DNA from: a virus
Lineage: Duplodnaviria; Caudoviricetes
Reading direction: 5' to 3' (one strand)
Virus record (IMG/VR): IMGVR_UViG_3300032163_000018
Coordinates: 1 to 55,527 of that record
DNA length: 55,527 nt
Position 1 is the first letter of the stretch. The number at the start of each line of letters is the position of its first letter. This document shows, piece after piece, positions 1 through 55,527 of the stretch. The position numbers were made by a program, and so were the translations under genes. The notes below the pieces were generated by a model, which was given only the letters and a program-made list of their open reading frames with translations, searched no databases and had not been told where the DNA came from.

Positions 1-1
1 G

Positions 2-1264
2 ACTATAAACGCTACTACCTTAACCACAACAGTAACTGGTGGATCTGGAGCTAACTTATCAATAACTCTAGCGGATCGTCGCACAATAAAAGATTTAGCT
101 GATTTTATAAATAGTCAAACAGGATACTCAGCTTCTGTTTCTACCGGATCTACTCAACTTCCTCCTTCAGCACTTGATCAAGTTTCTGCTTTAGGAATAT
201 GTTCTACCGGGTCTGATTTAGAACCAGGAAGAATTAAAAAATCATTATCAAATTTCGAGAACGCACTTAGTCAAAGCATTGCTGTAGATTTTACCGCAAC
301 AGCTACTAAAGGTCTTCCAGATGAGATGGCTTTTGTTGCTTATTTAAGCGGTGGAACATTAGGGGCTACTTTAGCTGCCGATGTTATCACTGCAATAGAT
401 AAAATGGAATCAATTAATACAAATTTCATAGTTCCTCTTTTTTCTAGAGATGCTTCTGAAGACATAACAGATGGATTAACAGATAGCTCATCTACTTATA
501 CTATTGCTGCTACTAATGCAGCAGTTAAGAGTCACGTTCTAAAAATGTCAACTTCTAAATTAAAAAAACATAGAAGCGCAATTTGTAGTATCTGGGGATC
601 ATATTCTGATGCGGCGGCTCAAGCTTCTAGCTTAGCAAACGCTAGAATTTCTCTTTGTATGCAGAAATCTTCTCAAGTTGATAGCTCTGGAACAATAGTT
701 AATCATTTTCCTTGGCACACATCGTGTATTGCTGCTGGTATGCAAGCTGCTGGATTCTACAAAGCAATTGTTAACAAACTTGCTAACGTAATAAGTTTTG
801 AAGATCCGTCAGGATTTGACTCTGGTAATCCAGGAGATGTTTCTGCCGCTATAGATGCAGGATTATTGTTCTTAGAACAAGCAATCGTAGGTAATAAATG
901 GATCTCAGATCAAACTACTTATGGAGTAGATACTAACTTTGTATATAACAGTATTCAAGCCATGTACGATGTAGATTTAGTTTCTTTAGATTTAAGTAAT
1001 AGTTTTCAGGTAGCTTTCGTTGGTAAATCACTTGCAGACGTAGATGCCAGTACTGCTCTTTCTTTCTTAGCTTCTAAGATGGAGAGTTATAAAAAACAAA
1101 AACTAATCGCAGCTTCTGACGATGCTCCATTAGGATTTAAAAATGCAAAAGTTAGTATAAATGGACCTATTTTAGAATTATCGCTAGAGATAAAACCAGC
1201 TTCTGCAATATATTTTATAGCTATCTCTATAGAGGTTTCTCAAGTACAGAGTAGTGCAGGTTAA
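2..1264 (+). CDS. Tail sheath protein (5' truncated by window edge)
   Basis: Frame is open from position 2, upstream of the track start at 326. The C-terminus has a sheath-like pattern (FVGK...YKKQKLI...LEIKPASAIYFIAISIEV). Directly precedes a tube-sized gene. Confidence 0.85.
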   Translation, partial: TINATTLTTTVTGGSGANLSITLADRRTIKDLADFINSQTGYSASVSTGSTQLPPSALDQVSALGICSTGSDLEPGRIKKSLSNFENALSQSIAVDFTATATKGLPDEMAFVAYLSGGTLGATLAADVITAIDKMESINTNFIVPLFSRDASEDITDGLTDSSSTYTIAATNAAVKSHVLKMSTSKLKKHRSAICSIWGSYSDAAAQASSLANARISLCMQKSSQVDSSGTIVNHFPWHTSCIAAGMQAAGFYKAIVNKLANVISFEDPSGFDSGNPGDVSAAIDAGLLFLEQAIVGNKWISDQTTYGVDTNFVYNSIQAMYDVDLVSLDLSNSFQVAFVGKSLADVDASTALSFLASKMESYKKQKLIAASDDAPLGFKNAKVSINGPILELSLEIKPASAIYFIAISIEVSQVQSSAG

Positions 1265-1305
1265 GAATAATGACAATTAATAAAATTATATTAAGGAGAT
1301 AATAT

Positions 1306-1764
1306 ATGGCTAAGGCAAAAGTATACACAGGTGCGAAAGCGAAAATTTTCGTAGACAACGTTTTAGTAGGAATATTTGATAGTTGCAGTTACTCTGTAAA
1401 CGTAGGAGCAGAACCTATTCATATTTTAGGTAGATTTGGTCCTGCTGAAATTACTCCAACTTCTGCTGAAGCAGTTACGGTATCTTGTACTGGTTTTAGA
1501 ATTATCGGAAATGGCGGACACGTTTTACCTAAATTCCCTAAACTTCAAGATCTTTTGCAATTAGAATCTGTTAGGTTAGATGTGATCACAAGAGATGGAT
1601 CTGCAACTCTACCTATTATGTCCGTATTCAATTGTATCCCTGTATCTTACAGTACGGGTGTTAATGCTAAATCAACTTCAAGAATTAATATTTCATACCT
1701 TGGAACGAATTCTAGCGATGAGAGTGGAGCATCGGATGAAGGGGATGCGGTTAATTTACCATAA
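1306..1764 (+). CDS. Tail tube protein
   Basis: 152 aa, AAGGAG RBS, follows the sheath. Tube-like motifs TGAKAKIFVD and EPIHILGRFGPAEI. Confidence 0.8.
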   Translation: MAKAKVYTGAKAKIFVDNVLVGIFDSCSYSVNVGAEPIHILGRFGPAEITPTSAEAVTVSCTGFRIIGNGGHVLPKFPKLQDLLQLESVRLDVITRDGSATLPIMSVFNCIPVSYSTGVNAKSTSRINISYLGTNSSDESGASDEGDAVNLP

Positions 1765-1790
1765 TCTAATTACTATAATAGAGTTGTGTC

Positions 1791-2129
1791 ATGGATAATC
1801 AAGAAATTATATACGATCTTCTTAAAGAAATTAGGGAAGATCAAAAAGATCTAGCTGAAAAAAGCAGTAGCCATAGAGAAGAAACTATAAGATGGCAGAC
1901 AGAAGCTGGCTTTAGATTAGGTAACATAGAAGTCGATTTAAGAGAACACAAGGAAGGTGTTATCCAAAATAGGGAAGCTCTTGAACTACTACATAAAAGA
2001 GTTGAAAAATTAGAAGAACCGACCAAAGTCAGCAAATACTTAAATAAAAAAATAATGAAAATAGGTGCGGTTTTAATACTTATAATAGGCGTTATAGCTA
2101 AAGCTATAAAATTAATAAAAGGTCTGTAA
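1791..2129 (+). CDS. Coiled-coil protein with C-terminal transmembrane helix (XhlA/holin-like)
   Basis: Heptad-like N-terminal region, then IGAVLILIIGVIA and a basic tail. Confidence 0.45.
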   Translation: MDNQEIIYDLLKEIREDQKDLAEKSSSHREETIRWQTEAGFRLGNIEVDLREHKEGVIQNREALELLHKRVEKLEEPTKVSKYLNKKIMKIGAVLILIIGVIAKAIKLIKGL

Positions 2130-2156
2130 AGACCATTACCTGAAGGGTCAGGTAAT
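2121..2156 (+). promoter_or_regulatory. Tandem RNA hairpins upstream of the 2179 gene
   Basis: GGTCT-GTAA-AGACC immediately followed by ATTACCTGA-AGGG-TCAGGTAAT. No U-tract follows. Confidence 0.5.
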
Positions 2157-2178
2157 TAGGTAAAGGTAAGGGAATAGT

Positions 2179-2763
2179 ATGGCTCTAGAGCGTAACTGGT
2201 CAGCCATTTCTGCACGTCCTTTAACCTCAGACGGAACCGATTCCGGTAAAGTCACAATCTCTTCCACTAAAAATTTCAAAGTAAAACAACAAGTTTTAAT
2301 CAAAGCCACTACTCAACCAGATTTATTGGTTGAAGTAAAAAGAGTTATTTCCTCTACAGAATTGCTTGTAGGACCCAAAGGGAGTATCAAGCTAAGAACA
2401 AACATATCCTCTTACACTACAGCCTTATCTGCCTCTATATCAGCTCCAGAACAAGAAAGACCGAGTATCTCGCCTGCTGATTATGAAAGATTCGTAATAG
2501 AAGAAGAACCAACTTTAGCTAAAAGAGTAATATTAGTTGATTCTTTAGGTAATAAAATTGATGATGATGACGGTGCAATAGATGTAAACATTGTTAATAA
2601 ATTATTTAAGAAAAAGAAAAATAAAATAACAATGACTTATGATCCAATCACTCAAGACATGGCTACTATAACAACTTTATTAAATGGGATTCCTCAAGAA
2701 ATAGGGACCTTAACTTACGATTCTTTGTCTAATTTGATTGACATAGAAGTAGTGGACGCATAA
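2179..2763 (+). CDS. Hypothetical virion-associated protein
   Basis: 194 aa, beta-rich, in the structural operon. Confidence 0.5.
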   Translation: MALERNWSAISARPLTSDGTDSGKVTISSTKNFKVKQQVLIKATTQPDLLVEVKRVISSTELLVGPKGSIKLRTNISSYTTALSASISAPEQERPSISPADYERFVIEEEPTLAKRVILVDSLGNKIDDDDGAIDVNIVNKLFKKKKNKITMTYDPITQDMATITTLLNGIPQEIGTLTYDSLSNLIDIEVVDA

Positions 2764-2764
2764 T

Positions 2765-2971
2765 ATGGCACAAAATAGAATAAAACCAATGTACAATCCT
2801 ATCGAAGATGAGATTCAATTCATAAATGATTTGGAAATGGGTTGGACTGTAAAAAATATACCAAAAGCATCATTTAAAGTATTAAATGGTTATACAAGAG
2901 TTTATCCAAATTTAACTATTCCAGACGGAATGATTATTGAAGTTGAAGATGGTGGGGAGTTGATCGTCTAG
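2765..2971 (+). CDS. Small hypothetical virion-associated protein
   Basis: 68 aa, tightly packed. C-terminal LTIPDGMIIEVEDGGELIV beta motif. Confidence 0.5.
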   Translation: MAQNRIKPMYNPIEDEIQFINDLEMGWTVKNIPKASFKVLNGYTRVYPNLTIPDGMIIEVEDGGELIV

Positions 2972-5900
2972 TGAGTATTTTAAGAACTAATGAAATAAAG
3001 CCAGTATCTGCACCAGGAATTGGAATAGGTGCGCCTAATATTCAACCCAGTGCTTTAATAAATATACAAAGTACTGAACAAGGTGTTGCATTACCTAGAA
3101 TGACTACAGCACAACGAAATGCTATAGTTTCTCCTATTGAAGGTTTATTGGTTTATAATCTAGACGATGGTAGATTAGAACAATATACTAGCGGTCAATG
3201 GACCGTTGCTGGTAACGGATTATCTCCAGTAAAAAATGTATTAAGGGTAATAAAAAATACAGTTTTAAACGAAAATGATTTTTCTTCCATAAATGATGCA
3301 TTAGCTTCTATTTCTGATAACTCTCCAACAAATCAATATTCTATTGAGATTGGTCCTGGAGTCTTCGTAGAAAATCCTATTCACATGAAGCCTTATGTAT
3401 ATGTTAAAGGTCAAGATTTTGATTCAACTGTTATTGAGGCAAATGATCCTACTGAACATCTAATATTCGCATGTGAATTCTCTTCTATTAGCGATTGTTT
3501 ACTAACAGGATCTACTTTATCAGGCAAAGCATTAATCTATTATGCAAGCACCACTGGTACATTACAAACTGCATTTTGGGCTGAAGATGTAAGATTCGGA
3601 CACGCAGATACATTAGCTATTGCCAATGGAACCTTAGCTCATTCTAATCTTTTTGTAAATAGTTGTAGATGGGGTGGAATATATCAATTCAATACTGGTT
3701 TTATAGCAAAATCATCTGGTATTCCTTTAGGAAGAATTATATTAAGAAATTCTACTAGTTCTAAATTATCTACACCTTTTCCTACTGATATGTTTGTTGT
3801 AGATGGAGTTGGATGCGAATTACATCTTAATTCTATAATATCTAGAACTGGAGAAGTTGGTTTAGGTGGAACAGGAATAAGAGTTAGGAATGGCGGTTTT
3901 CTTAGAATTCTCTCAGCCGATATGGATGGATGGACTAAAGGTCTTTGGGTTGAAGATATAGGAGCAGCGTGTACTGTTATTGGCGGTGTTTTAACTCTTG
4001 TAAATAATACAATTGATGTACAAGTAGATCCTTCTACTTTAACAGGTGGATTAATAGTTGCAGACGGTGATGATACAAAAATCATTCTTAATAGTGCCTT
4101 AACAAATTTTGGATTTATTAGTTTAAGCTTAGAAAATGGAAATATAGTTGTTAGTGGTAAATTAGAACAAATACAACCAGACGGAACGTTTACCGATATT
4201 AGTACATTGGCATCCAATTCTTCTCCTATGGGAATTTTAAGTGATGGAGATATAACTATTCCTATCAGCGGAACTACTGTAACTGTAACTTCTGGAAGTG
4301 GATATTTACAAAAATCAGACGGTAGTTTAAGAAAAATAATCTGGGTAGATACTCCAATAACTCTTCCTAATCATAGTACAAATTATTTATACTTTGATGA
4401 AAATGGTGTATTACAACACAATCCTGTCGTTCCTAATTTTATACAAAATATAATAGTAGGTCGAGTCGTAACTAACAATGGAGATATTCTTATAACGGAA
4501 GAATCTGGGTTATTAGCTACTCATAATTCCAATAATATTGGTGAAGCTTTAAGAAAAGGATTAGGACCTATATATGCTAGTGGGTCTACAATATCAGAAA
4601 CTGGTACAAGAAATTTAACGGCTACTACTGGATCTTATTTTTATGGAGAAAGAAATTTTTTATTGAATGGTGGAAGTCCAATTTCTTTTGATACTTTTTA
4701 TCAAGATGGAAGTGGTGATTATGTAGTAACTGAGAATGATACTCAAATAGATAATACCAAATGGGATGATGGTACTGGTACTTTAGCTTCCTTAACTGCT
4801 AGTTATTATGCTAAACATTCATTATATGCTTTAGGAGATTCTACTGGAGATTATGATAACGAAGTATATTTTACTGTTTATTCACAAGCAGAATATTCCG
4901 TATTAACACTAGCACAACAAGGAGATCTTCCAACTCCTCCGCCTTATTTATCAGAAGCTGTAGTTTTAATTGCTTCAATAATTGTTCGGCAAGGAACTGC
5001 AAATATAATAGAGATTAGAGATGAAAGACCAAGGGTTGGTTTTAAGTCTAGTGGTGTTTCTGCTGCTACTTTTCATAGCGGTCTTCTAGGATTAATAGCA
5101 CCTACTGATGATCATACTCAATATATACACATTGATGGTCGCAGAGCTATGACTGGAGATTTAAGTTTAGGTACACATAACTTAACTAATATTGGTACGG
5201 CTAATGGCGTTACTATAGAGAATCATCATGCGAGGCATCAAACTGGTGGAGCAGACGCTATTCCAACAGTAACCACCTCTATTGATGGGTTAATGTCTGC
5301 TTCTGATAAAACAAAATTAGATGGAATTCCAGCATCAGCAGTTCCTACTTCTCGCACTATAATAGCTGGAGCTGGACTAACTGGTGGAGGAGATTTAAGT
5401 ACAGATAGAACGCTGGATGTGGTAGCTAATGCAGATGGATCAATAATTGTTAATGCAAATGATATTCAAGTAGGAATTCTAGCTACAGATGTTCAACACG
5501 GCAATAGAGGTGGGGGTGGACTACATTCAGTAGCTACAACTTCAGTTGCCGGATTTATAAGTGCTTCTGATAAAACAAAATTAGATACCTTATTAAATGA
5601 AATATTAGTGACTCAAGGAGCAGGATTAACAGCAAATTATTCTGCCGGATCAGTCAGAATAAACGGAACTACCTATACACTTACCGCAAGCTCTATAACA
5701 GTTGCTACAGGAGCAACCAATGGTAGAATTTATGTTGACGTAGATGGAGTAGTAAAATCTACAACTTCCACATCAACTCCAGCAAATGCAGTACCACTAG
5801 CAATCTTTTCAAGTAGCGGTGCAGCTATTACTGCTCTTTCCGATAATAGAACTTTTATTAACAATAATATAACATTTGGTGCGTCAGGAGATATGACTAC

Positions 5901-6807
5901 GATTACTCCAAGTCAAAGTGCAGCCGCAGGTTCTACTAATAAATATGCAGATGCAGGACATACACATTCTTCCGCAACAGGGACTCCTTCTACTATTAGT
6001 GGTAATGCTAATGCTCAAGGAGCATCTTCTAGTATTCCAAGATTAGATCATACTCATCAACTTACTGCTACAACAGCTTTAAACGATCACGTTCCACAAT
6101 TTGATGGATCAAACTGGCAAAACATTTATCCAGAAGCTCTTAGAAATTCTTCACATGCTTGGATGAAGTTTGATGATTTTTTTACTGGTAATGATAATAG
6201 CACGGATAAAAATATTTCTGGTGATTTAAACTGGTTTTTTGATAAAAATGGTGCAGGCGGTACGGGAGATGTGAGTTCTACATTAGTAGATGGTAATCAC
6301 CCTGGTATTATTAGATTACAAAGTGCAGCCGGAGGCGGTAACTATGTATCAATGGTATTAGGATTTCTTGCATTAGGCGGTGGAAATTTAGAAATAGAAT
6401 ATTTAATTCAATTAGAAACGCTTGCTACGGTGACTAATGATTATGTTATAAGATTAGGGTTAGGAGATACAGTAGGTGCGGATCAAGTAAACGGAGTATA
6501 TTTTGAATATAATAGGGCTACAAGTGCGAATTGGTTAATAAGAACTGCTAATGCAAGTACAAGAACTACCACAACTACAAGTACTGCGGTCGCTACCGGA
6601 TCATGGATAAAATTGCATATATCTATAAATGCAGCAGCAAGTAGCATTACATATTCTATTAACGGATCAAGCGTAGGAACTATTGCGACAAATATTCCAA
6701 CAGCAGTTGTTCAATTTTTTATGCATCAAACAAGAGCGGTTGGAACTCCTGTTGGATTTAATGTTGACTATTTCAGTGCTTATCAAAGATTTACTAGTGC
6801 GAGATAG
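2971..6807 (+). CDS. Large tail fibre/appendage-like protein
   Basis: 1278 aa. PRMTTAQRNAI shoulder-type motif, pectin-lyase-like start (SINDAL..IEIGPGVF.E), two SASDKTKLD repeats, HTH-type fibre motifs, beta-sandwich C-terminus. Confidence 0.7.
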   Translation: MSILRTNEIKPVSAPGIGIGAPNIQPSALINIQSTEQGVALPRMTTAQRNAIVSPIEGLLVYNLDDGRLEQYTSGQWTVAGNGLSPVKNVLRVIKNTVLNENDFSSINDALASISDNSPTNQYSIEIGPGVFVENPIHMKPYVYVKGQDFDSTVIEANDPTEHLIFACEFSSISDCLLTGSTLSGKALIYYASTTGTLQTAFWAEDVRFGHADTLAIANGTLAHSNLFVNSCRWGGIYQFNTGFIAKSSGIPLGRIILRNSTSSKLSTPFPTDMFVVDGVGCELHLNSIISRTGEVGLGGTGIRVRNGGFLRILSADMDGWTKGLWVEDIGAACTVIGGVLTLVNNTIDVQVDPSTLTGGLIVADGDDTKIILNSALTNFGFISLSLENGNIVVSGKLEQIQPDGTFTDISTLASNSSPMGILSDGDITIPISGTTVTVTSGSGYLQKSDGSLRKIIWVDTPITLPNHSTNYLYFDENGVLQHNPVVPNFIQNIIVGRVVTNNGDILITEESGLLATHNSNNIGEALRKGLGPIYASGSTISETGTRNLTATTGSYFYGERNFLLNGGSPISFDTFYQDGSGDYVVTENDTQIDNTKWDDGTGTLASLTASYYAKHSLYALGDSTGDYDNEVYFTVYSQAEYSVLTLAQQGDLPTPPPYLSEAVVLIASIIVRQGTANIIEIRDERPRVGFKSSGVSAATFHSGLLGLIAPTDDHTQYIHIDGRRAMTGDLSLGTHNLTNIGTANGVTIENHHARHQTGGADAIPTVTTSIDGLMSASDKTKLDGIPASAVPTSRTIIAGAGLTGGGDLSTDRTLDVVANADGSIIVNANDIQVGILATDVQHGNRGGGGLHSVATTSVAGFISASDKTKLDTLLNEILVTQGAGLTANYSAGSVRINGTTYTLTASSITVATGATNGRIYVDVDGVVKSTTSTSTPANAVPLAIFSSSGAAITALSDNRTFINNNITFGASGDMTTITPSQSAAAGSTNKYADAGHTHSSATGTPSTISGNANAQGASSSIPRLDHTHQLTATTALNDHVPQFDGSNWQNIYPEALRNSSHAWMKFDDFFTGNDNSTDKNISGDLNWFFDKNGAGGTGDVSSTLVDGNHPGIIRLQSAAGGGNYVSMVLGFLALGGGNLEIEYLIQLETLATVTNDYVIRLGLGDTVGADQVNGVYFEYNRATSANWLIRTANASTRTTTTTSTAVATGSWIKLHISINAAASSITYSINGSSVGTIATNIPTAVVQFFMHQTRAVGTPVGFNVDYFSAYQRFTSAR

Positions 6808-6809
6808 AT

Positions 6810-7328
6810 ATGAATTTAGCAGTAAGATTATACTCCAGCATAGATTCCAATAGTAAGCCCTCTGGAATTCCCGACAATTGGGTATCAGACGTAATAGAAT
6901 TATCCATAGACGATATAAGATTACCGGATAATTTATCTGCAAATGACGGTTGGATGTTTATGACAGATTCTCAATTATCAGACTATAAAATTCAATACAA
7001 ATCTGAATACGATATTTGGTATTCTGCAATGAAAGCTCCTTCACTACAAAATAAAATTACTAATAGAATTCTTCAAGCAATGGAATTTGGGAAACAGATA
7101 ATGGCAGAATACGCAGCAGAGAACGTATTAGCTGGACTCACTATACCTCAAATACAAGATATTCTATTAAGAACAGCAAAAATACAATCTGATCTCATGA
7201 CTGGATCTTTATATACAGCACTAGTTGAAATAGATTTGGTTCAAACAGATGACACGGTAATTACGCCAACTAAAGTTAAAGAATTTAGAAATAAAATACA
7301 AACCTATTTAGGGTTACCATTAAGTTAG
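6810..7328 (+). CDS. Hypothetical protein, possible fibre assembly chaperone
   Basis: 172 aa, directly after the fibre-like gene. Confidence 0.4.
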   Translation: MNLAVRLYSSIDSNSKPSGIPDNWVSDVIELSIDDIRLPDNLSANDGWMFMTDSQLSDYKIQYKSEYDIWYSAMKAPSLQNKITNRILQAMEFGKQIMAEYAAENVLAGLTIPQIQDILLRTAKIQSDLMTGSLYTALVEIDLVQTDDTVITPTKVKEFRNKIQTYLGLPLS

Positions 7329-7334
7329 GAATAT

Positions 7335-7835
7335 ATGAACAACATAATAATAGGTTTTTCTAAACCAAAAAAATGGAAATTATTTGCTTGGTTAATAATG
7401 AAGGGTTATAATATACCTTATGACCATGTATATGTGAAATTTCATTCAAGTAGATATGATCGAGATTTAATATATCAAGCAAGCGGAACTATGGTTAATT
7501 TTATGAGTTCCTCTGTATTTTATAATAATAACGATGTTATAAAAGAATTTTCTATAGAAACTAACGATGAAGGTAAAATAAAAGTCATGCAGTTTGCAAT
7601 AGACAATGCAGGAAAACCTTACGGTATAAAAGAAGCTTTTGGTTTAGCATTAGTTAGAATATTAGATATGATCAGCATTACTATAAAAAATCCATTCGCT
7701 GATGGCGGATTTACTTATGTTTGTTCAGAGATGGGTTGGTATATACTAGAAAAAATAAGAAATAATATTAAGATAGACAAAGATCCAGATGACATAACTC
7801 CATTAGATCTATATAATATATTATCTAATTTATAG
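7335..7835 (+). CDS. Permuted papain-like NlpC/P60 (YiiX/YaeF-like) amidase
   Basis: His before Cys order: YDHVYV...GKPYG...YVCSE...DITPLDL. Confidence 0.75.
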   Translation: MNNIIIGFSKPKKWKLFAWLIMKGYNIPYDHVYVKFHSSRYDRDLIYQASGTMVNFMSSSVFYNNNDVIKEFSIETNDEGKIKVMQFAIDNAGKPYGIKEAFGLALVRILDMISITIKNPFADGGFTYVCSEMGWYILEKIRNNIKIDKDPDDITPLDLYNILSNL

Positions 7836-7916
7836 CCCTATATCTATCTTTTTGATATTTTTTAATTCTCTCTGAATTTTTTCTGTAATATCCTTTTTAA
7901 ATATCTTTATTTTGAA

Positions 7917-8351
7917 TTAACGCCTAATAGAACCAGCGGCAAAAACAGCTAAAACCGTCACCGCTATTCCCGAGGCAAAAAAAAAGTAATTTTCATATCT
8001 CGATAATCTTTGTTCTTTATTTAAAGAACTATTTTGACTATAAGATTCTTCTCGCCATTTTGAAGTTCTCTCGTCCGCTTTATCTAAAGCTAAATCTTTG
8101 AGAGTTATGGTTTTTCTTAAATGAGTGGATTCATCATTTTTAGCAGCAACAGCCTTATTTAAATCATCAATCTGCTGTTTTTGTTGTTTATTTTCTTTTA
8201 CTAAACGACCAACCTCAATATGACAGTCTTTATTATAAATATAATTATCGCCCTGTTGCTGTATAGTTGATACGTCACAATTACCGACATATTCAGCAAG
8301 AACGCTATTGCTAAATGTAAGTAAGATTATTAAAGCTATTATTTTTTTCAT
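7917..8351 (-). CDS. Exported coiled-coil protein with C-terminal membrane anchor
   Basis: SPI-type signal peptide (MKKIIALIILLTFSNSVLA), coiled coil, C-terminal hydrophobic helix. Confidence 0.55.
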   Translation of the reverse strand: MKKIIALIILLTFSNSVLAEYVGNCDVSTIQQQGDNYIYNKDCHIEVGRLVKENKQQKQQIDDLNKAVAAKNDESTHLRKTITLKDLALDKADERTSKWREESYSQNSSLNKEQRLSRYENYFFFASGIAVTVLAVFAAGSIRR

Positions 8352-8680
8352 TTTTTATTCCAATCTGTATTAACATCATCTTTTTGTTCTGATGTGTTTT
8401 TAGCATCTTCTATGTGTTTATCTGCTTCATTTTTGGCTTCGTTTGCTTTAGCAAGTTCATCATTAGCTTGTTTATTTAGTTTATCTTGATCTTCCTGTAG
8501 TTTATTATCGTCTATCTGAGTTTTCTTTAAGTCATCATTAGCTTTAGAAACATTTGAATTCATTAAGAATTTTAAAACAATAAAGATTAAGGCTAACGGA
8601 GCTAAAATATAGAATAATATTTTACGCAGTAAACTAGGATTGTTTTTTAAAGCATTAATTTTGTCTAAAATATAGTTCAT
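8348..8680 (-). CDS. Membrane-anchored coiled-coil protein (spanin-like topology)
   Basis: N-terminal TM (ILFYILAPLALIFIVL), then a charged coiled coil. ATGA overlap with the next gene. Confidence 0.5.
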   Translation of the reverse strand: MNYILDKINALKNNPSLLRKILFYILAPLALIFIVLKFLMNSNVSKANDDLKKTQIDDNKLQEDQDKLNKQANDELAKANEAKNEADKHIEDAKNTSEQKDDVNTDWNKK

Positions 8681-8736
8681 ATTCCCTAACTAATGTTTTT
8701 ATAGATATTAACGAAATTGTTAACATGACTAAAAAC

Positions 8737-8937
8737 TTAAGCAGCTTTTTTCATAGAAACGGTGTCATTTTCTGACACTTTTTTACTCAACTCAGATTTG
8801 AGTTGAGTAACCTTGGACATTTGAAGTAACCTATCTGCTTCAAAAATATAGGTCTTCCAAGAGCTTATGTTATTTTCCTTAAGAACCTGAGCCAACATAA
8901 GATATGTTCTAAATTGATCTAAACATATATTTTTCAC
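8737..8937 (-). CDS. Hypothetical protein ending in KKAA
   Basis: GTG start after an AGGAGA RBS and a TGTGGTATAAT extended -10. Confidence 0.55.
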   Translation of the reverse strand: MKNICLDQFRTYLMLAQVLKENNISSWKTYIFEADRLLQMSKVTQLKSELSKKVSENDTVSMKKAA

Positions 8938-8964
8938 ACATTCTCCTATATTATACCACAACTT

Positions 8965-9060
8965 TTATTTTTTAGAATAATAAGCTATGATACAAAGCTG
9001 ATAAACAATAGTTAAAGCAAACAATCCTTCTAAAATCAAGTTCTGTGTAGTCATTAACAT
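8965..9060 (-). CDS. 31-aa hydrophobic peptide (not in ORF track)
   Basis: MLMTTQNLILEGLFALTIVYQLCIIAYYSKK, with an AGGAGA RBS and a consensus promoter upstream. Confidence 0.55.
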   Translation of the reverse strand: MLMTTQNLILEGLFALTIVYQLCIIAYYSKK

Positions 9061-9086
9061 AAAGTCTCCTTTGTTTTGTTACTTAT

Positions 9087-9115
9087 ATTATAACACATTT
9101 TGAGGATCATGTCAA
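9087..9115 (-). promoter_or_regulatory. Sigma70 promoter
   Basis: TTGACA-17 bp-TATAAT with TG extension; perfect consensus. Confidence 0.85.
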
Positions 9116-9119
9116 TAGT

Positions 9120-9695
9120 CTAAGTATATGAAATTAAAGAGATATATTCTTCAGACCTTAACTTATACATTCCCTTAAGTAGTTGATTTTTAAACTCAGT
9201 CTGTAACTGACTTTTAATTCTATGTGCTTCCAATGATAATGATTCTGTCCAATCATTCAAGAATTTTTGTTTAGTCCAAGCTACTAAGATATCGTTTTTA
9301 GGCATGTGTTCTCTATCGCCATAGGTCGGTTTTTTTACTACATTATAACTAAGTTTTTGATCTGGAATGTTAGGAATTACATGGTTTTCCCTGTTATTTT
9401 CTTGATTTAGAGGATAATATTCAAGCATAAGCATATCATAGTCACCACTTACGTTCTCTTTCCAACCTTTATGTTTACCCGTTCCCTTAGATCCCTCTAA
9501 AGTTACTAAAAATTTAATAACATTAGTCTTAAAATATCGAGCTTCTACTTTATCTATATTAGATTTCCTAAACAGATCAAAAAGTTCTCGTAAGATTTCC
9601 TTCCTGATCATTTTTTGGAATTTAGCTTTACCATATTCTTTTTGAATATTATTTTTCCAATAACTAAAAATTACATTTGATTCAGAATCAGTCAT
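9120..9695 (-). CDS. Hypothetical protein
   Basis: 191 aa ORF overlapping the end of the upstream gene. Confidence 0.65.
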   Translation of the reverse strand: MTDSESNVIFSYWKNNIQKEYGKAKFQKMIRKEILRELFDLFRKSNIDKVEARYFKTNVIKFLVTLEGSKGTGKHKGWKENVSGDYDMLMLEYYPLNQENNRENHVIPNIPDQKLSYNVVKKPTYGDREHMPKNDILVAWTKQKFLNDWTESLSLEAHRIKSQLQTEFKNQLLKGMYKLRSEEYISLISYT

Positions 9696-10263
9696 TTTTC
9701 ATTTCCCTGTATTTTTGTTTTTCTTCTGGCGATAACTTATCGAATTTATTAGATATCCATCCTCTTTCATATTTTATATCTTCTCCTATTCCATATTCAT
9801 CATAAGCTCTAATTACAGCTTCTTCTTGTAAAGAAAAGAAATCAGCACCATGTAAGGTATATAGTATTTGAGTTATAATGGGTTTTATCACTTTATAAAC
9901 ACCCGATTTTGTTTTAGGTAAATCTTTAGTCGGTTCTCTAAGTTTGATAAAATCACCACATTTTAACATAGTATGAACTAAAAGTTTATATTCTGCTTCG
10001 TTTATAGATTTATATTCAGTATTTATATCTGAAGCAAATAATTTAACCAAACCTCCTCTGCTAAACATAAATGTTTGATGCCTGTGTGTTAAAATAGAGT
10101 TAACTATAGTTCCCATTCTTATAATGTTGGGATTATCATGGCTATATAAATAGTCTAATATTTCCCTACTTTCTCCTTTAAAAACATCTATTTTACTAGT
10201 ATTTTTAAGAATAAAATCATCTTTAAGGGTATTCCAAGCATCGAACATTTCTTTTTTATCCAT
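9688..10263 (-). CDS. Hypothetical protein
   Basis: Start moved to MDKKEMF at 10263, which has an AGGAGA RBS. Confidence 0.65.
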   Translation of the reverse strand: MDKKEMFDAWNTLKDDFILKNTSKIDVFKGESREILDYLYSHDNPNIIRMGTIVNSILTHRHQTFMFSRGGLVKLFASDINTEYKSINEAEYKLLVHTMLKCGDFIKLREPTKDLPKTKSGVYKVIKPIITQILYTLHGADFFSLQEEAVIRAYDEYGIGEDIKYERGWISNKFDKLSPEEKQKYREMKND

Positions 10264-10358
10264 AAATTCTCCTTGAAATAATATACCATAATATTTGATA
10301 AAAATGCAATAATTTAAAAAATACATAAAAAAATCCCGTCAAAATTTAAAAAAAGCCT

Positions 10359-10666
10359 GTATTAGTATTTGTATTAATAGTTATATTAATGTTAATATTG
10401 GTATTTATATTCGTCTGGAATCCAACTTTAACTTCTTTTTTAAATCTAAATCCTAAAACCAAATCCAAAAACCTTAATTCTGAGGAATACTTTTCTTACT
10501 TGAAAAGAACATTCGTGAGACATTCAAGTGACGCCGCTTTTTTAACCGCTTAAAAAATAAAGATAAGGAAAATTGAAAAGAGCTTTTTCTTTCTTTTTTG
10601 TTTTCCCTATCTTTATTGTAGCTCAATTTGAACCTAGCTTATGGTTGTTTTGAACCTAGTGCATGG
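10359..10666. repeat. Non-coding repeat cluster (hexamer array, inverted repeat, 22-bp-spaced direct repeat)
   Basis: Nine GTATTA-like hexamers at 10359-10412. Inverted repeat 10557-10572/10601-10616 (15/16 match). TTTGAACCTAG at 10627 and 10649. Confidence 0.6.
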
Positions 10667-10785
10667 GTCATGAGTCTATATTTGATCTAATACGGAATAA
10701 AAAGACCAAATATGGATTTATTGCTTAAATAACCACAAAAGACTAAAATACATATTTTTATGGTATTATAGGCAAAGGAGATCAA

Positions 10786-11277
10786 ATGTCAGAAAAAATA
10801 CAACTTAATGGATCAACAGCTTCATTTAGTATCAATGAGATAGGAGAGTCATCGGGACAAACCTATATGGGTAACTTTAAAGTAAGGTGTATCCTATCGC
10901 CCATAGATAGGCTAAATATTGATAAAACTTATCGTGAATTGATTGGTAAAGATAATCCATATATGGCGGCTCAGGAAGCTTTAGACATTGCTTTTGCGCT
11001 TTCTCAGTTAAAATACAGGATAATTGATTTTCCGGCGTTCTGGCAGGGTTTCCCTATTGATGGAGGACACGTAGACCTTAACATAGTTATGAACGTTTTA
11101 AATCAATCTGTGGATGCGGAGGAGGCATTTAAAAAAGAACATACAGAACGTTTAAAGCAAATCCAAGAGAAATTAACAGAAAAGATCAAAAAAAGAGAAA
11201 TAGTTCCAGAGGTTGAAGAAAAAGAAGAATCTGAAGTAAATGAAGAAGAAATTCCAACATTAAACCTGGATGAATAG
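10786..11277 (+). CDS. Tail assembly chaperone-like protein
   Basis: AAGGAG RBS, acidic, first of two small genes before the tape measure. Confidence 0.55.
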   Translation: MSEKIQLNGSTASFSINEIGESSGQTYMGNFKVRCILSPIDRLNIDKTYRELIGKDNPYMAAQEALDIAFALSQLKYRIIDFPAFWQGFPIDGGHVDLNIVMNVLNQSVDAEEAFKKEHTERLKQIQEKLTEKIKKREIVPEVEEKEESEVNEEEIPTLNLDE

Positions 11278-11726
11278 TGAAAGATTTTGATATTTATCTT
11301 TTAAAACAAACCGAGGCTATTTCTGATCGGTTAAATAATTCAGATATATTATTTTATCGTAAAATATGTCGTTGGTATAGTCGTACATTTTTTACTCCGC
11401 TCCATATGGTTATGGATGGTCAGACCATTCCTTGGGATATAGTCTTACAACATTACTATGATAATAACATAGAAAGATTATCTTACAATGAAGTTTTAGA
11501 ACTAGCTAAAAGAGAATACTTGCCCGGTTTAAAAGAAGAAGTAGAGAAAGAAGATGAAGAGTTGGATAAAGAATTAGAAAAAGAACAGGAAGAAAATATA
11601 AAGAAACATAAACCCAAACAAAAACAAATAGTTACAAATGATACAGAAATATCGCAATCTTTAAATGACAATGAAAGTCAACCTTTAAATGAACCAAAAG
11701 AGATGCGACTTAATTTTGAAGATTAA
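11277..11726 (+). CDS. Second tail assembly chaperone-like protein
   Basis: RWYSRTFFTP motif, acidic C-terminus, lies just before the tape measure. Confidence 0.5.
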   Translation: MKDFDIYLLKQTEAISDRLNNSDILFYRKICRWYSRTFFTPLHMVMDGQTIPWDIVLQHYYDNNIERLSYNEVLELAKREYLPGLKEEVEKEDEELDKELEKEQEENIKKHKPKQKQIVTNDTEISQSLNDNESQPLNEPKEMRLNFED

Positions 11727-11834
11727 TGATATCAAACTCTAACTAGTCCAAAAGACATGAGTAAGATATTGTCAGTAAGATTTTTATCCTAAATAATCCA
11801 GAAAAAACATCATGAAATAAACTAAGGCAAGCCT

Positions 11835-14339
11835 TTGGCAGATAATAAAGAAATCAGGATCAAGGCTATCATAGATACGGCAGACCTTGACGCACAAATA
11901 AGTCGTATCAAGCAAAAGATGACTCAAGCCACCTCAAGCGCACAAACGCTTCAAAGAGGTCAATCTATCGGTGCGTTTTCTCCTCAAACTCAAGCTTTGT
12001 TCGCCGGACAAGCTCAAAAATCATTCCATCAGTTACGTGAAGAATTCAACCTTTCCGAAAGACAATCAAGAAACATGGAAAAAGACATTAGAAATATAAC
12101 TTCTAGGGCTAATTCCATGAAAGACATAGCCACTAAAGAAAAAGAAGTTAATAAACTATTAGAAGATCGTGAAAAAATAGAAAATAGATTGATGCATATT
12201 AAAAAAGCTCAGGTTGGGTTTTTAGAACAAGCCAAGACTATTGATCCTAACTTATCTGGTTTTAGGATGGCTGGTGGAACACAGGGTCCAGAAGCCTTAG
12301 CTGGTGGAGGTAACTTTAACATAGGTAGGATGCAAAACTATCGTGGTTTTAGAGGCATGGGATTTGGTCAGGGTTTATCTAGGTTGTTAAGTTCAATGGG
12401 CGGTCCCATTGGCGTTTTAGGAGGTTTAGGAGCAGTTGCTAGTACTGGTGCTAACATAGGAATGTCAGTAGCAGATGAACTAGCTGAAAGACAGAGAAAC
12501 ATAGCTATGGCGCAAGGTTCTGCTATGAGTATGGCTGCTACGCCGTTAAGACAACAAATGGCTGGTAGAGGATATGAAGCTGCTATTTTTGCACCTGAAA
12601 GAGAAAGGGCGTTTGACACCGTTGGTAAGGAAATGGAGAGTAGGAGAGCTAGAGATATAACCAGAGGATTAAAAGATGCAGTTTCCGAAGGACTCTCCCA
12701 AGGTTTTAAATTCGCAATAGCCGGAGCGGCTGGTGGAGCCTTAGCTGGTGGAGTTGGAGCAGGTCCTGGAGCTATCGGCGGTGGATTACTAGGTTTTGGT
12801 ATGGGTGCCTTTGGTAAGATGGCTGATAAAGGTTTCCGTGGTGCTTTATTTAACACACAAGAATATAAAGCAGGATTAACAAGAGAAGGATTTGAAAAAC
12901 AACAACAACTAGAACAAGCTTACAAACTCTTAAACATGGATAAAACTTTAGGTTTTGAAGAGTTACAGCAAAATATGGAATTTTACAAAGGATTTGGTAG
13001 AACTTTTGGAACAAGTAGACCGACCACTAGAGGTGGATTGTTAGGCGGCATATTAGGTGCTGGTGTTAGCAGAGAAAGCGGTACGGATATTGCTACTCAG
13101 ATGATGGGCGCATCAGGTATGACAACAGGTCCCGGTCAAGTTGGTGATATAAAACAAGCTTTTATGTTAGGACAGGGCGGAATGACAAATGCCGGTACTG
13201 TTGTTGGTCGTATGCGTGGGTTAATGGGCGGCATGACAACTCAAGGTATTGACGAGGCGATGAGGCGACTTTTTTCTGAAGCTATGAAAGCAGGGATCAA
13301 CGATTCTAAAATGGTTGAGGAAATGCGTAAATTTACAGACGTCACCTCAGACTTAGCTTATAGACAAGGTGGATCTGACATAGCTAACGTTGCGTCAGAG
13401 TTTGGAAGAGGAATGATAGGAACTGGCGGTAGAGATATACAAGCAGCAGGAGCTGCCTATCAGATGAGAAATCAAGAAACTGGAAAATTAGGTGGATTGG
13501 AAGGAGCAATGAAATTCGCTTTTTCCGGTTCTACAGAAGGTAAGGAGATATTAGGAGGATTGTCGGGAAACTTTGAAGACACTTCTGCTTTTTTAGGATT
13601 AAACGTAGCAAATCTAGACCCAGGAAATCCACAAGTTAAGTATTTAATGAGTAAGATGGGAATAACTGATTTTGGGGAGTTTAAGGGTAGATGGCGTAAA
13701 GCACAAACATCTTCAACTAGTCCGAGAGGTGGAACTAGAGAGTTAATGACAAAACTTGGCGGATTAACGAGTGGACAAGATTTCGAAGCAGCGGTTGGAG
13801 GCGGCGGAGAAGCTCAAGACGTTTACGGACAATTAATTGGAGCGTTGGGAGTTGAAAGAGGCGAAGGATTTAGAACGTTAGGTCAACGTGAACAAGAATC
13901 TTACATCCGTTCTTTAGTAACCGGAGAAACTCCAGCAGATCAAGTTGGCGGAGCCGGATTAAAATCGGCTTTTGAACAACGTGGTGCAGAGAGTCCGTTT
14001 ACTAAATTAGAAGCAGCTACCGCAGCGGATCAGCGAGAATCAATGGGAAGATTAGATGATAATATCGACCAATTTGCTAAGGCTGCTGAAAATTCAGCGA
14101 GAGGTGCTGGCGAAGTTAACAAAGCTATGGAATTATTTAAAGGATCAATAGGACTCGGAGTGGAGTCTATGAATATATTAAGAGACGCAATGGTAGCTAT
14201 TCGTGAATACTCGCAAGGAGGAGATAAAGCTTCTCTTGACGCTAAATTAAAAGCCTTACAAAGCAAGATGACGGATCAACCTATAACTACTGGTAATAGT
14301 TCTTCATCTATATTCCAGAGAAGAATGTCAGGTAGATAA
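11835..14339 (+). CDS. Tape measure protein
   Basis: 834 aa, helical, Gly/Ala/Met-rich, IRIKAIID N-terminus, located between the chaperones and the hub. Confidence 0.7.
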   Translation: MADNKEIRIKAIIDTADLDAQISRIKQKMTQATSSAQTLQRGQSIGAFSPQTQALFAGQAQKSFHQLREEFNLSERQSRNMEKDIRNITSRANSMKDIATKEKEVNKLLEDREKIENRLMHIKKAQVGFLEQAKTIDPNLSGFRMAGGTQGPEALAGGGNFNIGRMQNYRGFRGMGFGQGLSRLLSSMGGPIGVLGGLGAVASTGANIGMSVADELAERQRNIAMAQGSAMSMAATPLRQQMAGRGYEAAIFAPERERAFDTVGKEMESRRARDITRGLKDAVSEGLSQGFKFAIAGAAGGALAGGVGAGPGAIGGGLLGFGMGAFGKMADKGFRGALFNTQEYKAGLTREGFEKQQQLEQAYKLLNMDKTLGFEELQQNMEFYKGFGRTFGTSRPTTRGGLLGGILGAGVSRESGTDIATQMMGASGMTTGPGQVGDIKQAFMLGQGGMTNAGTVVGRMRGLMGGMTTQGIDEAMRRLFSEAMKAGINDSKMVEEMRKFTDVTSDLAYRQGGSDIANVASEFGRGMIGTGGRDIQAAGAAYQMRNQETGKLGGLEGAMKFAFSGSTEGKEILGGLSGNFEDTSAFLGLNVANLDPGNPQVKYLMSKMGITDFGEFKGRWRKAQTSSTSPRGGTRELMTKLGGLTSGQDFEAAVGGGGEAQDVYGQLIGALGVERGEGFRTLGQREQESYIRSLVTGETPADQVGGAGLKSAFEQRGAESPFTKLEAATAADQRESMGRLDDNIDQFAKAAENSARGAGEVNKAMELFKGSIGLGVESMNILRDAMVAIREYSQGGDKASLDAKLKALQSKMTDQPITTGNSSSSIFQRRMSGR

Positions 14340-16258
14340 TGTCTGATTCACCATTTACACAATCAATTAGAAAAAACACAGAAGATTCGCATCAAGCGAG
14401 TCCGGCATATGTTATTACTTTTGTTAGATGGGCAAATAGAGATCCGGTAAATTATCAAGATCCACAAAACCCAAACACAGACCCAACACAACAAGTTAGA
14501 GAACCCTTAGTTGTTATAAACGATTGTATCAGTTTAAACGCAGGTAATTCTAAATCAGGATTAAGTTCTAGTTGTACAGCAACTTTGTTAGCTGGTGAGA
14601 TTAATTATTCTACCGCCGTTCATCCGGGCGATTACATGATAGTTAATATGTTAAACTATGAATCAGATGCGGTTAAGGTAGCTCAAAAAGCTTTAGCACA
14701 ACATCCGATAAATAAATACGAAGATGGCTTTAAGGGTGTCTATAAGATACAGAAAGTTAGAAGACGTTTAGTCGTTAATCCAGAGAGCGGCGTTAAACAG
14801 GTAGCTTATACTGTTCACGCTTTTGGCTTTACAGAGTTAAACACTGTAATATATTACAATCCAGCCATATCTGAAAAATTTGCTAATTCTGATGTTCTAT
14901 TTATAGCACAGTTTGCTGATTTTTGGAATCAATTCGCTACTTCTAAAGATAACACTAGGAAAGTACAAATAGTGTTGAAATACTTAATTCAGGCTATATT
15001 AGGCAAAGGAATAAATAGAAACGATTTTACTATTCCAGCTACGCAAAATAATCAATTCATAATTCCTCAATTGTTAGGTAAATTACTTAACCGACCAATA
15101 TCTAAAGTTGCTACTGATATTTACAATTTCTATTTTGGTATATGGAGTTTGGCAACCGGATCTACAAACGAAACCCCAGGACAAAACTTTAACAGTATGT
15201 TTGAACAGTGGGATCAAGATAGTAATTTTTACAGAGTTAAGGGCAATAGAGAAATGCAAGGATGGCGTTTATTAGCTGCTGAGAATTGGAACTTTAAGCA
15301 GATATGGTCTATATTAAGTTCTTACCTTAACGGTGCGATAAATGAAATGTACACAACTTATAGAGTTGGTCCTGACAATTTTGTTTATCCATCTATAATA
15401 GCCAGACAAAAGCCTTTTAGCTCGGATCACTTTTTAAATCCAAATAGAATTAATAACGTAGATAATTTACCAGCAGTTAACACAACTCATACTAAATTTT
15501 CTTCTTTACCTAGATGGAGGATTTCTCCTGATTTATTGTATGATATTGACTTAGGTAAAGACGAAGCATCTAGAGTTAATTTTGTACAAGTTTTTGGTCG
15601 CAGTATAGCGGCTTCTGATCAAGAGAATCAAGCATCTCAGATAGGGCTTGGTAACTTTTTCTTTAATCCTATAGACGTTAAAAGACACGGATTAAAACCT
15701 TCAGTTATAACAACTGAGTTTGATTTCCCTGGCGGAACTGGTGAAAACGTCAAACAATCAAGAGCTTGGGCTTACTTGTTGTTTGATATGATGTATGCTG
15801 GAGAGTTAAGAGAATCTGGGACTTTAACTTTTTACGGGATACAAGATCCTATTTCTGTTGGCGATAATATAGAATTTGACAATAACATATATCACATAGA
15901 ATCAATAAACCATATATTTCAAATAGCACCAGACGGCAAGAAGTTTTTTAGAACTTCATTAACTTTATCTTTTGGCACTAGTCTTGATAGTGATGATACG
16001 GCTCCTGTTTATCCTCAAATGGAAAACACATTTGCAGACAACGAAAGAGCTGATGATTACACTAACGAAAGAATATTGCCAGGGAATTCAGACACTCAAG
16101 ATATTCCATATGATTCTACTAGAAAATATGGTGAAAAAATTAGAGACGGTGTTGATAAATCGTTTACGTTGGATGAAAACGTTAAGCCTAGAATTTCTAG
16201 TATAGAATATCAAGATGACGGAAGCAGCGATAATAAGAAAAAGAAAGGTAAGAAGTAA
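14339..16258 (+). CDS. Baseplate hub protein (gp27/gpD-like)
   Basis: Follows the tape measure. C-terminal GTLTFYGIQDPISVGDNIEFDNNIYHIESINH..T.L.L motif. Confidence 0.7.
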   Translation: MSDSPFTQSIRKNTEDSHQASPAYVITFVRWANRDPVNYQDPQNPNTDPTQQVREPLVVINDCISLNAGNSKSGLSSSCTATLLAGEINYSTAVHPGDYMIVNMLNYESDAVKVAQKALAQHPINKYEDGFKGVYKIQKVRRRLVVNPESGVKQVAYTVHAFGFTELNTVIYYNPAISEKFANSDVLFIAQFADFWNQFATSKDNTRKVQIVLKYLIQAILGKGINRNDFTIPATQNNQFIIPQLLGKLLNRPISKVATDIYNFYFGIWSLATGSTNETPGQNFNSMFEQWDQDSNFYRVKGNREMQGWRLLAAENWNFKQIWSILSSYLNGAINEMYTTYRVGPDNFVYPSIIARQKPFSSDHFLNPNRINNVDNLPAVNTTHTKFSSLPRWRISPDLLYDIDLGKDEASRVNFVQVFGRSIAASDQENQASQIGLGNFFFNPIDVKRHGLKPSVITTEFDFPGGTGENVKQSRAWAYLLFDMMYAGELRESGTLTFYGIQDPISVGDNIEFDNNIYHIESINHIFQIAPDGKKFFRTSLTLSFGTSLDSDDTAPVYPQMENTFADNERADDYTNERILPGNSDTQDIPYDSTRKYGEKIRDGVDKSFTLDENVKPRISSIEYQDDGSSDNKKKKGKK

Positions 16259-17310
16259 TGTTTGATAACGACGATTATAATCCAATACTGCCTTCTTCTT
16301 TGTTAGCCTTCGATCATGACGGAGTTACAGATGCTTATAAAAATTCTAAGAGTAATTTCTCACTAAAAACTGGCGTTATAATAAAGAGTTATGATATAAA
16401 CGATTCTCAAAACGTTTCAGGCGTTGCGGTTGAGTATGACGTTCTAACTATTGATCAGAGTAGAGATCATGGAACTTCTGGAGTTATATATAAGAAATGT
16501 CTCTCTGTTGATGGTTTTGGTGGACTCTCCGACTTTATGGAAGCAAAACTAAGACCTGCGTCTGATAAGAAAGTCATAAAAGACGCAGAAATAGGCAATA
16601 GTGATGGCGCAATAGTTATGCTTCTATGTATCAACGGAATAGAGGATAGAGGCGTTATAATAGGCTCACTAAAGCATCCAGGCAGAAAAACAAGATTAGA
16701 TAAGGAAGCTGGACTTCACCTTGAGGGAGAGTATAACGGCTTAAATTGGAAGATAGACAAAGATGGTGCGTTAGCGGTTACTTTTAGATCTGCTACAGAT
16801 TCTAAGGGTAAGGCTTCTGATGAGAAATCGGGTGGATCTAATTTTAAGATAGAGAAAGACGGATCTATAGAATTAAACGATAATAACAAAGAAAAGATAA
16901 GAATTGATAAAACTAATAAAACAGTTACTATAAATGCTGAGAAAGATATATCAAACACTACAGAGGGTAACTTTAACGTAACTGCTAAACAATCAACGAA
17001 TGTAACGACTACAAAAGATATATTAATGGCAGCATCAGGTAATTGTAAACTTACTAGTCAGGGAGATTTTACTGTTGAAGCACAGGCGTCAGGCAACTTA
17101 AAAGCTAGTTCTTGGAACATTAAGGCTGATGATTTTATTGAAGCCAGAGCTGGAAGTATTAGATTAAGTTCATCTCAAGTAATGGTCGGACAAGGTGGAA
17201 CACCAGCGGTTATAAACTCAACGCAAGTTCTTACGTTTGTTCCTCCTGGAATTCCTTCTATTGGGATTATGATTGGACCTTTTAGCGGATCTGTTTTTAT
17301 TGCTTCATAA
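16258..17310 (+). CDS. Baseplate central spike protein (gp5/gpV-like)
   Basis: OB-fold-like N-terminus (VMLLCING...VIIG), then beta-helix repeats (IRIDK, VTINAEKDI). Confidence 0.75.
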   Translation: MFDNDDYNPILPSSLLAFDHDGVTDAYKNSKSNFSLKTGVIIKSYDINDSQNVSGVAVEYDVLTIDQSRDHGTSGVIYKKCLSVDGFGGLSDFMEAKLRPASDKKVIKDAEIGNSDGAIVMLLCINGIEDRGVIIGSLKHPGRKTRLDKEAGLHLEGEYNGLNWKIDKDGALAVTFRSATDSKGKASDEKSGGSNFKIEKDGSIELNDNNKEKIRIDKTNKTVTINAEKDISNTTEGNFNVTAKQSTNVTTTKDILMAASGNCKLTSQGDFTVEAQASGNLKASSWNIKADDFIEARAGSIRLSSSQVMVGQGGTPAVINSTQVLTFVPPGIPSIGIMIGPFSGSVFIAS

Positions 17311-17382
17311 TAGATTGTCATTATATTCCACCCACATAAATATATGTTTTTCTAATAAATGTAGGATATCTAATTACACAAT

Positions 17383-17454
17383 AAAATGCGAGATAAATAG
17401 GTCATCTATGGTCCCTCGCAGCTTTCCGCCCAGAGTTAAAACCTAACGGTGCGC
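17383..17454 (-). ncRNA. Candidate ~70-nt two-hairpin small RNA
   Basis: Has its own promoter at 17461-17489. About 50% GC. TGCGAG/CTCGCA stem followed by TTTT. No ORF. Confidence 0.5.
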
Positions 17455-17460
17455 AAATTA

Positions 17461-17489
17461 AGTATATCACACATTAAAATAAAAGTAAA
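17461..17489 (-). promoter_or_regulatory. Sigma70 promoter
   Basis: TTTACT-17 bp-TATACT with TG extension. TGTGATATACT is shared with the 19830 promoter. Confidence 0.65.
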
Positions 17490-17510
17490 ATAAAGCAGGC
17501 TTTCCACCCG
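17484..17510 (-). terminator. Intrinsic terminator
   Basis: GCGGG-TGGAAAG-CCTGC followed by TTTATTTTACTTTT. Confidence 0.55.
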
Positions 17511-17652
17511 CATCGCTGGTTTGTCGGCTCTATAAACGTAGCCGCACCGTCTTTTAAGCTGTTTTACAGCACCATTACTGGCAAGTTTCCACAGACTATT
17601 GACTACATGGCATGACATAGAGGATTGGCGTGATAACCTTAGCCATGTAACC
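17491..17652 (-). ncRNA. Candidate multi-stem structured RNA
   Basis: 76 of 162 bases are G/C. 11-bp stem GGTTACATGGC/GCCATGTAGTC, GCCA-GTAA-TGGT, GCTGT/ACAGC and CGGCT/AGCCG stems. Confidence 0.5.
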
Positions 17653-18006
17653 TCATTTTATGTATTCACTTATTCCAACTAATCTACCATAACACCTAGT
17701 TGAGCATAATGGATAATTACCAGCAAATTGAACGTCTTCCTCTTTCATTTCCTTACCACACTCTTCACAATAAACAATACCATCAAATTCTACATATTCA
17801 CCAGTAATTCCTCCTGAAGGAAACTGTTTAGCTGTTGGATCAATTATATCACCATTTTTATTAACTGTCCACCAATGCCCTTGTTCACCCCAAAAAGGAC
17901 AATAATAAAATCCTCTAACAAGTCTTAAGGTAGGATCATTCTTAACAAGTTCTTCGCTCATTTCCTTACACTTGCCACGATATTTCATATAGTTAGATTG
18001 AGTCAT
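17653..18006 (-). CDS. Transglutaminase/papain-like fold protein with C-terminal Zn ribbon
   Basis: Cys (GKC)...GHWW...IIDPT triad pattern, then CEECG...CSTRC. Confidence 0.5.
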   Translation of the reverse strand: MTQSNYMKYRGKCKEMSEELVKNDPTLRLVRGFYYCPFWGEQGHWWTVNKNGDIIDPTAKQFPSGGITGEYVEFDGIVYCEECGKEMKEEDVQFAGNYPLCSTRCYGRLVGISEYIK

Positions 18007-18008
18007 AG

Positions 18009-18221
18009 TTAATTCTTCTCTAAAGCTTTTTCTAATGTTTTCATAGCTTCGTTCACACCATACAGGGACTCATGAAGATTCTTTATAACTAGATGATGAT
18101 TGCTACTTTGGTTTACTCTTAAGATCCTAGCATAAACATCCATAAGTTCTTTAAGTTCTTCTTTGTCTTTTTCCTTTTCTTTGTCTTTTTCCTTTTCTTT
18201 GTCTGTTAAGTGTAGACTCAT
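18009..18221 (-). CDS. Hypothetical protein with DKEKEK duplication
   Basis: 70 aa; 18-bp tandem duplication. Confidence 0.5.
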   Translation of the reverse strand: MSLHLTDKEKEKDKEKEKDKEELKELMDVYARILRVNQSSNHHLVIKNLHESLYGVNEAMKTLEKALEKN

Positions 18222-18628
18222 TTTTTTTCCATATATCTATATTGTGTGGTTCTAGCATAATATTTGTCGTCTTTTTGAAAGAATGAATTTTGTGAGCTAA
18301 AATAATTATTAACACTCCAGCCCGGCTCAGCAGCCAATGAAGCATACTTTAAAGCATCTATTATTCGTTGTTCGCCATAGTTAGATTTTGGCATTTCAAA
18401 CACTAACTCTTTTTGCTCTTTAATCTTACCAACATTATCTAATCCTCTTATTTCAAATTCTATTGGTATGCAGGCTTGACCTGTGATTGCCCTAGTGAAA
18501 TCTTCTAAAGATAAACTAAGTTCTAAAAATTTGATATCAGAATTTTCATCTTGTATTTCAATATTCATTCTAGAAACGCCATAACAGATAGGTTTGCTTA
18601 TTGAAATATTTCCCTCAAGTTTTTTCAT
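18218..18628 (-). CDS. Hypothetical phage protein
   Basis: 136 aa, AGGAGA RBS. Confidence 0.7.
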   Translation of the reverse strand: MKKLEGNISISKPICYGVSRMNIEIQDENSDIKFLELSLSLEDFTRAITGQACIPIEFEIRGLDNVGKIKEQKELVFEMPKSNYGEQRIIDALKYASLAAEPGWSVNNYFSSQNSFFQKDDKYYARTTQYRYMEKK

Positions 18629-18638
18629 AACATTTCTC

Positions 18639-19361
18639 CTAGTTACAGTTAATCGTTCTTTTAGAAACGATAGTGTTATTGTTAACTAATATAGCACCTG
18701 AGTAAACAGTTATAGTAAACTTAATATTACCAGAACTTACTAATTGCAGTCTAATATCTGTTCTTCTAGATCCAGTTAGCAATGTACCGCCATTATCTAA
18801 TAGATTCTGAGCCGCTGCATAAGTGTAATTTCTAGGGTTTAAGATCACATCGCCATTTTGTACCAATAAATCTACATCTGTGATAGATAGATGGGTTGTT
18901 AAAGAATTATCATAGTTGTTAACAGAAGTAAGGAACTGTCCAGAACTGTCAAAGCTAACTCTCCCAGCGTGATCAACTAATAACTCAACCTGACCGCCGT
19001 TATCACATCGCCAGAATCCTTCCAGGCTTTGTGGAGTTTCTACTGTGGTAGGTCTATCAACGTATTGAACGTCTGTTTTGTTACAAGCCATAAGAAACGC
19101 CGCTAAGAACAATATAATCAATTTCATCAATTTCATCAATTTCATATATTCTCCTATTGTGTTTTGTCTTTTTTTAGACAAAACAAGTCCGTTATCTTTG
19201 ATAAATGATAGTAATTCATCGGAAAAATCTTCTGATACATATATTTCGCCTTGATATCCAGCGGTAATTAAGTCATAATCGTTTTCAAGACCAAATATAC
19301 CTTGAGATCTATCTTTCATAAACTCATCAATTATTTTTAGAAATTTTTCTTCAGCAGTCAT
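18639..19361 (-). CDS. Lipoprotein (internal start near 19146) fused in frame to an upstream 72-aa ORF
   Basis: Internal AGGAGA RBS, then MKLMKLMKLIILFLAAFLMAC lipobox. A separate RBS precedes 19361. Confidence 0.6.
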   Translation of the reverse strand: MTAEEKFLKIIDEFMKDRSQGIFGLENDYDLITAGYQGEIYVSEDFSDELLSFIKDNGLVLSKKRQNTIGEYMKLMKLMKLIILFLAAFLMACNKTDVQYVDRPTTVETPQSLEGFWRCDNGGQVELLVDHAGRVSFDSSGQFLTSVNNYDNSLTTHLSITDVDLLVQNGDVILNPRNYTYAAAQNLLDNGGTLLTGSRRTDIRLQLVSSGNIKFTITVYSGAILVNNNTIVSKRTINCN

Positions 19362-19371
19362 TTTATCCTCC

Positions 19372-19668
19372 TTATTTTAACTCAATTGTTACGGTTCCTT
19401 TTCTAAAATCACTACTATTGATAGTTCCGTCTAATTCTCTCTTTTCTTCTATAGTCATTCTTGTCCACTTTGAAATATATCCAGCATCTTTATGAATACC
19501 GATAGGATATTTTCTTTCCATTTCTCCTACAGTGTAACCATTGTCTCTCGCCCAATTCATAGCATCATAATAGGCAGAAAAGGTTGTATTGTTGCCTGTA
19601 AATATGATCTTTTTGTCTTCTATCGTAACGTCGCCTACATAGAACCCTACTTTTCTTGAATTATTCAT
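19372..19668 (-). CDS. Hypothetical phage protein
   Basis: 98 aa, GGAG RBS. Confidence 0.7.
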   Translation of the reverse strand: MNNSRKVGFYVGDVTIEDKKIIFTGNNTTFSAYYDAMNWARDNGYTVGEMERKYPIGIHKDAGYISKWTRMTIEEKRELDGTINSSDFRKGTVTIELK

Positions 19669-19813
19669 ACACTATCTCCCTTGCTTGTTTTAAAAGCTCC
19701 ATATTAGTTGGATATACATCTGAGTCAAAGTCTAAAAGATCCAAAACCTCATCTTTAGTTACGCCTTCTTTTTTGAGATTTCTAAACCATAAAATCAATT
19801 CTTGTAAATTCAT
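19661..19813 (-). CDS. 50-aa hypothetical protein (not in ORF track)
   Basis: MNLQELILWFRNLKKEG..., with an AGGAGA RBS and a promoter just upstream. Confidence 0.6.
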   Translation of the reverse strand: MNLQELILWFRNLKKEGVTKDEVLDLLDFDSDVYPTNMELLKQAREIVYE

Positions 19814-19831
19814 ATATTCTCCTAAAATCAG

Positions 19832-19871
19832 TATATCACATCCAAAAATAATGTCAACTTCAACAAAATGT
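19832..19871 (-). promoter_or_regulatory. Sigma70 promoter, copy 1 of a 40-bp direct repeat
   Basis: TTGACA-16 bp-TATACT with TG extension; 40 bp identical to 20587-20626. Confidence 0.8.
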
Positions 19872-19967
19872 GTTTATATACAACTTTTAATTCTTGGTCA
19901 TTGTGATTTGTCTAACTTTCAATTTTTCTACCCATTTGAAATTCCTCTTGTAATACTTAATTAGTTT

Positions 19968-20213
19968 TTATACTTCCTCAACATCGACCTTTTTTAGTGA
20001 TCTTACAACTTGTAGTTGTGATTTCAGTTCCGAAATATCATTTAAAATATCACTAATACATGCTCTTTTAGCTTCTTGAAATGTGTTAAATGCTTCATAG
20101 CGCCCCATGTTTAAAAAATGATTGTATTTCATATCTACACCAATTAAAGATTTGTAAACATTGTAATCAGCCCCTTGTTGATAAACAGAATAATATTTCA
20201 TTTTCATTTTCAT
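19968..20213 (-). CDS. Hypothetical protein
   Basis: 81 aa, ATGA overlap. Confidence 0.6.
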   Translation of the reverse strand: MKMKMKYYSVYQQGADYNVYKSLIGVDMKYNHFLNMGRYEAFNTFQEAKRACISDILNDISELKSQLQVVRSLKKVDVEEV

Positions 20214-20428
20214 TTTTTACTCCTAGATTTTAAAAGCATTTTAATTATCCTGTTGTGAAAGACATCTATAGCATGACTTATTTCTTTTTGTTCTTGTTGT
20301 GTCATTGCATGCCATTCATGACTATATCTTTCATAGTAGTAATCAGTTATATTATCTAGATCACTGTATAACATTTCTACGGCCCACTGTTTAGGTGTTA
20401 ACTTTTTATCCATATATTTAATTGTCAT
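20210..20428 (-). CDS. Hypothetical protein
   Basis: 72 aa, coupled overlaps on both sides. Confidence 0.6.
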   Translation of the reverse strand: MTIKYMDKKLTPKQWAVEMLYSDLDNITDYYYERYSHEWHAMTQQEQKEISHAIDVFHNRIIKMLLKSRSKK

Positions 20429-20544
20429 AGTTTGCTCTCTTTTAATAATTCCAAAAATTTACTAGAAAATAACGGTTTGAATCTTGTACTCCTTGTTTCA
20501 TCTTCCCAATAGAAGCCATGCGTTATTTTTTCTAAGTCAATCAT
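20425..20544 (-). CDS. 39-aa hypothetical protein (not in ORF track)
   Basis: AGGAGG RBS; ATGA overlap with the 20428 gene. Confidence 0.5.
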   Translation of the reverse strand: MIDLEKITHGFYWEDETRSTRFKPLFSSKFLELLKESKL

Positions 20545-20586
20545 AAACATCCTCCTTTGTCTAATCAAACAATCCTATTTCATAAT

Positions 20587-20626
20587 TATATCACATCCAA
20601 AAATAATGTCAACTTCAACAAAATGT
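20587..20626 (-). promoter_or_regulatory. Sigma70 promoter, copy 2 of the 40-bp direct repeat
   Basis: TTGACA-16 bp-TATAAT with TG extension. Confidence 0.8.
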
Positions 20627-20740
20627 ATTTAATAATAATATCGCAACACGTTTTAATAAGTCCATATTTGGCACGTTACCTATGCTTATTATGTAGTTGA
20701 GTTGACGATAATGTCAATTCAGATGCTTAATGAATTCATG

Positions 20741-21175
20741 TTAAATATGTGACGCAAGTTCTTGATAATAGTAGCCTTTGTTATAAATGTAACAGCCAGA
20801 TGACCCAAACGTAGTTGGATACATTATACTTAAAGGGCATCCATTCATGCTTTTACCTGTATTATGTCCAAGTCCTAACACACAGTGACCAAGTTCGTGC
20901 ATTATTAGTATCTCTTTTTGATCATCGCTAGCCATAGACCAGTAAACAGGATCTATTTGAATTACTCTAACGCCGTTCCCATAAGTTAAGCATTGACCTA
21001 TTGTAGGTAATGGTAATACTTCAAATTCAGCACCGATATTAACTGGGTTTACTCCTATATAATTATGAAATCTATTAAAATATTCATCAAACTCTGGATC
21101 AACAGAAATTGAATGTTGTTCCATGTAAGTTTGTTTACCACATGCGACTAACAATAATAGTATTATAAATCTCAT
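20741..21175 (-). CDS. Lipoprotein metzincin (matrixin-like) Zn metalloprotease
   Basis: LLVAC lipobox, HELGHCVLGLGH (HExxHxxxxxH), SIMYP Met-turn. Confidence 0.8.
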   Translation of the reverse strand: MRFIILLLLVACGKQTYMEQHSISVDPEFDEYFNRFHNYIGVNPVNIGAEFEVLPLPTIGQCLTYGNGVRVIQIDPVYWSMASDDQKEILIMHELGHCVLGLGHNTGKSMNGCPLSIMYPTTFGSSGCYIYNKGYYYQELASHI

Positions 21176-21180
21176 AATTT

Positions 21181-21208
21181 ATTATACCATATTTAGACAA
21201 ATTATCAA
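21181..21208 (-). promoter_or_regulatory. Sigma70 promoter giving a probable leaderless mRNA
   Basis: TTGATA-16 bp-TATAAT with TGG extension, ending 5 nt before the ATG at 21175. Confidence 0.6.
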
Positions 21209-21400
21209 CTTTTATGGTAATATGATGTATGGCGAAAAATCAATCACTTACATTATTAGGATATGTCAATTTTTTAGTCATTAGATGGATAAAAATACAA
21301 TATATGAATAAGATTACAGAAGCTCACATATTAACCTTACCACACTGGGACATAGCTCAATCAATGTATAAGGGTCTTGTCTTATATATAAAGGAATCGT

Positions 21401-21955
21401 ATGCTTAATAAAATTGTAGAACTGCTAATCGCTTTTATGCCCCTAATCCTATCCTTTGTCTTTATAGGTATAGCTTACGTTAAGAATAAAAACTTAATGA
21501 GAATAGACTGGGCAACTGTTAAGAAAGTAACTTTAATAGTTTTATTAGCTAAACTAGTGAATATAGGCATAATAGATCTACAAGTACATCTGGGGTTAGT
21601 TAGTAAGATCCAATTATTGGAAGGCACTCAGATGCCAATGCCGTTTTGGTGGTTTTTCATGGTCTTTTGGGAAGACGGGTTTTATGGCTTAGTTATCTAT
21701 TATTTAATGGAAGTTGATAAAATATTGCCTAAGTTTGTTAAAAAAATCATTATATTTGGTATTTGCTTTAACTTTATGTTAGGACATTTGTATCAAGGAG
21801 CTATAGGAATGTTGGCAATCCTGTATCCTTTTTATATTAGTTATAAATACGGTAAAAAGAACGGATTCGGTACTGTAATGATTTGTCATATTTTGTTTGA
21901 CTTAATAAGTTACATGATGTATAGTTTCTATGTGAAGGTAATTTTATGGGGATAA
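21401..21955 (+). CDS. CPBP (CAAX/Abi family) intramembrane glutamic protease
   Basis: Multiple TM helices; WED..., F..GH and H...D motifs. Confidence 0.75.
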   Translation: MLNKIVELLIAFMPLILSFVFIGIAYVKNKNLMRIDWATVKKVTLIVLLAKLVNIGIIDLQVHLGLVSKIQLLEGTQMPMPFWWFFMVFWEDGFYGLVIYYLMEVDKILPKFVKKIIIFGICFNFMLGHLYQGAIGMLAILYPFYISYKYGKKNGFGTVMICHILFDLISYMMYSFYVKVILWG

Positions 21956-21996
21956 AATAAACAACGCATCTTGTAAATTAATAAAGGATATGTAAA

Positions 21997-22143
21997 ATGG
22001 ACAAGTTACAATTAATAAATACAATCGTTAGCGGACTATTGTCTATGCTTTTAAGTAAGACGGGCATTGTTAATATAGCATTTAAAGTCTTATTTATGGT
22101 ATTATTTGTATATAATGTACTTAGATTAGCAGGAAGAGTATAA
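21997..22143 (+). CDS. 48-aa membrane protein (not in ORF track)
   Basis: AAGGA RBS, hydrophobic, on the operon strand. Confidence 0.45.
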   Translation: MDKLQLINTIVSGLLSMLLSKTGIVNIAFKVLFMVLFVYNVLRLAGRV

Positions 22144-22148
22144 AAAGT

Positions 22149-22364
22149 ATGACTAAAAAAGAATTTGAACAACTAGGCAAAAATATTCTTAAATGGAAAC
22201 GTGAGTACTATAAACTAGGTAACCCATCTATTTCTGACGTAACTTATGATTATCAAGAATATCTATATGCTCAAGAAGCTACTAAGAGAAAGATCGAGAA
22301 GAATGAATTAGGTCAAATGGAAGATGGGAAGTTTTATATTAACGTTGGATATGTAGGAGAATAA
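22149..22364 (+). CDS. Stand-alone NAD-dependent DNA ligase domain Ia-like protein
   Basis: EYYKLGNPSISDVTYD matches the LigA YY...P.ISD.EYD motif. No KxDG active site. Confidence 0.7.
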   Translation: MTKKEFEQLGKNILKWKREYYKLGNPSISDVTYDYQEYLYAQEATKRKIEKNELGQMEDGKFYINVGYVGE

Positions 22365-22365
22365 A

Positions 22366-22566
22366 ATGAATACGCCAACCCTAGACCCATACAAGTTTGA
22401 CTATGATGATGTTATCGAATGGGTTGTTGACTCACTACAAAGAAAGTGTCTATCAACCAAATTCCTATATAGGGTGTATAGAAATGGGGAGTATAAGACA
22501 TGGACACAGGTTTTAAGCTATGAAATGGTTAAAGTTGATTTATTTACAATGAGGTACAAGTGCTAA
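22366..22566 (+). CDS. Hypothetical protein
   Basis: 66 aa, AGGAG RBS. Confidence 0.55.
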   Translation: MNTPTLDPYKFDYDDVIEWVVDSLQRKCLSTKFLYRVYRNGEYKTWTQVLSYEMVKVDLFTMRYKC

Positions 22567-22682
22567 AACAAAACAAAGATTCTCACGACCAATTCAAAAC
22601 ACAACAAGAAATTTGGGAATTTTTATCTGCTAATGAAAATAATAAAATTATTCAAAATTGTGATTTTAGGGATACAAAATGA
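22560..22682 (+). CDS. 40-aa hypothetical protein (not in ORF track)
   Basis: GAGG RBS, GTG start, ATGA overlap with the 22679 gene. Confidence 0.4.
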   Translation: MLKQNKDSHDQFKTQQEIWEFLSANENNKIIQNCDFRDTK

Positions 22683-22978
22683 AACTCGAACCAATTGTAA
22701 AAAATTCAGATGGCACAATTCACCACATGACTCATTATGAGGCATTAGAATATTGTGCGAAAAACAATTGTCGATTGCCAACACTCGATGAATTAATTAA
22801 TTTTTATAGCGATGAGGATTATATTAAAAATGAAGATGATAAAAATTTGTTTTGGTCGTCGTCAGTCAATCCTAATGATCCTTACGTCGCCTACGTCTTC
22901 TATGGCTTCAATGGTGTCATCTACTACGTCAGCCGCTACTTCAAAGATGCGGTCCGCTGCGTGGAAGAAAATAAATGA
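22679..22978 (+). CDS. C-type lectin-fold (DUF1566/FGE-like) protein, DGR target-like
   Basis: EALEYC...RLPTLDEL...FWSSS...AY.F...G.......AVRCV signature. Confidence 0.8.
   Translation: MKLEPIVKNSDGTIHHMTHYEALEYCAKNNCRLPTLDELINFYSDEDYIKNEDDKNLFWSSSVNPNDPYVAYVFYGFNGVIYYVSRYFKDAVRCVEENK
22853..22963 (+). other. Putative DGR variable region (VR)
   Basis: About 51% GC; 21 of 37 codons end in C (TAC, GTC, TTC, AGC), consistent with AAC-derived codons. Confidence 0.65.
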
Positions 22979-23184
22979 AAATCGAATTGACCACTGTGTA
23001 TGAAAATGTGGATGATGATTTTTTAAAATATTATATTGAACAGATTATGCCTGTAGTCCCTATAAATTATTACGCCTTTAAACAAGGTGTTCTATGCATA
23101 TTCAAAAGCAGAGATCCTGATACAAAAAGTAAAGTCACAGTCACTACAACTTATAAACTAACAAAGGATAAATTAAATGAGTGA
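22975..23184 (+). CDS. Hypothetical protein
   Basis: 69 aa, ATGA overlap. Confidence 0.55.
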   Translation: MKIELTTVYENVDDDFLKYYIEQIMPVVPINYYAFKQGVLCIFKSRDPDTKSKVTVTTTYKLTKDKLNE

Positions 23185-23231
23185 ACAAAAAGAGAGTTTT
23201 GAGGAATGGCAAAACTAACAAAGGAAAATAT

Positions 23232-23615
23232 ATGACTCAAGAACAGAAGCAAAAGTCTATGATTAAGAAATTTAGGAAGGAACCAATTGTTATAGAAGCT
23301 GCACAATGGTTCAAAAATGGGGACCACCCAAATGATGATTGTGAAATTTTTATTGACGATGAAACAAAATTGCCTTTTTTGGGTGAGGGCAAAATTGTTC
23401 GCTACTTTAGACATCCTGATATAAGTGGTGAATTAATCTGTGTAAGTTCTATGTCTTGTGGACATGCTATGCATTTACATGGTTGGATTGACACTCCAGA
23501 AGGTGGGCATAATGTATGCCCAGGTGATTGGATCATCACTGGTATTGCTGGGGAAAATTACCCATGTAAACCAGTCATTTTCGCAAAAACGTATAAAGAA
23601 GTTGAATTAACTTAA
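23232..23615 (+). CDS. Conserved phage protein (PGDYG-like)
   Basis: FRKEPIVIEAAQW...TPEG...PGDWII...YPCKP.IF.KTY. Start moved to the ATG after an AAGGA RBS. Confidence 0.75.
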   Translation: MTQEQKQKSMIKKFRKEPIVIEAAQWFKNGDHPNDDCEIFIDDETKLPFLGEGKIVRYFRHPDISGELICVSSMSCGHAMHLHGWIDTPEGGHNVCPGDWIITGIAGENYPCKPVIFAKTYKEVELT

Positions 23616-23629
23616 TAAAGGGATAATAA

Positions 23630-23932
23630 ATGAAATTTGAGGAATGGCAAAATAAAGAAGCATTAAAATTTACTTTTGTGGATTTTTTATCTATGATGGA
23701 TAGTGGTAGAAGATATGCAAAATTAGCATGGGATTATCAGCAATCCCGCATTGAGGAATTGGAAAAGGAACAGGTAGACCACATTGAAATTTTATCTAAT
23801 GAATATTATAAAAAATATGAAAAACTACAAGTAGAAAATGCTCAGTTAAGAGAGGCACTTAAACTCTATGTCAATGATTTTGGCGGCAAAAGTGCTCATG
23901 TAGTATTAGCAAAATCGGATAAGAAAGAATGA
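23630..23932 (+). CDS. Hypothetical phage coiled-coil protein
   Basis: FEEW...AWDYQQSRIEELE pattern. Confidence 0.65.
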   Translation: MKFEEWQNKEALKFTFVDFLSMMDSGRRYAKLAWDYQQSRIEELEKEQVDHIEILSNEYYKKYEKLQVENAQLREALKLYVNDFGGKSAHVVLAKSDKKE

Positions 23933-24240
23933 AAACAATTAAATCAATAACCTCTGCCGCTATTTTAGAGCTAACGCTTGCTCAATTAAACTTTATAGAT
24001 GGCTTATATTGGAATGATGAAAAATTATCTATACAAGAAAAGATTGAAAATTTTATGGTTGGATGTGTTGTAAGTTTTAATGACCCAGAAGAAGTATTAA
24101 AATCCGTTAAAATAGCAGATCTAGCAGATCTAGATGATGTGGATGATCTTTTAGAAACGGCAAAATCTCTAGACTTATATTTCGGACCTAGCATAGAAGT
24201 ATTGGAATATTTTAAAAGAGAATTGGAGAATAAGAAATGA
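23929..24240 (+). CDS. Hypothetical acidic protein
   Basis: 103 aa, coupled overlaps. Confidence 0.6.
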   Translation: MKTIKSITSAAILELTLAQLNFIDGLYWNDEKLSIQEKIENFMVGCVVSFNDPEEVLKSVKIADLADLDDVDDLLETAKSLDLYFGPSIEVLEYFKRELENKK

Positions 24241-24617
24241 AATTTGACGATAAAATTAAAGAAATAAAAAAAGCTCTTCTAGAAAATAAATTCGTTATTT
24301 CCCTAAGAAACTCTGGGAAAACATCTGCTTTGGCTGAAATTTTAATAGAAAATAGACGTGCTATCGTGATCACTCCTAACTATAGACAAAAACAACGACT
24401 TATCGAATTGTTACGCTCTAAATATAATGCTATGAGTAAACAAATCGAAAGGAGAATAGTTCCGAGTTACATAGCGAACGATAGAAACTATTTTATTGGG
24501 TTGGAAAGAGATATTTTAGATAATATATACGTAGATGAATATTTTATAAGTTCTTATAGGGGTCCGTATAAAAGTGCAGTTAGTTCACTTCCATATAATA
24601 CAAAAGAGATTAAATAA
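24237..24617 (+). CDS. Minimal P-loop protein (terminase/helicase ATPase-like fragment)
   Basis: RNSGKTS Walker A and YVDE Walker B in only 126 aa. Confidence 0.6.
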   Translation: MKFDDKIKEIKKALLENKFVISLRNSGKTSALAEILIENRRAIVITPNYRQKQRLIELLRSKYNAMSKQIERRIVPSYIANDRNYFIGLERDILDNIYVDEYFISSYRGPYKSAVSSLPYNTKEIK

Positions 24618-24618
24618 C

Positions 24619-25044
24619 ATGAAAATTAAAGTACTTATACTAGATGACAACTATGTAGATAGAAATAACTCTATTATGCCAACTAACGCAGATATATTAT
24701 TTTTTGAAGATATTACTCTAACTACTGATTTTAGTAAACCAATAGGTAACGCTAAGTTATCTAGAGAAGGTAATGAGTTTTATATACAAAAAATTCAATT
24801 AATTGATGAGTTTAAAGAACAGATGCTTCTCTTAGTTCCTGCCGTAGGCGGTTCTTTATTAGAAAGAAAGGGCAACGTGTATACAAAATTTAAGATAAAT
24901 ATCGTAAATTTACAGATTAATCCAAATGCTGATGATAGAATCCTATCAATAGGAGAACAATTGAATTTACAGAAAAAGAAGGGCTTGACAGATAATGAGG
25001 AATATGATAAACTACCTACAGACAAAGAAGATATAGAGGAATAA
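24619..25044 (+). CDS. Hypothetical protein (weak prohead-protease-like motifs)
   Basis: DFSKPIG and NPNADDRIL. Start moved to the second Met. Confidence 0.5.
   Translation: MKIKVLILDDNYVDRNNSIMPTNADILFFEDITLTTDFSKPIGNAKLSREGNEFYIQKIQLIDEFKEQMLLLVPAVGGSLLERKGNVYTKFKINIVNLQINPNADDRILSIGEQLNLQKKKGLTDNEEYDKLPTDKEDIEE
24985..25013 (+). promoter_or_regulatory. Sigma70 promoter
   Basis: TTGACA-17 bp-TAAACT with TG extension. Confidence 0.65.
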
Positions 25045-25065
25045 CATGGAAACAAGGGGGATAAA

Positions 25066-25563
25066 ATGAAACCATTGCTAAAAATTGACTATCAAAGAAT
25101 CGGCGAGAAGAGTTTACTAACTAAACCTGTTTATATTGATGAGAAAGTTAGAGAATATTTAAAAAGTAAAGAGCGGAGATTATGTTTACATGAAGATATA
25201 AAAATAGGGCAAGGACACTCTGATATTGTTTTAAGTATAGGTTATCGTAGGATTTATGCTGGTGCTGAAAATGCCGAAACTTTCGATAATGTAAAAGAAA
25301 GAGAAGATTTTATTCTCGGTCTTGATTATGTTAATTCTGAGTTTATTAGTTTGCCAGAAGAAAAAGGTAAGGAGACATATTCTGAATCGTTTCCTCTGTT
25401 AACACAAGAAGATGTAGAAGCAGCAATATCAGCAGTGGCGGCCATTAATGGCAGCGAAAAAGGCACAGCAGAAGAACATAGTGCCCCCTATAGGGCAAGA
25501 TCTCAGTCGGATATAATGCGTTATTTAATCAACCAGATAGGACCTAAGAACGATGAACTTTAA
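25066..25563 (+). CDS. Hypothetical protein
   Basis: 165 aa, AAGGGGG RBS. Confidence 0.65.
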   Translation: MKPLLKIDYQRIGEKSLLTKPVYIDEKVREYLKSKERRLCLHEDIKIGQGHSDIVLSIGYRRIYAGAENAETFDNVKEREDFILGLDYVNSEFISLPEEKGKETYSESFPLLTQEDVEAAISAVAAINGSEKGTAEEHSAPYRARSQSDIMRYLINQIGPKNDEL

Positions 25564-25771
25564 AAAAATACTACAGCTCATGCTGGATACCAGTAATACT
25601 AGAGACTATGAGACTATAGAAAATGCCTTTTTCCTTGGTGCAAGTGCTATGATGATTGAGATGAAGAAGGCTTATGAAACTGGTAACATGGAAATATTAG
25701 AAGAGATTGAAGAGTCGCTTCAAGAAAGGCTTGTTGATTTAAACAATAAACCCAAGATAAACGTACATTAG
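25553..25771 (+). CDS. Hypothetical protein
   Basis: 72 aa, overlaps the previous gene. Confidence 0.6.
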   Translation: MNFKKILQLMLDTSNTRDYETIENAFFLGASAMMIEMKKAYETGNMEILEEIEESLQERLVDLNNKPKINVH

Positions 25772-25781
25772 TAGAACTAGT

Positions 25782-25994
25782 ATGAAAGTAAAAGAATTGA
25801 TTGAAAAATTACAAAATTTACCACAAGATCATGAGGTTTATCTTAGGAAATCAATAATGAAAAATGAAGATCTTGATAGTAACCTTGATGTTAAGGTCAA
25901 TAGGGTGTTTGTAGGAAACGCCTTAATTAAATATTTAGATAGTCAAGATGGACTCGATATGGCTGAATATGTAAGAGCTGTTTTGGTGGAATAA
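25782..25994 (+). CDS. Hypothetical phage protein
   Basis: MKVKELIEKLQNLPQDHEV, a common phage N-terminal motif. Confidence 0.7.
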   Translation: MKVKELIEKLQNLPQDHEVYLRKSIMKNEDLDSNLDVKVNRVFVGNALIKYLDSQDGLDMAEYVRAVLVE

Positions 25995-26009
25995 ACAGAT
26001 TAATCCACA

Positions 26010-26085
26010 TGATTTGTGCCAGAAACAATCTAAAAAAGACAGTTACTGGCACAAATCACGTTTATAGCTCTAAAAAGGACAGTTA
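26010..26085. promoter_or_regulatory. Operator-like inverted and direct repeats
   Basis: Perfect 13-bp inverted repeat 26010-26022/26046-26058. 17-bp direct repeat (1 mismatch) at 26029 and 26069. Confidence 0.6.
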
Positions 26086-26107
26086 TCAGAACTTACAGTA
26101 CTGAAAC

Positions 26108-26136
26108 TTGACATAATATAAACTATGTGTTATACT
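26108..26136 (+). promoter_or_regulatory. Sigma70 promoter
   Basis: TTGACA-17 bp-TATACT with TG extension. Confidence 0.8.
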
Positions 26137-26153
26137 AACTTTAGAGGTATAAA

Positions 26154-26789
26154 ATGCAAATTAACAGAGAAATACTTAAGAATTTTAATCCATGTCTTGA
26201 TCGTTACAAAAATTATCTTGAAAATTATCCTAATTTCGACGGATCATTTGATGAATTTCTTGATTTAAATAATATTACATATAATGATAAAATATGGGTT
26301 GCTCAAAGAGTCTTGAATAAAAATCAATTAATTCGTTTTGCACTTCTTTGTGCCGAAAGCGTTTTACATATCTTTGAGGAAAAATACCCAGAAGATAAAA
26401 GACCAAGAGATTGTATTGAATATTTGATGAAGATTGATGATTTTTCAAATTTAACAGATGAACAAAGAGAAGAGATTTTAAAACATAAAAATGCTGCTTC
26501 TTCTGCTTCTTCTGCTGCTTATGCTGCTGCTTATGCTGCTTCTTCTGCTGCTGCTTATGCTGCTACTTATGCTGCTGCTGATGCTGCTGATGCTGCTGCT
26601 TATGCTGCTGCTGATGCTGCTAATGCTGCTGCTGCTAATGCTGCTTATGCTTATGCTGCTGCTTATGCTGCTGATGCTTATGCTGCTGCTGATGCTGCTG
26701 CTTATGCTGCTGCTTATGCTGCTGCTGCTGCTAGATTAGATCAACAGAATCTTAATATTCAGTTTCTCAAAATGGCAGCTAGTTTGTAA
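26154..26789 (+). CDS. Imm5-like domain protein with Ala-rich tract, paralog 1
   Basis: ALLCAESVLHIFE...PEDKRPR motif; close paralog at 37171. Confidence 0.7.
   Translation: MQINREILKNFNPCLDRYKNYLENYPNFDGSFDEFLDLNNITYNDKIWVAQRVLNKNQLIRFALLCAESVLHIFEEKYPEDKRPRDCIEYLMKIDDFSNLTDEQREEILKHKNAASSASSAAYAAAYAASSAAAYAATYAAADAADAAAYAAADAANAAAANAAYAYAAAYAADAYAAADAAAYAAAYAAAAARLDQQNLNIQFLKMAASL
26493..26732 (+). repeat. GCT-based trinucleotide tract (80 codons, all NNT)
   Basis: Only GCT, TCT, TAT, GAT, AAT and ACT codons. Confidence 0.9.
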
Positions 26790-26804
26790 TAAAAGAGGTA
26801 TAAA

Positions 26805-27014
26805 ATGACTAAAAAGAAACTTTTTGACGTTAAAACTGAGAAATTTGGTAACTTTGAAACAGTTTTTGTCTTAGAATTCAACAAGTTAGGACCTCAAAAG
26901 TTTGCATACGAGATTCTTACTGATAAGAAGGGTGAGGTTGTGGGCTTTAAGGGTTATATCAAGAAAGAAACAGCTAAGAAGTTGGCTAGCAAGATTCTTA
27001 GAGAGAGTAAATAA
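26805..27014 (+). CDS. Hypothetical protein
   Basis: 69 aa, AGAGGT RBS. Confidence 0.6.
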   Translation: MTKKKLFDVKTEKFGNFETVFVLEFNKLGPQKFAYEILTDKKGEVVGFKGYIKKETAKKLASKILRESK

Positions 27015-27226
27015 TGAAGACTAGAAAGCTAATTCAAAAGGGTATTAAATTTAAAAATACTAAGGTTAAGGGTTCTCAAAAGCATGGATCGAAAAAACAT
27101 AGAATTTTTCAATTTAAGGGTGACGAATCCTACTATGTTGAAGAAAGACTCTTAATAGACTCAAGAGTTTATTATAGATACCTAAGAACAAGTTCCTATA
27201 TTGATGATAGTATTAAGATCAATTAA
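27014..27226 (+). CDS. Hypothetical basic protein
   Basis: 70 aa, TAATG overlap. Confidence 0.55.
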   Translation: MKTRKLIQKGIKFKNTKVKGSQKHGSKKHRIFQFKGDESYYVEERLLIDSRVYYRYLRTSSYIDDSIKIN

Positions 27227-27250
27227 TACTACGCCTATGGAGAAATTTCA

Positions 27251-27454
27251 ATGAAAACCTACCTAACTCTAGGAATATTATTCTGGTTTCCGCTCACTTT
27301 TTGCAGATCCCACCTTTATAAGGATAAAAACTTTTTCGTCATACTAACTGACATCGCTCTCGGTGTGCTATCTTACCCATTAATTATATTGTATCTGTTG
27401 GTCTCTGTAATTAAGGGTTTAAGAAAGGGAAAAAATGAACATAAAGATACTTAA
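27251..27454 (+). CDS. Small membrane protein
   Basis: Two hydrophobic segments, GGAG RBS. Confidence 0.55.
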   Translation: MKTYLTLGILFWFPLTFCRSHLYKDKNFFVILTDIALGVLSYPLIILYLLVSVIKGLRKGKNEHKDT

Positions 27455-27956
27455 ACCCTTGCCGGAACATCTAATAACAGGAACATTTCCTTTTGGTTCT
27501 AGAGTCTACGGCAATCACATTGATGAGTCTGACTTTGACTTCCTTAAGATAGTTAATTTTGACACGGGTGAGGTTATTTTACAGTATAAAGATGGTGATA
27601 TTGATTATGTTTACACTGGCTTGAGAAGTTTTCTTAGGGATCTAGAAAAAGGTGCTAGTCAAATAAATTTTGAAGTGCTACATACAGAAGAGTTTCAGTC
27701 TAATTTTAAGATTGACCCTATAGTATTTTATACAGAAACAAATGCCAAAGCTTTTGTAGGTTTTGCTAGAAGAGATTTGGAATATCCTCAAAGAGTTTTT
27801 CATATAAATCGCTGTATTTACATAGCTGAAAAGATAATGAAAAAAGAGTTGATAAAGCTCGAAGATATTGGTAAGATAGTTATCGAGAACGATATGGAAA
27901 AATTGACAAATAGAGTTACAGAGCTTAGGAATATGTTGAGGCATGGAGGTAGATAG
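27435..27956 (+). CDS. Pol-beta superfamily nucleotidyltransferase
   Basis: FGSRVYG...SDFDF (GS..DxD motif). Confidence 0.8.
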   Translation: MNIKILKPLPEHLITGTFPFGSRVYGNHIDESDFDFLKIVNFDTGEVILQYKDGDIDYVYTGLRSFLRDLEKGASQINFEVLHTEEFQSNFKIDPIVFYTETNAKAFVGFARRDLEYPQRVFHINRCIYIAEKIMKKELIKLEDIGKIVIENDMEKLTNRVTELRNMLRHGGR

Positions 27957-28189
27957 TGAATTTTGAAAACATGACAGATGAAGAAATAGAACAAATGTGC
28001 GAAATTGCCGCTAAAAATGCTTTAAATTTTGGCGCACCAGAAGATTTAGCTATTCCTGGATACGGATGGATTATAAGAAAGGGTGAAGTTACAGAAGCTG
28101 GCAAGATATGGTTTGAAGATAATAAAGAATATTTTGAATCAAAATCCACTAAAGATGTAAAGAAAAAAGATGAAAAAAAGAAAGACTAA
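27956..28189 (+). CDS. Hypothetical protein
   Basis: GGAGG RBS, GTG start. Confidence 0.6.
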   Translation: MNFENMTDEEIEQMCEIAAKNALNFGAPEDLAIPGYGWIIRKGEVTEAGKIWFEDNKEYFESKSTKDVKKKDEKKKD

Positions 28190-28424
28190 ACGATTAGATT
28201 CAATATCTATAAAATGGTCAAAATTCCATGATGGGTTAGCGTATAAGGCTACTGATAATCTATATGAAGCCGGGAAAATATATGACAGATTTATGGGAGG
28301 ATACTCTAAGCCAGGTCTTTTTTCTGATTGGGGTCAAGATGTACCTAGTTTAGTCAAGGAACTTGAAAGATTAGGATATGATATAACAACGCTTAGGTTC
28401 TCAGTAAAGAAGAAGAATAAATGA
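28170..28424 (+). CDS. Hypothetical phage protein
   Basis: C-terminal SLVKELERLGYDITTLRFSV motif. Confidence 0.65.
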   Translation: MKKRKTKRLDSISIKWSKFHDGLAYKATDNLYEAGKIYDRFMGGYSKPGLFSDWGQDVPSLVKELERLGYDITTLRFSVKKKNK

Positions 28425-28630
28425 ATAATCAATCTCATAAAGCTGCATTATATCTTGTTAGAGTTAATCCTAAAAGATATAAATTTATATCAGAAGATGA
28501 CTGGGTTCATTTAATAGATATTTATTCAGAAAAAAGACATCATACAAGAAGGGCATTTGAATATTGCGAAGTCTCTTATTATAAACAGATACCATTATAT
28601 TCATATTATTGTCCCGTTTGGCTATTATAA
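28421..28630 (+). CDS. Hypothetical protein
   Basis: 69 aa, ATGA overlap. Confidence 0.5.
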   Translation: MNNQSHKAALYLVRVNPKRYKFISEDDWVHLIDIYSEKRHHTRRAFEYCEVSYYKQIPLYSYYCPVWLL

Positions 28631-28669
28631 TATATAAAAATGAATAATTCATCATTACAATGAGGTTTT

Positions 28670-29131
28670 ATGATTAGTAATAAATTTCTTTATGGAACAC
28701 ATGTAATAGATACAAGAGATAATATGACAGGAATAATCGTACCATCTAATTGGGTATGGGGTGAGAACTGTAGCACAGCAGAAGAATTTGATTATAGCCT
28801 TCAAACTTCAGATCTAACTGTTTATTATTATAATGAAAGAGACAAAACAGTTTATGCAATTCTCGAAAAATATGTTGCCGCCGATCCGATTTTTTCTTCC
28901 AGGTTAAAATATTCAACATATTTTTTTACTAATATTAATGATGAATTTAGAAATCATTCAAATTATGATCTCTTTCCTGATATGAGATACATGGCATATA
29001 GCTATGGGAGATTAAATAAAGAATTCATTAAGAATAAACAGAGTAAATGTCCTCATTTTAATAGAAAACCAATTTTATTACTAAATTCAGTAGTCTATAA
29101 CTGTGCAGACTGTGGAGAGGCTTTAGAGTGA
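28670..29131 (+). CDS. Hypothetical protein with C-terminal Zn-binding motif
   Basis: CPH...CADCG; GAGG RBS. Confidence 0.6.
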   Translation: MISNKFLYGTHVIDTRDNMTGIIVPSNWVWGENCSTAEEFDYSLQTSDLTVYYYNERDKTVYAILEKYVAADPIFSSRLKYSTYFFTNINDEFRNHSNYDLFPDMRYMAYSYGRLNKEFIKNKQSKCPHFNRKPILLLNSVVYNCADCGEALE

Positions 29132-29598
29132 AAATAGATGAAATGTTAGTGGCTAATCACGCTCAACATTCGTTAGAGAATGAATTAATAAAATTCATAG
29201 GTACACCCATAAATAAAGAAGACATTGAAAAAGCCATAATAAATAATTTAAACTATCTTAAAGACAAGGGACTTATAATAGATTTAGATACTGATTCGAT
29301 CAAGATAGAGCAGCTATGGAAGTCATGGAACTGTAGACAAAAATTAAAATGGTTATTCTATAATAAGATTCCTTTAATTAAAGACATGTCTAACGAGATA
29401 AGGAGAAATGTAGAAGATTACAATGAAGTTTTGCGTAGGATTAATCATGAAGATATTGATTTATTTAGCGAGAAAGAACTTCCTCCACATCTAATCTCAG
29501 ATCCAAAAAGTATATATATTAATGATGTGAAGATACAATTAAACCAATCTATTGAATATTTGAATATAGAAGTAGTATTGAGTGGAGATAATATTTAA
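29128..29598 (+). CDS. Protein resembling a tail sheath C-terminal domain
   Basis: KFIGTP...I...L..LKDKGLI...VKIQLNQSIEYLNIEVVL. Confidence 0.45.
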   Translation: MKIDEMLVANHAQHSLENELIKFIGTPINKEDIEKAIINNLNYLKDKGLIIDLDTDSIKIEQLWKSWNCRQKLKWLFYNKIPLIKDMSNEIRRNVEDYNEVLRRINHEDIDLFSEKELPPHLISDPKSIYINDVKIQLNQSIEYLNIEVVLSGDNI

Positions 29599-29792
29599 TG
29601 AAAAAAAATATAGTAAGCGGCACTATTTTAGATGCTCGTAAAGTTGAAGACGTATTGCATGTTGTTTTAACTAACGGTTCTAAGACTGAAATATCTTTAA
29701 GTAAAGAATTTATGAAATTGTTCGAGGATTTATATTTTAAAAATGGCAACGATATACACATAGAAATTTATGAAAAAAATAATAATGAGTGA
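29598..29792 (+). CDS. Hypothetical protein
   Basis: 64 aa, TAATG overlap. Confidence 0.55.
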   Translation: MKKNIVSGTILDARKVEDVLHVVLTNGSKTEISLSKEFMKLFEDLYFKNGNDIHIEIYEKNNNE

Positions 29793-30015
29793 AATGAAAA
29801 TTATACCATTAACTAGGAAGAGGATAACTATTGATTTAATTGTTCCAGAAGAAGTACTCTTAGCCATGTTAGATGATATATTTAATAAGGGTTTAGAAGA
29901 TTATCTAATCCCTACTGCCCTTGGATACGTGAAGTTTAAATCAAGTTGTCCAGAACAAGAAAGTAAAGAGAAACCTATGTTTATTTTTGATATTAATAGT
30001 GATATAATAAACTAG
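29785..30015 (+). CDS. Hypothetical protein
   Basis: Operon-packed ORF; start uncertain. Confidence 0.5.
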   Translation: MSEMKIIPLTRKRITIDLIVPEEVLLAMLDDIFNKGLEDYLIPTALGYVKFKSSCPEQESKEKPMFIFDINSDIIN

Positions 30016-30016
30016 T

Positions 30017-30577
30017 ATGAGGCGTAAGATGGAAATGGAATCTGAGGATAAATACTCTGTTGGAGAGTATGTTCATGACGACCTTACTGGAAATAGAGTA
30101 ATGATTTTAAAGATAGAAGATGAAATATTGAAAACCGATACTGGAGTTTTCTTTAAGGAAAGCATAAAAGTAGATAGTGAATATTTAGATGGCAAAAGAT
30201 ATGTTTGGGAAATAAGTAAAATTAAGGTTGAAGTGAAAAATAAGAAGAGTGCTGATCTTAAAGACGCAGTTATAAGTGAAGAGCCTTTAGAAAAAACGAA
30301 GAAAGATCTTAAGGAAACAGCCCTAGCTCTTGATAAGAAACTTTATCCTAGAAAGAAGAATAATAAGGGAAAAATCTTTTGCCCATATTGTATGGATTAT
30401 AGAAAAGTTAAATTAAAGAATATTGAAGATGATTTTGATTTTAAGAATGAAAAGATAAAAACAACTACGAAATTAATAGAGTGTCAAAAATGTGGAGAAG
30501 TTTTTCCTACTAAAAAATATCCAGACACGGCATTAGAAAGTCTTTATAAAGAATACGAGAGACGAATAAAAAAATGA
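30017..30577 (+). CDS. Protein with C-terminal Zn ribbon (MqsA/YgiT-like CxxC pair)
   Basis: CPYC...CQKCGE. Confidence 0.6.
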   Translation: MRRKMEMESEDKYSVGEYVHDDLTGNRVMILKIEDEILKTDTGVFFKESIKVDSEYLDGKRYVWEISKIKVEVKNKKSADLKDAVISEEPLEKTKKDLKETALALDKKLYPRKKNNKGKIFCPYCMDYRKVKLKNIEDDFDFKNEKIKTTTKLIECQKCGEVFPTKKYPDTALESLYKEYERRIKK

Positions 30578-30858
30578 CTAAACTATTAATTTTATTAACA
30601 TTAATCTCTTGCTCTCAAAAAGACCCTAAGTATAAAGTAGGTCAATCCGTTGTTTTTAACGATGAGATTCATTCTTACTGTATAAACAGAGGAATTATTA
30701 CAAATTACGACGAAGACGGTTACACTGTAACTACGATGCAAAGAAGTAATAACTGTCCTTCTATTTATAAAATGGCTGAAGAAGATATAATAGAGGTTAT
30801 TGACGAACGAATGGTACACATAACGGCAGACCCAAGCAAATGGGTAAGGGAGAAATAA
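30574..30858 (+). CDS. Small lipoprotein
   Basis: MTKLLILLTLISC lipobox; KYKVGQSV SH3/KOW-like start. Confidence 0.6.
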   Translation: MTKLLILLTLISCSQKDPKYKVGQSVVFNDEIHSYCINRGIITNYDEDGYTVTTMQRSNNCPSIYKMAEEDIIEVIDERMVHITADPSKWVREK

Positions 30859-30859
30859 T

Positions 30860-31102
30860 ATGTCTAAGTTTATTTTTAGGAAAGTTAAGAACCCACACAA
30901 TTTGTTTGAAACAACGGTAGATCTTACCTTGGAATCAGATGCAAAGCTATTGCCTGAGATCTTAGAAGATTTTGCTAGTTTTCTTCGTGGTAGTGGATAT
31001 GTTATTGACGGAACTTTAGAAGTAGTCCCAGAAGATCTCGTTCTTCCTAGGTCTAGATCCGAGATTGATGGTCAATCAACTAAAGAATTAAGCAAATTAT
31101 GA
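30860..31102 (+). CDS. Hypothetical phage protein
   Basis: LPEILEDFASFLRGSGY motif. Confidence 0.65.
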   Translation: MSKFIFRKVKNPHNLFETTVDLTLESDAKLLPEILEDFASFLRGSGYVIDGTLEVVPEDLVLPRSRSEIDGQSTKELSKL

Positions 31103-31117
31103 AATAGGAGATCACAA

Positions 31118-31330
31118 ATGAAAAATTTTATTATTGTAGTTAAAGAAACCGTAACCATGGAATATCTTGTTAAAGCAAAGAATGAGAAAGAAGCTAGGAA
31201 TAAATTTGATAACGGCGAAGCAGTTGACGGTTATGATATAGATTGTCAGATAGACGAAATTTTAAGCATTAAAGAATATAAAGAAGATCAATCGTACAAA
31301 TCCCAAGGCGACGGGCATATTGGAGAGTAA
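31118..31330 (+). CDS. Hypothetical phage protein
   Basis: VKAKNEKEA motif, AGGAG RBS. Confidence 0.65.
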   Translation: MKNFIIVVKETVTMEYLVKAKNEKEARNKFDNGEAVDGYDIDCQIDEILSIKEYKEDQSYKSQGDGHIGE

Positions 31331-31449
31331 TGTAACTGCCATGTCATTGCACCCAGTTACATAAGATAATCTTATAACTATTTGATTTTATTGAATTGTT
31401 ATAGCCCATACTACTTAATAATCACATAACAGTTACATAAACAAATCAC
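31330..31449. promoter_or_regulatory. Regulatory region with inverted repeats and an IHF-like site
   Basis: ATGTAACTG/CAGTTACAT inverted repeat. CAGTTACATAA occurs twice. AATCAA-ATAG-TTA (IHF consensus) on the minus strand at 31375-31387. Confidence 0.55.
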
Positions 31450-31477
31450 TAAAATGTCACAAAATAGGGAATTAATA

Positions 31478-31506
31478 TTGACTTCCTTTTAGATTTATGC
31501 TATAAT
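31478..31506 (+). promoter_or_regulatory. Sigma70 promoter
   Basis: TTGACT-17 bp-TATAAT with TG extension. Confidence 0.8.
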
Positions 31507-31524
31507 AATTGAAATGGAGGTTTT

Positions 31525-31725
31525 ATGCTTTACAAGAATAAACAAGGTGAAGAAATAGAGCTAGAACTATACGGAAAATACGATGACGATATCCAGGTAA
31601 GTAATGCTTACTATGCAGATAAAGAAGGCGAAGTTTCTGACGATGAAATTGAATACATAATGGAATACTATTCTTCAGAAATATATGAGCAATGGTATCA
31701 AAATAAGGTTGGAGAATCTGAATAA
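31525..31725 (+). CDS. Highly acidic small protein
   Basis: GGAGG RBS, first gene after a strong promoter. Confidence 0.65.
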   Translation: MLYKNKQGEEIELELYGKYDDDIQVSNAYYADKEGEVSDDEIEYIMEYYSSEIYEQWYQNKVGESE

Positions 31726-31743
31726 AATCTTTAAGGAGAGTCT

Positions 31744-32082
31744 ATGTGTATTCCTAGTTCATTTAAAACAGAAGTTGATATCGACATATTTCTTAAACAT
31801 GACAAAGATAAGTCATTAGAGACTAAAACAATTATCCTTGAATGGAGCCTTGAGCTGGAAGTTAGAAAGTTTGGCATAAAGTCTTTTGTAGTAGTAGTTC
31901 CAGATCAGAAGATAGAGGTTGATTTCACAGAATATAGAGAAAATTCAGACGAAGATGTCATTACTACTGAAACAGTGATGGTTAAGAACGTTTCGGTTGA
32001 TATGAGCGAATCTAAATCATTATATGGATTAAGTCCTAAGTCACTAATATTTCATGATAACGAATGGAAACTGGAGTTTTAA
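31744..32082 (+). CDS. Hypothetical protein
   Basis: 112 aa, AAGGAG RBS. Confidence 0.65.
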   Translation: MCIPSSFKTEVDIDIFLKHDKDKSLETKTIILEWSLELEVRKFGIKSFVVVVPDQKIEVDFTEYRENSDEDVITTETVMVKNVSVDMSESKSLYGLSPKSLIFHDNEWKLEF

Positions 32083-32304
32083 ATGAAAAAATTTAAAATA
32101 CTGAAAGATGTGGAAGTAACTAGGGAAGAGTACGTTGATAAACAGTTAAAAAGAATTAGGTTATATGACGACGATAGAGTTAAGGAAACGAAAAGACATT
32201 TACGGGCTTTGGCTAAAATTAATCAAACGCAAGACAGGATACGAAAAGACATAAGAGAGGCTATAGGTGGAGATCTACAGGAATCTGATAATGTTGGATA
32301 TTGA
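32083..32304 (+). CDS. Hypothetical protein
   Basis: 73 aa, GGAG RBS. Confidence 0.6.
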   Translation: MKKFKILKDVEVTREEYVDKQLKRIRLYDDDRVKETKRHLRALAKINQTQDRIRKDIREAIGGDLQESDNVGY

Positions 32305-32522
32305 GGAATATAATGGGATTTAGAAGATTCGGAAGCTCACTAATAAATAATGACAAACCGGTATTTATACTGTAACCTATGTTGGTGATTTCACTTTAGA
32401 AATGATCATGAATCTTGTTAATTGGATATTAACCAATATGGATATTGACTTGGAAAAATATTCATGGGATATTGTTGGTAAAGAAACAGACAAAAACGGA
32501 ACTAAACTTAATGTGAGGGTTT

Positions 32523-33092
32523 ATGAAAGAAATTGAAAAACTAAAACAAGAGTTTAACAATTATAAGATTACCGTGATTGAAAATACGCCTAACGTACAA
32601 GTATTTTTAGCTAAGATGCCTAATACCTCATCTTTTTCTTTTCAGGTAGTCATAGCCTCTAACATGATAGCTATGAGCGGCGATATATACAATCTTATGA
32701 TTAATCCTGGGTATGGACGTGGAATTGGATGGCTTAGAAGCTCTATAAACTCTCCTATATACGTGCGTGAGAAGATGCCACGTCAATTCTATAGTGACAG
32801 AGAATGGGAATCTGAAGATGCTAAAAAGGCTTTAAAAGAATACTTAGATCAAAAAACTCAGGATGATCCTGAAACTAAAGAAAAAAATGATGAGATCTTA
32901 GAAGAATGTAAATATTACGTCGGTATTGATCAACTGTTCTATAGTTTTTGCACTAATAATGGCATAGATGAACCTTATGATATTTATAAAGGAAATATTA
33001 GTCATCAGCAGATATTTCAACTAGCTGCATTAACTTGGTTCTGCGAGGAGCTTGATAGGATGGAATTTAAAGTGAAGGAAGGCGAGAGTTGA
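32523..33092 (+). CDS. Hypothetical phage protein
   Basis: 189 aa, GAGG RBS. Confidence 0.7.
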   Translation: MKEIEKLKQEFNNYKITVIENTPNVQVFLAKMPNTSSFSFQVVIASNMIAMSGDIYNLMINPGYGRGIGWLRSSINSPIYVREKMPRQFYSDREWESEDAKKALKEYLDQKTQDDPETKEKNDEILEECKYYVGIDQLFYSFCTNNGIDEPYDIYKGNISHQQIFQLAALTWFCEELDRMEFKVKEGES

Positions 33093-33117
33093 GATAGATG
33101 AATAAATGCGCTATATT
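33089..33117 (+). promoter_or_regulatory. Sigma70 promoter
   Basis: TTGAGA-17 bp-TATATT. Confidence 0.45.
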
Positions 33118-33134
33118 AAAATCTGGAGATATTT

Positions 33135-33632
33135 ATGTACGTATTGAATAATTTTCCGTATATCAAACAATCCGCCAACAGTTCTTGTTGCGGCGCATAT
33201 TCTATCTGGATGGTAGATCAGTATCTAAGATTTAAGCTAAAAACTCCTAAGAAGTTTGATGAGATGCTGGATAGATATATTGGCATCACACCTCAGCAGC
33301 TAATAAAGAAATGTAAAGTTTCTAAGAAATGGGGTACTGAAACTAAGGATCTTGTTAGGGTTCTAAAAGAACTTGGCTATACTATTAATAAATTAACTAA
33401 AAACAGAAGATATGATATAAAAGATATAAAGAAGTCCGTAGATAATGGATTTCCAGTAATAGTAGTAGTACATACCGAAGCCACTTGTTCTCACTGGTGT
33501 GTTATAAAAGGTTATACGGATAATGCTTTTATATTCGCCGATAGCTATTATGGTGATGGAGCTATAAGGTATTTTGATGAGTTAAACTATAGAATGGATG
33601 AAATTTATAGTATAACAGTAGGAGAGTTATGA
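33135..33632 (+). CDS. Peptidase C39-like cysteine protease
   Basis: KQ...CCG...GT...HWCVIKGY...FADS catalytic pattern. Confidence 0.8.
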   Translation: MYVLNNFPYIKQSANSSCCGAYSIWMVDQYLRFKLKTPKKFDEMLDRYIGITPQQLIKKCKVSKKWGTETKDLVRVLKELGYTINKLTKNRRYDIKDIKKSVDNGFPVIVVVHTEATCSHWCVIKGYTDNAFIFADSYYGDGAIRYFDELNYRMDEIYSITVGEL

Positions 33633-33856
33633 ATAAAATACAAAAACTTAAAGACGGTAGGGAATTTTTAACTAAGAACGGTACTTTTATTCCAGAGGAA
33701 GGCGAAGGTTTCTACTATATTTTTCTCACATCCGGCTATGTGAAAGTTTTACCTGCAACAGCTATCTTTGATTACGAAGATTCTTTCAACAACTTTAAAA
33801 CCAAAGAAGATGCAGAGAAAGCGGCAGTAATTATAAGGGCGGCTTTGGGTGAATAA
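33629..33856 (+). CDS. Hypothetical protein
   Basis: FKTKEDAEKA motif. Confidence 0.6.
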   Translation: MNKIQKLKDGREFLTKNGTFIPEEGEGFYYIFLTSGYVKVLPATAIFDYEDSFNNFKTKEDAEKAAVIIRAALGE

Positions 33857-33918
33857 AATAAATAATAATAAATTAGATTGCGAACCTATAACTTTGTTTA
33901 TTCTATTTTGGAGGAACC

Positions 33919-34203
33919 GTGTCAAGATTCGAGTATATCCAGTATGACCAAAAGTCTTATGAAACTCACAAAAAGATTCTGGAATCTGTTAAAGAATTAG
34001 AGAATTTAATAGAAACTTTAATTCCAGAACATAAAAGAGGAACGTTTGATGGTTTTATTTTGGAAAACACGAATAAATCAAAAGATTACGCTCTAGCCAG
34101 ACTAGAAGAGGTTTTCGTGCACGTTGGTAAGGCTATTAAATACGATCAAACCATTATCAGGAATGTTCCGGTAACTAAATTAGAGAAAAGGGAGAAAGAA
34201 TGA
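33919..34203 (+). CDS. Hypothetical helical protein
   Basis: GGAGG RBS; SKDYALARLEE...KAI resembles small helical phage proteins. Confidence 0.6.
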   Translation: MSRFEYIQYDQKSYETHKKILESVKELENLIETLIPEHKRGTFDGFILENTNKSKDYALARLEEVFVHVGKAIKYDQTIIRNVPVTKLEKREKE

Positions 34204-34385
34204 AAATAAAAATAGAATTAACAGAAGCAGACTTAAAAAAACTAGTTATGAATCATATAGACGCTACCCTTGGAGGAGTTTCTGTTAGAGAAATTGACGT
34301 AGAAATAATGGTAAAAACTAATCAAAACTATAAGGATGAGTGGGAAAAGGGTGCTTTTAAGGCTATAGTAGAGAAGATAGTATGA
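34200..34385 (+). CDS. Hypothetical protein
   Basis: 61 aa, ATGA overlap. Confidence 0.6.
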   Translation: MKIKIELTEADLKKLVMNHIDATLGGVSVREIDVEIMVKTNQNYKDEWEKGAFKAIVEKIV

Positions 34386-34633
34386 TGAATAAACTTAAAT
34401 ACTTATATTACAAATTGTATAGAAATTATACAGGACTTCCCCATAGAAAGCATTGTTTAGAAGCTAGAGAAACTTTTTTAAAACAATGGAAGGAATGTGA
34501 AGCACTTATAAACGGTAGAGTTCCTGGGATATTATTTAGTTATGGTCACGGAAAGAGTTTAATGGAAATAGCTAAAACGGAGAATGTGACTAGCGAAAGA
34601 ATCAGACAAATAATTAGGAAGTATACGAGATAA
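34382..34633 (+). CDS. Sigma70 region 4-like HTH protein
   Basis: SLMEIAKTENVTSERIRQII matches RpoD region 4.2 (TLEEVG...VTRERIRQI). Confidence 0.7.
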   Translation: MMNKLKYLYYKLYRNYTGLPHRKHCLEARETFLKQWKECEALINGRVPGILFSYGHGKSLMEIAKTENVTSERIRQIIRKYTR

Positions 34634-34650
34634 TATGGTATAATGATTTT

Positions 34651-34752
34651 ATGAGAAATATTGTAATGGTTATATTATCAAGAATAGCATTAACTTTAAT
34701 AGTAGCTTATTTATTAAGTCTACTACTCAGAAATGCTATTTTAATTAAATAA
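34651..34752 (+). CDS. 33-aa hydrophobic peptide, possibly leaderless (not in ORF track)
   Basis: TGGTATAAT ends 6 nt before the ATG; one TM helix. Confidence 0.4.
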   Translation: MRNIVMVILSRIALTLIVAYLLSLLLRNAILIK

Positions 34753-34765
34753 ATGAGTTTAGAAA

Positions 34766-35026
34766 ATGAACTACGTAACATCAGCTACTTACCCGCCTAA
34801 ATGCTGGTATAAATACTATTTTTATTTTCAAAAATATAGACTCTATGGTATGTATAATAGTAGTAGCGGATGCTTTGATATGCTTGAACATAGTTCTGAA
34901 TGGACATTAACGCCTCAACATATTTATGAAGAAATGTATAAGATCAAGATTCATAGGGTTATATGTATACATAGTGAAGATAAGCCCGAAGACGATACAT
35001 GGGAGCGTGCATGGTGGAATTTTTAG
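34766..35026 (+). CDS. Hypothetical protein
   Basis: 86 aa ORF on the operon strand. Confidence 0.5.
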   Translation: MNYVTSATYPPKCWYKYYFYFQKYRLYGMYNSSSGCFDMLEHSSEWTLTPQHIYEEMYKIKIHRVICIHSEDKPEDDTWERAWWNF

Positions 35027-35328
35027 AAAATCTTTTTAAACTTTTTCTTCTGTTTGCAATACCGTCTATTTTAATATTAACGGTAGGGTTTGTTATTTTA
35101 TGGTCAGATAAGATAGGAAAGAAGAAAAAGAATAAAAAGAAGAAAGATCATGTCCGCTTAGCGCCAGGAACTTATAGTATAAGTTCCACCGCAAAACCCA
35201 CGCTTTTACCTACAGATACTCAAATTATTAAAATCAACGAAGGATTAGAAGATATTAAAAATGGTAATTATGCTTATAAGGTTATAACTACGCCGAAGAA
35301 AAATAAAAAACCAAGGAAAAAGAAATGA
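35011..35328 (+). CDS. Membrane-anchored basic protein
   Basis: N-terminal TM, then Lys-rich. Start moved to the Met after GGAG. Confidence 0.55.
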   Translation: MVEFLENLFKLFLLFAIPSILILTVGFVILWSDKIGKKKKNKKKKDHVRLAPGTYSISSTAKPTLLPTDTQIIKINEGLEDIKNGNYAYKVITTPKKNKKPRKKK

Positions 35329-36419
35329 AAATTCAAGTACAAAAGGTTAAATCAAGTAATATTGAATCTGTAGGTTATAATTCAATTACTAAGGATCTTT
35401 TGGTAGTTTTTAAGGGAAATAATGAATATCTATATAATAATGTTCCTCAAGAGCATTATGAAAAAATGATAGATTCTACGATTTCTCCGGGTTCATATTT
35501 AGCTAAAAGTATTAAGGGTCATTTTGAATATTCTAAAGTAAAAGATGTGGCTACTACGGAACCATTGCTCAAAAATGACGGAACCGCTGCCCAAAAACAA
35601 TCAATTAAAACAATGAGTCTTAAGGGTTTGGAATTTAAAGCAAAAGAACTGGTTGAGAATCTTAAAGAAAGTGGTTTTGTATTGATTACGGGTCATGATC
35701 TAACCAAAGAAGATATAGACTTATTTTATTCCGAATGGGAAAATTTCTTTAATTCTGATGAAAAGAATTTTTATCTATACAACGAAGATCAATCTGGATA
35801 TTTCCCTATGGAATCTGAAAAAGCTAAGTATAGCGACATTCCTGACTTAAAAGAATTTTATCAATATTACGAAGGTTTAAGCATAGATCCAATAATGGGA
35901 CTGACCAAGCATATTAGACAGGATTTGAACCAATTAGGTCATTTTCTTCTTCTTCAAATCTTTAAAGGACTGCCCGAAGAAATTAGAAACTCTACTAGCG
36001 AACCAATCCCAAACATGGTTTTGGATTCTAAGGGTGCTATGTTTAGGATTATTAATTATCCTCCAATGACTAATATTCCAGTTGGAGCGGTTAGATCTGC
36101 TGCTCACGAAGATATAAATCTTATCACTTTACTCCCAATGTCTACGGCGGAAGGGTTACAGATTCTTGGAAATAATGGTGAATGGATTGATGTTGGTGGA
36201 GATCCTCATGCTATTATAGTAAATGTTGGAGATATGCTATCTGCGGCTACTAAGGGCTATTTAAAATCAACAACTCATCGTGTAGTTAATAAGAACATGG
36301 ATAAACCTAGGCTTTCAGCTCCTTTGTTTATTCATCCAAGACCGGAAGTTGTTTTGTCTGAAGGATTAACTGCTGGACAGTATTTAGAAGAAAGACTTAA
36401 GCAGATAAGGGCAAAATGA
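35325..36419 (+). CDS. KTSC domain fused to IPNS-like 2OG-Fe(II) dioxygenase
   Basis: N-terminal VKSSNIESVGY..L.V.F....Y.Y.NVP (KTSC). C-terminal HED...NVGDML...HRV...RLS (HxD..H, RxS). Confidence 0.85.
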   Translation: MKIQVQKVKSSNIESVGYNSITKDLLVVFKGNNEYLYNNVPQEHYEKMIDSTISPGSYLAKSIKGHFEYSKVKDVATTEPLLKNDGTAAQKQSIKTMSLKGLEFKAKELVENLKESGFVLITGHDLTKEDIDLFYSEWENFFNSDEKNFYLYNEDQSGYFPMESEKAKYSDIPDLKEFYQYYEGLSIDPIMGLTKHIRQDLNQLGHFLLLQIFKGLPEEIRNSTSEPIPNMVLDSKGAMFRIINYPPMTNIPVGAVRSAAHEDINLITLLPMSTAEGLQILGNNGEWIDVGGDPHAIIVNVGDMLSAATKGYLKSTTHRVVNKNMDKPRLSAPLFIHPRPEVVLSEGLTAGQYLEERLKQIRAK

Positions 36420-36670
36420 AAAACCTTATTATAACTTCTGTAATCGGTATACTTATTTTTATAGTAATTGGACTAGCTTCTATCCTTAAGAATATATCTG
36501 AAAGTTATGATTATAACATGTTAGTTTATTGTAGAACTGGCTATTTGGGAGCCATAAGCAAATATTGGGATAAATCTGGAGAGAATCCAGATACTGTTTT
36601 AAAGATAGCTAATAAATTTTGTGTAGATTCTATGCCTTTTATTAAAGAAAGATTGCAAAATCAAAAGTAG
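36416..36670 (+). CDS. Membrane-anchored hypothetical protein
   Basis: N-terminal TM helix. Confidence 0.55.
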   Translation: MKNLIITSVIGILIFIVIGLASILKNISESYDYNMLVYCRTGYLGAISKYWDKSGENPDTVLKIANKFCVDSMPFIKERLQNQK

Positions 36671-36678
36671 GAGGATTT

Positions 36679-36894
36679 ATGGGGCTTGGATTTAACAAAC
36701 ACAAATGCTCTGAATGTGAGTTAGAATTTAATTCTATGTGGAATTCAGTTACGATGGAGTTCTGGGATGGTAGATGTCCATCTTGTAGGTCAACAGATGT
36801 TTTCACTATAAAAGAACCATGTCCTGAGATAGAATCTATAACCATAACTAATGGTAAGGGTTTTTTGTTTATAAAGGCTAATGATGACACCTGA
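36679..36894 (+). CDS. Zn-ribbon protein
   Basis: CSEC...CPSC, AGGAGG RBS. Confidence 0.65.
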   Translation: MGLGFNKHKCSECELEFNSMWNSVTMEFWDGRCPSCRSTDVFTIKEPCPEIESITITNGKGFLFIKANDDT

Positions 36895-37117
36895 GATGTT
36901 AGAATATAAAAAAGAAGTCATTAAGGCTATGGAAGAATATCTTAAAGCTAAAGGATATCCAGATAATTTCAGTAATGAACAGATAATGACCGATCTTTCT
37001 AATATTTACAGGCACTTAGAAGATAAGGGTCTTGTAAGGTATGGCTTAAATTATGCTTTCTTTAGACAAATAGCGGAGCAACAGTTTTTTATTAATTTAA
37101 TGAATTCAAGATCTTAA
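36881..37117 (+). CDS. Hypothetical protein
   Basis: 78 aa, overlaps the previous gene. Confidence 0.6.
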   Translation: MMTPEMLEYKKEVIKAMEEYLKAKGYPDNFSNEQIMTDLSNIYRHLEDKGLVRYGLNYAFFRQIAEQQFFINLMNSRS

Positions 37118-37124
37118 TTATCTA

Positions 37125-37153
37125 TTGACCGCTAGATCTTGATATGGTATACT
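37125..37153 (+). promoter_or_regulatory. Sigma70 promoter
   Basis: TTGACC-17 bp-TATACT with TG extension. Confidence 0.75.
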
Positions 37154-37170
37154 CAATTTAAAGGAGCTTT

Positions 37171-37896
37171 ATGCAAATTAACAAAGAAGTATTAAAAAGT
37201 CTCGACCCGTGTTCAGATCGTTACAAAAACTATCTTGAAAATTATCCTAATTTCGACGGATCATTTGATGAATTTCTTGATCTTGAAAACATTACTCATA
37301 ATGATAAAATTTGGGTTGCTAAAAGAGTATTAAATACAAATCAAATAGTACATTTTGGATTATTATGTGCCCAAAGTGTTTTACATATCTTTGAGGAAAA
37401 ATATCCAGAAGATAAAAGACCAAGAAATTGTATTGAATATTTAATAAAAATTGATGATTTTTCAAAAGTAACAGATGAACAAAGAGAAGAAATTTTAAAG
37501 CATAGAGACGCTGCTGCCGATTCTTATGCTGTTTATGCTGCTGCTAATGCTGCTGTTTATACTGCTGCTAATGCTGCTGTTTATGCTGCTGATACTGCTG
37601 CTAATGCTGCTGTTTATGCTGCTGATGCTGATGCTGCTGCTGTTTATGCTGCTGCTAATGCTGCTGTTTATGCTGCTGATACTGCTGCTAATGCTGCTGT
37701 TTATGCTGCTGATGCTGATGCTGCTGTTTATGCTGCTGCTAATGCTGCTGTTTATGCTGCTGATACTGCTGATACTGCTGCTAATGCTGCTGTTTATACT
37801 GCTGTTTATGCTGCTGATGCTGATGCTGATGCTGCTGCTCGATTAAACCAGCAAAATCTTAATATTCAGTTTTTAAAAATGGCGGCTAGTTTGTAA
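37171..37896 (+). CDS. Imm5-like domain protein with Ala-rich tract, paralog 2
   Basis: N-terminal ~110 aa and the QQNLNIQFLKMAASL tail closely match the 26154 gene. Confidence 0.7.
   Translation: MQINKEVLKSLDPCSDRYKNYLENYPNFDGSFDEFLDLENITHNDKIWVAKRVLNTNQIVHFGLLCAQSVLHIFEEKYPEDKRPRNCIEYLIKIDDFSKVTDEQREEILKHRDAAADSYAVYAAANAAVYTAANAAVYAADTAANAAVYAADADAAAVYAAANAAVYAADTAANAAVYAADADAAVYAAANAAVYAADTADTAANAAVYTAVYAADADADAAARLNQQNLNIQFLKMAASL
37510..37839 (+). repeat. GCT-based trinucleotide tract (110 codons) with AANAAVY higher-order units
   Basis: NNT codons throughout except one GCC. Confidence 0.9.
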
Positions 37897-37897
37897 T

Positions 37898-38131
37898 ATG
37901 CTTCCATTACAGGCAAATACTGTTATTACTTGTCATAAGTGTGGTATAATAATAGCAGTAATTACGGATAATATACCGATACAGTTTTTTACAAAGGTTG
38001 ATTATTCTAAATTGCATTTTATTGAAAAAGAATGTGGAGAAAAAATTGATTTTGGCTGTAGTAAATGCACAGGGACATGGTATGATGCAATAAGAGGCTT
38101 CCACACTCTTAGTAGAGGATGGGTTGGATGA
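37898..38131 (+). CDS. Zn-binding hypothetical protein
   Basis: CHKC...CSKC. Confidence 0.55.
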   Translation: MLPLQANTVITCHKCGIIIAVITDNIPIQFFTKVDYSKLHFIEKECGEKIDFGCSKCTGTWYDAIRGFHTLSRGWVG

Positions 38132-39207
38132 AAAACGTACACGATTTAGTTGAATGGTTTCAAAAGAAATATCCTCAATTAGTTGTTGAAATGAAAAATT
38201 CCGATCATCATTATAATTATGGCAGAAATGACCAAAGCTTAAATCCATACCATTTAGAAGGTAGTGTTTTTTGTCACACACTCCTAGTTCTTAAAGTGAT
38301 GGAAATTAGAAATAGAGGTAAAGATTTTAATTCCATGTTAAATCTGTACTTGGCAGCCTTATTACATGACGTTGCAAAACCAGATGTTAGAATGGAAAAA
38401 CATAAGGATAGGAAAGTAAGTTTTTATAATCATGAACCCTTGTCCGCTCTACTATCTGTAGATTTTGTACATGATTTTATACAGGATTTTCCCTTGTTAC
38501 TCGGTTATATCAATCTTAGAAGAATATTTGAATTAATAGCTCTACATACTGAAGTTTTTAAGTTAGATTCAAAAGAAATTAATAAAAGAATGATTAATAA
38601 TCCACAATTAGCTCAAGATTTAGAAGAGTTGTCTTATGCAGACAGGCATGGTAGATTTTTTCATGTGGGAGGAGAAGAAATAAAAATAGAATCTCTCGTA
38701 AGGCAATTCAAAGAAAAATATGATAATCACATAACTCTTATGGTAGGGCTACCAGGATCTGGGAAATCTCATTTGTTAAAAAATAGAGACGATGTTGATA
38801 ATTACGTACTAGGAGAGGTTGTATCTAGAGATGATATGGTTATGTCTCAATTTAACAACGAAAAAACATACGACGAAGCATTTAAACTAGCAGATCATAA
38901 GAAGATAGATAAAGACTTAGACAATAAAATCAGACAATTGGTAAAAGAAAAGAAGAATTTTACTGTTGACATGACTAATTTAAGTAGGAAGTCTAGGAGA
39001 AATAAACTAGGGATAGTCGCCAAACATAACTACATGAAAACAGCTATAGTTGTTTTACCCAATCTAGCTGATTGGGTAGATAGGCTTGAGGAAAGAAAAA
39101 AAGAAGGTAAGACCATATCAGAAGAAGTTATGGAAAGAATGGCATCGTCTTTCTATCCACCACTTTTCGATGAATTTGACGAGATAGAGTATAGGATAGG
39201 CTTATGA
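38128..39207 (+). CDS. HD-domain phosphohydrolase fused to a polynucleotide-kinase-like P-loop domain
   Basis: HLEGSVFCHT...LLHDVAKP...F.NHE, then GLPGSGKS...VSRD...VDMTN. Confidence 0.85.
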   Translation: MKNVHDLVEWFQKKYPQLVVEMKNSDHHYNYGRNDQSLNPYHLEGSVFCHTLLVLKVMEIRNRGKDFNSMLNLYLAALLHDVAKPDVRMEKHKDRKVSFYNHEPLSALLSVDFVHDFIQDFPLLLGYINLRRIFELIALHTEVFKLDSKEINKRMINNPQLAQDLEELSYADRHGRFFHVGGEEIKIESLVRQFKEKYDNHITLMVGLPGSGKSHLLKNRDDVDNYVLGEVVSRDDMVMSQFNNEKTYDEAFKLADHKKIDKDLDNKIRQLVKEKKNFTVDMTNLSRKSRRNKLGIVAKHNYMKTAIVVLPNLADWVDRLEERKKEGKTISEEVMERMASSFYPPLFDEFDEIEYRIGL

Positions 39208-39248
39208 TGGCATTAATATATAGTTTAACTAAAAATTGGAGATTGGCA

Positions 39249-39277
39249 TTGACTTTAGGTCCTATACTTGATATATT
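39249..39277 (+). promoter_or_regulatory. Sigma70 promoter
   Basis: TTGACT-17 bp-TATATT with TG extension. Confidence 0.6.
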
Positions 39278-39316
39278 GATCATAATTGTTCTTGTTAATT
39301 TTTTAAAAGGACATCA

Positions 39317-39751
39317 ATGAGTAAGATAGATGATTTATTCTTAAGGAATAGGAATATTTTAGTTGGAGCTAGGGCTTCTGGTAAAACCAAAGAAGTCTTA
39401 GAACTATCATATTCTAAATTACTGGAAGGACAAGGCGTTCTCTTCGTATCTGGATATGGACTAGACGCATCAAAAAGAGCATTTTTAAGAATGAAAGAGT
39501 TGATTGATAGTAAAATTAGAGGACAGAAGATAAGGAATGTGTTGCTTTTTCTTAAACCTCCAGTTTATAATCATCTTAATTTAACCCTTGATTATGGTGG
39601 AAGTATGAATTTTATAACTTTAGAATTTTATAAAACTCCTCATTATAAATCACATCTATACGATAAACATTTTAAAATATTAGATAATATTGATGCTAAT
39701 ATAGAATTTGATGTTGCAACTATTTCTGGAACACCAGAGGAGATAAAATAA
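39317..39751 (+). CDS. Small P-loop protein
   Basis: GARASGKT Walker A. Confidence 0.55.
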   Translation: MSKIDDLFLRNRNILVGARASGKTKEVLELSYSKLLEGQGVLFVSGYGLDASKRAFLRMKELIDSKIRGQKIRNVLLFLKPPVYNHLNLTLDYGGSMNFITLEFYKTPHYKSHLYDKHFKILDNIDANIEFDVATISGTPEEIK

Positions 39752-39942
39752 TGTGTACCGTGTGTGTTGAGATAATGAAAGATAGAATGACTTTAAAAGA
39801 AGCTAGAAGAGCTTTATTTGAACTTATTGGAACCGAGGAAGATCTTGATAAGTTTTCTCATTATTCGGAGATGTATGAGGCTGTGATAGATGATCTTAAG
39901 AAACAGAATCAAACCGAAGGCTCTGACAAGGTTGTAGTTTAA
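39751..39942 (+). CDS. Hypothetical protein
   Basis: MCTVC...MTLKEARRAL.E; GAGGAG RBS. Confidence 0.6.
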   Translation: MCTVCVEIMKDRMTLKEARRALFELIGTEEDLDKFSHYSEMYEAVIDDLKKQNQTEGSDKVVV

Positions 39943-40084
39943 TGCGTATATTATTTCTATTAACAGGATTCATATTACTTACTGAAGGTTACTTGCTATC
40001 TATAATTCATGAGCCATTTTTATCCATGGCAAGCTACCTTCTTGGCGGATGTCTCTTCGTTACAACCATATTAGGAAAATTTGC

Positions 40085-40879
40085 ATGATAGTAATAGGCG
40101 ACCCACACGGGAACTATAAAACATTATTGGCATTATTAGATAAGATTCCTCAAGAGGAAAAAGATAAGGGAGTTGTCATAGCTGGCGATTTAATGGATAG
40201 AGGTCCTGGCTCAAAGCAGGTTATTCAGTATTGTATTGATAATAAGATACTGGTTGTTCTAGGTAATCATGAACAGATGATGATAGATGAGTTGGAATGG
40301 GCTTTGATAGCCTTTGATGAAATAGGGTACTTGTCTAAACAGGGACTTTGGGTTCTTAACGGTGGATATCAAACCCTAGAATCTTATACTTTTACTTCTT
40401 ATGATCTTGTTGATGATAGAGGAATTCCTAAACTTCAGATAGATAAAGAATTGTTAAGAAAACACGTTGAGTATTTAAAAACCCTACCTGTTTATTTAGA
40501 ATTTAAAGACATCGAAAACAATAGCGGTAGACATCTAGTAGTTAGTCATAGTTTAATAAATAATCTATGGCACTTAAGAAATGAAGGCGGAAACTCTGCA
40601 CGAATTTTTAAAGAACAAGTGTTATGGAACAGAAATTTTCATAAGATAAAGATTGTTCCTGGTATTTACAATGTTATAGGTCATACTCCCCAACCAAACG
40701 GTCCTAGGATAAGAAAAACCTATGCTTGTATAGATACCGGATGTTTTTATAATGAAATCGGATTTTTTAAGTTGACAGCTCTTCAATTTCCTGAGATGAT
40801 CATATACGATCAGAATAATATAGATATGCCAGATAATAGACATTTGAATTATCCGCATTTTCCTAAGGATAGGGCGTGA
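40085..40879 (+). CDS. Metallophosphoesterase (Ser/Thr phosphatase, calcineurin-like)
   Basis: GDPHG, GDLMDRG, GNHE, GHTP and DTG motifs. Confidence 0.9.
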   Translation: MIVIGDPHGNYKTLLALLDKIPQEEKDKGVVIAGDLMDRGPGSKQVIQYCIDNKILVVLGNHEQMMIDELEWALIAFDEIGYLSKQGLWVLNGGYQTLESYTFTSYDLVDDRGIPKLQIDKELLRKHVEYLKTLPVYLEFKDIENNSGRHLVVSHSLINNLWHLRNEGGNSARIFKEQVLWNRNFHKIKIVPGIYNVIGHTPQPNGPRIRKTYACIDTGCFYNEIGFFKLTALQFPEMIIYDQNNIDMPDNRHLNYPHFPKDRA

Positions 40880-41070
40880 AACTTATTAAGGGAATATTTT
40901 CATTTTTAAAAGAAACCATTGTAATGCTTTTTTGTATATTATTTTTTATAATATCGGTAATTTCCTTATTGGCGTTTGTGATGTTCTTCTCTAGTCTTTT
41001 TATGAGTATTATTTTAGTAGCTATATTGGTATTTTTAATCGCAGGGCATATGGATAGAAGAAAAAAATGA
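40876..41070 (+). CDS. Small membrane protein
   Basis: Long hydrophobic stretch. Confidence 0.55.
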   Translation: MKLIKGIFSFLKETIVMLFCILFFIISVISLLAFVMFFSSLFMSIILVAILVFLIAGHMDRRKK

Positions 41071-41726
41071 GTGAAGAAAACAATAAGACCCTAGGATTTC
41101 ATGAATTTGAAGTAAAATTCAGAGTCGAAGGAGATTTAGTATATGAATTTAAAAAACTTGTAGGTAATCTTCAAGATCTTAAAGATTTCATATATATAGA
41201 ATCTGACGATGTTTATTATATTAAAGATGAAGATTTTTTAAGACATCGTTTTTCTAATTCTAAGAAAGATAAGAGAAGTGAACTTACCTTTAAAAAGAAG
41301 TTGAATGATGGCAATAACATAAAGAGAATAGAGTATAATGTAAGGGTAGATAATAATAGTGTAGAGAATATTGCAGGATTTGTTGAGGCTTTAGGGTTTA
41401 AAAGAGGCTTTAGAATAGGGAAATTAGTGCATATTTACCGATTTAAAGACGCTACATTACCATTTTATACAGTTATAGATGAATTAGGTAAGATAGCCCA
41501 TTTTATTGAAATAGAAGTAGACGAGGAATCTCTACATGATATGACTGAAGAACAGGCTTGGGCTGTTATACAGAAATATGAAGCCATATTGGCTCCGTTA
41601 GGGATAACTCCTCAGAAGAGACTTAGGAAGAGTTTATTTGAAATGTATAGGAATAAAAATGATAAGAAAGATAATGCGATTGTTGAAGATAAGCAATCTG
41701 TTACATTACTTAGCGAAAAAGTCTAA
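41067..41726 (+). CDS. CYTH-domain triphosphate tunnel enzyme (class IV adenylate cyclase-like)
   Basis: EFEVKF (ExExK), D.YY, LRHR, LTFK and FIEIE motifs. Confidence 0.85.
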   Translation: MSEENNKTLGFHEFEVKFRVEGDLVYEFKKLVGNLQDLKDFIYIESDDVYYIKDEDFLRHRFSNSKKDKRSELTFKKKLNDGNNIKRIEYNVRVDNNSVENIAGFVEALGFKRGFRIGKLVHIYRFKDATLPFYTVIDELGKIAHFIEIEVDEESLHDMTEEQAWAVIQKYEAILAPLGITPQKRLRKSLFEMYRNKNDKKDNAIVEDKQSVTLLSEKV

Positions 41727-42105
41727 AAGACATTTTTTTGTTGAAGATGGTCCTTCAGCTCATTTCGATGTTGACGATACGCTTGTTTGTTGGTACGATA
41801 TCCCAGAAGATTGTCCTGAAGATGAAATTGTTAATGTGACTTATAGAAATTTAACAGATAGATTGAGGATAAATAAATATAATGTAAATCTTTTAAAAAA
41901 ACTTTCTATACGACATCACAAGATATGCGTGTGGTCGAAAGGCGGAAGTGGTTGGTCGAGGGCTGTTGTTAAGGCATTGAATCTAGAAGATTATGTAGAT
42001 GTTATTATGTCAAAGCCAACTTACTATATAGATGATTTAAAAGATCCTAAAGAATGGATAGGAAAATATCAGTATTATGACATAAATGGTAAAAGACATA
42101 TTTAA
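41659..42105 (+). CDS. HAD-family phosphatase
   Basis: FDVDDTL motif I, WSKGG, KP...IDD. Start uncertain. Confidence 0.75.
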   Translation: MIRKIMRLLKISNLLHYLAKKSKRHFFVEDGPSAHFDVDDTLVCWYDIPEDCPEDEIVNVTYRNLTDRLRINKYNVNLLKKLSIRHHKICVWSKGGSGWSRAVVKALNLEDYVDVIMSKPTYYIDDLKDPKEWIGKYQYYDINGKRHI

Positions 42106-42157
42106 TTATCCGCCATTTGAATTTTACAAACTTTATTGGCGTATAAACGGAGGTTAT

Positions 42158-42814
42158 ATGAAAATTGTTATTGGACTTGTAGGTGTTAAGACTAGTGGAA
42201 AATCAACCGTAGCTAGGATGATCAATGAATTTTTTGCTAATGTACGTGAAGCGGCTATAGCGGATAAACTTAAGAATGTATCTGCTGATGTTTTTGGTCT
42301 TAATAGAGAACAGTTTGATAGGCAGGATCTTAAGGAAATTCCTTTTGAGACTCCTATTGTTTTAACTCAAAAATACATTAGTCTTGTATTGAGTGGATTT
42401 AATATTGATTATTCTAATGAGCTTCAGGATAAACTACATAAACTAGAAGGTTTAGAGTTAACTAGTCCTAGACATATTGCTCAAATTGTTGGAACGGAAA
42501 TTTTACGATCTTCGGGCGACGCCGATATCCATCTTAAAAATACTCCATTAAAAGATGGAATAAACGTAGTTTCCGATATTAGATTTAAGAATGAACTGGA
42601 ATATTTTACTAAATTAGAAGGTGTTAAGTTCTTACCTCTTTATATTAGCAGACAAGTAGCTGAAGATAAGATTGCGCCTAATTCTCACGTTTCTGAAACA
42701 GAACTCTTTACTTTTAAGGATTCTTGTACTAGAATTGATAATAACGGTAGTTTTTTAGATACAGAAAGACAAGTTAAAACCGCTATAGATAAATTTTTGC
42801 TGGGAGTGAAATAA
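42158..42814 (+). CDS. Deoxynucleoside monophosphate kinase (T4 gp1-like)
   Basis: GVKTSGKST, ADKLK, SPR..Q.VGTE, SDIRF.NE and HVSE motifs; GGAGG RBS. Confidence 0.85.
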   Translation: MKIVIGLVGVKTSGKSTVARMINEFFANVREAAIADKLKNVSADVFGLNREQFDRQDLKEIPFETPIVLTQKYISLVLSGFNIDYSNELQDKLHKLEGLELTSPRHIAQIVGTEILRSSGDADIHLKNTPLKDGINVVSDIRFKNELEYFTKLEGVKFLPLYISRQVAEDKIAPNSHVSETELFTFKDSCTRIDNNGSFLDTERQVKTAIDKFLLGVK

Positions 42815-43023
42815 TGGATGATAAAGGTAACTTGTATGAATTTTTACAAGAAGTTGATAAAAAAGTTAAGGTTAAAAATTTAGATACCGGAGAAGAAAAG
42901 ATTTTTCCTAAACACACCTTAGATAAAATGGCTCAGTTAGATGAGAAATTAGCTGAAGTAGCTAAAAAGATGAGTAGAAACGAACGTAGACAATTGTTTA
43001 AAAAATTGAAGGAGAATAAATAA
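42814..43023 (+). CDS. Hypothetical protein
   Basis: 69 aa, TAATG overlaps. Confidence 0.6.
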   Translation: MDDKGNLYEFLQEVDKKVKVKNLDTGEEKIFPKHTLDKMAQLDEKLAEVAKKMSRNERRQLFKKLKENK

Positions 43024-43466
43024 TGGATTCAAAAACTTATCAAAAATTAGCGCCTAGAACTAATAATCCAGATATTAGAAAAATAGCCGAAAGACTTTTA
43101 GGTACTGATGAAAGTTATACACCTCATGACGGTGCGCTGGAAGTTGTAACATCAGAGGAAGATGCTAAGAAAAAAATTGATCTACTTCATGCTGCTATGG
43201 GGTTAGTGACTGAATCTGGTGAATTCATGGATATGCTTAAGAAACATTTATTTTATGGAAAACCACTAGATGAAGTAAATCTTCTTGAGGAAATCGGAGA
43301 TGCAAGTTGGTATTTAGCAATAGCTTTAAATGCATTGGGATCTTCTTTTGAAGAAGTTATGGCTAGAAATATTGAAAAACTTCAAGCTAGATATCCAGAT
43401 AAATTTACGGAACAGGCTGCTTTAGTTAGAAATTTAGATAAAGAACGAGAAATTCTCGAAAAGTAA
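43023..43466 (+). CDS. MazG-like nucleotide pyrophosphohydrolase
   Basis: GLVTESGE..D..KK...EEIGD..WY...N..KL..RYP. Confidence 0.85.
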   Translation: MDSKTYQKLAPRTNNPDIRKIAERLLGTDESYTPHDGALEVVTSEEDAKKKIDLLHAAMGLVTESGEFMDMLKKHLFYGKPLDEVNLLEEIGDASWYLAIALNALGSSFEEVMARNIEKLQARYPDKFTEQAALVRNLDKEREILEK

Positions 43467-43476
43467 TCTTTAATAT

Positions 43477-44778
43477 ATGCCGTTTACACAAGACGAAAGA
43501 ATTGCATTATCTAAAAGGATCACAAAGATACCTACGGATATCGCTACAGCTAACGTAGTAAAAGATCAGCTTCAGGTTGAGAAAAATAAAGCTCAAAATC
43601 TTGATAATGCTCACTCCAGTTTAATATCTGATCTAAACTTTTATGTTCACGGCTATGGTGATGAATATTCTTTTATAGATGGGAATCAAAGAAGGCACGT
43701 ACTAGAACAGGATCAGATTGATGCCGTTAAGAAAGTTTTTAAAAATGGATTTTTCCCTAATGATCCCTTAGTAGCTCCTCCCGGGGTTCCAGATGGAGTT
43801 TGGAAGTTTTTTCCTCCATATAACGGAGCTTATGCCATAGGGAAAAAATACGACGGAACTTATACTATAATAGACGGAGAACAGCCTCTTTACGCTTCAA
43901 TAGCAAGCACTATAGCTACTATTGAAACTCATACTGACATTAATAGAGTAACTGGTCAGGTTTGTGCGTCGAATATTATATCTACTGATTCTGTTATCCA
44001 CGGACTTCTTGATGATCTTAAGGATTTGGTTCAAAGATACGAAGATACACTTAATTCAGAATATTCAGCGATAATAACAGATCCAGATTCTGGAAGAAAT
44101 ACACAGAACTTGGCAGCAAAAAATGATATAACGGTCAATATTTTACCAGCAATCAATACCTGGCAAGCCTATGTGGATTTTAATACAGCACACGGAGAGG
44201 TTACTTGTGTTGGTTTTAATGGTCACGATCCAAACTCTTTGGGGTCTACAAAACTCCGTGAGACGGAATTAGATGCCTTAAAAGCCGCTTTATTAGCTAG
44301 ACAGACCTTTTTATCTGTAACTAGGGTGCCTCAGTTAATCGTTAATTTGGGAACTCCAGGACAGAACTTAACTACTGGAGAGTTAGACGGAAGTGGATCT
44401 GGTTTCTTTGACAATAGGTTTAAGATATTCGATCTAAGATTAAACGTCATAGGCGGAAGTTTATCCAAAGTCATAGGGTTACAAGCCGGAATAGATACTC
44501 AAGATCAATTAATAGCAAATAGTGCGGCTGCACAAAACACTTATTCTACAATTATGTTAGCTGTAAGGTTTCGCTCTCCTTCGGTAGGAGTAAACATAGT
44601 GCATATTCTAGACTCTACTGGATTTTCTGTATCTGATGCTGTTTATATAGTTGCCGACGACCAGAGTGAAATACTAACCGTCATTACTGCTATTTCTGGA
44701 AATACAGTGACGTTGACAAACAATATACCGCAAAAATATACAAAAGAAAATTTTAGTAGAATCTATAAGGTCTTATAA
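43477..44778 (+). CDS. Probable virion structural protein
   Basis: 433 aa. C-terminal beta domain (DSTGFSVSDAVYI) like those in the baseplate proteins. AATCTTTA motif upstream. Confidence 0.5.
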   Translation: MPFTQDERIALSKRITKIPTDIATANVVKDQLQVEKNKAQNLDNAHSSLISDLNFYVHGYGDEYSFIDGNQRRHVLEQDQIDAVKKVFKNGFFPNDPLVAPPGVPDGVWKFFPPYNGAYAIGKKYDGTYTIIDGEQPLYASIASTIATIETHTDINRVTGQVCASNIISTDSVIHGLLDDLKDLVQRYEDTLNSEYSAIITDPDSGRNTQNLAAKNDITVNILPAINTWQAYVDFNTAHGEVTCVGFNGHDPNSLGSTKLRETELDALKAALLARQTFLSVTRVPQLIVNLGTPGQNLTTGELDGSGSGFFDNRFKIFDLRLNVIGGSLSKVIGLQAGIDTQDQLIANSAAAQNTYSTIMLAVRFRSPSVGVNIVHILDSTGFSVSDAVYIVADDQSEILTVITAISGNTVTLTNNIPQKYTKENFSRIYKVL

Positions 44779-45371
44779 CAAGAATCTGCTTTATTTGGAA
44801 TTAATGTAAAAGGCGACGGCTTAAGGTAATCTTCATTAAATAACTCGGTTTCATAATACCTCCAATGTTTTTCTAGACAGTAGAGAGAAGGAGCTGACGG
44901 ATGCATTAAAGATGACGGACAAAGATCGTCTAAGTATCCTTTATTTTTTCTCAATCCTAATTTAAACATTAAATTTTCAAAGAAAGATATAAATCCCGTA
45001 ATTTCTCTGTTAGGCGAAGTGTGTTCTCTATTTAAGATACAATGTGCCAGTTCATGTTGTATTAATTCAGCACGAATCATATAGACATTATTTTGCTCCC
45101 AATATTTTCGATCAATTGTTATTCTTTTATAGATGCCATTAGTGTTACATCGTCCTATTATTTGACTATTTTCATCAAAATTGCCGAATTTAATAGAAAC
45201 TGATCCAAAATCTTCTGGCTTAACCTTCCCTTCAGAAAGATATATAAATTCTTCTACGTAGGGTTCAAAATCTTTTTCTATTTTCGGTAGTGAATTATCA
45301 AATTTTTTAGTTGATGTACAGGAAGATATTATCAATATTAATAGACTATTCCTTAGTATTTTTTTTATCAT
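44763..45371 (-). CDS. Lipoprotein metzincin-like Zn metalloprotease, second copy
   Basis: LILIISSC lipobox, HELAHCILNREH, SLMHP Met-turn. Confidence 0.75.
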   Translation of the reverse strand: MIKKILRNSLLILIISSCTSTKKFDNSLPKIEKDFEPYVEEFIYLSEGKVKPEDFGSVSIKFGNFDENSQIIGRCNTNGIYKRITIDRKYWEQNNVYMIRAELIQHELAHCILNREHTSPNREITGFISFFENLMFKLGLRKNKGYLDDLCPSSLMHPSAPSLYCLEKHWRYYETELFNEDYLKPSPFTLIPNKADSCYKTL

Positions 45372-45696
45372 ATTTTTGTAACTTAGTTCTTTTTTTGCAA
45401 TTTTGACAAAATCTATAATAAAACTCTCCATCTCTTCTATGTAAGATCGTGAGTTTTAATACGTCTTTCTTACAATCCCAGCATAACCATTTGTTTTTAT
45501 CCAAACCGTCGGTTTTTTCAATTTTTATATCTTCTTCGTATTGTTTTTGAACTAATTCTTTTAGGTTTTCGTATCTATCTATATCTAGTCTACTTATTTG
45601 CTTTCTTAATGCGGCTAATTCTCTTTTAAGTCTCTTATTCTCTTCTTTGGTTTTCTGTAACAGATCAAATTCTCTATCGCAGTATTTTCTAGTCAT
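45346..45696 (-). CDS. Coiled-coil plus Zn-ribbon protein
   Basis: CWDC...CQNC; AAGGA RBS. Confidence 0.6.
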   Translation of the reverse strand: MTRKYCDREFDLLQKTKEENKRLKRELAALRKQISRLDIDRYENLKELVQKQYEEDIKIEKTDGLDKNKWLCWDCKKDVLKLTILHRRDGEFYYRFCQNCKKRTKLQKYDKKNTKE

Positions 45697-45943
45697 TTTT
45701 ATCCTTTATTCATGAAAGTTTATAACTTTATCCTTAATCCCCCCTCTTATTAGTCTAATATTTTTCCTACGTTTTATGTGTTTCCATGCTTTGTATTTTT
45801 TAATAGATAGGGTTATTAATACGCCTAAAACTATTATTTGGATCGAACATATGAAAATTAAGGTAGAATTCATGAACCGTCTTTGGTAAAATTTGTAGAT
45901 TTATTTAATAATTTCAAGTATTTAGACATTTAATATTCTTATT

Positions 45944-45971
45944 TAAAGATTGTTATAAATTGCAATCTTTA
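45944..45971. promoter_or_regulatory. Divergent pair of candidate late-promoter motifs
   Basis: TAAAGATTG-N10-CAATCTTTA perfect inverted repeat between divergent genes. Confidence 0.4.
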
Positions 45972-46027
45972 TTAATAGTACCACATAATCCATTCTTTTA
46001 GTAAAAATCCAAGGAAATTAAGTAGTT

Positions 46028-48544
46028 ATGTCTTCTAACGATATTATACCAGATGGTCGCCCTCCATTAGACGATAATAAAGAAAATCCTCAAAATTTCG
46101 ATGTATTCCCTTGGTCCATAGATCCAAGAGGAGAGGCTTTTTTTGCTCCATTAAAAGTGGATTGGGAAAGATGGGATAAGTTCTATCCATATAGATTATT
46201 GGTCATCAATGCAAGAACTAAAGAAACCATAGTTAGAAGCGGTCAGGGTAGAGAATCGGTACATACTTTACTGGGCGCTAAAGAAGCCGGATTTGAATAT
46301 GTCTTAACGCAAAATTTTTCAGAAAATAGTTGGGAATTGAATCTTCCCATAACTCCTCAACAATTAAGGATTACGGATTCTTTTGCGATAAATACATCCG
46401 CCACAGCTAGAGGCGTAATAGAAGAACACGGTGGAGTTAGATTTAAGAATATAATAGCTTCGGGTACTTGTGGCATATGGGCAAGAAGAGATACTAGGGC
46501 GGTGACGCCAATTCAGTCCACTTCGCTAGAATCAATATTTTCCGGTACGATAGATAATTTAAAAAATTTAAAAAAGATAGGAACTCAGCTTTTTTCAAAA
46601 GGTGGATATCCTGCTTCAACGTCTCCGGCGGTTAAACCAGAAAAAAGCAGTGGTGGAAAATTTTCTACTGGTTATTTTCAAGCCCTTTATTTGGGTCAAT
46701 TTTTAGAAAGATATGCACAAGAAAAGAAAAAACCAGAAAATAGGCATTGGAGACTCGTTTTCCATATGCCTAAAAATAACGACGCTTATATAGTAACTCC
46801 TGTATCATTTGTAGGAGATAGAAATGCCAATAGACCTCAAGAATATATGTGGTCTATGCAACTTAAAGCCTGGAAAAGAATAGAATTAGATTCTCCGAAA
46901 CCTATACAAGGAACTATTCCTACTTTAGATGCGAATACATTTCAAAGAGTATTAAATACTATAAGTGGAACTAGAAGTTTACTGGCTAGTGCTACTAATA
47001 CCGTAAAAGCCATTAGAAGTGATTTTGCTAGAACTTTTAATGTACTAAGACAAACTGCGTTAGCCGTTAAAGATACTGCTGGATTTATTAGAACAGTAGC
47101 GGATCTACCTAGTCAAGTCATAAGTGATGCTAAAAGTTCTATAGAAGATGCTCTGTCTATAACTAACAGTTCTTTTAAAAAAGATCTATTTAGTGAGGGG
47201 TTAAGCTCAAACGCAGTAGCAGCCGGAGCATTAGGCTTAGGAGCTATACAATTACAACAATTAAGTGCTAATAATTCAATATTTGAGAATCCAGAAGAAA
47301 ATTTTGATCTTTTAGATACCGTTCCCGTTGATAGCCTAGCTTTAACACCAGAACAATTAAATGCAATAGACGATGAGCAAGAAAGTATATCTCTACTTAC
47401 AACAGATGATTTTGTTCAATTTAGAAGTGAATTATTGAGTTTGGCTTTAGATATAAGTAATAATTTTGGTGCCGGAAGTGAACAATATTCTCAAACCTAT
47501 GGTAGACCTGTTCCTAAAACTAGAGTTACACCTATAACCTTGGAAGAAAATGATATATTAATTTCTCTTTATGAGACGATACAGGCTTACGATCTTTTGA
47601 CTGTTAAAAAGACATTTGATGATTTTAAATCAGTTAATAGTTTAGATTACGTTGGCGGATTAGCTGATCAATCAGGTATATCTTTTGATATCGCTACTTC
47701 AAAATTTATGGTTCCTGTTCCTTTTGGATTAACCATAGAAGAATTAGCGGCTAGATATTTGAGTGATTCTAATAAATGGGTAGAAATAGTGACAATAAAT
47801 AATCTTAAACCTCCGTATATAGATGAAATTGGTTTTTTTTATGATATGATTTCTAATGCAGAGGGTAGGCAGTTAAATGTTGACGATAATCAAGGAAAGC
47901 TTTATGTTGGTCAAAAAATAATCATATCAAGCGATACAGTTCCTGCTTTTACTAGAAAGATAATTTCTATAGAGAAAATTGATGATGACAATTTTCTTAT
48001 AAACGTTGATGGTTTAGCTAATTTAGATAATTTAACTATAGTTGATAATGCAAAAATACACGCTTATTTACCGGGAACGGTTAATAGCCAGAATCAAATA
48101 TATATACCTATTAACGTCCCATCTCAAGCCGACGACAGGATAAGAACACCTAGTCATCTTGATGAAGACGCCTTGACTAGAATTTCTGGGATAGATTTTC
48201 TATTGACCGATGACGGAGATATTGCTATTAATTCAGTTGGTGATTTTAGATTAGCAAACGGATTAACTAATTTAGTACAAGCATTGAAATTAAAAATTAA
48301 AACCAAAAAAGGTACGTTGTTAAGGCATTTAGATTTTGGATTAGGGATTAGTCCTGGGATTTCTGCTGCCGATATAAATAACGGAACGCTATTTTTAGAA
48401 ATGAATAAGATAATACAAGATGATTCTAGGTTTTCTGGAATTGATAGATTAACAATAAAAATGAATGGACCTATTATGCTCATAGATATGGCTGTAAAGA
48501 TATCTAATGGGTCTGGGATAGTTCCTATAACGTTTGAAGTTTAA
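46028..48544 (+). CDS. Multidomain baseplate protein (tube-initiator-like, LysM-like and gp25-like domains)
   Basis: LPITPQQLRI N-terminal domain; TIEELAARYL....W.EI...NNL; NLVQAL......KG.L.RH.DFG...D.R. Confidence 0.7.
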   Translation: MSSNDIIPDGRPPLDDNKENPQNFDVFPWSIDPRGEAFFAPLKVDWERWDKFYPYRLLVINARTKETIVRSGQGRESVHTLLGAKEAGFEYVLTQNFSENSWELNLPITPQQLRITDSFAINTSATARGVIEEHGGVRFKNIIASGTCGIWARRDTRAVTPIQSTSLESIFSGTIDNLKNLKKIGTQLFSKGGYPASTSPAVKPEKSSGGKFSTGYFQALYLGQFLERYAQEKKKPENRHWRLVFHMPKNNDAYIVTPVSFVGDRNANRPQEYMWSMQLKAWKRIELDSPKPIQGTIPTLDANTFQRVLNTISGTRSLLASATNTVKAIRSDFARTFNVLRQTALAVKDTAGFIRTVADLPSQVISDAKSSIEDALSITNSSFKKDLFSEGLSSNAVAAGALGLGAIQLQQLSANNSIFENPEENFDLLDTVPVDSLALTPEQLNAIDDEQESISLLTTDDFVQFRSELLSLALDISNNFGAGSEQYSQTYGRPVPKTRVTPITLEENDILISLYETIQAYDLLTVKKTFDDFKSVNSLDYVGGLADQSGISFDIATSKFMVPVPFGLTIEELAARYLSDSNKWVEIVTINNLKPPYIDEIGFFYDMISNAEGRQLNVDDNQGKLYVGQKIIISSDTVPAFTRKIISIEKIDDDNFLINVDGLANLDNLTIVDNAKIHAYLPGTVNSQNQIYIPINVPSQADDRIRTPSHLDEDALTRISGIDFLLTDDGDIAINSVGDFRLANGLTNLVQALKLKIKTKKGTLLRHLDFGLGISPGISAADINNGTLFLEMNKIIQDDSRFSGIDRLTIKMNGPIMLIDMAVKISNGSGIVPITFEV

Positions 48545-48556
48545 AAGAGGAAGATT

Positions 48557-51500
48557 ATGGCAAGTCCAATAGTTAAAAGTTATGAGAATATTTTAGGCGA
48601 TCTCATCTCTACTTACATATCTAAAGTTAAAGTAAACGACCTTAATACGGGTTCTGCTGTTCTCTCATTTTTTGAAGCGATTTCTCAACAAATATATTTA
48701 GCTAACGCAAGTAATTTTTCCATATTAAGAGACTTTAATATTGATAGAGCTACTGGAGAAGTGCTGAAAAAAATAGCTAAGGAAGAAAACGTAAAAACAG
48801 AAGAAGCCAGAGTTACTACTGGCAAGGTAACTGTTAGAGATTCTTCTTTTGATAAAATATCTACAAAAATATATGCAGGAGCAAATCCACCCAACGTTGG
48901 GTCAACGGTTATAAAAGTTTCAGACGCTTCAGATTTTTCTAGTTCTGGTAATTTATACATAGGTAGAGGAACTCCTAACGTAGAAGGACCCTTGCCGTTT
49001 TCTGGAATTGTTCAAACTGGTGGTTTTTGGGAAATTACATTAACTTCTCCTACAGCTAAATTTCATAATCTTTCCGAATCCGTAATTCTAGCTCAAGGTG
49101 GAGTTAGAACTATATCTGTTGGATCTGTCGTTAGATCTCCGGCTTCTGGTAACGAGGCTGATATAAATTTTACAGTAACTCAATCCGCCACCATATTAGA
49201 CGGTGAAAATCAAATAACAAACGTTCCTGTAGCCGCTCAACAACCTGGAAGTGACGGAAATGTTTCTAAGGGAGCTATAAAAGAATTTGTTTCAAATCCT
49301 TTTTCTGGATCAACTGTTACAAACGATAGTCCTTTTGTTTCCGGTAAAGATGCAGATACAGATGACGATATTAGAAATAAAATTAAAAGATCTAGAATTT
49401 CTAAAGGATTAGGAACTGTTTTGGCTATTAAAAATGCTACATTAGGAGCTAGAGCTAACGATGAAAACTCAATAGTAACATCTAATGAAATATTTTCTGA
49501 CGATACTGAAACTATTTTGTATGTAGACGATGGCACTGGTTACGAGGAAAAGACAAATGGAATCGGACTTGAACCTATAGTTGATTCCGCATTAGGCGGA
49601 GAAACTCATTTTCAATTAGCTACGGCTGGAACTCAAACATCTATAGCCAAAGCTTTTCTAGATTCCTCCCTATCTTCTCCTTTTGATATTTCTCCCAATG
49701 ATAAGCTAGCAATACTAGTGGGTGGAATCTTAAGTGAACATACTTTTAATGACGGAGATTTTAGATCTAATGGATTTGCTACCGCTTACGAAGTAGTTTC
49801 ATCTATAAACTCAAACTCTGACTTGGATTTCTCAGCAAGAACGATTGGAAGCGGAACTAAAGTAGTTGTAGAAGCAAAAGCTGAAGATAATGAATATTTG
49901 CAAATAACAACACCGACTTCTGGTAATGATGCTGCCACAGCGTTAGGATTAACATCGAATGAAGTTCAAACTCTTTTGCTATATAAAAATAAACAAATTT
50001 TAAGTAAAAACGGCAGATTTTCTAGGGTTGAATCAGAAGATCGGGCGGATTGGTCTAACACTATAGCTACGGGCGATACTTTAAAAATAGCCGTAGACGG
50101 AACATCTCAAATAACGTACACATTTCTTGACGCAGATTTTATAGCCGAAGGAACATATACTACTGTTTCTAAAAATAATAGCTTAGCTTCTTGGATTAGT
50201 GTAATAAATACAAAAATAGTAGGCGTTACTGCTACTATTAATGGTAATAGGCTTGTTCTAACTTCAAACCTAGGAACTAACTCTAGAGCTATGATAGAAG
50301 TAGACAATACCTCTACTTTAGTAACTAAGGGTATGTTTGGGTCTGATATAGGATTATCATCTACGGGAGCTGGTGCAGATTACAATTTATCGAGAAACAC
50401 AGCTCAAATAAAATTATTGAATCCGTTAGAACCGGGAGATGTTTTAAGCGCAGGTAATGAATTTACTAAAGGGTTCGTAGAAAGTGGTAGAATTTTAGGA
50501 GGAAGTGTAACTCTTTCCACAGATGCTTTAATGTGGTTATTAATTGACAATAAAGATGCAGAAATAATCAATACGGGGATAGTTGCTAATACTTTTATTA
50601 CTGTGACGAAACCTTCGGCAAATATAGTTAGATACACCTCTAGCGATACTTCTGCTTTAACAAACGTAGAAGTTGGCGATTACGTAATTGTATGGTCTGA
50701 AGAATTAAGTTCGGGTAATAGATTAGAAGGTAGGATTAACGCAGTTACGGCTAGTTCTTTTGATTTAAAAGTCACTCCTTCAGAATACGCATCGGCAGTT
50801 GCAGAGAGTTTAATTCTATTCATAGAAGGTATGAAGTTTATAAGAACAGATCGTACTCCACAAAAATTAAGAATTATAGCTGGAGCTTACAACATAAATA
50901 CCATTTCAGATCAAATAGAGACGGATATTTATGGAGTTACTTCGTCCACAAAAGACGATGAGATAATATTAGTAACTACAAAATCTAATGATTTAGACGG
51001 GTTCGTATTAGTAGTTACTCTGAACGATTCAGCCAAATCTTTGAGTTTTACAGAAGGACAGTTTGGCGAATCAACAGATTCTCAAATAGCTTTTTATGAA
51101 AGTCAAAACAAATATAATGATTTTCCATTATTTTTACACTCATCCATATCTGATAATCAATTTGCAGATCCTTTATCTAGTTTTATTGCTAGTTTTGATT
51201 CCAGTGTTAATTTAGATACGGCTGATATCGAACCAAACGTTTTAACTTGTTTTTTAAGTCCATATTTAACTTCTGGATCTAATATAAAAGATGCACAGCC
51301 AGAAAAAGAATGTGTTCAAATTGATTCTTTGTCCGGTGTTACGGTAAGTATAGATGAATCTGGAACAGTTAGAAGATTGAGAGCAAGCGATAGATATTAT
51401 TTAGCCAGCCCTTTTGATTTTAGCTATAATGATTCTCTAGTTATAGTTTTGGACGAAGATCCTTCTAATAAAACCTTTCCTGTTCCTCTTTACAGAAGAG

Positions 51501-54499
51501 CGATAGCCAATACTACCATGTCGGTTGATACTAACAATTTCAGAGCTTACGATACAGAATCTGGAGCTACTGCTAGTTTTTCTCAATATTTTGGAAGTGC
51601 ATATAGTTTTAAAAACTATAAGGCTATGATGAGAGCTAGAAATGTAATAGATCCATTAACGTTAGTTGATGAAGACGCCATTCTTTATAAGTCAGCAGTT
51701 TGGGGAAGTGCTGGGAATAACTATAAAGTTGGATATTTTTATCCAACATCTGCAAGCAGTATCATAACTCATGTAATATCTGTAGATGATAGTACAAAAA
51801 TTTCAATATTCTTAAAATCTGGAGCAGCAGTTCCCAATCAAATAGACGGCACTACTGAATGGGACGTTACGGTAACGCCAAATACACCAGTTGCCGGAGT
51901 AGATGAAGTAACCTATACTTGGAATAGTACGGGAACTAATCCTGCTATGACAACTCTTTCTCCAGGTCATTATGTTACTATAAACTCTAACGGAGAGTTT
52001 AGTTCAGCCAACACGGGAACGTTTAAAATATCTTCCGCTACTGCTACTTCTTTTACGGTTAGAAGACCTAATGGAGTCGCCATAGCAGAAAATAATATAG
52101 CAACGTTAACCACTAATACTATTTTCTTATATCAAGATAGTGACACAACCGCTCAAGACATCGTTACTTATGTGACAGCTAGCTTGTCTGATTTTATAAG
52201 CGCAGAATTAGTGGACGATAATGGAACAACCGGAGCTGGAATAATAGACACTAGTACTTATGAAGATAATAGTTTTGCTTCTCTAACCGAATATATTTTT
52301 TTAGTTGATGGTATAAATTGGATATCTTCTTCTGATTTAGGAGCATCCTCTCCTACTCCTCAGTTTGTTTTTAAGAAATCCTTAGATTTACCTAGTTTTG
52401 ATACAAACACAGTTGGAGCTTATGCTTTTAATAATGGAGAAGAAATTAGATTAATTCCTACCACAGCCGTTCAAGTTAGTGAATTTATATCCGTATTAGC
52501 CGTTTCCGGTTTAACTACTTTAGCAGATGTCTCTACATCGGAAAGAAACGATAAATTACAAATATCAAGTCAAATATTAGGATCTTCTGGATCGGTACTA
52601 GTTTCCGGTGGAACGGGTAATTTAGCTGAAGCGGTAGTTTTATCTCAATCAAGTAAAATAGTCGGAACCGATTTACTAAAAACCACTATAAGTAGAAGTG
52701 CTGCTGCCGGATTTCACGGAAATCAGTTGGTAAAATTAACTTCTTTAAATGCACAGAAAAGAAGTATAGGTATAAGCACTACTACAAATGTAACTGTTGA
52801 CGCAAACACTCCAGTTGCTGGAAAATCTACAGTGACCCTAGGAAACAGAGATAATCAAGATTTATATTTCGGTCAACCAAGGTCTGCGTTTAGAGATTTG
52901 GGGAGAGCATTTCACGTTGAACATCATGGAATATTAACGTGTATTTCTTGGGACGGAGCGACAGGTTCAGATCCTCTATTCATTAAAACAGTAGAAATTA
53001 ACGCTGACGGTGGAAATATTTCTGTAGATTTCGATCCAGATACAGGATTAACGAGTTATATCGTTACTACAGGAACTAGAAATTTTTCTGAAGTTGAGTT
53101 CGGAGATTCTGTAACAATTCAAAATATGTTAGTCGCTTCTAATAATGGAACATTCAGTATTGTAGGAATTTCAGATGATAAGAAAACTATAGTTACAGAT
53201 AATGGAGATGGCGCTGATGCAGTAGCTGCTGCCGTAGCAGCTCCAGACTTTGTTATATCTACAGAAATAATTGAAGGCGATATAGTAGAAGTTGATGCTC
53301 CTTTCACAAATTTAAACAGAGGAAAATTTAGAGTTATAAGAAGATACGCAAATAGTATTTATATTAATAATCCAGTTTCTGTTGAAGAAAGAGTAGTAAT
53401 TACTAGTAATTTAAGAAGCTTAGGTTTTGACGGAACTACTCAGTTTGACATTACCGTTCCTGGTGATATGAGAATAGAATGGAATACGGCTGGAACCGAA
53501 CCTACCTTAGACAATGCCAAGATGGGAGACTATATAACCGTTGGTATTGCTTTTGACATAGATAATCAAGGTATCTTTATGGTTACTTCTTCTGGAGATA
53601 ATTATATTGAATGTGCTAACGCTAAAGCCGTAGTTGAAAGTAATATTTCAGTCGCAAGCGTTGGAGGAGATGTTTTAGAATCCCATCAACCTTCCATGAT
53701 TTTTAATCCATACGAAAATACCAGATCTGAAGATAAATTTGTAGTTTCTGGAAGTGTACTTGGAGTTTCAAGTCAGGGAACTTATGTTGTTGATGAAGTA
53801 TTAAGCAAATACAGCATAATAGTAACAGGATCTATAGACGCTCAAATAGCAACCCCGTTGGCTAATAACTTTACTCAAGTTTATGTGGAAGAAGAATTGC
53901 CTTACGAAGGGTACAAAAAAATTCAGAATATAATAGCAGATCCTTCCAGTATAAATAGATATTTATTAATTTTTGATAGTAATGAGCAATTTAATAAAAT
54001 TAACGATGTTGGAGAAGTATCTATAGGTTCTATATCAAAATTAAATTTTTCCGAAATAGTTAGAAGAGGATCTGATTCATACAGATATCATACTGGATTG
54101 ATAGCCCAATCTAATAGAATAGTTTACGGGAATCCAAGAGATAATATAACTTATCCTGGAGTCGCCGCTGCTGGAGCTGAGATTTTCATTAAAGCACCAT
54201 TGGTTAGAAGAATAACGATTTCCATAAACATAAGAATTAATACTGGGATTCCTTTTACTAAAGTTTCAGAACAGGTTAGAAATAATATAGCAGCTTTAGT
54301 AAATTCATCGCCTATCGGTGAATCTATAGCTATAAGTGATATTATATCTGTAGTTAATTCCATACCAGGAGTAAAAGCTGTTTCTATAACTTCTCCTTCT
54401 TATAGTCCGACAAATGACGTTATAGTTGTTAATCCTTCTGAAAAACCTTTGATATTAGATACTGTTAATGATGTAATTGTCGCAAAAGTGGGTACTTAA
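48557..54499 (+). CDS. Giant baseplate wedge protein (gpJ/gp6-like)
   Basis: J-like N-terminus (IDRATGE.L, G.D.DTDDDIR) and C-terminus (IGESIAISDII...IPGV), with a long beta-rich insertion. Confidence 0.8.
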   Translation: MASPIVKSYENILGDLISTYISKVKVNDLNTGSAVLSFFEAISQQIYLANASNFSILRDFNIDRATGEVLKKIAKEENVKTEEARVTTGKVTVRDSSFDKISTKIYAGANPPNVGSTVIKVSDASDFSSSGNLYIGRGTPNVEGPLPFSGIVQTGGFWEITLTSPTAKFHNLSESVILAQGGVRTISVGSVVRSPASGNEADINFTVTQSATILDGENQITNVPVAAQQPGSDGNVSKGAIKEFVSNPFSGSTVTNDSPFVSGKDADTDDDIRNKIKRSRISKGLGTVLAIKNATLGARANDENSIVTSNEIFSDDTETILYVDDGTGYEEKTNGIGLEPIVDSALGGETHFQLATAGTQTSIAKAFLDSSLSSPFDISPNDKLAILVGGILSEHTFNDGDFRSNGFATAYEVVSSINSNSDLDFSARTIGSGTKVVVEAKAEDNEYLQITTPTSGNDAATALGLTSNEVQTLLLYKNKQILSKNGRFSRVESEDRADWSNTIATGDTLKIAVDGTSQITYTFLDADFIAEGTYTTVSKNNSLASWISVINTKIVGVTATINGNRLVLTSNLGTNSRAMIEVDNTSTLVTKGMFGSDIGLSSTGAGADYNLSRNTAQIKLLNPLEPGDVLSAGNEFTKGFVESGRILGGSVTLSTDALMWLLIDNKDAEIINTGIVANTFITVTKPSANIVRYTSSDTSALTNVEVGDYVIVWSEELSSGNRLEGRINAVTASSFDLKVTPSEYASAVAESLILFIEGMKFIRTDRTPQKLRIIAGAYNINTISDQIETDIYGVTSSTKDDEIILVTTKSNDLDGFVLVVTLNDSAKSLSFTEGQFGESTDSQIAFYESQNKYNDFPLFLHSSISDNQFADPLSSFIASFDSSVNLDTADIEPNVLTCFLSPYLTSGSNIKDAQPEKECVQIDSLSGVTVSIDESGTVRRLRASDRYYLASPFDFSYNDSLVIVLDEDPSNKTFPVPLYRRAIANTTMSVDTNNFRAYDTESGATASFSQYFGSAYSFKNYKAMMRARNVIDPLTLVDEDAILYKSAVWGSAGNNYKVGYFYPTSASSIITHVISVDDSTKISIFLKSGAAVPNQIDGTTEWDVTVTPNTPVAGVDEVTYTWNSTGTNPAMTTLSPGHYVTINSNGEFSSANTGTFKISSATATSFTVRRPNGVAIAENNIATLTTNTIFLYQDSDTTAQDIVTYVTASLSDFISAELVDDNGTTGAGIIDTSTYEDNSFASLTEYIFLVDGINWISSSDLGASSPTPQFVFKKSLDLPSFDTNTVGAYAFNNGEEIRLIPTTAVQVSEFISVLAVSGLTTLADVSTSERNDKLQISSQILGSSGSVLVSGGTGNLAEAVVLSQSSKIVGTDLLKTTISRSAAAGFHGNQLVKLTSLNAQKRSIGISTTTNVTVDANTPVAGKSTVTLGNRDNQDLYFGQPRSAFRDLGRAFHVEHHGILTCISWDGATGSDPLFIKTVEINADGGNISVDFDPDTGLTSYIVTTGTRNFSEVEFGDSVTIQNMLVASNNGTFSIVGISDDKKTIVTDNGDGADAVAAAVAAPDFVISTEIIEGDIVEVDAPFTNLNRGKFRVIRRYANSIYINNPVSVEERVVITSNLRSLGFDGTTQFDITVPGDMRIEWNTAGTEPTLDNAKMGDYITVGIAFDIDNQGIFMVTSSGDNYIECANAKAVVESNISVASVGGDVLESHQPSMIFNPYENTRSEDKFVVSGSVLGVSSQGTYVVDEVLSKYSIIVTGSIDAQIATPLANNFTQVYVEEELPYEGYKKIQNIIADPSSINRYLLIFDSNEQFNKINDVGEVSIGSISKLNFSEIVRRGSDSYRYHTGLIAQSNRIVYGNPRDNITYPGVAAAGAEIFIKAPLVRRITISINIRINTGIPFTKVSEQVRNNIAALVNSSPIGESIAISDIISVVNSIPGVKAVSITSPSYSPTNDVIVVNPSEKPLILDTVNDVIVAKVGT

Positions 54500-54501
54500 A
54501 A

Positions 54502-55527
54502 ATGACAGATCAAACCCAAGAAAAAAAACGTACTAGAAGGTTTTTGAATCCCAGTATTAGGGGTAAAAATACGGATATTATTCTAGAATCAATTGCTCCG
54601 GGAATGGAACATTTGATCAATAACGTTGAAGCTGTTAATGACAGTATATATATTGTTAGCGCAGAAGGACAGTATTTAGAACAATTATTAGCCGGAAGAG
54701 GTATAACTAAACCAGAAAATGTAGGGCTATCTGATGACATTTTTAGAGAAATAGGGATAGAAGTTTCTAACAGAAAACAAGTTAGAGATTTAATAATGAA
54801 TATTCTTAACATCATATATGGTGATGAATTTACTAAATCCACTTCATCTAGCGATGAATTAGAAACCTATAATCTGGAAGATGGCGATACTTTAATAATT
54901 CAATTTGATGACGAAGAATCTTTAGAAGTTGTTTTTAATACAGATCAATTTTCTAATATAAATTCGTCTACTGCACAAGAAGTAGCTGATGCAATAACTA
55001 AAGAAATAAGAAGATTAGGTAGAAAGGGTTCTGCTATACAAAAAGACGACGGGTCTGGCGGATATGTAACTCTAATATCTGGCACTAACGGACCAGCATC
55101 TACAGTTAGAGTTCTCGGAGGAAAAGCTCAAAATAAATTAAAATTTGCTCAAATAAGACCTACAACGGCTTTAGCTGCTACTCAATGGGATCTGTCTTTA
55201 CAATCTGGAGGAGTTGTCAGGGCTACGTGGAGTGGAGGACCAAATCCTTCTGTTGGTAAGGTTAGAACTGGAGATTACGTAAACTTATACGGTACTGCTT
55301 TTGATATAAATAATAGAGGAACGTTTACAGTAACTGCGGTCAATGGCGGATTAGTTGGCGACGCTTATGTAGAGTTTTTAAATGAAACTGGTATAGTAGA
55401 AACTGTAGTTCAAGGAACGGATGAAGCTATATTGTTTTTTTTTCCAGAAAGAAAAATACTTACTAGTAAATTAATGTATGCTGCCGCTTATCAAACAGAA
55501 TCTAGATTATTGGAAATTTTTATCCCG
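54502..55527 (+). CDS. Baseplate wedge protein (gpI/gp7-like), 3' truncated
   Basis: Open frame from the ATG at 54502 to the window end; SAEGQYLE...G...P...LSDDIFR motif. Confidence 0.7.
   Translation, partial: MTDQTQEKKRTRRFLNPSIRGKNTDIILESIAPGMEHLINNVEAVNDSIYIVSAEGQYLEQLLAGRGITKPENVGLSDDIFREIGIEVSNRKQVRDLIMNILNIIYGDEFTKSTSSSDELETYNLEDGDTLIIQFDDEESLEVVFNTDQFSNINSSTAQEVADAITKEIRRLGRKGSAIQKDDGSGGYVTLISGTNGPASTVRVLGGKAQNKLKFAQIRPTTALAATQWDLSLQSGGVVRATWSGGPNPSVGKVRTGDYVNLYGTAFDINNRGTFTVTAVNGGLVGDAYVEFLNETGIVETVVQGTDEAILFFFPERKILTSKLMYAAAYQTESRLLEIFIP

Follow-up and report, generated by a model that had tools for sequence, protein, structure and literature searches.

Phage morons are accessory transcription units that carry a promoter and a terminator of their own and are inserted between conserved structural genes. 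The other described systems that come closest to the locus studied here concern the ends of transcripts. Conserved intrinsic-terminator hairpins have been reported for phiKZ, and putative ncRNAs derived from untranslated regions for Pseudomonas phages (PMC10914365); NarS is a bacterial small RNA derived from a 3' UTR (PMC7038943).

We analysed a stretch on the minus strand of a viral record, positions 17491-17652 of what we call the window, that is, the whole 55,527-nt stretch of DNA under analysis (a 55.5-kb record with 33% GC and an estimated completeness of 35%). The stretch, hereafter the element, sits in a 342-nt spacer between two convergent genes. The original prediction had described it as a multi-stem RNA, either a 3'-derived ncRNA or a ribozyme-like element, forming a two-RNA locus with 17383-17454. 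The reading that we favour, with a probability of roughly 0.6, is that of a structured 3' UTR of the ordinary kind, which has an intrinsic terminator at its end, a mosaic joint at the seam of a gene cassette and a recurrent promoter after it.

When compared with the intrinsic terminators of phage operon ends, such as those of phiKZ (PMC10914365), the locus has in common a GC-rich hairpin followed by a T-rich run starting TTTAT, a position at a convergent junction and a compensatory change in the stem; it differs in that about 140 nt of further GC-rich, hairpin-forming UTR precede the hairpin. Moreover, the 55-kb window contains just one further copy of the hairpin motif, which is therefore not a genome-wide terminator consensus. 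As in morons, a leftward block of small genes with its own promoter-like sites and an end terminator, all signals read from sequence, is inserted between baseplate genes that are adjacent in several relatives, whereas the block, at about 4 kb, is made up of many genes and its transcription runs opposite to that of the structural genes. With 3'-UTR-derived small RNAs (NarS, PMC7038943, and the phage examples, PMC10914365) the element shares its position, with a stop codon on one side and on the other the operon's own terminator, from which mRNA and small RNA alike would take their 3' end; in contrast to them, it is known from DNA sequence alone, and its conservation is limited to one near-identical variant. 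Finally, the likeness to small self-cleaving ribozymes and other RNAs of Rfam 15 is confined to the general look, several short helices and a GNRA loop, and none of these families reaches its gathering score anywhere in the window (0 matches).

If the favoured reading is true, the value of the element is local. It would mark the 3' boundary of a mobile accessory cassette in the baseplate block, and it would provide a clean case of phage mosaicism in which a terminator-promoter joint acts as the seam and the stem of the terminator shows a compensatory change. A GC-rich core that proved to be a processed and conserved RNA would add a new family of phage ncRNAs, which is not likely on present data.

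Results and Discussion

An inserted cassette ends at the element

As its position directly after a stop codon in the original prediction implied, the element is the 3' UTR of a gene of 117 aa (17653-18006, minus strand, from the list of open reading frames). This gene is the last one of a leftward cassette that spans about 17.3 to 21.4 kb, the small genes of which run from 17653 to about 21175. The 117-aa protein is a member of a phage family with a wide distribution (204 proteins at E<=0.001, 55-68% identical, the 68%-identical relatives being P0002-P0008), and its C-terminal part is zinc-ribbon-like, with scores that lie below the Pfam cut-offs only. Matches naming a function are absent for every gene of the cassette. 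On the other side of the spacer lies a 350-aa gene (16258-17310, plus strand), which we call gpV-like on the basis of family matches below cut-off and the names of its homologues. Indeed, the weak matches are to baseplate hub and tail lysozyme families and to DUF2345, and some homologues are named 'phage gp45-like' or 'baseplate assembly protein gpV' in their sources. Its own entry aside, the protein has one relative at 90% identity (P0122), the rest being at most 53% identical.

In all 27 loci that carry a gpV-like homologue (27/27), the following ORFs are on the same strand. In L082, L083, L084, L090 and L105, a homologue of the window gene 21401-21955 begins 44-223 nt past the gpV-like stop; in the window, the leftward cassette separates these two genes. 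Two baseplate genes that are often adjacent in relatives are thus split here by a leftward block, which argues that the element is the 3' end of a moron-like accessory cassette, and by this comparison of gene order the cassette appears to be an accessory insertion within the baseplate gene block of this large, AT-rich phage. The 27 gpV-like loci have an upstream 639-aa gene in common with the window and do not have the spacer in common with it. The sequence that follows the 117-aa homologue varies from locus to locus among the 80 viral loci fetched, and none of the 80 carries other genes of the cassette. Single-protein searches of viral contigs returned no locus beyond the window's own, and six contigs of metagenome-assembled genomes with 117-aa homologues gave neither a hint of the host nor a match to the covariance model described below. 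A baseplate-J-like gene (43477-44778) lies a further 22 kb off, behind many small genes.

Anatomy of the element

Stem-loop 1 (17601-17652, minus strand) begins one base past the TGA of the 117-aa gene and consists of an 11-bp stem, 17652-17642 paired with 17611-17601 and including two G-U pairs, and a 30-nt loop. It is followed by a central stretch (17512-17600) of three short hairpins, namely GCCA-GTAA-TGGT with its GNRA loop (17582-17571), GCTGT-AAA-ACAGC (17570-17558) and CGGCT/AGCCG (17544-17525), together with an optional closing helix, GTCT/AGAC (17596-17593 with 17552-17549). The last hairpin of the element is the only terminator-like site found in 16800-18300. The scan places this candidate at 17485-17511 on the minus strand, as a 6-bp hairpin (17511-17495) with a GGAAA loop and then TTTATTTTAC; the six pairs, four G-C and two G-U, enclose the 5-nt loop and are followed by TTTATTTT. 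The hairpin has an energy of -9.1 kcal/mol and pair probabilities of 0.97-1.00, and it lies 142 nt past the stop of the 117-aa gene, the next gene being convergent. The original prediction was accurate in this inventory: the 11-bp stem, the three hairpins, a GC content of 47% and three copies of GYGGAAA are all present on the minus strand, and a terminator-like hairpin with a T tract does stand at the end.

A GC-rich hairpin with a U-rich tract, located after the last gene and with its stem kept in the one variant described below, has the features of an intrinsic terminator. According to the favoured reading, transcription from the 117-aa gene would stop at 17511-17495 and its U tract in a Rho-independent manner, and the same site would also shield the convergent gpV-like baseplate gene from leftward transcription. 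The 11-bp stem and the short GC-rich hairpins would then be ordinary 3'-end structure, forming a barrier to 3' exonucleases and contributing to insulation, and not a catalytic or tertiary-folded core. Two features fit this less well. First, 160 nt is more than one terminator needs. Second, the element is a GC island, within the top 2% of 120-nt windows of a record with 33% GC, which is unusual for non-coding DNA here; among such islands it is the sole one wholly outside ORFs of at least 90 aa, by comparison with the ORF list. This island of GC within non-coding DNA speaks instead for a regulatory or structured ncRNA of a new family, derived from the 3' UTR, which would be freed from the transcript of the operon, with the terminator at its end and an invariant centre as its core. 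We consider this possibility unlikely, for reasons that come from folding, from searches for relatives and from the variant.

Folding compared with shuffled sequence

The minimum free energy (MFE) computed for the 162-nt RNA, -43.6 kcal/mol, is close to that of 200 dinucleotide shuffles (-42.5 +/- 3.6; z = -0.31), 83 of which fold at least as well. The plus strand of the element gives z = +0.37, and sub-pieces of the spacer give values from -0.75 to -1.55, none of them significant, with -0.75 for the central stretch. The original prediction had seen far more structure here than a terminator needs and had named a folding energy no better than that of shuffles as the outcome that would speak against it; this is the outcome obtained, and it also argues against a new family of structured ncRNA. 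Stems of at least 10 bp are about as common in the window as in shuffled sequence: when a hairpin is required to have 10 pairs or more, no more than two of them G-U, and a loop of 3-40 nt, the whole window yields 89 and ten block shuffles yield 53-87, and about 40 of the 89, counted by hand, have at least 11 pairs. Longer inverted repeats, with 17, 16, 12 and 12 bp, stand at 10556-10617, 26007-26061, 8783-8810 and 27412-27461, in or at the edge of other intergenic regions. These four repeats, which are stronger than the 11-bp stem of the element, may be operators or terminators.

The individual hairpins deserve separate consideration. In isolation the three central hairpins have pair probabilities of 0.78-0.96, a point against an ordinary 3' UTR, and the GNRA hairpin, at 0.84-0.90 alone, is a point in favour of a structured ncRNA. 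However, with 150 nt of upstream mRNA, the pair probabilities of stem 1 and the GNRA hairpin drop to 0.04-0.22, stem 1 going from 0.42-0.84 in the element alone to 0.04-0.08 and the GTAA hairpin to about 0.2. As for the junction closed by GTCT/AGAC, the sequences that the original prediction had pointed out are there, but the helix is missing from the MFE structure and has a pair probability of 0.44-0.46, and the predicted structure as a whole lies 4.6 kcal/mol above the MFE.

At its top, stem 1 has the sequence GCUAAG/CAUGC (17638-17643 with 17610-17614, minus strand) and could be extended there through a UAA/AU internal loop. We take this loop to resemble the 11-nt receptor for GAAA tetraloops, and such a receptor-like loop adds to the case for a structured ncRNA. 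The 11-nt receptor contact consists of an internal loop of the CCUAAG/UAUGG type and a GAAA tetraloop within one RNA. A stable GAAA tetraloop is absent from the element: the terminator has a GGAAA pentaloop, and in the MFE fold the other GGAAA remains unpaired. On the basis of the loop, the GNRA hairpin, an unchanged 89-nt centre and two helices that change compatibly in the variant, one might model the element as a compact, tertiary-folded phage RNA of a new family that would arise from the 3' end of the cassette and travel with it between phages, a proposal that we hold to be quite unlikely.

Searches for relatives

The search for relatives bears on any conserved RNA. On the element itself, Rfam gave chance-level matches only when ranked by E-value, the best (E = 1.8-3.7) being to the model of an unstructured snoRNA. 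ARAGORN found no tRNA or tmRNA gene in the whole window, and among the 27 gpV-like loci it found one tRNA, distant from the equivalent site. A blastn search of GenBank phages with the spacer returned no match. In the 27 gpV-like loci and the 80 loci that carry a homologue of the 117-aa gene, blastn with a word size of 7 gave chance matches only, with a best E of 0.03. We also built a covariance model from the window sequence, entered twice, and the structure of the original prediction. This model matched only itself in 100 + 15 sources (114 related loci), and it had no match in 50 whole related viral records, taken by length and non-redundancy from the roughly 107 behind the loci.

Exact patterns gave the same picture. 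The central 25-mer was absent from viral contigs, the central 22-mer from metagenome contigs and from genome contigs of 185,579 species, and neither the terminator pattern nor the pattern of the second RNA occurred in viral contigs. The sole match to the stem pattern in metagenome contigs (L109) was rejected: the contig is bacterial, GC-rich and unrelated, and it terminates in an assembly palindrome. Thus, no relative of the proposed ncRNA appeared in 114 loci, 50 whole phage records or the exact-pattern scans of three collections. A blastn-short search for targets complementary to the element within the window gave noise, from which no site stood out, and this too weighs against a regulatory RNA. 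The ribozyme-like character suggested in the original prediction found no ribozyme or other Rfam family to match.

An independent variant of the spacer

The stretch is present in two DNA runs, X1 and X2. X1 may be the run from which the window derives. X2 comes from another study, and a 3375-nt contig from it matches 17463-19500. Seven substitutions, all transitions, were found in the 190 nt of the spacer covered by X2. In the terminator, two substitutions replace the C-G pair 17510/17496 by U-A, and the one at 17497 converts the G-U pair 17509/17497 into G-C. In stem 1, each of the two G-U pairs becomes a Watson-Crick pair through the substitutions at 17602 and 17603, and the remaining two, at 17623 and 17629, fall in the 30-nt loop. 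The stems of the two outer hairpins, 34 positions in all, therefore receive five of the seven substitutions (P = 0.0028), and every pair is preserved. Any transition at a G-U pair keeps the pairing; five stem changes would all be tolerated by chance with a probability of 0.09, and pairing-compatible changes from a single variant are weak evidence on their own. The variation in X2 nonetheless appears to follow base pairing on the minus strand and not the overlapping 60-aa ORF. This is in agreement with the strand chosen by the original prediction, as are the G-U pairs: all three wobble pairs of the window sequence are G-U on the minus-strand reading only.

The 60-aa ORF, part of a 73-codon stop-to-stop frame, was accordingly rejected as coding. 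A hand reading of its frame in X2 gives R>H, S>F, V>T, R>W and L>P, so that all five changed codons (5/5) are non-synonymous, and the 73-codon frame has no relatives among 1.84 billion representatives. The original prediction had allowed that conservation might follow this ORF rather than base pairing, and on both counts it does not. We also rejected an extension of the 117-aa gene into the 73-codon frame by a +1 frameshift, as unnecessary, the homologues ending nearby. Readthrough of the TGA of the 117-aa gene is likewise unnecessary; TGA ends 16 of the 50 predicted genes, and the homologues stop near the same place.

A further coding possibility concerns the first 51 nt of the element, which would encode a 16-residue peptide, with translation coupled to the termination of the 117-aa gene. 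This candidate mini-ORF (17646-17596, minus strand) is read from the sequence, overlaps stem-loop 1 and is in frame with the 117-aa gene, starting 6 nt past its stop. A GAGG stands 4 nt ahead of the ATG, and the genes at 28670 and 32523 show a similar distance; as the GAGG and the ATG both lie within the 5' arm of the 11-bp stem, they would be opened only by a ribosome finishing the upstream gene. In X2, by hand reading, the changes at 17629 and 17623 are synonymous and at third positions, and those at 17603 and 17602 jointly give S>N. However, this codon-position pattern is not significant (P = 0.11 for at least three of four at the third position), the two changes in the stem are equally well explained by base pairing, and sequence of this kind often contains short ORFs that have a GAGG by chance. 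A frame of 16 residues is, in addition, too short for searches for relatives. We regard this coding possibility as improbable.

The distribution of the changes is less easily accommodated. None of the seven falls in the central 89 nt, which gives P = 0.012 within the spacer with a split made post hoc. An unchanged centre between flanking stems that change compatibly is what a functional RNA core would show, and it sits awkwardly with an ordinary 3' UTR. Yet the adjoining genes differ from X2 at only 2 positions in 976 nt, so that an invariant core is to be expected anyway and is uninformative; the 117-aa gene has no substitution at all. The substitution density of the spacer exceeds that of the adjoining genes 18-fold (7/190 versus 2/976, Fisher P = 7e-5). 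Such an excess, which counts against the favoured reading, is not explained by plain neutral drift and points towards a special process at the hairpins or a recombination patch. It could reflect relaxed constraint together with selection on pairing, homogenisation of quasi-palindromes by template switching, or a recombination patch by the joint.

The excess also raises the possibility that the element is a feature of the DNA, namely quasi-palindromes where phage modules were joined by recombination and template switching made the arms alike, or a relic, namely the decayed remains of a gene or of foreign DNA. Some of the X2 changes affect neighbouring bases (17602/17603 and 17496/17497) and bring both inverted repeats closer to perfection, the similarity to X2 stops 22 nt past the T tract, a 73-codon frame spans the region from stop to stop, and the hairpin and T-rich stretch have a degenerate duplicate nearby. 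On the other hand, each of the three wobble pairs is a G-U when read as minus-strand RNA, which points to selection on RNA; the hairpin with its T tract has the standard form of a terminator; the open frame is without relatives; and genomes of 185,579 species contain no match to the 22-mer from the core. Altogether, we find an origin of this kind distinctly improbable, and an ordinary 3' UTR with a terminator remains the reading that we prefer.

Elsewhere in the X2 contig, the cassette is mostly near-identical to the window. The 240-aa gene (minus strand) differs at 10 positions within 27 nt (19036-19062) and at 4 positions within 13 nt (18813-18825), and these look like recombination or hypervariable patches. 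The 240-aa protein has a lipoprotein-like signal stretch, and its changes in X2 are not adenine-specific. A 70-aa gene with KEKEKD repeats (18159) is without 18 nt of the repeat in X2, in a part that codes for a run rich in lysine and glutamate; many unrelated contigs match this low-complexity stretch.

The joint and the promoter-like site

The likeness between the window and X2 ends at 17463, inside a promoter-like site. This site, found by a promoter scan at 17461-17489 (minus strand), consists of TTTACT, 17 nt and TATACT with a preceding TG. Before 17463 the X2 contig has 436 nt of unlike sequence, and X2 covers the window below this position with one 38-nt piece only. According to a hand-made reverse complement across the joint, including a 30-letter loose end, the -10 element becomes TATAAT in X2 and is followed by AAGGAG and an ATG. 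This suggests that a protein gene starts right after the terminator-promoter joint in X2, whereas in the window no ORF follows the site at 17461. We propose that the boundary between terminator and promoter is a mosaic joint, at which different phages would attach different downstream sequences, and that a recurrent extended -10 promoter stands directly past the terminator and was orphaned in the window phage. A 48-aa ORF at 17175-17321 (minus strand), which lies past this orphan promoter and has a GGTGGA-like ribosome site, is antisense to the gpV-like gene at the conserved 3' end of the latter and probably does not represent a gene.

The short stretch beyond the site, 17383-17454 on the minus strand, is the neighbouring 'sRNA' with which the element had been paired. 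By folding, it ends in a 7-bp hairpin and a T-rich run, and it has z = -1.55, with 15 of 200 shuffles folding as well. Since the likeness to X2 breaks at 17463 and other sequence follows, the two stretches are not linked there, and the proposed two-RNA locus is not a conserved unit. The motif said to connect the two RNAs fares no better. GYGGAAA occurs at 17592-17586, 17507-17501 and 17429-17423, with 10 copies in the window against 10.6 expected, and the longer GGGYGGAAAGC (17509-17499 and 17431-17421) occurs twice against 0.46 expected, a number reached in 7 of 100 shuffles. A small RNA that titrates CsrA or RsmA is not indicated either: the three GYGGAAA copies lie within 270 nt, and only the GGAAA of the terminator falls in a predicted loop. 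As no Rfam family was matched, there is no match of the CsrB or RsmY/Z type, the models of which we assume the library to include. Neither a CsrA-type sponge nor a conserved two-RNA locus is supported, and the same applies to a ribozyme-like core.

The two halves of the spacer align over GGGYGGAAAGC and over a T-rich stretch with a -10-like end. The T-rich alignment, starting at 17492 and 17399, scores 32 against 20.2 +/- 3.9, and 5 of 500 shuffles score as high. The shared GYGGAAA is better read as a degenerate local duplication of a terminator-promoter unit, a hairpin with a T-rich promoter stretch, than as a common protein-binding motif, and such a duplication would explain the resemblance without a common binding protein.

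The recurrence of the promoter-like sequence is seen in TGTGATATACT, which has an exact repeat at 19830 and repeats with one mismatch at 20585 and 26126, each of the three just upstream of a gene on the same strand. The extended -10 motif has four matches in the window against 1.5 expected, and 8 of 100 shuffles reach four. Written as TGTGATATA(C/A)T, this motif is found at 17461-17471, 19830-19840 and 20585-20595 on the minus strand and at 26126-26136 on the plus strand, a few tens of bases before gene starts, and the promoter-like site at 19857-19830 also carries a perfect TTGACA.

Follow-up and report, generated by a model that had tools for sequence, protein, structure and literature searches.

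Is the end of a very small accessory gene in a phage genome the variable region (VR) of a diversity-generating retroelement (DGR), and, if so, where are the other parts of the element? This question is raised by a gene of 99 codons on a myovirus-like phage contig, whose last 37 codons before a short tail differ sharply in composition from the rest. The stretch of DNA analysed, hereafter the window, is the whole contig of 55,527 nucleotides (55.5 kb). ORFs are cut at both of its ends, its completeness is about 35% according to CheckV, and the assembly consists of this contig alone. As the window represents about 35% of the genome, the absence of a template repeat (TR) or of an RT speaks for the window and not for the whole phage.

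DUF1566 proteins are a recognised class of DGR targets. They account for 51 of the 372 DGRs described in PMC5758913 and are recognised as a class in PMC4159848 as well. In viruses, DGR targets are mostly tail or receptor-binding proteins, according to PMC8144416.

A small lectin-fold gene with a step in composition

The gene lies at 22679..22978 on the plus strand and encodes a stand-alone Lcl_C/DUF1566 protein of 99 amino acids that ends in EENK, followed by the stop codon; ATGA overlaps join it to both flanking ORFs. A C-type lectin fold had been proposed for it, and this is borne out by a family match, a structural model and a structure search. Residues 17-95 align with positions 31-116 of the 117 positions of the Pfam Lcl_C profile (PF07603, E 3.2e-6), the score of 27.9 bits lying under the gathering cut-off of 34.9, and a six-frame search of the contig recovers Lcl_C at 26.5 bits. 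At the level of the alignment, the relation to Lcl_C/DUF1566 may be called sub-threshold yet clear. The AF2 model, built on a 41-sequence alignment, has a mean pLDDT of 94.2 and a pTM of 0.84. Its top Foldseek match in the PDB is 8q4e_A, the C-terminal domain of Legionella Lcl (E 4.4e-4, TMq 0.68), and C-type lectins and link modules come next. This domain of Legionella pneumophila Lcl, the best structural match, belongs to the same Pfam family and is 21% identical to the phage protein. Lcl differs, however, in being a secreted adhesin with a collagen-like region, not reported as a DGR target, whereas the phage protein scores below the Pfam cut-off.

The signature RLPT.DEL / WSSS / VRCV is found as RLPTLDEL at residues 32-39, WSSS at 59-62 and VRCV at 92-95, as had been read from the sequence. 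The WSSS...VRCV scaffold is common throughout the family, which counts 165 relatives at E<=1e-3. By inspection, the N-terminus MKLEPIVKNSDG has no hydrophobic stretch, in agreement with the earlier description of 99 amino acids without a signal peptide, and in this the phage protein is unlike the bacterial relatives P0003, P0009, and P0016, which start with signal-like sequences. It is probably a minimal C-type-lectin-fold binder of the cytoplasm, and would bind its ligand inside the cell.

The gene belongs to a block of small genes (17.6-45.7 kb) located between the tail sheath module and the baseplate module. Its description as a member of the early genes was checked for position only, and this position is the small-gene block between the two structural modules. 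What is unusual about this gene is its bare, signal-less domain within such an accessory block. Other features of the region are as follows. A 75-nt direct repeat, 80% identical, occupies 19802-19876 and 20557-20631. In a contig of run X2 (depth 12.9), position 19823 is linked to 20587 through 12 other letters and 763 nt of the window are lacking, apparently owing to a deletion between the repeat copies by which three small ORFs of the minus strand are lost. Two Imm5-like paralogues, 26154..26789 and 37171..37896, are 83% identical over their first 300 nt or so and terminate in extended arrays of GCT-rich units of 9 and 12 nt (Ala/Tyr/Asp-rich), which differ in length; contigs of runs X1 and X2 are cut at 26487-26736, within the first paralogue. 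Finally, the only part of 20000-26000 with DNA matches to isolated phages is 23467-23594, in ORF 23181..23615 (phrog_419). This widely shared small domain is 72-82% identical to phages of Rhodococcus, Shewanella, Salmonella, and Cobetia.

Within the 99-codon gene, the constant part, codons 1-58 (22679..22852, plus strand), has 29.3% GC and 7 of its 58 codons end in C. Codons 59-95 (22853..22963, plus strand; WSSSV...AVRCV) form a segment of 111 nt with 51.35% GC, as compared to 33.3% for the contig. The third bases of its 37 codons are C in 21 cases, T in 9, G in 5, and A in 2. Contig-wide, 10.5% of codons end in C (16,481 codons in 77 ORFs), and at this background the binomial probability of at least 21 C-endings out of 37 is 7e-12. 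Among 13,709 sliding windows of 37 codons, more than 12 C-endings are found in the Lcl_C-like gene only. The 51% GC and the 21 C-ending codons from which the original prediction started were thus recovered (51.4% on recomputation) and lie far beyond chance. The segment uses TAC, GTC, and TTC, whereas codons 1-58 and the contig as a whole use TAT, GTT, and TTT. This synonymous flip inside a single gene rules out selection at the protein level as its cause. Moreover, the segment is C-terminal in a CLec-fold domain and 30 of its 37 codons are NNC or NNT, as for codons derived from AAY.

For GC content alone, the segment ranks 129th among the 55,417 windows of 111 nt. The most GC-rich patches of the contig, with up to 57.7% GC, are at 12635-14051, where ORF 11835..14339 has Gly/Ala/Arg-rich coding. 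This ORF encodes a tail-module protein of 834 amino acids that has no family match, is not rich in C-ending codons, and is probably the tape measure. These patches were considered as possible kin of the segment and rejected, as Gly/Ala-rich coding accounts for them; GCT repeats are the other GC-rich stretches.

Template searches, close orthologues, and a mosaic junction

The original prediction had seen no template, RT, or downstream hairpin, and this holds within the 55.5-kb window. On both strands, the best ungapped match tolerating differences at adenines reaches 93 of 126 positions and the best exact one 59 of 126, so that no TR-like copy is found in the window; 8- to 12-mers of the segment form no clusters elsewhere on the contig. 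RVT_1 is matched by none of 76 ORFs, nor in a six-frame search at E<=1, and no Avd was found in the window. The DNA 3' of the stop codon forms no stable hairpin (-6.8 kcal/mol, z -0.30). Real TR/VR pairs are found by this type of script, as shown by a positive control: in G107, a viral contig of 16.2 kb, a canonical FGE-type pair (L034; 10052-10173 and 12312-12433, 2,260 nt apart) adjoins an RT, and its mismatches fall at template adenines in 16 of 16 cases.

In the public collections of viral and metagenome contigs (viral_contigs and metagenome_contigs), two queries from the 5' edge of the VR, a 48-nt pattern masked with N and an unmasked 20-mer, gave 0 exact-word matches; these scans are exact rather than adenine-tolerant, and miss a template edge that differs by one base. 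Five phage records are related to the window through a baseplate protein (about 43-51% identity), two of them at least 96% complete. Neither RVT_1 nor Lcl_C is found in any of the five (0/5 each), and these phages are too distant to settle the DGR question.

Relatives of the 99-aa protein itself are rare. Protein and alignment scans of viral_contigs and metagenome_contigs gave no match, nor did a tblastn search against 50,697 phage records; its 184-aa upstream neighbour has no relatives in viral_contigs. In collections of 5.8 and 1.8 billion proteins, the only small, phage-type orthologues are P0002 (97 aa, 73% identity, on a contig of 138,853 bp) and P0005 (94 aa, 61% identity, on a contig of 2,813 bp). 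In the three phage orthologues, A71, Y72, V73, and F74 are invariant, and the template guessed in the original prediction consequently calls too many N positions. Residues 1-40 of P0002 are identical to those of the 99-aa protein (P0001). P0002 then differs at 9 of the 18 linker residues (codons 41-58) and at 16 of the 37 residues of the segment, and the C-termini differ as well. The comparison of P0001 with P0002 was therefore rejected as evidence for DGR activity: divergence is as strong in the linker as in the VR, and the P0002 locus lacks the downstream gene.

Right after AVR, the three phage orthologues end in different ways, CVEENK, VVKL, and LKYE, and two of the three lack the Cys codon that lies inside the GC-rich 14-mer described below. 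These diverging ends and the lack of Cys argue against a conserved IMH in the phage lineage.

The flanks of the gene show the same discontinuity. Upstream, a 66-aa ORF (22366..22566, plus strand) is 100% identical on the related 138,853-bp contig. Downstream, a search of 5.8 billion proteins with a 69-aa ORF (22975..23184, plus strand) gave no homologue but the protein itself. Run X2 has one contig that spans 20668-22619 with 7 letters other than those of the window, and the next one spans 22625-22907 with 25. With a conserved left flank, a right flank devoid of homologues, and the divergence of both P0002 and X2, the gene lies across a mosaic junction, which starts close to codon 41. The X2 piece is aligned up to 22907 and its record runs 256 letters further, a hint that the X2 copy diverges near that position. 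Depth is low at 23006-25900 in both runs and zero in X1 over 20870-22738, but such holes prove nothing. In another X2 contig, with a depth of only 1.98, 19853 and 24232 are linked through 18 other letters; this contig may come from a variant without these 4.4 kb, which include the Lcl_C gene, or be an error at this depth.

Related segments in bacteria and in a second phage

A scan of species-representative genomes led to a single locus (L007) in the MAG G006, where a secreted homologue of 169 amino acids is 39% identical to the phage protein. With the last 171 nt of its gene as query, four further copies were found in G006, four in G007, and one in G011, and 3 of the 101 relatives searched carry matches. 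With the phage segment as query, matches were obtained in 15 of 401 genomes of the phylum of G006; the closest bacterial VR DNA is 67-82% identical to the phage VR. The bacterial copies have a common plan. A conserved 5' edge, TGGTCGTCGTCGGTC, is followed by about 30 codons, mostly NNC or NNT, and by a GC-rich 3' edge, GCGGTCCGYTGCGT. Then come two to three codons, the stop codon, and GCGTGG, and, 25-35 nt beyond GCGTGG, a GC-rich hairpin with a variable loop (GAAA, GGAG, GAAC). According to PMC5758913, the IMH is an element of 34 bp of which the first 14 are GC-rich, often followed by a GC-rich inverted repeat, though inverted repeats are present in 127 of the 372 DGRs only. Judged from its layout, the plan of the bacterial copies is the anatomy described in that paper for DGR VRs having an IMH and an inverted repeat.

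How much of this anatomy is shared by the phage gene? Along its entire length of 37 codons, the phage segment is collinear with six bacterial VRs, and their C-ending codons, 18-20 out of 37, are matched in share by the phage segment. The 5' edge of the latter, TGGTCGTCGTCAGTC (22853..22867, plus strand), is DNA common to the bacterial VRs with G for A at one base, and it uses TCG codons, which are rare in the phage (52 of 1226 Ser codons). At the other end, the GC-rich 14-mer GCGGTCCGCTGCGT (22949..22962, plus strand) is common to the 3' edge of the bacterial VRs and resembles the first element of the IMH as defined in PMC5758913. Likeness to the bacterial IMH-like tail ends at 22962. Beyond it, the phage gene has neither the next 20 nt or so of the bacterial copies nor their hairpin; the bacterial tail (VV-x-R, stop, GCGTGG, hairpin) is replaced by an AT-rich tail encoding EENK and the stop (22964..22978, plus strand), which lacks GCGTGG and overlaps the start codon region of the next gene. 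The constant half of the gene has the composition of the phage, whereas the VR has the C-ending share of the bacterial ones; compared with the time that the gene has spent in AT-rich phages, the segment was therefore written recently.

Among the six bacterial VRs (15 pairs), differences at the first, second, and third codon positions number 219/198/108, most of them at the first two, as compared to 151/123/142 in the 26 upstream codons. Between the phage segment and the bacterial ones, the counts are 86/67/71 in six comparisons. Third positions thus differ as often as the others, and none of the six bacteria is therefore a recent donor. The copy of G011 keeps many Asn codons (NPNN...FNGNNGNI) and, to judge from these codons, looks close to the template state. 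Two observations had been named beforehand as speaking against a DGR, the lack of a template-like copy and a variation of the relatives mainly at third positions; the first was made within the genomes and collections searched, the second was not.

Among the bacterial copies read, no cognate TR was found. The only RT of G006 has a template of the FGE-sulfatase type that does not match the VR (84/126), and G007 has no RT. No matching template lies beside the RT of G011, which we provisionally took for a group II intron from the length and context of its ORF, and the RT flanks of G246 and G384 do not match the VR either. As these genomes are draft MAGs, missing templates are weak evidence. Two further loci of G006 may be described here. 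A 3-kb contig (L008, G006:C55:1-2990) carries a compact DGR cassette made up of an HRDC-like ORF (2..316), an Avd-like ORF (313..684), an RT (681..1697), and a template at about 1685-1849, the HRDC and Avd labels being assigned by eye rather than by family scan; the target of its Asn-rich, FGE-sulfatase-type template was not found. L013 (G006:C65:538-575) is a lone copy of the 3' tail of the bacterial VRs, with the last codons, the stop, and GCGTGGTCTTTAG; the DNA upstream holds no recognisable VR or Lcl_C domain, and L013 may, from its sequence, be the remnant of a truncated target.

A second phage has been found by scanning with a nine-sequence alignment. G108 is a viral contig of 74,890 bp, 37.5% GC and 87% complete, that carries three paralogous signal-less Lcl_C genes of about 130 aa each (L030-L033): copy A at 1..261 (plus strand, cut by the contig start), copy C at 15557..15955 (plus strand), and copy B at about 65.1 kb (minus strand). 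All show the step in composition: GC rises from 31-35% in the upstream part to 47-60% between WSSSV and the stop codon. Over the 93 nt that precede the VR, copies A and B do not differ at all; in the first 21 codons of the VR they have 5 differences (1/4/0 by codon position). Copies A and C differ by 11/12/4 in the VR vs. 2/1/6 upstream (Fisher p 0.006), with adenine on one side in 19 of the 27 VR differences. Within the first 21 VR codons, every difference in the three pairs involves adenine (5/5, 4/4, and 7/7). To the extent that sequences can tell, this is the pattern left by adenine mutagenesis. G108, at its 87% completeness, gives no RVT_1 match and no template-like copy. A 27-mer of its VR edge matches only itself in the viral collection, and a bacterial copy in G381 has almost identical edge DNA. 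With three paralogues, adenine-type differences, and no RT, G108 is a second example, and the segment of the window is thus not a one-off.

Origin of the segment and its significance

The segment is probably a DGR-type variable region in origin, its membership being unproven. The codon signature, the anatomy of the family, and the G108 paralogues favour this origin. Hence, of the DGR-type reading put forward originally, the codon signature proved real and gained support at the level of the family; the template was found in none of the collections searched. In the mechanism that we propose, the last 37 scaffold codons would be a VR of the CLec2/DUF1566 class. cDNA of a template repeat rich in AAC and AAT would be copied into the segment with random bases opposite the template adenines, leaving NNC and NNT codons between fixed scaffold codons (WSSSV-P, AYVF-G, G-I, R, AVRCV). 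We infer that a DGR wrote the copy at 22853-22963, and that this DGR is phage-borne. The phage genome itself would be its substrate, either now or until a short time ago, with RT, Avd, and template in the roughly two-thirds of the genome outside the contig, the gene being a non-adjacent target. We give this last step, a non-adjacent target of a DGR acting now or recently on the phage genome, a little less than an even chance. It is favoured by C-endings that have not decayed in a gene otherwise adapted to AT, and by the recurrence of the step in G108. It is disfavoured by the missing IMH tail and hairpin, by the unconserved 3' end, and by the failure of the searches to find a template or a phage-borne RT.

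Known systems offer partial precedents. DUF1566/DUF823/Fib_succ_major targets (CLec2 VR class; type Legionella LdtA) have, like the phage gene, a C-type-lectin fold according to PMC5758913, and share with it, as described there, a variable region made of the last 35-40 residues or so, NNC/NNT codons between fixed residues, and a GC-rich 3' element. Unlike these systems, the phage contig has no TR, RT, Avd, full IMH, or inverted repeat, and the protein is a bare 99-aa domain without lipoprotein or secretion signal. Non-adjacent targets have been documented for phage-associated elements, mostly less than 50 kb from the RT, in the account of PMC5758913. The Bacuni phages of Bacteroides uniformis, as presented in PMC8143477, have two DUF1566/Fib_succ_major targets, one of them far from the DGR core. 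Their VR is the last 35 aa and, as proposed here, a DUF1566-type target is not adjacent to RT, Avd, and TR. However, the genome of the Bacuni phages itself contains RT, Avd, and TR, and TR-VR pairs have been demonstrated there, whereas none of these parts is found on the present contig.

The segment may otherwise be a frozen variant, captured or recently orphaned. Its VR would have been written by a DGR in another genome, or the DGR would have been lost, and nothing would rewrite it now; it would have entered by recombination at the conserved edges, and the protein would work with one fixed binding surface. Several observations fit. The IMH-like tail and hairpin have given way to AT-rich sequence overlapping the start of the next gene, the gene sits at a mosaic junction between an upstream protein that is 100% identical and a downstream one without homologue, the C-termini of the three orthologues diverge directly after AVR, and RT and TR are found neither in the window nor in the 87%-complete G108. 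In addition, phages that keep DGR targets after loss of the DGR have been reported (bioRxiv 10.1101/2024.10.15.618418). As that report describes them, targets persist without a DGR in Toutatisvirus phages, as on the present contig; however, those are DUF6273 targets beside tail genes, thought to be receptor-binding, whereas the present gene encodes a small Lcl_C protein and belongs to an accessory block. Against a frozen variant, the C-ending share has not decayed toward the 10.5% of the contig while the other half of the gene is fully AT-adapted, so that capture or loss must be very recent. The same step in three G108 paralogues would then need repeated recent events, and no donor was found, the closest bacterial VR DNA being just 67-82% identical. 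We therefore regard a frozen variant as possible, albeit on the unlikely side.

An explanation without any DGR would make the protein an ordinary Lcl_C domain, with C-terminal strands rich in Tyr, Val, Phe, Gly, and Asn and a GC-rich tail due to horizontal origin or local bias. The WSSS...VRCV scaffold is indeed family-wide, third positions vary too among the bacterial paralogues (108 differences in 15 pairs), and a TR was found for none of the approximately 20 VR-like copies read in phages and bacteria. However, amino acid composition explains neither the synonymous preference for C over T nor third bases that are C in 21 cases vs. G in 5, the differences in the first 21 VR codons of G108 all involve adenine while copies A and B are identical upstream, and the DNA 3' of the stop is conserved among the bacterial paralogues. 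This explanation is quite improbable. It is very improbable that the phage provides only the target, without the retroelement, and that the DGR of its host acts on this gene in trans while the phage infects the cell or resides in it as a lysogen: the DNA-level matches to the phage VR in 15 of 401 genomes of the phylum of G006, the presence in both G006 and G007 of at least four such paralogues whose 3' tails are conserved, the likeness of the G108 VR edge to the copy in G381, and the lack of an RT on the two phage contigs with such genes speak for it, but the phage copies are without the bacterial IMH-like tail and hairpin needed for homing in the systems studied according to PMC5758913, no host template was found, and remote targets are not expected for phage-associated DGRs from the account in PMC5758913.

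A DGR acting on the phage genome remains the preferred reading. A broader idea, which we consider improbable, is that signal-less C-type-lectin proteins of 100-130 aa form a family in the accessory regions of AT-rich phages, made hypervariable by retroelements located elsewhere, perhaps by a host DGR, and serving as intracellular binders.

Should the segment be a frozen relic, it would still record, as a clean marker, that a DGR acted in the past and that modules were exchanged at a mosaic junction. The parallel with G108 raises a testable question, namely where the template lives. If the preferred reading is true, targeted hypermutation would extend to phage functions inside the cell, via an apparently cytoplasmic lectin-fold protein. 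What would be diversified, provided that the protein is an intracellular binder, is then a binder directed, for example, against targets of host defence or takeover, rather than a tail fibre.
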